In this document: positions 1 through 15,233 of the stretch, one piece after another
How the letters are laid out: each line of letters opens with the position of its first letter
How positions within the stretch are numbered: position 1 is the stretch's first letter
Source of the DNA: a bacterium
GTDB lineage: Bacteria; UBP7; UBA6624
NCBI GenBank assembly: GCA_002716355.1
Contig: PBAU01000015.1
Coordinates: forward strand, 1-15,233
Direction: 5' to 3'
DNA length: 15,233 bases
Program-made: the position numbers and the translations under genes
The notes under the pieces: generated by a model
Databases searched by the model: none
Told to the model about the DNA's origin: nothing
The model's input: only the letters and a program-made list of their open reading frames with translations

Positions 1-56
1 GGTAGTTTGTATTTAAAATCAACTACATTACCTGAATAAAATAACAAGGAGTATTT

Positions 57-872
57 ATGGATCTGGCAACCATAATCGGATTAATTAGTGGAACAGCATT
101 AATTCTATTTTCAATGTTTTTAGAAGCAACAAAAAGCAGTATATCTATGTTGAAATTTTGGAGCCCATCAAGTATTATGATTGTTTTAGGTGGAACATTA
201 GCAGCAACATCAGTTGCTTTTAGATTAAAAGAGGTGGCGCGTGTTATTTCTATTATTAAATATGCATTTATTAAGCCTAAGTTTGTGCTGCATGAATTAG
301 TACAAGCTATTATTGAGTTAGCAGAGGCTAATCGTAAAGGACCTGCAGAATTAGAAAAAGAAATTCCAAACATTAAATATCCATTTTTACAAGATGGAGT
401 GCAATTTATTACTCAAGGAATCAAGCTAGATGAGTTGCGAGAAATTTTAGAAGAAAGAGAAGCTTTTAGATATAAAAGAGAATTACACGAATCTGAACTT
501 ATGAAAACAATGGGAATTTATGCACCAGCATTTGGTATGGTTGGAACTTTAATTGGTTTGGTGATTATGTTGTTTGGTATGGGTGGCAACGATAGTGGCG
601 GCGGAGGCGCAGGAGGCATTGGAAGCATTGGTCCAGCTATGGGTGTTGCATTAATTACAACCTTTTATGGGGCTATTTTAGCTAATTTAATTTTTAATCC
701 TTTTGCAGAAAAAATTAAATCTCGTAATAAAGAAAACGTACAAGCTTTTAAAATTATTATTGAAGGTGTTTGCATGCTACATCAAAAGAAACATTACTTT
801 GATGTAAAAGATAAATTAACTTCTTATATCCCAACCGAAGACCGTTTAAAATATTTTAAAGATGATGAATAA
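57..872 (+). CDS. motA: Flagellar-type stator channel protein, MotA/PomA family (271 aa)
   Basis: AAGGAG Shine-Dalgarno at 46-51, 5 nt before the ATG. Four-TM layout with a large cytoplasmic loop between TM2 and TM3. TM3/TM4 signature PAFGMVGTLIGL...IGPAMGVALITTFYGAILANLIFNPFAEKI closely matches my recollection of PomA/MotA (conserved Pro in TM3, NPF in TM4). The cytoplasmic loop keeps a basic pair followed by acidic residues (ANRKGPAELEKE). Size is typical of flagellar stators, not ZorA. Confidence 0.9.
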   Translation: MDLATIIGLISGTALILFSMFLEATKSSISMLKFWSPSSIMIVLGGTLAATSVAFRLKEVARVISIIKYAFIKPKFVLHELVQAIIELAEANRKGPAELEKEIPNIKYPFLQDGVQFITQGIKLDELREILEEREAFRYKRELHESELMKTMGIYAPAFGMVGTLIGLVIMLFGMGGNDSGGGGAGGIGSIGPAMGVALITTFYGAILANLIFNPFAEKIKSRNKENVQAFKIIIEGVCMLHQKKHYFDVKDKLTSYIPTEDRLKYFKDDE

Positions 873-1578
873 ACAAGAATTAGACCAATTTGAAGATGAA
901 ATAAGAGGGAGTATTAAAGAAGAGCAGTCATGGATGATGACATATGCAGACATGATGACACTTTTATTTGCTTTTTTTGTTCTTCTTTTTTCTATGTCAA
1001 CAATAGATCCAGTAAAAATATCCCAACTTATGGATGGAATGGGAGATCAACCAGAATTAAAATCATTTAATGAGATAACCAAAGAGTTTGAAGACATATT
1101 AGAAGAACTAAATATTGAGAATCAAGCAAAAGTTTCTAGGGATCCAAGAGGCGTTACATTAGAAATTGATGGAGATATTTGTTTTGAATCAGCAAGCACT
1201 CAGCTACATGAAACATTAATCCGAGTATTAGATTTAGCCGCAAAGAAAGTATTAAGTCAGGCAGATGATCCAAGACTGATTACTGTAGAGGGGCATACTG
1301 ATGCAGATCAAATTCCAAAGGAATTAAGAAAGTTTTTTCCAACAAATTGGGAATTATCTGCTGCAAGAGCTTCAAAAGTTGTAAATTATTTGATTGATAT
1401 TGGTGTAAATTCTGGTAAATTACAGGCATCTGGATATGCCGATAGATGGCCTGCAAGTTTATCTTGGTATGATGTTCGAAGCGGTAAAGTCAATAATGCT
1501 GTTATTGCAGAAAATAATAAAACCGAGGAACAAAAAAAAATAAATCGCAGAATCAAAATTGTTTTTAGTAAAAATTAA
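862..1578 (+). CDS. motB: Stator anchor protein MotB/PomB family with OmpA-like peptidoglycan-binding domain (238 aa)
   Basis: Overlaps the motA stop by 11 nt (ATGATGAATAA), suggesting translational coupling. Single TM with the invariant ion-binding Asp in YADMMTLLFAFFVLLFSMS (Asp30, nt 949-951). OmpA-like motifs GHTD...NWELSAARA...GYADRWP...NRRIKIVF. Confidence 0.9.
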   Translation: MMNKQELDQFEDEIRGSIKEEQSWMMTYADMMTLLFAFFVLLFSMSTIDPVKISQLMDGMGDQPELKSFNEITKEFEDILEELNIENQAKVSRDPRGVTLEIDGDICFESASTQLHETLIRVLDLAAKKVLSQADDPRLITVEGHTDADQIPKELRKFFPTNWELSAARASKVVNYLIDIGVNSGKLQASGYADRWPASLSWYDVRSGKVNNAVIAENNKTEEQKKINRRIKIVFSKN

Positions 1579-1595
1579 ACTTATTGGGAGAATGA

Positions 1596-2903
1596 ATGAA
1601 CCAAAAATTTAAAACAATTATAAATAAAACATTCTTTGTATGTTTGTTTTTGAGTATTGCTCTAATGCAAAATGCAGAATTAATAACCCAAAAAATTAAT
1701 GTAGAAAATGCTATTAGAGATAAAGTGAATGTAACATTAAATAAATTATTAGATCAATCACAGTATGTAATTATCGTGAATGCAAGAATGGATGTTAAGG
1801 CATTTTCAATGAATGATAATTCTACATCTAGTCAGCAGCAAACTAGAAACTATTATAGTCCTATCCCTGGTTTACTACCAACAGTACCACAGAATATTAA
1901 AAAATCAACAGGAACAACTTATCAGTATTCTTCTGATAAATATTTATTATATGGCTTAGATATTGCAATTTATTTAGACGAATCAACAGCAACAGGTTCA
2001 ATGAAACAAAACATTATTCGTTTAGTAAATGATGCAATTCCAGAATTAGTTGATTGTGAAGATTGTATACGATTTGAAACTATGAGCATGAATAACTCAA
2101 CCAGTTCAAGCTATCAAGATTTATTAAATAGAATTGAAACATTAGAACAAGAAAGAAGAGATGCCGAAGCTCAATTGATTAATTGGAAGTTTGACCAATT
2201 AGAAAGTCAGTTACTTATTGCGCAACAAAGAGAAAGATCTCGAGAAATTGCAGATTCGGCGAGATTGGCTAATTTACAAAAAATTGAATTAGAATATAGA
2301 AAAAAACAAGATTCTTTATATGTTTTAACATCAATCAATTTAAATGAAGCAATTAAAGGAAGAATTCAATCTGAATCAGATTTAAATGATAAATTAATTG
2401 ATATTATTAAAAGCGGTATGGACTCCAATGCAGATAGCGATATTATTGGAGGAGGTACTGATTCAGATATTGATAGGTCTAAATCAAATAATGCAGGATT
2501 ATTAATGTGGATTGGCTTTGCAGTTATTGTCTTGTTATTAGGTACATTAATATTAATGGTTATGAAAAATAAACAGCCAGTTTATTTAAAGCCTAAAAAT
2601 TCAAATAAACAGCCCGAATCTTCTGGTTCAGAATCTAATCAAAAACAAAATTTTGATGCCACTCAATCAACAGTTGTACCACCAACTCAAACTACAAGTT
2701 CTGATTCTTTAGATTTAACAGCAACTAGCGCAAATGAAGATGGAGATGTGATGAGATCAGAATTAAAGTCTTTACGTCAATCTGCTGTAGCAATGAGCGT
2801 AAGTCAGAAAGATGGAGCAAATCAAATTGTAAAAGATTGGTTAGATAGTTCTAATGAAGATGGAAATAGTTCAGATGAACAATCTGATGATAAGAAGAGT
2901 TAA
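1596..2903 (+). CDS. Two-TM membrane protein, candidate shortened/divergent FliF (MS-ring)-like protein (435 aa)
   Basis: GGGAG RBS upstream of the ATG. N-terminal hydrophobic segment (FFVCLFLSIALM). About 280 aa predicted periplasmic region with helix-strand-strand stretches resembling YscJ/FliF ring-building motifs (VENAIRDKVNVTLNKLLDQSQYVIIVNARMDV; LYGLDIAIYLDES...KQNIIRLVNDAIPELVDCEDCIRFETM). Heptad-like coiled-coil stretch (about residues 170-260). Second TM LLMWIGFAVIVLLLGTLILMVM (nt 2499-2564). About 110-aa Ser/Thr/Asp-rich cytoplasmic tail ending in an amphipathic segment with Trp (ANQIVKDWLDSSNED), like the FliG-binding C-terminus of FliF. Lies immediately upstream of fliG, as fliF normally does. 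The CDS is confident; the family assignment is tentative. Confidence 0.45.
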   Translation: MNQKFKTIINKTFFVCLFLSIALMQNAELITQKINVENAIRDKVNVTLNKLLDQSQYVIIVNARMDVKAFSMNDNSTSSQQQTRNYYSPIPGLLPTVPQNIKKSTGTTYQYSSDKYLLYGLDIAIYLDESTATGSMKQNIIRLVNDAIPELVDCEDCIRFETMSMNNSTSSSYQDLLNRIETLEQERRDAEAQLINWKFDQLESQLLIAQQRERSREIADSARLANLQKIELEYRKKQDSLYVLTSINLNEAIKGRIQSESDLNDKLIDIIKSGMDSNADSDIIGGGTDSDIDRSKSNNAGLLMWIGFAVIVLLLGTLILMVMKNKQPVYLKPKNSNKQPESSGSESNQKQNFDATQSTVVPPTQTTSSDSLDLTATSANEDGDVMRSELKSLRQSAVAMSVSQKDGANQIVKDWLDSSNEDGNSSDEQSDDKKS

Positions 2904-2929
2904 TATATTATAAGGATAAAATAATTATT

Positions 2930-3865
2930 ATGGGAAATGATTTAATAGATACTTTAGCAGGATTAGATAAATCAGCAATTTTATTTCAAGTTTTAGGTGA
3001 GTCTTTAGCCTTAACTATGTTTCAAAGTTTATCTGAGAGCGAAGTTTTAAAAATTAGAGTACGCTCTAAAGAGTTGAAAAATATTCCTTTTGATATTAAG
3101 CAGGCAGTTCTTGAAGAATTTTATTTCAAGATGATGACTCAAAAATATAGACAAGTAAGCAAGTCAAATAAGCTGTTTTCTTTTTTAGATGAATTAAATG
3201 ATGAACAAATATTTTATTTAACTAATACTGAATCTGCAAAAGTTATAGCCCTAACTCTTGATCAGCTATCAGAAGAAAGAAAAATAAAAATTCTTAATCG
3301 TTTTAATGCAAGCATTAAACATAATATTATTATTGAATTTGCCCAACTAAATGAAATTCCCCTAGAAGGTGTTGTGAATATTGCGCATGAATTAAAAAAG
3401 AAAATATCTTTTATACCCGGACCAAAGGAATTTAGTAGAGGAGGAGCACAAAGTATTGCTGCTTTACTGAATCAAATGAGCATTGAAGAATCAGAACAAT
3501 ATTTAAGCCAAATTGAACAAGATGATCCAGAACTTTATTCTAAAGTAAAAAAATACTTTTTATCTTTTGAGGATTTGTTAGATATGCCTGATCATTTAAT
3601 GCAAATATTTTGGAAAAATCCTGATGCAACAGATGTAGATACATTAGCTCAAGCATTAAAAGGCTTTGATCAAGACGTTGTTGATAGGATATTGTCATAT
3701 TTGCCTACAAGAAAACAAAAAATGTATACACCTATCACAACACCATTATCAAAGCGAGATGCAGAAGGCGCACAACAATCTATTATGAAAGTCGCAAAAG
3801 AAATGTCTAAAAACAAAGAATTAAACCTTGATGATATTTTATCAGAAACAGAAATGATAGATTAG
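2930..3865 (+). CDS. fliG: Flagellar motor switch/rotor protein FliG family, all three domains present (311 aa)
   Basis: Collinear similarity to remembered FliG sequences. N domain: LAGLDKSAILFQVLGESLALTMFQSLSESEV...VLEEFY. Middle domain: NTESAKVIALTL in place of the EHPQ-TIAL motif. GGAQSIAALLNQM and DDPELYSKVKKYFLSFEDL match the GG linker and MFxF-EDL motif. C domain: LAQALKGF...TRKQ...RDAEGAQQSIMKV. Length is typical for FliG. Confidence 0.85.
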   Translation: MGNDLIDTLAGLDKSAILFQVLGESLALTMFQSLSESEVLKIRVRSKELKNIPFDIKQAVLEEFYFKMMTQKYRQVSKSNKLFSFLDELNDEQIFYLTNTESAKVIALTLDQLSEERKIKILNRFNASIKHNIIIEFAQLNEIPLEGVVNIAHELKKKISFIPGPKEFSRGGAQSIAALLNQMSIEESEQYLSQIEQDDPELYSKVKKYFLSFEDLLDMPDHLMQIFWKNPDATDVDTLAQALKGFDQDVVDRILSYLPTRKQKMYTPITTPLSKRDAEGAQQSIMKVAKEMSKNKELNLDDILSETEMID

Positions 3866-3893
3866 AATTGAATTTAAAAATAAGTTTTCATAT

Positions 3894-3926
3894 AAAAAAA
3901 ACCTCTTTTATGAAGAGGTTTTTTTA
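3894..3926. terminator. Bidirectional rho-independent terminator shared by the convergent fliG and dockerin-protein genes
   Basis: Stem CCTCTT (3902-3907) pairs with AAGAGG (3913-3918) around loop TTATG. An A8 run (3894-3901) and a T7 run (3919-3925) extend the stem and give a U-tract on either strand. Located 29 nt after the fliG stop and 32 nt after the stop of the minus-strand gene. Confidence 0.8.
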
Positions 3927-3957
3927 TATCCAATAAATTATATAATAATTTTATTAA

Positions 3958-5478
3958 TTATCCTAAAATCATATTAATCATGGCAACGACATCTAAAACA
4001 TTTATAACACCATCTTCATTTAAATCTGAGCAAGCATTATAATTATCTTCACAGTCAGCACACAGTATAATATTAATTGTTAGAACGACATCTAGAACAT
4101 TTAATACTCCATCTGCATTTGCATCCCCATATAATTGACCACATTCATCGCCAGATCCACCAAGATCTAAGTCTAGGGTTACAAATTGTCCACTACCATC
4201 GCTAAATATAAATTCGGCAGCATTACCACCACCAATTGTTGCGCTAAATGTTACACCTTCTTCATATGCATGTCCATCAGGCGTCATAATAAAAACCATA
4301 TCTTCTACCATAACTTCATGAGCTGTTGCTAAATTATTTTCAGCATCTGTATATAAAACAGAAACTATACCTGTTTCAGTATCATATGTTGGGTTTGTAA
4401 GAGAGGGTAAAGAGTTGTCATTTTGCGATTGAGTAGACATAACCAATACCCCAAGATCTGACGTATCTAAAATATTAGTTGAAATATCTAAACCACTAAG
4501 GCCCGCCTCAACTGTAGTACCAACTAAAGCAACCCCATTTAAGGAATTAGGCCAAACTCCCCAATCAGCATCATTAGTAATAATTGATAGTAAAGATGAA
4601 GCTTGAAAATTATTACCAGCAGTTGAATAACTAAAATTCTCACTTAAAACCTCAAATCCTCCAACTTCTCCTGTTGTTAAATCACCATCAATTTTATAAA
4701 TTGCAGGATAAAGCTGACCAAAACCGCCATCACCCCAAGCATATGCATAGGCAACAGGGTTTTCAGCCTCTGGATTTACTATTGCAATAGAATATAAATT
4801 CCATGGTCCAAAAAAAGACCCAGAATCACAGCAAGATCCAGATAATCCTAATGAAGCAAATAATTTATCATCACTATATGTTGCTTTTATATTAACTATA
4901 TCTTGGCTAGCACTAGTTTCTCCAGATTCATCAGTTACTAATGTAGTATATAAATTATTTGCTGGAGGCCATTGGTTATTTTCATTATATGGAGATTGTG
5001 AAACGGTAATTTGACCAAAATCAAGCCCAAGGGAGTTAGAATCAATAGAACCTTGTAAGTACCAATCAACATTATCGCCACCATTTGTTGTAGTTGTTGC
5101 GCCCCATGTACTTTCATATCCCTCTTCATTTATAGGATTTACATTTGAATTTTCTATCCAGCTTTGTTGATTATCAGTAGAAACAAAAACACTTGCAGAT
5201 GTACTTTCAGCTTGTATTAGCGAATCTGATAAATCTGCATGAGTTGTAAAGTTAACTGCTGGAGCTGAAGAACATAAATTTTCTAATAATTCTTCTCTAA
5301 CATTTGGCATAACTTGGTTAACTGCATTTTTTGCAACCATTGCTCGCTCCCAAATAAGTTGAGCGGCTTCCTTATGAATTTGTTCCCATTGTTGAGCAGT
5401 GGGCTGTTGATAATTATTATTAAAACCCAGCGAGCTTAAAATCCATAAAAAACTAAAAATTTTCATACATGTATACAT
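3958..5478 (-). CDS. Secreted protein of unknown function with C-terminal tandem dockerin-type (EF-hand-like Ca-binding) repeats (506 aa)
   Basis: GAGGT RBS 7 nt upstream of the ATG at 5478. Signal-peptide-like N-terminus (MKIFSFLWILSSLGF). C-terminus has two copies of a D-x-N-x-D-G-V-[LI]-N-V-L-D-V-V motif (GDANADGVLNVLDVVLTINIIL and SDLNEDGVINVLDVVAMINMILG; nt 3961-4128), matching the type I dockerin duplicated-segment pattern. I do not recognise the remaining ~440 aa (Gly/Ser/Thr/Asn-rich, probably beta-rich). Confidence 0.8.
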   Translation of the reverse strand: MYTCMKIFSFLWILSSLGFNNNYQQPTAQQWEQIHKEAAQLIWERAMVAKNAVNQVMPNVREELLENLCSSAPAVNFTTHADLSDSLIQAESTSASVFVSTDNQQSWIENSNVNPINEEGYESTWGATTTTNGGDNVDWYLQGSIDSNSLGLDFGQITVSQSPYNENNQWPPANNLYTTLVTDESGETSASQDIVNIKATYSDDKLFASLGLSGSCCDSGSFFGPWNLYSIAIVNPEAENPVAYAYAWGDGGFGQLYPAIYKIDGDLTTGEVGGFEVLSENFSYSTAGNNFQASSLLSIITNDADWGVWPNSLNGVALVGTTVEAGLSGLDISTNILDTSDLGVLVMSTQSQNDNSLPSLTNPTYDTETGIVSVLYTDAENNLATAHEVMVEDMVFIMTPDGHAYEEGVTFSATIGGGNAAEFIFSDGSGQFVTLDLDLGGSGDECGQLYGDANADGVLNVLDVVLTINIILCADCEDNYNACSDLNEDGVINVLDVVAMINMILG

Positions 5479-5562
5479 TATAAGTACCTCATTAATTATT
5501 TTGCGTAGGAAATATAATACATTATAACATAAAATCTATATATAAAAATATTACAAATTGTA

Positions 5563-8223
5563 TTAAGCAATTTGAGCTAAAGTTAGATATGCAATTGGCA
5601 CTCTAAATGGAGAACAGCTTACATAATGAACGCCAGCATTATATAAAAACTTAATTGATTCTGGATCACCGCCATGCTCTCCACATATTCCAAGTTTAAT
5701 TTTTTTATTAGAAGATTTTGACTTTTTAATAGCAATTTTAATTAATTCACCAACACCTTCAGCATCTAAAACTTGGAAAGGATCTTGTTTAATAATTTTT
5801 TGACTAATATATTCAGGCATAAATGTACCAATATCATCTCTAGAAAAACCAAAAGTGGTTTGAGTTAAATCATTGGTTCCAAAAGAAATAAAATCTGCCA
5901 ATTTAGCAATTTTATCTGCGATTAAACATGCACGAGGCAATTCAATCATAGTACCAATTTTAATATTCAATTTTTGTAATGAGTATTGATTAATAATATT
6001 CGTGATTAAATTTTTTTGTTGTATAAATTCTCCTATACTCCCAACTAAAGGAATCATAATTTCAGGGTGTGGCTTGAAGCCCTCTTTAAGTAATTGTTTC
6101 GCGGCTTGTACTATTGCCGTTGTTTGCATTTGAGTGATTTCTGGATATGTAATAGCTAGTCTACATCCACGATGTCCAAGCATTGGATTTGATTCATGTA
6201 AGGTATGTATCTTAGCATGTAGCTGTTTATAGCTAATATTGAAATCATTAGCTAAATCCTGAATTTGTGATTTTGTTGTAGGCAAAAATTCATGCAGAGG
6301 CGGATCTAATAATCTAATAGTAACAGGCTTACCATTCATTGTTTTTAAAATATTATAAAAATCATTTTTTTGAAAGGGTAATAATTTCATTATGGCTTTT
6401 TTTCTATCTTCCAAAGAATTGGCTATAATCATTTTTCTAATTTCTTTAATTCTCTGAGGATCAAAAAACATATGTTCTGTACGGCATAAACCAATTCCTG
6501 TTGCTCCAAGTTCATATGCTTTTTTTGCATCTTGAGGAGAATCAGCATTAGTACGCACATTAATTTTTGCTTCGGATTTACTAATGGACAATAAATTATT
6601 AAATAGCTTATTTTTAGATATTTGTGGTTGAATTAAAGGCAACTGTCCATTATATACATGACCGGTTGTTCCATTTAATGTTATCCAGTCACCTTCTTTA
6701 ATTATCCTATTACCTACCTTAAATAATTTATTTTTTTCATTAATTTCAATATCATTACAGCCTACAATACAGCATTTACCCCATCCTCTTGCAACTAATG
6801 CTGCATGGGAAGTCATTCCACCGCGCGATGTAAGAATTGCTTTTGCGGCATACATGCCATGCACATCCTCAGGGGAGGTTTCTTTTCTTACTAAAATCAC
6901 ATTTTTACCTTCATTATATAATTGCTCAGCTGTATTAGGATGAAACACGATTTCTCCAGTAGCTGAACCAGGTCCAGCCGGTAGGCCTGATGCAATAGGA
7001 TTCATATTGTTTATTTCTTGCGGATTAATAGTTGGTAAAAGTATTTCATTAATATGTGAAGGAGAAATTTTAGCTAATAATTGTTTTTTTGAATGTAGTT
7101 TTTCTTTATACATATCTAATGCTATTTTAATTGCAGCGGTACCATTTCTTTTACCTGTTCTAGTTTGCAGTAGCCACAGTTTTCCTTCTTCAATAGTAAA
7201 TTCTAAATCTTGCATTTCTTTATAATGCAATTCCAAGTTCTTTTGAATTTCATCTAATTCTTTATATAGTTTTGGAAATTGAGATTTAAGATCATGTTTT
7301 GAATTATCAATAATTGGCAAAGGAGTTCGAATACCAGCAACAACATCTTCTCCTTGAGCATTTTTTAGCCATTCTCCAAAAAATTTTTTTTCTCCCGTAG
7401 AAGGATTTCTAGTAAATGCAACACCTGTAGCTGATGTATTTCCCATATTACCAAAAACCATACATTGAACATTTACGGCCGTACCCCAATCATCTGGGAT
7501 ATTTTCTATTTTTCTATAATCAATAGCTCGTTTCCCATTCCATGATTGAAAAACTGCATTAATAGCACCCCATAACTGCTCATAAGGATCCTGAGGAAAA
7601 TTTTGCTTAAACTTACTCTTAATTTTTTTTTGATATAAATTACATAAATTAATTAGTTGAGAGTCTGTTAAATCACTATCCCTTTTATAGCTATATTGAT
7701 ATTTTAACTTTTCTAATAAGAGATCTAATTCTTCTCTAATGCTATCATTGGTTGTTGAATAAAGAGGATTTGATTTTTCCATAACTACATCAGCATACAT
7801 CATTAATAATCTTCTATATGAATCATAAACAAATTGAGCATTATCAGTTTTTTGAACAAGACCGCGCAGAGTATCATCATTTAGTCCAATGTTAAGTACA
7901 GTTTCCATCATACCAGGCATTGATTGACGAGCTCCAGAGCGCACAGAAAACAATAAAGGATTTTTATGACATCCAAATTTTTTATTCATATATTGTTCAA
8001 TTTTTAGTATTGCAGAATTAAGCTGTTTTTTAAATCCAGATGGAAATTTTTTATGTTTCATATAAAAAGTACAAACCTCCGTACTGATAGTAAAGCCTGG
8101 AGGCACAGGAATTCCTAAATTTGTCATTTCAGCTAAATTTGCACCCTTCCCTCCTAATGTATGATTCATTAATGCAGAGCCTTCTGCGCTTCCATTTATA
8201 AATGTATAGATATATTTTTTCAT
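5563..8223 (-). CDS. ppdK: Pyruvate, phosphate dikinase (886 aa)
   Basis: Full-length collinear PPDK. N-terminal ATP-grasp region (GGKGANLAEM, PVPPGFTIST). Phosphohistidine swivel motif GGMTSHAALVARGWGK. C-terminal PEP/pyruvate TIM-barrel motifs (GLCRTEHMF, FISFGTNDLTQ, GICGEHGGDP). Confidence 0.97.
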   Translation of the reverse strand: MKKYIYTFINGSAEGSALMNHTLGGKGANLAEMTNLGIPVPPGFTISTEVCTFYMKHKKFPSGFKKQLNSAILKIEQYMNKKFGCHKNPLLFSVRSGARQSMPGMMETVLNIGLNDDTLRGLVQKTDNAQFVYDSYRRLLMMYADVVMEKSNPLYSTTNDSIREELDLLLEKLKYQYSYKRDSDLTDSQLINLCNLYQKKIKSKFKQNFPQDPYEQLWGAINAVFQSWNGKRAIDYRKIENIPDDWGTAVNVQCMVFGNMGNTSATGVAFTRNPSTGEKKFFGEWLKNAQGEDVVAGIRTPLPIIDNSKHDLKSQFPKLYKELDEIQKNLELHYKEMQDLEFTIEEGKLWLLQTRTGKRNGTAAIKIALDMYKEKLHSKKQLLAKISPSHINEILLPTINPQEINNMNPIASGLPAGPGSATGEIVFHPNTAEQLYNEGKNVILVRKETSPEDVHGMYAAKAILTSRGGMTSHAALVARGWGKCCIVGCNDIEINEKNKLFKVGNRIIKEGDWITLNGTTGHVYNGQLPLIQPQISKNKLFNNLLSISKSEAKINVRTNADSPQDAKKAYELGATGIGLCRTEHMFFDPQRIKEIRKMIIANSLEDRKKAIMKLLPFQKNDFYNILKTMNGKPVTIRLLDPPLHEFLPTTKSQIQDLANDFNISYKQLHAKIHTLHESNPMLGHRGCRLAITYPEITQMQTTAIVQAAKQLLKEGFKPHPEIMIPLVGSIGEFIQQKNLITNIINQYSLQKLNIKIGTMIELPRACLIADKIAKLADFISFGTNDLTQTTFGFSRDDIGTFMPEYISQKIIKQDPFQVLDAEGVGELIKIAIKKSKSSNKKIKLGICGEHGGDPESIKFLYNAGVHYVSCSPFRVPIAYLTLAQIA

Positions 8224-8394
8224 ATTAATCCAGTAATATTACACTAAATTCAATGTATTAATATATTTGAAAATTATGATATAACTCTACAATGAAATTA
8301 TTTGTATAAACTTGGTAGGATTTGATTGTAATTACACCATAATTACATTAACTTATTATTGACACTACATTAATAAATTAACAAAACATCTAAT

Positions 8395-8790
8395 ATGAAA
8401 ATAGAAAGAATGAATAAAGGAAGCTGGGGAAAAGTAAGAGCTTTTTTTGATTTAACGACTCAAGAAGGTTTTACTATTAAAGGTTTTAAAATTATAGAAG
8501 GGATTAATGGTTTGTTTGTTAGCATGCCAAGCCAAAAAGGTAATGATGAAGAATACTATGATACAATTTGGGTAGATTCTAAGCAATTGAGAGAAGATTT
8601 AAATGAATTAGCAATAAATCAATATAATCAATCTTCTAGCGATACATTATCACCGCCAACTTCAAATGAAAATTCAAGTGAAATGAATAGCACTCCTTCA
8701 ACAGGAGATAATTTATCAGATAATCAACCTGTTGAATCAGAAACTACTGCAGATACTCCAGCATTTTCTGATGATGATATTCCTTTTTAA
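8395..8790 (+). CDS. spoVG: SpoVG-family nucleic-acid-binding protein with a disordered acidic C-terminal extension ending in an SSB-like DDDIPF tip (131 aa)
   Basis: Residues 1-79 align with remembered SpoVG (GKVRAFFDLT...FTIKGFKIIEGINGLFVSMPSQK...EYYDTI...LREDLNELAINQY versus B. subtilis GRMRAIASIT...[23 protein letters not shown]...EFRDI...). Residues 80-131 are Ser/Thr/Asn/Pro/Asp/Glu-rich with no basic residue, and the last six codons (8770-8787) encode DDDIPF. No obvious Shine-Dalgarno. Confidence 0.85.
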   Translation: MKIERMNKGSWGKVRAFFDLTTQEGFTIKGFKIIEGINGLFVSMPSQKGNDEEYYDTIWVDSKQLREDLNELAINQYNQSSSDTLSPPTSNENSSEMNSTPSTGDNLSDNQPVESETTADTPAFSDDDIPF

Positions 8791-8802
8791 GATATATAAA
8801 GT

Positions 8803-9471
8803 ATGATGCAATTTTTATTTTCTTCTATAGGTAAAAAAATTCAGGTTGCTATCTCAGGTATTTTTTTATGTATTTTTTTAGTTTTTCATTTACTGAATAA
8901 TATCACATTGTTTTTTGGTCCAGCTGTATTTAATGCTATGGTTCATTTTTTAGAGAGTATTAAACCAATGATTAGAATTATGGAATTTGGTTTGTTATTT
9001 ATTCTCATCATGCATATAGGCAATGCTATAAAATTAACAATAGAAAATAAAGCTGCAAATCCTGTTAATTATAAACAATCACAATCTAACGATGTGAGCT
9101 CTTTAAATTCTCGGACTATGCTAATATCAGGCACTATAATCTTATTGTTTATTATTTTACATCTCAGCTATATATGGCTTAGCTATCAAACACACAATCC
9201 TAATAATCATAGTGAAACTTATTATGATATTTTGTTAAGAAACAAAATTGGGTTTTTAGGGCACAAATGGACGGCTTTATTTTATGTAATTGCCATTAGT
9301 ATTATTGCATTTCATTTACGCCATGGTTTTCAATCTGCATTAAAAACTTTGGGTTTTCTTCCTAATTCAAAAAATAATTTTTTATATAAAATTGCCTTTA
9401 TTTTTTGGGGAATAATACCTTTTGGTTTTATTGTTATTGTTTTATCAATTCAATTTGGAATTATTAATTAA
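8803..9471 (+). CDS. sdhC: Succinate dehydrogenase/fumarate reductase cytochrome b subunit (b558-type, five TM helices) (222 aa)
   Basis: N-terminal [13 protein letters not shown] motif typical of Bacillus/Bacteroides-type SdhC/FrdC. Five hydrophobic helices with conserved His in FHLLNN, MHIGNA, LHLSYIW and FHLRHGF, consistent with bis-His ligation of two haems. Directly precedes sdhA and sdhB. Confidence 0.85.
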
Positions 9472-9472
9472 T

Positions 9473-11383
9473 ATGAAATCACTGGATTCTAAAATACCCA
9501 ATGGAGATTTAGTTAGTAAATGGTCTCAGCACAAATTTAATTTAAATTTAGTTAATCCATCGAATAAAAAAAAATATACAGTGATTGTAGTTGGGACTGG
9601 TTTAGCTGGTGCATCCGCAGCTGCAACAATGGCAGAATTAGGATATAATGTTTTAGCTTTTTCATATCATGAATCACCGCGTAGAGCTCATAGCATTGCA
9701 GCACAAGGTGGAATTAATGCTGCTAAAAATTATCAAAATGATGGAGATAGTGTTTTTAGATTATTTTATGATACTATTAAAGGAGGCGATTATCGATCAA
9801 GGGAAGCCAATGTTTATCGTTTAGCAGAATTAAGTAGCAATATTATTGATCAATGTGCAGCACAGGGAGTTCCATTTGCTCGTGAATATGGAGGACACTT
9901 AGCAAATCGTTCATTTGGCGGAGCGCAAGTTTCTCGTACATTTTATGCTAGAGGACAAACAGGACAACAGCTACTTTTAGGAGCATATTCTGCCTTAATT
10001 AGGCAAATGAATTTAAAAACAGTCAAATTTTTTCCTAGACATGAAATGTTAGATTTGGTTACCATTGATGGGCATGCAAAAGGAATTATCGCAAGAAATT
10101 TATTAACGGGAGACATACAATCCTATCCAGCAAATGCAGTTGTATTAGCAACAGGAGGGTATGGAAATGTTTTTTACTTATCTACAAATGCGATGGCAAG
10201 CAATGTAACAGCTTCATGGCGTGCACATAAAAAAGGAGCATTATTTGCTAATCCTTGCTTTACACAAATTCATCCAACCTGCATACCTGTGAGTAGTAAT
10301 CATCAATCTAAATTAACATTAATGAGTGAAAGCTTAAGAAATGATGGGCGTGTATGGGTGCCAAAGAAAAAAAATGATTTAAGAGATCCCAATCAAATAT
10401 CAGAAGAAGAAAGAGATTATTATTTAGAACGACTTTATCCTTCTTTTGGGAATTTAGTCCCTAGAGATGTTGCATCTAGGAGAGCAAAAGAAATGTGTGA
10501 TAACGGCTTTGGTGTTGGCAATACAAGGTTAGCTGTATATCTAGACTTTAAAGATGTTATCGCCAAACAAGGTAAAAACTGGGTTGCTGAAAAATATGGT
10601 AATCTTTTTGATATGTATCATCAAATCACTGGAGAAAGTCCCTATGAAAAACCCATGATGATATATCCGGCAGTACACTATACTATGGGAGGATTATGGG
10701 TTGATTATAATTTAATGAGTAATATTCCAGGATTATATGTAACAGGTGAAGCAAATTTTTCAGATCATGGAGCAAATAGATTAGGAGCCAGTGCATTAAT
10801 GCAAGGTTTAGCTGATGGATATTTTATTTTGCCTTATACTATAGGAGATTATTTAGCTAAAGAATCATCAGCTTTAAATAGCACACATGAAGAGTATCAA
10901 AATGGAGTGCAATTTTGTAATGAACAAATTAAAAATATGCTTTCTATTAAAGGTAATAAAACTGTTGATGATTTACATAAAGAATTAGGAAAGATTATGT
11001 GGGATTATGTAGGCATGTCTAGAAATAAAAGCAATTTAGAGTTAGCCTTGAAACAGATTCCATCTATTAGAGAAGATTTTTGGAATAATGTTAATATTCC
11101 TGGAACTGGCAAAGAATTTAACCCAGAATTAGAAAAAGCAGGTCGCTTAGCAGATTTTATTGAGCTAGGGGAATTAATGGCAAAAGATGCGCTAAATAGA
11201 GAAGAATCGTGTGGCGGCCATTTTAGAGAAGAACATCAAACAGATGACAATGAAGCAAAAAGAAACGACGAAAATTATTCGTTTGTAGCTGCATGGGAAT
11301 ATGTTAAAGAAAAAGAATCAATTATGCATAAGGAACAATTAATATTTGAAAATGTAAAACTGGCAACCAGGAGCTATAAATAA
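9473..11383 (+). CDS. sdhA: Succinate dehydrogenase/fumarate reductase flavoprotein subunit (636 aa from the ATG at 9473)
   Basis: FAD dinucleotide fold [21 protein letters not shown]. Covalent-FAD histidine motif [15 protein letters not shown]. Active-site region [10 protein letters not shown] and [19 protein letters not shown] prefer the ATG at 9473 (MKSLDSKIP..., 1 nt after the sdhC stop) to the TTG at 9422 in the ORF track, which would overlap sdhC by 50 nt. Confidence 0.95.
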
Positions 11384-12117
11384 TGCAACTTACTTTAAAA
11401 ATTTGGAGGCAATCATCAGCAGAATCAACAGGATTTTTTGAAAAATATATAGTTGATAATGTAACTGCAGACATGTCCTTTTTTGAAATGCTTGATATGC
11501 TAAACAATGATTTAATTAAACAGAATAAATCTCCTATTGTTTTTGACCATGATTGTAGAGAGGGTATATGTGGAACATGTGGTTTGGTAATAAATGGTAG
11601 AGCTCACGGCCCTTTAAAAGGAGTTACTGCTTGTCAATTACATATGAGAACATTTAAAAATGGTGAAACCCTAACTGTAGAACCATGGAGAGCAAAGAGC
11701 TTCAAAGTAATTAAAGATTTAGCAGTTGATAGACAGGCATTTGATAAAATTATGGAAGCAGGAGGATATATTTCAGTTAAAACTGGAGGTGCTCCTGATG
11801 CAAATGCCATGCCTATTTTTAAAGAAAATGCAGATGAAGCATTTGATTCAGCTACTTGTATAGGATGTGGAGCATGTGTTGCTGCATGTAAAAACTCATC
11901 AGCGATGCTATTTGTAGGCGCAAAAGTTAATCAATATGCCCAATTACCTCAAGGACAAGTCGAACACTCTAAAAGAGTGAAAAATATGGTAGAAGCAATG
12001 GATAGTGCAGGATTTGGTAATTGTACAAATACTGGTGCATGTGAAGCGGAATGTCCTAAAGAAATTTCTATTAGTAATATTATTAAATTGAATAAAGAAT
12101 ATTTAAAATTTCATTAA
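11383..12117 (+). CDS. sdhB: Succinate dehydrogenase/fumarate reductase iron-sulfur subunit (244 aa)
   Basis: TAATG stop/start overlap with sdhA. AGGAG RBS at 11369-11373. Three Cys clusters: [10 protein letters not shown] (2Fe-2S), [11 protein letters not shown] (4Fe-4S), [12 protein letters not shown] (3Fe-4S). Confidence 0.95.
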
Positions 12118-12122
12118 TCAAT

Positions 12123-12746
12123 TTATTGTAGTTTAAAAGAAACAGGAATATTAACCCAAACACCAATTCTCTTTCCCTGTTGTTTTGCAGGAATCCATCT
12201 AGATTTTTGAACAGCCTGTAATGCCATTTTATCTAAAGATTCAAATACTCCTTTAACCAGATAGCAATTTTTTGGTATTCCCTTTTTATTTATAAAAGCA
12301 GCAATAATAACCCTTCCTTCAATTCCTGCTTCTTTTGCTAGTTCAGGATATTCTACAAAGTCTTCCACTTTAAAACCAGGATATGGTTGAGGTTCAACCT
12401 CTCTTGCAATATATTCAAATTGCATGTTATTATTACCTGAGGGTGCTTCCCATTCATCAAAATCTTCTAAATCAGTGTCTTCAATTGTGATATCTTCATC
12501 AAAAAACTCATCTTCTGAAGCTACTGGAATTGAGGGGCGAGGCGGTGGCTCTGGTAATTTAATTTGTTCAGTTTGCGGAATATCAAATGTTTCAATTTCT
12601 TCTTGAATTGTTTTTTCAAATTTTTGAGCTTCACCAAGAAATCTTGGGAAAATATAAAAAATGATGGCAATTCCCATAATTACTCCTAGTGTAACTTCTC
12701 TAATACGTACAGGATAATGGTCTAATAGTGGATCTATTCTCATCAT
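12123..12746 (-). CDS. tonB: TonB-family energy transducer (207 aa)
   Basis: N-terminal TM anchor (VTLGVIMGIAIIFYIF), Pro-rich spacer (LPEPPPRPSIP), acidic linker, and C-terminal TonB domain (YPELAKEAGIEGRVIIAAFINKKG...ALQAVQKSRWIPAKQQGKRIGVWVNIPVSFKL). Starts 4 nt after the upstream exbD stop. Confidence 0.85.
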   Translation of the reverse strand: MMRIDPLLDHYPVRIREVTLGVIMGIAIIFYIFPRFLGEAQKFEKTIQEEIETFDIPQTEQIKLPEPPPRPSIPVASEDEFFDEDITIEDTDLEDFDEWEAPSGNNNMQFEYIAREVEPQPYPGFKVEDFVEYPELAKEAGIEGRVIIAAFINKKGIPKNCYLVKGVFESLDKMALQAVQKSRWIPAKQQGKRIGVWVNIPVSFKLQ

Positions 12747-12750
12747 AATT

Positions 12751-13161
12751 TTATTTTGATTGTGTTAAAGCTGAATAATTTAATTTTAAAGCCTGAGCCT
12801 GCCTAAGTTGAGTATGTATATCAGTTAATGTTTCCATAATACTGTTTTCATCAGACTTTAAGGAAACTGTTAATTTAGGATCTTTGGTAATTTTTAAATA
12901 CATTACTTCTCCTAAATCATTAATATTAATAATTTGATCATCTACTGATATCAACCCATCTTTAGTTGCCCATATATATGAAGTATGTCTTTTGCTTTCT
13001 AATTTTTCTATTGTTTGAGCTCTAGGCAATACGACTTCTAATCCTTCAAACTCACGCATTACAGTAGTAACCATAAAAAATATTAATAGCATGAAAATTA
13101 TATCAGGAAGAGATGATGTAGAAATTTCGTTACTTGTTTTATTTTTTCTATTTAATTTCAT
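12751..13161 (-). CDS. exbD: Biopolymer transport protein ExbD/TolR family, second copy (136 aa)
   Basis: Signature N-terminal segment SSLPDIIFMLLIFFMVTT with the conserved TM Asp, followed by a small periplasmic domain. Operon position between exbD-1 and tonB. Confidence 0.88.
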   Translation of the reverse strand: MKLNRKNKTSNEISTSSLPDIIFMLLIFFMVTTVMREFEGLEVVLPRAQTIEKLESKRHTSYIWATKDGLISVDDQIININDLGEVMYLKITKDPKLTVSLKSDENSIMETLTDIHTQLRQAQALKLNYSALTQSK

Positions 13162-13167
13162 ATTTTA

Positions 13168-13569
13168 TCAATTAGGTGGATTTGCAATAGAAATTTTTGT
13201 TGCTCCAGCTTGCTTCAATTGGTCTAATACTTCGATATAGCTTTTATATTTTGTACGCTTATTAGTTAACACAGAAAAAATTACTTTTTTATTTGCTTTA
13301 ATTCTATCAATTGCCTTTCTTTTTATATCTTTAATTTGTGTTGGCTGATCATCTAATAATACTTTTCCACGGTCATTAATCAAAACATTCACAATATTAT
13401 TTTTATTAACCTCTAGTTCATTCCCTTCAGCAGGAAGAATTAAGCTTATTCCTTTATCAAGTGAAATTGTAGTTGTTACAAGAAAAAAGACTAATAACAA
13501 AAATGCTATATCAGACATTGAAGAAGAATTGACTTCTTGCATTGCGGCTCTTCTAGGTTTTGTGAGCAT
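13168..13569 (-). CDS. exbD: Biopolymer transport protein ExbD/TolR family, first copy (133 aa)
   Basis: SSMSDIAFLLLVFFLVTTT signature with the conserved Asp. TAATG stop/start overlap with exbB. Confidence 0.88.
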   Translation of the reverse strand: MLTKPRRAAMQEVNSSSMSDIAFLLLVFFLVTTTISLDKGISLILPAEGNELEVNKNNIVNVLINDRGKVLLDDQPTQIKDIKRKAIDRIKANKKVIFSVLTNKRTKYKSYIEVLDQLKQAGATKISIANPPN

Positions 13570-14180
13570 TATTTTTTCTTTGTATCTGCTATGCTTTGTA
13601 GTAACATAGATGTACTTTTTTGCATAGTAACAATTTGATTATCTATAATATACATAACAGCATTTTGTAATAGTTGAAGAATTACTGCTACTACTAGTCC
13701 AAAAGCCGTAGTTAATAATGCTACTGAAATACCACCCGCTACTACTGCAGGAGAGATATCATTGGCCATTTTAATATCATTAAATGCTTGAATCATTCCC
13801 CACACAGTTCCCAAAAATCCTAACATAGGCGCCGTTGCTATACATAATGATATCCATGTCATATTTTTTTCTAATGATGCCATTTCAATTGCACCAGATT
13901 GTTCTAAAGATTTTTCAGCCGCCTCTTCTCCTAAATGAGCACGGTCCAATGCATTGTAACATAAATTAGCGACAGGTCCAACTGCTCCATCACATTTATC
14001 TTTGGCCGCACTTACTCCAGAATCTTTAATAGTTTGAGCAATATCTTCAGCAAAATCTTCTTTTGTCGCCAATCCTTTTAATAGATGGTATAATCTTTCA
14101 CCAACAAATACAAAACCAATTATAAAAATAAATAATATTGGCCACATAAATCCGCCACCATCAATAAATAATTGTACCAT
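13569..14180 (-). CDS. exbB: MotA/TolQ/ExbB-family proton channel, ExbB (203 aa)
   Basis: AGGAGA RBS (complement of 14187-14192) 6 nt from the ATG. GGFMWPILFIFIIGFVFVGERL N-terminal helix. Conserved APMLGFLGTVWGMI...GISVALLTTAFGLVVAV TM2/TM3 motifs. Heads the exbB-exbD-exbD-tonB operon. Confidence 0.9.
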   Translation of the reverse strand: MVQLFIDGGGFMWPILFIFIIGFVFVGERLYHLLKGLATKEDFAEDIAQTIKDSGVSAAKDKCDGAVGPVANLCYNALDRAHLGEEAAEKSLEQSGAIEMASLEKNMTWISLCIATAPMLGFLGTVWGMIQAFNDIKMANDISPAVVAGGISVALLTTAFGLVVAVILQLLQNAVMYIIDNQIVTMQKSTSMLLQSIADTKKK

Positions 14181-14253
14181 TAACTTTCTCCTTTTTTTCT
14201 ATCAAATCTATTTTAATTTAAGATTTATTGTTCTTTATTGAAAAACAAAAATT

Positions 14254-15231
14254 TTATTCTATTAAAGCCCGCGCCTGATCAAAATTTTCTAATGCAGATT
14301 GAAACTGGCTATCAATTTTTAAACGATTATAATATAAATAGTCTTTACCCCATAATTGAGATGATAATTCTGATTGTATTCTATTATTAATTATTGTCCA
14401 ATTCAATAACAAGCTATCTTCTGAATAGGTTAAGCTATATTCATCATCATTTTTAACTAATTGATTCAGCCAAACAAAGAATTTTTTTGATTTTAATTCA
14501 CTATTTAGAACAGTAGTATTAAATTGTTCAAAGTTAGCAAATTGATTGTATTGGTCTTTAATTTCTGTTGCATACTTAAATAAATATCTAGCAGGACTAA
14601 ATAATAATTTTTGAGAATCCTTTGTTAACGAAAAATTACTTTCTACAAAGATGTCTGGCGTGATACCCCCACCTCCATACACAGTACGTCCTTTTTTTGT
14701 TTTAAATTCAGGCTTATTATTATCGAGTGAATCACTGTGTTCTCTATTTTCTTTTTCTAAATCCATATAGTATTCATCAATTGCATCAAATGGACGCTGA
14801 ATAAGTCTACCTGATGGTGTATAATATTTTGCAACTGTAATACGTGCAGCTGCGCCATTTTCAAGCATATATTGTCGCTGAACTAATCCTTTACCAAAGC
14901 TTGTTTCTCCAATTACAATACCGCGATCTAAATCTTGTAACCCTCCTGCTATTATTTCGCTAGCGCTTGCAGAGGCACGATTAATTAATACTATAATAGG
15001 GAATTGCTTGTCTGTATAACGTTTTGTTGCAAAGTATACTTTATTAGCATTAGGAATTCTACCTTTTGTAAATAACAAAGTATCTTGCGAATTAACAAAT
15101 AAATCTAGTAGTTGCAATGCTTTATCCATTAAACCACCACCATTATTTCTTAAATCCAACACTAGTTGATTCATACCTATTGATTCTAATGAGTCAATTG
15201 ATGAGGAAATTTCTTTATATGTTTTATCCAT
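14254..15231 (-). CDS. ctpA: S41-family C-terminal processing (tail-specific) peptidase, 5' end cut by the window edge
   Basis: Catalytic-domain motifs LVLDLRNNGGG, NRASASASEIIAGGLQD (Ser nucleophile) and GETSFGKGLVQ (Lys general base). The PDZ domain that normally precedes LDLRNNGGG is absent, and the frame is open to the window edge, so the ATG at 15231 is probably internal. Confidence 0.88.
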   Translation of the reverse strand: MDKTYKEISSSIDSLESIGMNQLVLDLRNNGGGLMDKALQLLDLFVNSQDTLLFTKGRIPNANKVYFATKRYTDKQFPIIVLINRASASASEIIAGGLQDLDRGIVIGETSFGKGLVQRQYMLENGAAARITVAKYYTPSGRLIQRPFDAIDEYYMDLEKENREHSDSLDNNKPEFKTKKGRTVYGGGGITPDIFVESNFSLTKDSQKLLFSPARYLFKYATEIKDQYNQFANFEQFNTTVLNSELKSKKFFVWLNQLVKNDDEYSLTYSEDSLLLNWTIINNRIQSELSSQLWGKDYLYYNRLKIDSQFQSALENFDQARALIE

Positions 15232-15233
15232 AA

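Follow-up and report, generated by a model that had tools for sequence, protein, structure and literature searches.

Can the engine of the bacterial flagellar motor be kept and put to use apart from a flagellum? This question is raised by four adjacent genes, motA, motB, a fliF-like gene and fliG, in the 15,233-nt window analysed here, which is an entire contig from a Marinimicrobia MAG. These abundant, uncultured ocean bacteria (Marinimicrobia/SAR406) keep the motor 'engine' apparently without the rest of the flagellum, and our results suggest that this engine, consisting of MotA, MotB, a cut-down FliF and an altered FliG, has been re-used for another job.

Results

The four open reading frames lie on the plus strand at 57..872, 862..1578, 1596..2903 and 2930..3865, and these coordinates reproduce the dense packing described in the original prediction, with an 11-nt overlap between motA and motB, a 17-nt gap between motB and gene 3, and a 26-nt gap between gene 3 and fliG. 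The cassette is, however, not 'self-contained', as had been proposed. Positions 1..39, on the same strand, translate in frame 1 into GSLYLKSTTLPE*, the last 12 codons and stop of a TPR gene whose 5' part is cut by the contig end; as this matches the C-termini of the TPR proteins of relatives, which terminate in ...KLPE* or ...ILPE*, the contig begins within a co-directional upstream gene. Only 17 nt, including an AAGGAG ribosome-binding site, separate its stop from motA. The TPR gene is found 3-23 nt upstream of motA in 20/20 related loci, where a lipoprotein gene stands before it, indicating an operon of at least six genes. The TPR protein is secreted and about 445-460 aa long; its N-terminal part is rich in beta structure, and the TPR repeats lie towards the C-terminus; in relatives, Pfam detects TPR and, weakly, OMP_b-brl_2. 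In Marinimicrobia (SAR406), this conserved operon encodes a lipoprotein, a secreted beta-rich/TPR protein, MotA, MotB, a short FliF and FliG; the window thus covers its 3' two-thirds, with the two extra upstream genes represented by just the final 12 codons of one. The earlier statement that the locus encodes exactly the parts needed for a rotor and nothing else does not hold, given at least two further conserved genes upstream.

At its 3' end, the operon is closed by a bidirectional intrinsic terminator hairpin at ~3890..3929, which also serves the convergent gene. Its perfect stem, AUAUAAAAAAAACCUCUU-UUAUG-AAGAGGUUUUUUUAUAU, is flanked by an A-run on one side and a U-run on the other, and the fold of RNA 3866-3957 has a minimum free energy of -16.3 kcal/mol (z = -3.4; matched by 1 of 200 shuffles), bearing out the strong terminator noted before; a simple consensus terminator scan did not pick up this hairpin. 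The neighbour at 3958-5478 on the minus strand, as noted before convergent and unrelated, specifies a secreted protein of 506 aa bearing a dockerin at its C-terminus, and is syntenic inside the clade, but in distant relatives it is not part of the cassette. A separate ExbB-ExbD-ExbD-TonB cluster is located at 12123-14180 of the same window.

Identical gene order is found in relatives whose gene 3 products share merely 30-61% identity with that of the window, which places the arrangement beyond chance. Homologue searches yielded 215 matches plus 1,726 for a longer FliF-like family (query P0403), and 450 for FliG, with intact ORFs in hundreds of independent assemblies. In intact loci, the junctions range from -35 to +61 nt, mostly from -11 to +24 nt. 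Compared with the window, FliG of related locus L011 is 61% identical and its PPDK 57%, so that the operon is conserved to a degree comparable to housekeeping neighbours. The genomes are small, with assemblies of 0.6-2.1 Mb and one contig of 1.63 Mb.

The 10 kb upstream in relatives carry the lipoprotein and TPR genes, panD-panB-panC and nadA-nadC-nadB. No flagellar genes occur in the flanks of at least 12 related loci, one of them on the 1.63-Mb contig, where pan, nad, PPDK and sdh genes are found instead. The reported absence of export, C-ring and rod/hook genes nearby therefore extends to 10 kb in related loci, and the mundane alternative, a normal flagellar cluster lying upstream, is rejected in every readable relative by these pan and nad genes. 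Whether fliM and fliN are encoded elsewhere in such genomes had been raised as a further question; in a published table of MAGs, 14 from Marinisomatota, two of them 93% complete, score 10/14 for fliG, 0/14 for fliM, 0/14 for fliNY and 0/14 for cheA/B/R, while SAR324, Planctomycetota and Nitrospinota MAGs score 1/1/1. This third-party table covers fliM, fliN and che genes beside fliG, and our evidence on other flagellar genes comes from the locus flanks. One paper mentions 'flagellar proteins' of unspecified kinds in Marinimicrobia MAGs.

By their sequences, MotA and MotB are a stator of the flagellar type. The motA product (57..872; Pfam MotA_ExbB, 9e-22) has MotP, PomA and MotA as its best NCBIfam matches, and Clostridium sporogenes MotA (1e-36) and PomA (5e-33) as its best PDB matches. 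It contains four TM segments (1-25, 39-57, 152-178 and 191-213) and a big cytoplasmic loop, and its family conserves the motifs PAFGM in TM3 and TTFYG in TM4, together with a basic pair, [RK]K, and a Glu that align to PomA R88/K89/E96, the rotor-facing charges. MotB (862..1578; MotB_plug 3.9e-18, OmpA 2e-14) has the channel Asp in its single TM helix, together with a plug and, for binding to peptidoglycan, an OmpA-like domain. This Asp, within TYADMMTLLFAFF, never varies among family members, all of which also keep the peptidoglycan motif TNWELSAARA.

The 435-aa product of gene 3 (1596..2903) gave neither a family match in a direct Pfam search nor a sequence match in the PDB. It starts with TM1, after which comes an RBM3-like domain in the periplasm (~28-162; alpha-beta-beta-alpha-beta) that has a conserved insertion at positions 67-114; a helix of ~100 residues (173-274), TM2 (~297-326) and a variable linker follow, and the protein ends in a conserved cytoplasmic helix at 383-418 (...SAVAMSVSQKDGANQIVKDWL). 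Foldseek searches with its AF2 model (pTM 0.26) returned FliF S-ring/RBM3 structures at the top (8z5v, 7d84, 7bk0, 6sd1 and 6scn; E 1.7e-3 to 2e-2, probability 0.99-1.0), and hhalign matched it over its full length to a longer Marinimicrobia family, A2 (99.8%, E 5e-29), whose members score above the Pfam gathering threshold for YscJ_FliF_C and do not contain PF01514; PF01514 is likewise absent from all 120 matches listed for P0403. By this transitive and fold-based link, gene 3 is a true FliF homologue, reduced to the RBM3/collar part with RBM1/2 gone from every member, in keeping with the shortened FliF-like protein first noticed. The C-terminal helix is the best-conserved region between the two FliF-like subfamilies, and a Trp in the C-terminal region is invariant across lineages.

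FliG (2930..3865) comprises all three domains (Pfam FliG_N, FliG_M and FliG_C), and its Foldseek matches include full-length FliG of C-ring structures (E 5e-9) and, at the domain level, the FliFc:FliGn complex 5tdy. The Gly-Gly linker is invariant and an additional acidic C-terminal tail is conserved. According to motif analysis, every family member has lost the FliM-binding motif EHPQR: E[SPE]x[KR] stands in place of EHPQ, and E, Q, D or M in place of the residue corresponding to Thermotoga maritima R160. About half of the torque helix is also lost in every member, with a three-residue deletion and no acidic pair, and this region is modelled as a six-residue helix (260-265) that leads into a loop rich in Pro. 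The altered torque helix of the original prediction is thereby confirmed, and MotA may consequently not drive FliG in the known manner.

Discussion

With gene content, homologies, lost and retained motifs, synteny and flanks as observed, we favour the reading that this Marinimicrobia operon encodes a machine that descends from the flagellar motor, occurs throughout the phylum and works independently of a flagellum, and that it is functional and not in decay, as argued by its intact ORFs, tight junctions, conserved FliF C-terminal helix and FliG identity on a par with PPDK; we assign both together a probability of roughly 0.6. The central idea of the original prediction, a motor-derived module without a canonical flagellum, gains support from the reduced FliF, the motif losses in FliG, the flanks and the occurrence of fliG without fliM and fliN. 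In such a machine, MotA and MotB would constitute a 5:2-type ion channel anchored to peptidoglycan, and the short FliF, through its one RBM3/collar domain, would assemble into a ring in the inner membrane and periplasm, with its C-terminal helix recruiting the FliG N-domain. The conserved charged loop of MotA could then act on the remodelled FliG C-domain, so that ion flow would turn, or at least push, the FliF/FliG ring. RBM1/2 is the part of FliF that houses the export gate. Since FliF lacks this part and FliG the FliM-binding motif, the output is presumably something other than a rod, hook or filament; force probably reaches the periplasm and outer membrane via the long periplasmic helix of FliF and the two co-encoded envelope proteins.

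It is possible, if rather unlikely, that the components are used in a non-rotary fashion, with MotAB and a FliF/FliG scaffold cooperating with the TPR protein and lipoprotein as a force transducer, a Tol-Pal/TonB-like envelope-integrity system, or a sensor of ion flux or surfaces. The Tol-Pal operon includes the TPR protein CpoB and the lipoprotein Pal, a parallel to the two upstream genes; the periplasmic helix of the short FliF may resemble the long stretches of TolA and TonB that extend through the periplasm, and the torque helix modelled with about six residues would fit as well. However, RBM3/collar is a ring-building module, FliG_N and the FliF tail form a known rotor-assembly joint, MotA retains its rotor-facing charges, and the window already has a separate ExbB-ExbD-ExbD-TonB set. 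That all four proteins come from flagellar families, and that flagellar-protein genes are mentioned for Marinimicrobia MAGs, would also suit a genuine flagellar sub-operon with an unusual gene order, containing the sole fliF, fliG and motAB copies with other parts elsewhere, but we regard this as improbable: fliM and fliNY are missing from all 14 Marinisomatota MAGs against ten with fliG, related loci are free of flagellar genes within 10 kb, FliG has lost the EHPQR needed for FliM binding, and FliF has no RBM1/2, with PF01514 in none of the 120 listed matches. The reduced gene set, damaged torque helix and lost FliM-binding motif could also be remains of a flagellum lost by the ancestor of Marinimicrobia, decaying and without present function, and flagella occur in certain other groups of the FCB superphylum. 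This we consider highly improbable in view of the intact ORFs, the housekeeping-like conservation and the invariance of the MotB Asp, MotA charges, FliF C-terminal Trp and FliG Gly-Gly linker across lineages with FliF-like proteins at only 30% identity; moreover, dead genes would not be expected to persist in genomes this small. An anti-phage Zorya-like system or other MotAB-derived defence module is effectively refuted, as the weak ZorB matches of MotB in PADLOC (E 4e-18) reflect general MotB homology, MotA has no ZorA match there, ZorC-, ZorD- and ZorE-like genes are absent, and the position amid core metabolic genes is fixed across the phylum, unlike that of a mobile defence island.

Viewed as a flagellum-independent machine, the cassette shares with the flagellar motor core a MotA/PomA-type stator whose MotB has the Asp, the plug and the domain that binds peptidoglycan, a FliG with N, M and C domains and Gly-Gly linker, and a FliF-type protein that has two TM helices and RBM3/collar and carries a conserved C-terminal helix where the FliG-binding tail is located. 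It departs from that core in a FliF without RBM1/RBM2 but with a periplasmic helix of 100-200 residues, in a FliG without EHPQR, with a torque helix that is three residues shorter, contains Pro residues and lacks the acidic pair, and with an extra acidic C-tail, and in its operon partners, which are a lipoprotein and a TPR protein; no nearby gene encodes FliM, FliN or export, rod or hook components. Elaborate flagellar motors possess periplasmic stator scaffolds, such as the TPR proteins PflA/PflB of Campylobacter and MotX/MotY/FlgT of Vibrio. The TPR envelope protein encoded immediately 5' of motA, together with a MotAB-type stator, may be analogous to these, but it has a large beta-rich N-terminal part with a weak match to OMP beta-barrels, and lacks the context of a flagellar disk, P-ring or L-ring.

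The 5:2 motors GldLM (type 9 secretion/gliding), ExbBD-TonB and TolQRA, which also occur in the FCB superphylum, are ion-driven, reside in the inner membrane and perform work that crosses the periplasm to an outer-membrane partner, with no filament involved. By analogy, the proposed machine would likewise deliver work across the periplasm. FliG and FliF homologues are, to our knowledge, part of none of these systems; the Marinimicrobia cassette, in contrast, pairs both with a stator that is a bona fide four-TM flagellar MotA with a MotB plug, and not GldL, ExbB or TolQ.

The rotor-stator operon and its genomic surroundings

All four genes of the cassette lie on the forward strand of an AT-rich window (GC ~28-35%) that makes up a whole NCBI contig of 15,233 nt, and each is annotated as 'hypothetical protein' in the NCBI record (locus tags CL659_06125-06140). 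Gene 1 (57-872) encodes MotA, with MotP, PomA and MotA as its best NCBIfam models; gene 2 (862-1578) encodes MotB, with the Pfam domains MotB_plug and OmpA; gene 3 (1596-2903) belongs to no Pfam or NCBIfam family; and gene 4 (2930-3865) encodes FliG with its Pfam N, M and C domains. In the ORF list, genes 1 and 2 overlap by 11 nt, and gaps of 17 nt and 26 nt separate genes 2 and 3 and genes 3 and 4, respectively. Both the operon and the convergent gene behind it are closed by a hairpin at ~3890-3929, a perfect stem between an A-run and a U-run (MFE -16.3 kcal/mol, z = -3.4), which was revealed by folding and had been missed by a consensus terminator scan because the T-run is absorbed into the stem. 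ORF list, domain matches and RNA folding thus bear out the original prediction of four packed, same-strand genes with a hairpin terminator and a convergent neighbour.

This neighbour (3958-5478, reverse strand) encodes a 506-aa secreted protein that is 43-74% identical across the clade; its only match is a C-terminal dockerin type I domain, the N-terminal ~440 aa being without family. We rejected it as a member of the system, since a beta-eliminating lyase follows fliG in distant cassettes and synteny within the clade extends over the whole region in any case. Further downstream, Pfam and NCBIfam identify pyruvate phosphate dikinase (PPDK; reverse strand), SpoVG followed by sdhCAB, and an S41 peptidase. 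The SdhA ORF (9422-11383) is listed from a TTG, giving an overlap of 50 nt with sdhC; as alignments to family models begin only at residue 18-54, translation probably starts further downstream. At 12123-14180, a reverse-strand TonB-ExbD-ExbD-ExbB cluster (Pfam TonB_C, ExbD twice, MotA_ExbB), which keeps its synteny in relatives, provides the window with a second, independent motor of the 5:2 type.

About 20 related loci were collected from encoding-contig look-ups, a scan of GTDB species genomes and tblastn synteny mapping; one of them is placed mid-way in a 1.63-Mb contig. The named loci all come from MAGs of Neomarinimicrobiota (Marinimicrobia), save one of identical synteny that is labelled Gammaproteobacteria. 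This contig (L012, NZNP01000075.1, titled 'Gammaproteobacteria bacterium'), with its Marinimicrobia synteny and 36% GC, probably stems from a MAG that was misclassified or contaminated. In all loci that extend far enough, the order is the same: nadA-nadC-nadB, panC-panB-panD on the opposite strand, a ~300-aa protein, a TPR protein (~445-460 aa), MotA, MotB, gene 3 and FliG, then the convergent dockerin protein and PPDK, and finally SpoVG and sdhCAB.

By comparison with these loci, bases 1-39 of the window translate into the C-terminus of the TPR protein, GSLYLKSTTLPE followed by a stop codon. Between the TPR gene and motA lie 3-23 nt in every locus, and 17 nt in the window; motA is therefore not the first gene of the operon. 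Besides its signal peptide, the TPR protein has an invariant RVAFSRPG motif, a beta-rich region with a weak Pfam match to OMP_b-brl_2, and C-terminal TPRs. In the ~300-aa protein encoded upstream of it, the signal peptide ends in a conserved Cys, which identifies it as a lipoprotein; its homologue in a distant locus is a CarboxypepD_reg beta-sandwich protein. In one relative (L003, 6174-7127), the mature N-terminus of this protein carries a Cys/Lys-rich low-complexity stretch (CQQACKTEECNTKKCKKKCKKSCKKKACKK) that is missing in more distant homologues.

With the co-directional TPR gene ending at 1-39 and the lipoprotein gene before it in relatives, the four genes are not the self-contained cassette for which they had been taken. 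Nor did the mundane alternative, in which the remaining flagellar genes would sit directly upstream, hold for any readable relative: the conserved order of nad, pan, lipoprotein and TPR genes found there excludes it for the relatives read. An exact-protein look-up found no longer contig with an identical MotA.

Gene 3 and FliG as parts of a putative modified rotor

In FliF, the ring-building motifs RBM1 and RBM2 form the inner M-ring, which houses the type III export gate, RBM3 and the collar form the S-ring, and the C-terminal helix binds FliG_N. By hydropathy, gene 3 has transmembrane (TM) segments at residues ~5-31 and 297-326. Its AlphaFold model (pLDDT 62 overall, >90 in the long helix) consists of an alpha-beta-[loop 67-114]-beta-alpha-beta domain (28-162), a helix (173-274), the second TM segment, a disordered linker and a C-terminal helix (383-418). 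In a Foldseek search of the PDB with this model, 10 of the 11 best matches were S-ring/RBM3-collar structures of the FliF MS-ring, including 8z5v, 7d84, 7bk0, 6sd1, 6scn and 8z4d (E 1.7e-3 to 2e-2, probability 0.99-1.0, 150-165 aligned columns). Direct sequence searches with gene 3 (Pfam to E 10, NCBIfam, PDB profile search) returned no FliF match, so that the link to FliF runs solely through distant relatives and fold comparison.

The 215 close homologues of gene 3, for which Candidatus Marinimicrobia is the sole organism name given, contain no reliable Pfam domain, and PF08345 (YscJ_FliF_C) matches neither gene 3 nor any of the 39 members of the short-family alignment. When the family profile was searched exhaustively with HMMER, 318 relatives emerged, among which longer proteins (516-613 aa) exceed the Pfam gathering score for this domain right after the first TM segment (24-30 bits for P0350, P0355, P0371, P0403 and P0465 vs a cut-off of 23.8). 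These longer proteins occupy the same cassette, between MotB and FliG behind TPR and MotA. The alignments of the short and the longer subfamily match over their full length in a profile-profile comparison with hhalign (probability 99.8%, E 5e-29), and the longer profile finds FliF as its top three PDB matches, weakly (E 0.04-0.18). PF01514, which covers RBM1 and RBM2, is absent from gene 3 and, among the matches listed, from all 120 relatives of P0403, a longer homologue; the named ones among these are all Marinimicrobia. Profiles and fold together identify gene 3 as a reduced FliF homologue that has kept only the RBM3/collar part. Another homologue, P0100, which carries a FlaF domain (PF07309, E 1e-12) at its N-terminus, was left out, as it lies on a 2-kb ENA contig and probably results from chimeric assembly or gene calling.

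The best-conserved segment of the family is the C-terminal helix (...SELKSLRQSAVAMSVSQKDGANQIVKDWL) with its invariant Trp, placed where the FliG-binding tail is expected. A phmmer search of the PDB with this helix retrieved no FliF tails, so its predicted contact with FliG_N is one that we infer. The periplasmic helix comprises ~100 residues in the window and up to ~200 in longer relatives. Two further features are without known FliF counterpart, a nearly invariant D-C-x-D-C (CxxC) motif at residues 154-157 of the periplasmic RBM3-like domain and an invariant YLKPK immediately after the second TM segment.

The FliG model matches full-length FliG of C-ring cryo-EM structures (Foldseek, E 5e-9) and, at the level of domains, FliG_C bound to MotAB (8ucs), FliG_M in complexes with FliM, and FliG_N of the FliFc:FliGn complex 5tdy. 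We aligned the family with the FliGs of T. maritima and A. aeolicus as canonical references. At the position of EHPQ, part of the EHPQR motif by which FliG binds FliM, every family member has ESAK, ESPK, EPPK, EEIR or ENTR (E-[S/P/E]-x-[K/R]), and the Arg of the motif (R160 in T. maritima) has given way to E, Q, D or M throughout. In the torque helix, whose conserved charge set in E. coli is R281, D288, D289 and R297, a fixed deletion of three residues takes out the acidic pair; the region is rich in proline, and the model shows a 6-residue helix and a loop there. Retained are the basic residue at the R281 position, the Gly-Gly linker and the FxxFED motif. The family has also gained a conserved acidic C-terminal tail (ELNLDDILxxxEMID) that, speculatively, might replace the lost acidic pair. 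Both the shortened, FliF-like nature of gene 3 and the altered FliG torque helix had been predicted originally, and both were confirmed, the former by the fold and profile comparisons, the latter by alignment and model.

The stator appears intact

In both NCBIfam and the PDB, gene 1 matches flagellar MotA, PomA and MotP best. MotA conserves two basic residues and a Glu that align to PomA R88, K89 and E96, along with the TM3 and TM4 motifs; MotB conserves its plug, the Asp of TYADMMTLL and the motif that binds peptidoglycan. Because these residues are conserved, the stator looks fully competent, and it is its target surface on FliG that is remodelled. In the periplasmic loop between TM3 and TM4, MotA carries a Gly-rich insertion at residues ~174-190 (GMGGNDSGGGGAGGIGS), the length of which varies in relatives; C. 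sporogenes MotA and PomA have a shorter loop.

Discussion

The best-supported reading of these sequences and models is that the operon encodes an ion-driven ring of FliF and FliG that stands alone, with MotAB as its stators. Output would be directed to the periplasm or the outer membrane, via the periplasmic helix of the FliF-like protein and the two co-encoded envelope proteins. In its full form, we propose an unrecognised envelope-spanning rotary nanomachine without a flagellum, in which MotAB would turn a ring of FliG and RBM3-only FliF whose long periplasmic helices couple to the secreted beta-rich/TPR protein and the lipoprotein. We hold this proposal tentatively, at roughly one chance in three.

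A plausible rival is that the complex acts as a non-rotary force transducer or sensor, because the torque helix of FliG is disrupted.

A real flagellum whose genes are dispersed over the genome is unlikely. In the related loci, we found neither fliM nor fliN within 10 kb of the operon, and no flhA, flhB, fliPQR, fliI, flgB-G, flgE or fliC in the ~20-kb stretches read around it. In the HMM survey tabulated in Supplementary Dataset 3 of PMC10359470, 14 Marinisomatota MAGs other than the window's own (Marinisomataceae, UBA1611, S15-B10, TCS55 and D37C17; 53-93% complete) score 10/14 for fliG and 0/14 for fliM, fliNY, cheA, cheB and cheR; MAGs of SAR324, Planctomycetota and Nitrospinota score 1/1/1 for fliG/fliM/fliNY in the same table. 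Together with the loss of the FliM motif and of the export-gate housing, this table points indirectly against a flagellum elsewhere in the genome. On the other side stands a report of motility in Marinimicrobia MAGs inferred from 'flagellar proteins' (10.1101/2020.06.03.132969; PMC8163782), which is compatible with matches to this operon alone and may be explained by it in cells without a flagellum.

That the operon is the dead relic of a flagellum is very unlikely, as judged by its apparent purifying selection: hundreds of assemblies carry its ORFs intact, catalytic and interface residues of its proteins are invariant, and identity is similar to that of housekeeping neighbours (to the window's proteins, 61% for FliG vs 57% for PPDK in the related locus L011). 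The anti-phage system Zorya, which comprises a ZorA with a long tail, ZorB and effector genes (ZorC/D or ZorE), was considered too and rejected, as PADLOC detected no ZorA, no effector genes and only generic ZorB/MotB similarity.

No description of this operon was found in the full-text literature on flagellar genes of Marinimicrobia/SAR406/Marinisomatota, on FliG- and FliF-like proteins, or on MotA/FliG in non-flagellated organisms. All of its components belong to known families; new are the flagellum-less context and the architecture, in which an RBM3-only FliF and a FliM-independent FliG are joined by a TPR protein and a lipoprotein. There is a substantial chance that it represents a new class of machine. 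If so, it would be a third kind of rotary envelope machine, beside the flagellum and the T9SS/gliding motor, and a living case of a flagellar rotor-stator module without the type III export apparatus. The core of the flagellar motor, rotor and stator, appears in the operon as a module that can be separated and selected on its own; either it was exapted when the flagellum had been lost, or it resembles a stage before the export apparatus. The modular evolution of flagella, long debated, thereby becomes directly testable.

The Marinimicrobia (SAR406), as yet without cultured members, rank among the most numerous bacteria in the dark ocean. If genomes as small as theirs retain an ion-driven machine, it is likely to have a physiological role, such as in secretion, in the envelope or in contact with surfaces. 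Where fliG, motA or the KEGG 'flagellar assembly' pathway serve as motility markers in metagenomics, this phylum could be wrongly scored as flagellated, which would be a pitfall for trait surveys in general. For mechanistic work, the RBM3-only FliF and the FliM-free FliG may offer minimal natural constructs in which to study MS-ring assembly and stator-rotor coupling.

With the canonical flagellum, the cassette shares a MotA/MotB stator with channel Asp, plug and peptidoglycan-binding domain, and a FliG with N, M and C domains. Canonical FliG, however, has the EHPQR motif and the full charge set of the torque helix, whereas the FliG of the cassette is without the former and, of the latter, keeps the R281-equivalent basic residue, the acidic pair being deleted. 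Canonical FliF comprises RBM1-RBM2 (PF01514) as well as RBM3/collar (PF08345), in contrast to the RBM3/collar part alone in the cassette. Unlike ExbBD-TonB, TolQR-Pal and GldLM, which combine a channel of the ExbB/TolQ/GldL type with ExbD, TolR or GldM, the cassette uses a flagellar-type MotA and a MotB with a plug.

Follow-up and report, generated by a model that had tools for sequence, protein, structure and literature searches.

Gene organization of the operon

The window analyzed in this study is a stretch of 15,233 nucleotides from a bacterium of the GTDB lineage UBP7; UBA6624 (contig PBAU01000015.1), and it begins with four genes on the forward strand. The first gene, motA (positions 57..872), encodes a MotA/PomA-type stator A subunit of 271 amino acids and overlaps by 11 nt with motB (862..1578), which encodes a MotB-type stator B subunit of 238 amino acids that contains a plug and an OmpA-like, peptidoglycan-binding domain. 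After a gap of 17 nt follows a gene with an ATG start (1596..2903) for a protein of 435 amino acids, referred to here as X, and after a further 26 nt follows fliG (2930..3865), whose product of 311 amino acids has all three FliG domains (N, M and C), although its FliM-binding motif is degenerate and its torque helix is altered. Our analysis suggests that X is a FliF-derived protein in which RBM3 is the only ring-building domain. Two more genes of the same operon lie 5' of the window and encode exported proteins, named here U1 (lipoprotein-like) and U2 (a TPR protein). Comparison of U1 and U2 with PDB and Pfam matched TPR repeats and nothing else.

Use of the near-family alignment as query led to 12 genome loci. 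The gene order U1-U2-motA-motB-X-fliG was found in all 14 loci that are long enough to show it and persists down to 24% identity of X. In the loci compared, the operon is flanked by housekeeping genes (NAD, pantothenate, PPDK and SDH), and fliG is always followed by a convergent non-flagellar gene. No further flagellar genes were found within 10 kb of the operon in the loci examined. The order fliE-fliF-fliG-fliH-fliI, near-universal in flagellar loci, is not present in any of the 14 loci. A scan for promoters and terminators gave no signal exceeding the shuffled background, and no account of this operon turned up in literature searches. Some copies of the genes are split by frameshifts (X in loci L014 and L015, FliG and U2 in locus L007); these stem from low-quality assemblies with runs of N.

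Size and relatives of the X family

A total of 215 clusters at E<=1e-3 were found for X, and an exhaustive search gave 299 representatives; X is a conserved protein family rather than a chance ORF. In the clade of the window the only annotation of its members is 'hypothetical'. The sister clade consists of Marinimicrobia proteins of ~500 amino acids (for example P0246, P0444 and P0453), which are named 'flagellar M-ring protein FliF C-terminal domain-containing protein' by NCBI PGAP. These proteins have the same architecture as X and lie in the same operon (locus L006); their N-domain, TM helix and tail can be aligned with those of X, to which they are linked at E 1e-15 to 1e-23. Unlike X, whose clade has diverged below every library threshold, the sister clade is detectable with PF08345, and it has kept RGD and has a longer coiled coil and Pro/Lys-rich linkers.

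N-terminus and the RBM3-like domain

The first-pass annotation of the DNA described an ORF of 435 amino acids at 1596-2903 with two hydrophobic segments, and both segments were found. The first of them, taken there as an N-terminal anchor, probably has another role. Residues 1-24 (1596..1667, + strand) combine a Lys-rich N-region with a hydrophobic core of ~13 residues, and the hydrophobic segment at residues ~13-24 reaches a maximum 19-residue Kyte-Doolittle (KD) hydropathy of only 1.73. In 18 of 24 relatives the invariant Q25 is preceded by S/T/A/G at -1, and the residue at -3 is small or aliphatic, a pattern typical of signal peptidase I. Judged from the KD value and the -3/-1 pattern, the N-terminus is probably a cleavable Sec signal peptide, with a weak TM1 as the alternative reading. 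If the peptide is cleaved, mature X may be single-pass. The 'Q-rule' (Gln at position +1 of the signal peptide) is established for Bacteroidetes but is explicitly not extended to the FCB group as a whole (PMC5837995), and for Q25 of X it was used as a lead only.

This N-terminal segment is followed by a split RBM3-like ring-building domain at residues 25-165 (1668..2090, + strand), with the order helix 1, strand 1, insertion, strand 2, helix 2, strand 3. In the AF2 model the first helix ends at residue 51 and is followed by a strand at 57-67, a disordered region at 69-113, a strand at 116-127, a helix at 134-153 and a strand at 158-162. As modelled, the N-domain is one alpha-beta-beta-alpha-beta ring-building motif (RBM) split by an insertion; the two RBM-like segments noticed earlier in the sequence are thus real, yet they represent the two halves of a single RBM3 and not two domains. 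The segment 'LDIAIYLDES...CIRFETM', for which a resemblance to the block preceding TM2 of FliF had been proposed, indeed aligns in hhalign with that block (VQRLSVAVVV...RGDSLNVVNSPF).

Comparison of the AF2 model with PDB structures using Foldseek revealed that the 16 best matches are all FliF RBM3/S-ring chains (E 4.6e-4 to 1.3e-2, prob >=0.98), with TM of about 0.5, a high rmsd and a pLDDT of about 70-76 for the RBM3-like domain of X. FliL-, FlgT-, PilO- and ZorA-type readings of X found no support from profiles or folds, the best fold matches all being FliF, and were dropped; the first three types had been named in the first-pass annotation as matches that would speak against FliF.

Profile searches gave a graded picture. 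X itself stays below detection for every model of Pfam and NCBIfam, and nothing relevant was found for its 24 close relatives in the same libraries. Among 10 distant full-length relatives, which the exhaustive search had connected with the X profile at E 1e-15 to 1e-23, PF08345 (YscJ_FliF_C) was above the gathering threshold in five (E 5e-11 to 4e-6) and just above the cut-off in a sixth (E 5.4e-5); no other flagellar family was found in these 10 proteins. The PF08345 match lies at the same position as the RBM3-like domain of X. Alignment of the near family with one PF08345-positive relative by hhalign gave E 6.7e-17 over the N-terminal ~68 residues, which comprise the putative signal peptide and, from the RBM3-like domain, helix 1 and strand 1. 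The broad family profile matched FliF in PDB at E 0.0026 over the whole RBM3, and its hhalign alignment with E. coli FliF 237-436 gave E 1.9e-4. The near-family profile alone reached only E 0.43 for FliF in PDB and a probability of 0.7% in hhalign against E. coli FliF, so that significance was attained only once the distant relatives from the exhaustive search were added to the profile. Taken together, the fold matches, the PF08345 matches in linked relatives and the broad-profile alignment support the periplasmic domain of X as a homologue of FliF RBM3, the S-ring domain, and agree with the earlier proposal of a FliF-derived ring protein.

Absence of RBM1 and RBM2

In FliF, RBM1 and RBM2 house the type III export gate. 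The corresponding family, PF01514 (RBM1+RBM2), has no match in X or the 10 distant relatives, does not occur in the list of 25 families obtained at E<=10 for the 24 near relatives, and is absent from the precomputed domains of 120 sister-clade proteins. The RBM3 helix of X begins about 5-10 residues past the putative signal peptide, too close for RBM1/RBM2 to fit in between. The earlier expectation of a smaller periplasmic part that is unlikely to house a rod or export gate is supported by these results; PF01514 was never found in the family. Features of the SctJ/YscJ/PrgK type are likewise missing from X: there is no PF01514 and no lipobox, and Cys16 is not conserved.

Insertion and CxxC motif

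The insertion between strands 1 and 2 (residues 69-113; 1800..1934, + strand) occupies the position of the FliF beta-collar. It has about 45 amino acids in X versus about 110 in FliF and is predicted to be disordered (pLDDT <50). It nevertheless carries the invariant pattern Y87..P91-G92-L93..P95..P98, which aligns with 'VPGALSNQP' of FliF in the hhalign register. A C154-x-x-C157 motif (2055..2066, + strand) is invariant in the marine clade and occupies the R-G-D site of FliF and the sister clade, immediately ahead of the final strand of RBM3. This motif may represent a periplasmic disulfide or a metal site.

Long helix, TM helix and linker

RBM3 and the TM helix are separated by a long charged alpha-helix at residues 173-274 (2112..2417, + strand), in which 34% of the residues are charged. 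The predicted helix has pLDDT >90 over most of its length and 91-95 over about residues 180-240 (AF2). Across the family its length varies from about 100 to 170 amino acids, and the copy in the window has an 11-residue deletion in comparison with most relatives. A charged stretch of ~90 amino acids with heptad-like character had been noticed here; a helix without a canonical FliF counterpart was found, but it has about 102 amino acids and its heptad periodicity is unproven, as the value obtained in a crude 3.5-residue hydrophobic Fourier test was not significant (p about 0.14).

The TM helix (residues 300-324; 2493..2567, + strand) was assigned from the AF2 model and KD. It lies within a strongly hydrophobic segment at residues 297-326 with KD 2.77, which covers nt 2499-2564, the place given before for the second TM. 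On the cytoplasmic side the TM helix is followed by an invariant Y-L-K-P-K (Y330-P333 invariant). The cytoplasmic linker (residues 325-376; 2568..2723, + strand) is otherwise variable, unconserved and of low complexity, with pLDDT <50.

C-terminal tail

A two-helix tail at residues 377-419 (2724..2852, + strand), a putative peptide for co-folding with FliG-N, is the best conserved block of the X family. Residues invariant in 24 homologues include T377, A379, V385, L390, R394, Q395, V398 and V402, followed by K405, G407, Q410-V412, D414 and W415. The tryptophan W415 is still invariant in a 19-sequence alignment reaching 20% identity. It had been placed correctly at nt 2838-2840, while the tail of 38 amino acids quoted around it ends at nt 2864 and not at 2843. 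The spacing of the tail, compared by eye, is the same as in E. coli FliF (MS...W at +15), and the tail is co-linear with Vibrio FliF 556-579 of 580, a profile match that is not significant (E 1.9). The tail alone gave no significant FliF-C match in PDB by phmmer or profile. In an AF2 prediction of the tail fused to FliG-N, two tail helices were obtained, with pLDDT (53-72) as the read-out and an MSA for FliG only. The conservation and spacing of this block suggest that the tail may dock on FliG-N, as in FliF.

FliG and the MotAB stator

The product of 2930-3865 is FliG, as first proposed: PF14842, PF14841 and PF01706 (FliG_N, FliG_M and FliG_C) are all above Pfam cut-offs, TIGR00207 matches at 8.5e-32, below the equivalog cut-off, and identity with E. 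coli FliG is 22% over the full length. Residues of FliG, MotA and MotB were counted in 15 aligned operon copies and are given in E. coli numbering. The EHPQR motif of FliG-M, which binds FliM, is lost in 15 of 15 copies and replaced by E-[S/P/E/K]-[P/A/T]-[K/R]...[E/A]; in all copies E125 is kept, whereas H126 has changed to S/P/E/K, Q128 to K/R and R160 to E or A. Of the charged torque-helix residues, K264 is kept, as is R281 (in the form of R or K), R297 has become S or P, and D288/D289 are gone in a 3-residue deletion common to the 15 copies. FliG retains the Gly-Gly hinge. The loss of D288/D289 could reflect a stator-rotor interface that has been altered or does not operate in the classical way.

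MotA matches PF01618 at 9e-22, and its full-length NCBIfam matches are MotP, PomA and MotA at 4e-50 to 4e-41, versus 0.05 for ExbB. MotB matches PF13677 (MotB_plug) at 3.9e-18 and PF00691 (OmpA) at 2e-14. The NCBIfam scores of both proteins are below equivalog cut-offs. The equivalents of E. coli MotA R90 and P173/P222 are kept in all 15 copies and that of E98 in 12, and the channel Asp of MotB (E. coli D32) is invariant (15/15). By these sequence criteria, MotA and MotB are a flagellar-type stator with channel domain, plug, channel Asp and peptidoglycan-binding domain.

The conservation described above bears on the idea that the operon is a decaying, functionless remnant of a lost flagellum. 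The frameshift-split copies would fit such a remnant, but they come from poor assemblies, whereas elsewhere the ORFs are intact and strongly patterned throughout the phylum, in hundreds of clusters. MotB D32, MotA P173/P222 and X W415 are invariant, and the variable linker of X stands beside invariant blocks. Decay is accordingly a very improbable explanation of the operon.

The missing acidic pair of the torque helix raises a different question, namely whether X tethers FliG to the membrane as a static scaffold or sensor, with MotAB-FliG acting as a Tol/Ton-like ion-driven switch or energiser and not as a continuous rotor. A long helix together with TPR and lipoprotein partners recalls trans-envelope energy transduction, and rotation is here reached by inference only. 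On the other hand, RBM3 is a ring-building fold, FliG keeps its three domains, the Gly-Gly hinge and K264/R281, and the stator has a flagellar-type plug and peptidoglycan anchor. Such a static role appears unlikely, although it deserves consideration.

Flagellar genes and motility in Marinimicrobia

The operon is conserved in the marine phylum Marinimicrobia, which counts among the dark ocean's most abundant bacterial phyla. In the 14 Marinisomatota MAG rows of Supplementary Dataset 3 of PMC10359470, which include a 93%-complete MAG, fliG is scored in 8/14, fliM in 0/14 and fliNY in 0/14, against 1/1/1 for fliG/fliM/fliNY for flagellated taxa in the same table. The phylum has a single cultured member, which is non-motile (PMC11652737). 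'Flagellar assembly' genes have been reported from Marinimicrobia MAGs in a preprint (10.1101/2020.06.03.132969), and motAB and fliG may account for all of them. A flagellum, with its flhA, fliPQR, rod, hook and filament genes, seems to be absent from the operon-bearing Marinimicrobia, by inference from the operon loci, the MAG rows and the isolate.

These data weigh on the possibility that X is a highly divergent MS-ring protein of an ordinary, complete flagellum whose remaining genes lie elsewhere in the genome. The flagellar type of MotA, MotB and FliG and the genes reported in the preprint are compatible with it, and the present data cover the operon loci only. Nevertheless, the whole family lacks RBM1/RBM2, the domains that encircle the export gate and proximal rod in all solved MS-rings; all loci show motA-motB-X-fliG and a convergent non-flagellar gene in place of the usual flagellar order; EHPQR of FliG is lost; and neither the 14 MAG rows, with regard to fliM and fliN, nor the non-motile isolate point to a flagellum. 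We therefore regard an ordinary flagellum as improbable.

Proposed role of X

The architecture of X and its partners is best explained, with a probability of roughly 0.6, by a role for X as rotor ring in a motor that works independently of a flagellum and is driven by MotAB and FliG, with X composed of an RBM3-only FliF part, a stalk, a TM helix and a tail. In such a motor the N-terminus of X would be exported by Sec and probably cleaved, and the RBM3 domains would oligomerise into a periplasmic ring; isolated FliF RBM3 forms rings by itself (PMC8786727). The long helices would join this ring to a ring of TM helices, and each tail with its invariant Trp would co-fold with a FliG N domain, giving a FliG ring under the membrane. 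MotA/MotB stators would convert ion flow into torque on FliG-C, and the resulting rotation of the X/FliG assembly would presumably be passed via the periplasmic ring to U1 and U2. The absence of RBM1/RBM2 leaves X with no place to house a rod or a type III export gate and, together with a FliG lacking EHPQR, suggests a non-switching rotor outside a flagellum.

The evidence is evenly balanced on a wider proposal, that Marinimicrobia possess a self-contained flagellum-independent rotary machine of MotAB, FliG, the RBM3-only ring with its stalk, the lipoprotein and the TPR protein, which would turn a periplasmic or outer-membrane target and not a filament. The operon could have originated by radical reduction of a flagellum; a pre-flagellar survivor is much less likely.

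To our knowledge, FliG/MotAB rotor-stator pairs have so far been studied only as parts of flagella, and the X system, if the proposed role is true, would be the first flagellar-type rotor-stator module working outside a flagellum. How the rotating MS-ring/FliG unit joined the type III export apparatus is an open question of flagellar evolution, and an operon of stator, FliG and a FliF reduced to the S-ring would naturally separate 'rotation' from 'export and filament'. The X operon would also offer a minimal rotor for structural and biophysical work. On the same reading, metagenomic surveys in which motA, motB or fliG count as markers of motility or 'flagellar assembly' will misjudge these very abundant marine bacteria.

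Comparison with known systems

Canonical FliF (PF01514 + PF08345; Salmonella/E. coli, PDB 6SD1, 8FTF and 7D84; Vibrio, 8Z4G) is the closest system. X resembles FliF in the split RBM3, the strand 1-2 insertion with a 'PG' motif, the beta-alpha-beta block before the TM helix, and the cytoplasmic linker and helical C-terminal tail ending ...W-[LIM]-x that follow it; as with FliF, its gene lies immediately 5' of fliG. X differs from FliF in lacking RBM1/RBM2, in its shorter collar insertion, in having CxxC for RGD, in the helix of 100-170 residues (family) between RBM3 and TM, and in an N-terminus that resembles a cleaved signal peptide and not TM1. Furthermore, X is preceded by motAB and not by fliE, and fliH/fliI do not follow fliG.

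The FliF-FliG fusion of Chlamydiaceae, non-flagellated bacteria that keep few flagellar genes, is also a shortened FliF coupled to FliG-like sequence (Bergeron 2016, PMC4768692). The Chlamydia protein has kept RBM2-like sequence, lacks the SpoIIIAG-like RBM3 and is fused to FliG-M (PMC4768692). X shows the opposite arrangement: it has RBM3 only, and its FliG is full-length and encoded separately, alongside a MotAB stator.

SpoIIIAG of the sporulation channel shares with X a single split RBM with a strand 1-2 insertion and forms a large ring unaided; it is not among the 50 best Foldseek matches listed for X. Unlike X, it occurs in Firmicutes and has neither a FliG-binding tail nor a stator. GldLM/PorLM of gliding and type IX secretion offer an analogy only: they form, likewise within the FCB superphylum, an ion-driven 5:2 motor of the inner membrane whose movement crosses the periplasm via an elongated protein to outer-membrane partners. 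They have no sequence relationship to the X system, and GldL drives GldM directly without a FliG rotor; the X system, as proposed here, would add a new output to this ion-driven 5:2 motor family.

Homology of X to the S-ring domain of FliF

No Pfam or NCBIfam model matched X, the 435-aa FliF-like protein encoded at 1596-2903 on the plus strand, or its 24 close relatives. Three independent lines of evidence, namely fold, linked relatives and a broad profile, connect its N-terminal domain to ring-building motif 3 (RBM3), the S-ring domain of FliF; X is a homologue of FliF. An AlphaFold2 model of X was built from a 24-sequence alignment, and the fold search proposed in the first-pass annotation returned FliF MS-ring, S-ring or RBM3 chains, from Salmonella and Vibrio, as all 16 best PDB matches (Foldseek E 4.6e-4 to 1.3e-2, probability at least 0.98, TM about 0.5 on the target), followed by unrelated OsmC/Ohr folds. 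When 1.84 billion representatives were searched exhaustively with a profile, 299 relatives of X were identified. PF08345 (YscJ_FliF_C), also proposed as a check, does not detect X itself; among ten full-length relatives scanned against Pfam (480-530 aa, linked to X at E 1e-15 to 1e-23), six pass its gathering threshold, at residues ~47-220, directly behind the signal peptide, and no other flagellar domain was found in them. By hhalign, the near family aligned with one of the 480-530-aa relatives (E 6.7e-17) across ~68 N-terminal residues, comprising the signal peptide, helix 1 and strand 1.

The profile of the sister clade, the ~500-aa relatives detectable with PF08345, retrieves 1,755 proteins. 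PF08345 is the sole flagellar domain in 118 of the 120 listed, the other two having no precomputed match, and for several of them the NCBI name is 'flagellar M-ring protein FliF C-terminal domain-containing protein [Candidatus Marinimicrobia]'. With a profile of 19 sequences from both clades, the four best PDB sequences were FliF (E 0.0026-0.054), the match spanning the entire RBM3 from 'E-x-alr-kI' through the last 'RGD-l-v-s-pF' strand; hhalign against E. coli FliF placed X 32-187 on FliF 237-436 (E 1.9e-4). The block LDIAIYLDES...CIRFETM, earlier likened to the FliF block ahead of the second transmembrane (TM) helix, indeed aligns there.

Analysis of the model revealed helix 1 (ending at residue 51), strand 1 (57-67), a disordered insertion (69-113), strand 2 (116-127), helices at 134-153 and strand 3 (158-162). 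The two RBM-like segments of the first-pass annotation have an RBM-type fold; given the fold, relative and profile matches to FliF RBM3, they are the halves of one split RBM rather than two RBMs, with the insertion lying between strands 1 and 2. FliF and SpoIIIAG bear their RBM insertion at the equivalent place (Bergeron 2016, PMC4768692). Canonical FliF, the sister clade (PGAP 'FliF C-terminal domain-containing'), SpoIIIAG and the Chlamydiaceae FliF-FliG fusion, in which the truncation is the reverse of that in X, are among the closest known relatives or counterparts of X.

Features lost and gained relative to FliF

All sequence features listed for X in the first-pass annotation were found. 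The second TM segment is strongly hydrophobic (residues 297-326, Kyte-Doolittle 2.77) and is modelled as a helix at 300-324. The N-terminal segment is weak (maximum 1.73), with a hydrophobic core of only ~13 residues; before the invariant Q25 of the family, position -1 is S/T/A/G in 18 of 24 sequences and position -3 is small or aliphatic. These features suggest, with moderate confidence, a cleavable signal peptide, in which case mature X would be single-pass, whereas FliF has two TM helices. PF01514 (RBM1 and RBM2, the SctJ-homology region) was never found in profile scans of near and distant relatives, and X has no room for these motifs because only a few residues separate RBM3 helix 1 from the hydrophobic segment at the N-terminus. 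In P0100, a 417-aa homologue on a 2-kb ENA contig, the usual N-terminus is replaced by a match to PF07309 FlaF (residues 5-77, E 1e-12), a flagellin-synthesis regulator; this may reflect either a chimeric assembly or a genuine fusion.

The collar insertion is ~45 residues in X compared with ~110 in FliF, and its conserved P-G motif aligns with the VPGALSNQP motif of FliF. The RGD ahead of the last RBM3 strand in FliF and the sister clade is replaced, at exactly that position, by a periplasmic C154-x-x-C157 (2055-2066), invariant in the marine clade to which X belongs; it may form a disulfide or bind a metal where subunits meet. An inserted helix, 100-170 residues in length across the family, separates RBM3 from the TM helix. 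In X it is a single long helix (residues 173-274, pLDDT >90 for most of its length). The charged stretch previously read as a heptad coiled coil is a long charged helix, and its 3.5-residue periodicity is not significant (crude test, p ~0.14). Eleven residues ('SEDARSEWExQ') present in mid-helix in the other 22 aligned relatives are absent at residues ~207-208 (2196-2210 region) of X and in its closest relative, P0002; the deletion keeps the helical register, since 11 residues make three turns.

The X tail and FliG

A disordered linker connects the TM helix to a helical tail (residues 378-419), the best conserved block of the family, in which W415 is invariant, also in the alignment down to 20% identity. 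By eye, the X tail ...SAVAMSVSQKDGANQIVKDWLD and the E. coli FliF C-terminus ...IREMSDNDPRVVALVIRQWINN have in common an M-S...[IV]-[VI]-[KR]-x-W-[LI] pattern with equal spacing. HMMER placed the family tail on the final residues of Vibrio FliF (556-579 of 580) at only E 1.9. A single-chain AlphaFold2 model of tail and FliG-N gave a tail of two helices, as in FliF-C/FliG-N co-folds, at a pLDDT of only 53-72, and Foldseek matched the FliG-N part of this model to FliG-N in 5WUJ and 5TDY. In view of these results we infer, with good motivation, that the X tail may dock onto FliG-N.

Operon organization and motor residues

Four closely packed plus-strand genes open the window (G+C ~30%). A MotA/PomA-type gene (57-872; PF01618, full-length NCBIfam matches to MotP, PomA and MotA at 1e-50 to 1e-41) overlaps by 11 nt motB (862-1578, MotB_plug and OmpA-like domains). 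X starts 17 nt after motB, and fliG (2930-3865; FliG_N, _M and _C each above the Pfam cut-off) 26 nt after X. The NCBI entry 'hypothetical protein CL659_06140 [bacterium]' is identical to this FliG, and named X homologues belong to Candidatus Marinimicrobia (Neomarinimicrobiota/Fidelibacterota).

The order U1-(U1b)-U2-MotA-MotB-X-FliG is shared by each of the 14 loci that extend far enough, in which identity to X falls as low as 24%. NAD, pantothenate, PPDK, SpoVG and SDH genes flank it, and no further flagellar genes lie within 10 kb in these loci. A literature search found no paper on this operon. The two or three exported proteins always ahead of motA (L001 6174-8457, L003 and L006-L019) fall upstream of position 1 of the window. 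The N-terminus of U1 is lipoprotein-like ('FxxNC'); the protein also has a coiled coil and a beta-rich C-domain, and some copies contain a Cys/Lys-rich stretch. U1b is optional (about 200-300 aa). In U2, a coiled coil and a pair of TPRs accompany an unassigned N-domain of ~280 aa. Apart from the TPRs, U1 and U2 gave no match in PDB or Pfam, and they are candidate periplasmic or outer-membrane partners of the motor.

Three loci have operon genes broken into two ORFs: in L007 (11499-12432) FliG and U2, and in L014 (9995-11317) and L015 (8181-9543) X. Assembly error is likely, as L014 and L015 hold ambiguous bases; true pseudogenisation could still apply in some lineages. That the operon as a whole is a decaying relic is very improbable. 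L014 (NZNP01000075.1) and the protein P0299 have the Marinimicrobia-type operon with the same synteny under the NCBI label 'Gammaproteobacteria bacterium'; mis-binning or mislabelling of MAG contigs is the probable cause.

Comparison of 15 operon copies revealed that MotB keeps D32 and that MotA keeps P173, P222 and R90, and E98 in 12 copies (Val in three). FliG keeps K264 and R281, and the Gly-Gly hinge is present in the window's copy; D288/D289 are gone in a 3-residue deletion, and EHPQR, the FliM-binding motif of FliG-M, is changed to E-[S/P/E/K]-[P/A/T]-[K/R]...[E/A]. A non-rotating scaffold or energiser is an unlikely alternative to the rotor proposed below.

A complete flagellum hidden in these genomes is less probable again. 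A preprint (10.1101/2020.06.03.132969) mentions 'flagellar assembly' genes in Marinimicrobia MAGs, a remark compatible with motA, motB and fliG alone. Fourteen Marinisomatota MAG rows in Zhang et al. 2023 (PMC10359470, Supplementary Dataset 3), one of them a 93%-complete MAG, show fliG in 8 and fliM and fliNY in none, whereas flagellated taxa in the same table are positive for fliG, fliM and fliNY. The phylum's only cultured member, Fidelibacter multiformis, is non-motile (PMC11652737). We infer that the export apparatus, rod, hook and filament are absent from these genomes. X is not filed as 'a FliF' because two defining features fail, RBM1/2 and the flagellar neighbourhood.

The proposed rotor

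RBM3 by itself can form rings (Mariano et al. 2022, PMC8786727). In the mechanism proposed here as the most likely one, X would form an S-ring-like ring in the periplasm, which its long helices would link to a second ring made of TM helices. A FliG ring, driven by MotAB stators, would be recruited by the cytoplasmic tails, and U1 and U2 would probably receive the output via the periplasmic ring. As X lacks RBM1/2 and FliG the FliM interface, such a rotor would be non-switching and without an axial export channel. The periplasm-spanning GldLM/PorLM motor resembles it by analogy only. If absence of a flagellum is confirmed, the operon will be of high interest for the flagellar-motor field.

Other genes in the window

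Housekeeping genes fill the remainder of the window, coding for a dockerin-domain protein, PPDK, SpoVG, succinate dehydrogenase, TonB-ExbD-ExbD-ExbB and an S41 peptidase. The dockerin gene (3958-5478, minus strand) encodes a 506-aa secreted protein with a C-terminal type I dockerin pair. Here, and wherever a marine-clade locus extends far enough (38-74% identity), it is convergent to fliG, but not in the distant L006; the adjacency may be simple synteny, as the whole block pan-U1-U2-motAB-X-fliG-dock-ppdK-spoVG-sdh-tonB is conserved. A second ion-driven 5:2-type system, of the Ton kind (12123-14180, minus strand), comprises ExbB (13569-14180), ExbD (13168-13569 and 12751-13161) and TonB (12123-12746), so this organism has an ordinary Ton energiser alongside the MotAB-FliG module. 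The SpoVG homologue (8395-8790, plus strand) has a C-terminal extension of 50 residues of Ser/Asn/Asp-rich low complexity. The TTG start of the listed succinate dehydrogenase/fumarate reductase flavoprotein ORF (9422-11383, plus strand) overlaps the upstream cytochrome-b-like gene, and the true start is probably the internal Met of 'MKSLDSK'.

What the first reader, a model, noticed from the sequence alone, without database searches (positions are those of the whole stretch)
8632..8790. SpoVG fused to an SSB-style disordered acidic linker ending in the exact SSB C-terminal tip DDDIPF
Seen in sequence: after an ~79-aa SpoVG domain, the protein continues with 52 residues (SSSDTLSPPTSNENSSEMNSTPSTGDNLSDNQPVESETTADTPAFSDDDIPF). 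This tail has no Lys, Arg or His and 11 acidic residues, and terminates in D-D-D-I-P-F (nt 8770-8787, stop at 8788). Established knowledge: bacterial SSB proteins consist of an OB-fold DNA-binding core, an intrinsically disordered linker and a conserved acidic tip (E. coli ...DFDDDIPF). That tip is the docking site for more than a dozen genome-maintenance proteins (RecQ, PriA, ExoI, RecJ, RecO, Ung, Topo III, DnaG, the chi subunit, RNase HI and others). SpoVG is a small site-specific DNA/RNA-binding regulator and normally ends shortly after its core domain. Inference: the SpoVG fold appears to stand in for the OB fold in an SSB-like architecture. The protein could recruit, or compete for, SSB-interacting enzymes at the nucleic acids it binds. 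I am not aware of this having been described for SpoVG.
Basis: partly seen in the sequence, partly recalled or inferred. Interest (0 to 1): 0.7.

Follow-up and report, generated by a model that had tools for sequence, protein, structure and literature searches.

The report
SpoVG protein carrying an SSB tail
A small nucleic-acid-binding protein (SpoVG) in marine SAR406 bacteria, and its relatives in many phages, ends in the same docking peptide that bacterial single-strand DNA-binding protein uses to recruit repair and replication enzymes, so it probably connects to that enzyme network through a completely different protein fold.

Summary
ORF 8395-8790 (+) encodes 131 aa: a SpoVG domain (aa 2-79), a 42-aa linker and the end PAFSDDDIPF. 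It is neither a frameshift nor chance. All 120 listed homologues (55-100% identical) end in [DE][DES]D[IL]PF. The linker is hypervariable (2.55 bits per column, against 0.53 for the core and 0.69 for the last ten residues) and varies from 43 to 70 aa.

The gene is chromosomal in Neomarinimicrobiota (SAR406). In 12 of 12 loci it lies between PPDK and sdhCAB.

The main new result is that the tip is not confined to SAR406. With the core alone as query, 39 of 74 intact single-domain representatives end in -PF. Eight of the nine lineages sampled outside SAR406 are phage genes. They sit in replication and recombination modules, once overlapping an ERF annealase gene, where phage ssb genes usually sit. 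Cultured Clostridium perfringens podophages carry one too (…DGDIPF).

Best reading (confidence about 0.6): an SSB-like adaptor built on a non-OB fold that docks SSB-partner proteins. I found no prior description. Two things remain untested: SAR406's own SSB tip, and any actual binding.

The parts
8395..8790 (+). Complete gene for the 131-aa SpoVG-core / disordered-linker / SSB-type-tip protein (stop TAA 8788-8790)
   Evidence: ORF and translation; identical protein on 10 contigs; 1534 homologues
8395..8631 (+). SpoVG fold core, aa 1-79 (six strands plus a helix that runs to about aa 85)
   Evidence: Pfam PF04026, 58 bits; AF2 pLDDT about 90; Foldseek matches to 2I9Z, 2IA9 and 2I9X at TM 0.7-0.82
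8632..8757 (+). Intrinsically disordered, acidic, S/E/T/N/P-rich linker, aa 80-121. Hypervariable in sequence; the whole tail is 43-70 aa long in homologues.
   Evidence: pLDDT below 50 for aa 84-121; 2.55 bits per column against 0.53 for the core; alignments A1 and A2
8704..8715 (+). Mid-linker short motif G-D-N-L (family pattern G-[DENS]-N-[ILMV]); partner unknown
   Evidence: Present in 95 of 112 close homologues; visible in A1; absent from distant SAR406 clades and from phage forms
8758..8787 (+). Extended conserved tip P-A-F-S-D-D-D-I-P-F (aa 122-131). The last six residues (nt 8770-8787) equal the E. coli SSB-Ct hexapeptide DDDIPF, and F(-8) parallels the Phe in E. coli ...MDFDDDIPF.
   Evidence: F124, D128, P130 and F131 invariant in 112/112; all 120 homologues end [DE][DES]D[IL]PF; weak match to the C-terminal part of the TIGR00621 ssb model
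8224..8394 (.). Divergent intergenic region between the PPDK gene (-) and the SpoVG-tail gene (+); presumed promoter region
   Evidence: Same arrangement in 12/12 cellular loci; the sigma-70 scan found no more sites than in shuffles, so no promoter is assigned
8803..12117 (+). sdhC, sdhA, sdhB, starting 12 nt after the SpoVG-tail stop. Context only: probably co-transcribed, link unexplained.
   Evidence: Pfam Sdh_cyt, FAD_binding_2/Succ_DH_flav_C and Fer2_3; no terminator between 8790 and 8803; adjacency of 3-33 nt in 12/12 loci

Best explanation
The protein is an SSB-style adaptor built on a SpoVG fold instead of an OB fold. Shown: it has a SpoVG core, a disordered hypervariable linker, and a strictly conserved C-terminal F-x-[DE][DES][DE]-[IL]-P-F. 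From the literature: SpoVG cores bind single-stranded RNA and DNA with loose sequence dependence, and the SSB tip is the docking peptide for SSB-interacting proteins, including phage annealases. Inferred: the SpoVG core, presumably a dimer, sits on single-stranded nucleic acid. Its flexible tails present the free -IPF carboxy-terminus to the same pockets that bind the SSB tip (ExoI, RecQ, RecJ, RecO, PriA, chi, RNase HI; ERF/Sak/RecT annealases in phages). This brings those enzymes to SpoVG-bound substrates. In phages the protein most likely acts as the phage's own SSB surrogate in recombination and replication. In SAR406 a copy closely related to the marine-phage forms is fixed in the chromosome as an additional hub alongside the normal SSB. 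The direction of transfer is not resolved.
For: Architecture. Selection on the tip but not the linker. Spread of the tip in the SpoVG subfamily using a core-only query: 39 of 74 intact representatives end in -PF, 29 of them acidic-hydrophobic-PF. Phage origin and genomic position of tip-bearing homologues: P0165 between PDDEXK_1/DUF1599 and NinG/methylase; P0152 close upstream of PDDEXK_14 and ERF; P0311 directly upstream of RusA; P0298 in a block with ERF, Gp157, HNH and a DnaB-like helicase; P0248 overlapping the ERF stop by 4 nt, followed by helicase, methylase, primase-helicase and RusA; P0149 downstream of SSAP_Sak; IMG/VR viral contigs L022-L025. Cultured C. perfringens phi29-like podophages carry SpoVG ending ...DGDIPF, and phiCP7R has no annotated SSB. 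No OB-fold SSB among 909 ORFs in 240 kb of these phage loci or in the precomputed Pfam lists. Phages put the same tip on other non-canonical SSB scaffolds such as phrog_378/DUF669 and phrog_18154. Literature: SpoVG binds ssRNA and ssDNA; RecT annealases read the last 7 aa of SSB; the HK620 SSB lies next to sak4 and needs its last 6 aa; a phage OB-fold SSB-like protein with FDDDIPF is linked to ExoI.
Against: There is no binding or genetic data for any member. SAR406's own SSB tip could not be retrieved; the best-matching ssb loci turned out to be Gammaproteobacteria. The phage contexts come from homologues 40-66% identical in the core, not from the window protein. The cellular gene sits beside sdhCAB and PPDK, not beside DNA-metabolism genes. 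The core has a net charge of -2, so it is not obviously a strong polyanion binder. Tip-less phage SpoVGs (L020, L021) also lack a nearby OB-fold SSB, so that absence is only weak evidence. Characterised SpoVGs act as regulators, not as SSBs.
Confidence: 0.6

Rival explanations
1. Decoy or competitor. The tip binds the same pockets on SSB-interacting proteins, but the purpose is to draw those enzymes away from SSB. In phages this would be host takeover or protection of phage DNA ends from ExoI or RecJ. In SAR406 it would be regulation of repair and replication factors. It would not be recruitment to SpoVG-bound nucleic acid.
For: Same tip conservation as the main model. Phage origin of most lineages. 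Precedent for a phage tip-bearing SSB-like protein proposed to interfere with ExoI.
Against: The conserved SpoVG nucleic-acid-binding core, 0.53 bits per column, would be unnecessary for a pure decoy. Tight coupling to ERF or Sak annealase genes suggests cooperation rather than inhibition.
Confidence: 0.15
2. Autoregulatory tail. The acidic tail folds back on the SpoVG nucleic-acid-binding surface as a nucleic-acid mimic, tuning affinity and specificity as the acidic C-terminal domain of Hfq does. The resemblance to the SSB tip would then be convergent.
For: Tail net charge of -11 with almost no K/R in the family's linkers. Hfq precedent (PMC5606850, listed). The SSB tip itself also contacts its own OB fold (discussion quoted).
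Against: Generic acidity would not need an invariant terminal Pro-Phe or a hexapeptide identical to SSB-Ct. Tips are kept on tails as short as 8 aa (P0256), where fold-back is sterically limited. The core is not net basic. This model is not exclusive of the main one.
Confidence: 0.12
3. The tip docks a partner outside the SSB interactome. One candidate is cell-division proteins, by mimicking the FtsZ C-terminal peptide (D-I-P-x-F-L; my own recollection, and SpoVG is annotated as a septation regulator). Another is a PDZ-type tail-specific protease that reads hydrophobic C-termini.
For: Partial resemblance of DIPF to the FtsZ peptide (from memory, not tested). An S41 peptidase gene lies 5.5 kb downstream.
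Against: The match to SSB-Ct is exact and at the very C-terminus, whereas the FtsZ motif is internal and needs the following Leu. The phage neighbours are recombination and replication genes, not division genes. The protein has no signal peptide for meeting periplasmic PDZ proteases.
Confidence: 0.05
4. Sequencing or assembly frameshift, or a chance match with no function.
For: None found.
Against: The identical protein is on 10 contigs from independent sources. 120 of 120 homologues and 12 of 12 syntenic loci keep the frame and the tip.
Confidence: 0.01

Closest known systems
Bacterial SSB (PF00436 / TIGR00621; E. coli SSB as type)
   Same: Three-part layout: nucleic-acid-binding core, a disordered linker in the size range of the E. 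coli one (42 aa here; 56 aa in E. coli SSB, abstract), and a C-terminal acidic tip. The last six residues are identical to E. coli SSB-Ct (DDDIPF), with an upstream Phe as in ...MDFDDDIPF. The linker is hypervariable and the tip invariant, as in SSBs.
   Different: The core is a SpoVG fold, not an OB fold. It is probably a dimer rather than a tetramer (inferred from SpoVG crystal structures, not tested). The linker is S/E/T/N/P-rich rather than G/Q/P-rich. ssDNA coating is unproven. The TIGR00621 score is 13.8 bits against a cut-off of 53.95.
Canonical SpoVG (B. subtilis, S. epidermidis, Borrelia, Listeria; structures 2IA9, 2I9Z)
   Same: Same domain and fold (25-30% identity, TM 0.7-0.82). 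The family binds RNA, ssDNA and dsDNA.
   Different: Canonical proteins are 84-99 residues in the crystal-structure chains. B. subtilis SpoVG ends ...EFEEAGAS with no -IPF tip. The window protein scores 50 bits against a 108-bit cut-off for the NCBIfam SpoVG equivalog. The genomic context differs: phage recombination modules, or PPDK/sdhCAB in SAR406.
Phage-encoded SSBs and non-canonical phage SSB families that carry a host-like tip (HK620 SSB; Bas52_0087; PHROG 378/DUF669, 18154, 7364)
   Same: Small phage proteins in replication and recombination modules, often beside an annealase gene, ending in an SSB-type acidic tip that partner proteins read.
   Different: None of those families has a SpoVG fold. 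The phage SpoVG family (phrog_27338) is annotated 'unknown function'. The window gene is a fixed chromosomal gene of a bacterial phylum, not a phage gene.
Hfq acidic C-terminal domain
   Same: A disordered acidic tail on a small RNA-binding core.
   Different: The Hfq tail acts within the same protein as a nucleic-acid mimic (abstract of PMC5606850). I know of no -IPF carboxy-terminal docking motif in Hfq (my own knowledge, not tested).

Membership tests
SpoVG family (Pfam PF04026) | Significant match to the SpoVG domain profile | tested here: met
   58.1 bits against a gathering cut-off of 29.6, aa 2-79
SpoVG family (Pfam PF04026) | SpoVG three-dimensional fold | tested here: met
   AF2 core pLDDT about 90. 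The top 10 Foldseek PDB hits are all SpoVG (2I9Z, 2IA9, 2I9X), TM 0.70-0.82, rmsd 1.5-3.6 A.
SpoVG family (Pfam PF04026) | Orthology to the Firmicute septation regulator SpoVG (NCBIfam equivalog NF009749) | tested here: not met
   50.2 bits against a cut-off of 108. It is a divergent subfamily member, not an equivalog.
SpoVG family (Pfam PF04026) | Binding of RNA or DNA | not testable with these tools
   Known for the Borrelia, Listeria and Staphylococcus proteins; not measured for this subfamily
Bacterial SSB (PF00436 / TIGR00621) | OB-fold ssDNA-binding core | tested here: not met
   No PF00436 hit. TIGR00621 scores 13.8 bits against a cut-off of 53.95, from the tail only. No OB-fold structure among the significant Foldseek hits.
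Bacterial SSB (PF00436 / TIGR00621) | Intrinsically disordered linker between core and tip | tested here: met
   pLDDT below 50 for aa 84-121; hypervariable sequence, with tail length 43-70 aa
Bacterial SSB (PF00436 / TIGR00621) | Conserved acidic C-terminal tip ending [DE]-D-[DE]-[IL]-P-F-COOH | tested here: met
   DDDIPF at the C-terminus; conserved in 120/120 homologues; the same hexapeptide ends 44 OB-fold SSBs from diverse metagenomic lineages
Bacterial SSB (PF00436 / TIGR00621) | Tip binds SSB-interacting proteins | not testable with these tools
   Inferred only, from conservation and phage gene neighbourhoods
Bacterial SSB (PF00436 / TIGR00621) | Tip matches that of the same organism's SSB | tested here: inconclusive
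   No ssb gene in any SAR406 locus held. The candidate ssb loci picked by composition proved to be Gammaproteobacteria.
Phage SSB functional class (gene in the replication/recombination module, paired with an annealase) | Gene adjacency to an SSAP (ERF, Sak, RecT) or other recombination genes | tested here: met
   Met for phage homologues: ERF overlap, Sak, ERF nearby, RusA, NinG and PDDEXK. Not met for the window gene itself, which sits between PPDK and sdhCAB.
Phage SSB functional class (gene in the replication/recombination module, paired with an annealase) | Match to a PHROG family annotated as an ssDNA-binding protein | tested here: not met
   The only match is phrog_27338, 'unknown function'

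The most novel reading that the evidence does not exclude
SpoVG-fold proteins with an SSB-type tip form an unrecognised class of non-OB single-strand-binding hub proteins. In many phages they would serve as the SSB partner of ERF and Sak annealases and of the replication machinery. SAR406 bacteria would have fixed one in the chromosome as a second hub. That hub would connect the SSB interactome (RNase HI, RecQ, RecJ, PriA, RecO, chi) to RNA or ssDNA bound by SpoVG, possibly co-expressed with succinate dehydrogenase. It would also imply that binding single-stranded nucleic acid is the ancestral role of the poorly understood SpoVG family.
Probability: 0.4. Interest if true: 0.85.

Novelty: new variant of a known kind. 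Interest (0 to 1): 0.72.

Why it matters
The SSB C-terminal tip is the central address label of bacterial genome maintenance, and it has been considered mainly on OB-fold SSBs. Finding it under strong selection on an unrelated fold has three consequences. First, it gives SpoVG, whose mechanism has been debated for decades, a concrete and testable molecular connection. Second, it identifies a likely new family of phage SSB surrogates, currently filed as 'unknown function' in PHROGs. That is relevant to recombineering, because annealase portability depends on matching the SSB tip. Third, it shows that an abundant, uncultured ocean phylum (SAR406) keeps a second protein that can address the SSB interactome. 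Each point can be tested with a peptide-binding assay and a tip-deletion construct.

Tried and rejected
1. Frameshift or assembly artefact: rejected.
2. RNA element or alternative feature in the tail region: no Rfam hit anywhere in the window. The stem-loop at 8693-8707 is one of four weak terminator-like hits (1.7 expected in shuffles) and lies inside the ORF.
3. Promoter scan: no more sites than in shuffled sequence, so uninformative.
4. Finding SAR406's own ssb gene:
   - None is present in the fetched SAR406 loci.
   - A metagenome scan for DDDIPF-stop DNA gave 44 ssb loci.
   - Ranking by tetranucleotide similarity picked L051, L110 and L111. Their SSBs are named Gammaproteobacteria, so composition does not separate AT-rich marine lineages and the test failed.
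An alignment query would have been the better choice.
5. Looking for the GC-rich phage version in E. coli genomes, to obtain a phage-host pair with a known SSB tip: no match.
Single-protein queries were used instead.
7. Absence of an OB-fold SSB near phage SpoVG genes as an argument for replacement: kept only as weak evidence. Tip-less phage SpoVGs also lack one nearby, and only ±10 kb was visible.
8. The neighbour-joining tree has no support values and only 79 columns. I used it for the qualitative statement that SAR406 sequences cluster among marine-phage forms, and for nothing more.

Full report
**The observation.** ORF 8395-8790 on the + strand encodes 131 residues.
- Pfam places a SpoVG domain at aa 2-79 (58.1 bits, cut-off 29.6).
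- The remaining 52 residues contain 11 Asp/Glu and no Lys, Arg or His. They end D-D-D-I-P-F at nt 8770-8787, followed by TAA.
- The NCBIfam SpoVG equivalog scores only 50 bits against a cut-off of 108, so this is a divergent SpoVG. The ssb model TIGR00621 gives a weak tail-only match (E 0.053).

**It is neither an artefact nor chance.**
- The identical protein is recorded on 10 contigs from several sources, and 1534 homologues were found.
- All 120 listed homologues (55-100% identical, 103-149 aa) end in DDDIPF (86), EDDIPF (19), DEDIPF (7), DDDLPF (5) or DSDIPF (3).
- In 112 full-length members, mean column entropy is 0.53 bits in the core, 2.55 bits in the linker and 0.69 bits in the last ten residues.
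- F(-8), D(-4), P(-2) and F(-1) are invariant in 112/112, and tail length ranges from 43 to 70 aa.
- This pattern, with a drifting spacer and a frozen end, is the signature of a short docking motif on a disordered tether.

**Structure.** AlphaFold2 with a 39-sequence alignment gives pLDDT of about 90 for aa 1-83 (six strands and a helix) and below 50 for aa 84-121. Against the PDB, the ten significant Foldseek matches are all SpoVG crystal structures (2I9Z, 2IA9, 2I9X; TM 0.70-0.82). No OB fold appears.

**The organism and the locus.**
- Seven species-representative genomes carrying the gene are Candidatus Neomarinimicrobiota (SAR406) MAGs or unnamed marine MAGs. Their tips are SEDDIPF, SDDDIPF, NEDEIPF, TEDEIPF, GDDEIPF or EDEEIPF.
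- In those seven loci, and in five further metagenomic loci, the order is always PPDK (divergent), SpoVG-tail, then sdhC 3-33 nt downstream, then sdhA and sdhB.
- The gene is therefore a stable chromosomal gene of this lineage, probably transcribed with succinate dehydrogenase. No terminator separates 8790 from 8803. I cannot explain that association.
- A homologue in a MAG labelled Ignavibacteriae is a plain 86-aa SpoVG with no tail and no shared synteny.

I searched 1.84 billion cluster representatives with the 80-aa core alone, so the tail could not bias the result.
- Of 74 listed representatives with a single complete core, 39 end in -PF, and 29 of those end in acidic-hydrophobic-Pro-Phe. 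About ten of the 35 others are obvious frameshift debris.
- In an alignment of 26 such proteins only 32-56% identical, the only invariant columns are two core residues and the terminal Pro-Phe.

**Most of these relatives are phage genes.** Eight of the nine lineages I sampled outside SAR406 lie on phage contigs. The ninth (P0250) sits in a reverse-transcriptase and helicase island.
- P0165 (…TEDDIPF) comes from a Tara viral-size fraction. Its 31-kb contig carries terminase and portal genes, and the gene lies between PDDEXK_1/DUF1599 and NinG, a methylase and PDDEXK_5.
- P0152 (…TSDDIPF) lies close upstream of PDDEXK_14 and ERF.
- P0311 (…PDSDIPF) lies directly upstream of RusA.
- P0316 (…DEGIPF) lies on a contig with a methylase and terminase.
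- P0298 (…EDDDIPF) lies in a block with ERF, Gp157, HNH and a DnaB-type helicase.
- P0248 (…DDELPF) overlaps the stop of ERF by 4 nt, and a helicase, methylase, primase-helicase and RusA follow.
- P0149 (…NDDIPF) lies downstream of a Sak-type annealase.
- Four of six IMG/VR viral contigs carry the tip.
- The 'putative SpoVG protein' of cultured C. perfringens phi29-like podophages (checked in phiCP7R, CPS2 and cpx) ends …EPV[GS]DGDIPF. phiCP7R has a protein-primed polymerase and no annotated SSB.
- No OB-fold SSB was detected among 909 ORFs in 240 kb of these phage loci. I treat this as weak evidence, because only ±10 kb was visible and tip-less phage SpoVGs also lack one.

**Why this points to the SSB interactome.**
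- The SSB hexapeptide DDDIPF is the docking site for many genome-maintenance proteins (abstracts).
- Phage RecT annealases specifically read the last 7 residues of SSB.
- The phage HK620 ssb gene sits next to sak4, and that SSB needs its last six residues to stimulate annealing.
- A phage OB-fold SSB-like protein ending FDDDIPF has been linked to ExoI.
- SpoVG cores bind single-stranded RNA and DNA with loose sequence dependence.
- A metagenome scan for DNA encoding DDDIPF-stop returned 44 OB-fold SSBs, 5 SAR406 SpoVG-tail genes and 31 others. Several of the others match PHROG families annotated as phage ssDNA-binding proteins (phrog_378/DUF669, 18154, 7364).
- Phages therefore attach the host tip to several scaffolds. 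The SpoVG scaffold (phrog_27338) is still annotated 'unknown function'.

**Mechanism proposed.** The core binds single-stranded nucleic acid, and the flexible tail presents -IPF-COOH to the pockets that normally take the SSB tip. That recruits those enzymes. In phages this would include the co-encoded annealase.
- Shown: the architecture, the selection pattern, the phage neighbourhoods and the chromosomal fixation in SAR406.
- Inferred: nucleic-acid binding by this subfamily, tip-partner binding, and recruitment rather than competition.

**Relationship between the cellular and phage forms.** The window core is 61-66% identical to several marine-phage versions. In an unsupported neighbour-joining tree, the SAR406 sequences form one cluster among marine-phage tip-bearing forms, and tip-bearing and tip-less sequences are interspersed. 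Two phage contigs carry dockerin-like segments resembling the window's dockerin protein, which is a weak hint that they infect SAR406. The direction of transfer is unresolved.

**Rivals.**
- Decoy that draws SSB partners away from SSB: 0.15.
- Hfq-like self-inhibitory tail: 0.12, and not exclusive of the main model.
- A partner outside the SSB network, such as cell-division proteins (FtsZ-tail mimicry) or a PDZ protease: 0.05.
- Artefact or chance: 0.01.

**What remains open.**
- I could not obtain SAR406's own SSB. The compositional shortcut picked SAR86-like Gammaproteobacteria instead.
- No binding has been measured.
- The link to sdhCAB and the mid-linker G-[DENS]-N-[ILMV] motif (95/112 homologues) are unexplained.

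**Novelty.** Full-text searches for SpoVG with SSB, DDDIPF, phage or ssDNA-binding found no description of this arrangement. Both modules are known and their combination is new. I rate it a new variant of a known kind, of high interest to people who work on SSB, SpoVG and phage recombination.

Noticed in passing
window 57-3865; also L002, L004, L054: A MotA / MotB / 435-aa Ser-Thr-acidic membrane protein / FliG cluster is conserved across SAR406 loci. No other flagellar genes are visible in the fetched stretches, so it looks like a stand-alone stator plus FliG module.
   Followed up: no
window 8790-8803 and 8803-12117; 12 cellular loci: The SpoVG-tail gene always lies 3-33 nt upstream of sdhC, sdhA and sdhB, with no terminator between them. 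This suggests co-transcription of a nucleic-acid-binding protein with succinate dehydrogenase, for unknown reasons.
   Followed up: partly
window 8704-8715 (aa 104-107, GDNL): A second short motif, G-[DENS]-N-[ILMV], sits in the otherwise unalignable linker in 95 of 112 close homologues. It is absent from distant SAR406 clades and from phage forms, and its partner is unknown.
   Followed up: partly
L030 844-9149: A tip-bearing SpoVG (P0250, …EENEEELPF) sits next to an RVT_1 reverse transcriptase, a PIF1-type helicase, a restriction-endonuclease-like protein and an SNF2 helicase. This may be a mobile or defence island rather than a phage.
   Followed up: no
L032-L111 (metagenome loci): 31 of 80 ORFs ending in DDDIPF are neither OB-fold SSB nor SpoVG. 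Some match PHROG ssDNA-binding families (378/DUF669, 18154, 7364), some match PHROGs of unknown function (24909, 37570, 18187), and some match no family (for example L041/L094 at 98 aa, L046 at 94 aa, L096 at 255 aa). More unrecognised scaffolds may carry the SSB tip.
   Followed up: partly
L022 15776-19198 (-); L017 1-3116: Large proteins on marine phage contigs contain dockerin-like segments 38-41% identical to aa 400-506 of the window's dockerin protein (3958-5478). This is a weak hint that these phages infect SAR406.
   Followed up: no
L016 (phiCP7R complete genome), gene 16629-16940: The phi29-like C. perfringens podophages have a protein-primed polymerase and no annotated SSB or phi29 p5/p6 equivalents. 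Their only recognisable nucleic-acid-binding small protein is the tip-bearing SpoVG near the right terminal repeat.
   Followed up: partly
window 9422-9471: The longest sdhA ORF starts at TTG 9422 and overlaps sdhC by 50 nt. The ATG at 9470 (MKSLDSK…) overlaps the sdhC stop by 2 nt and is the more likely start.
   Followed up: no
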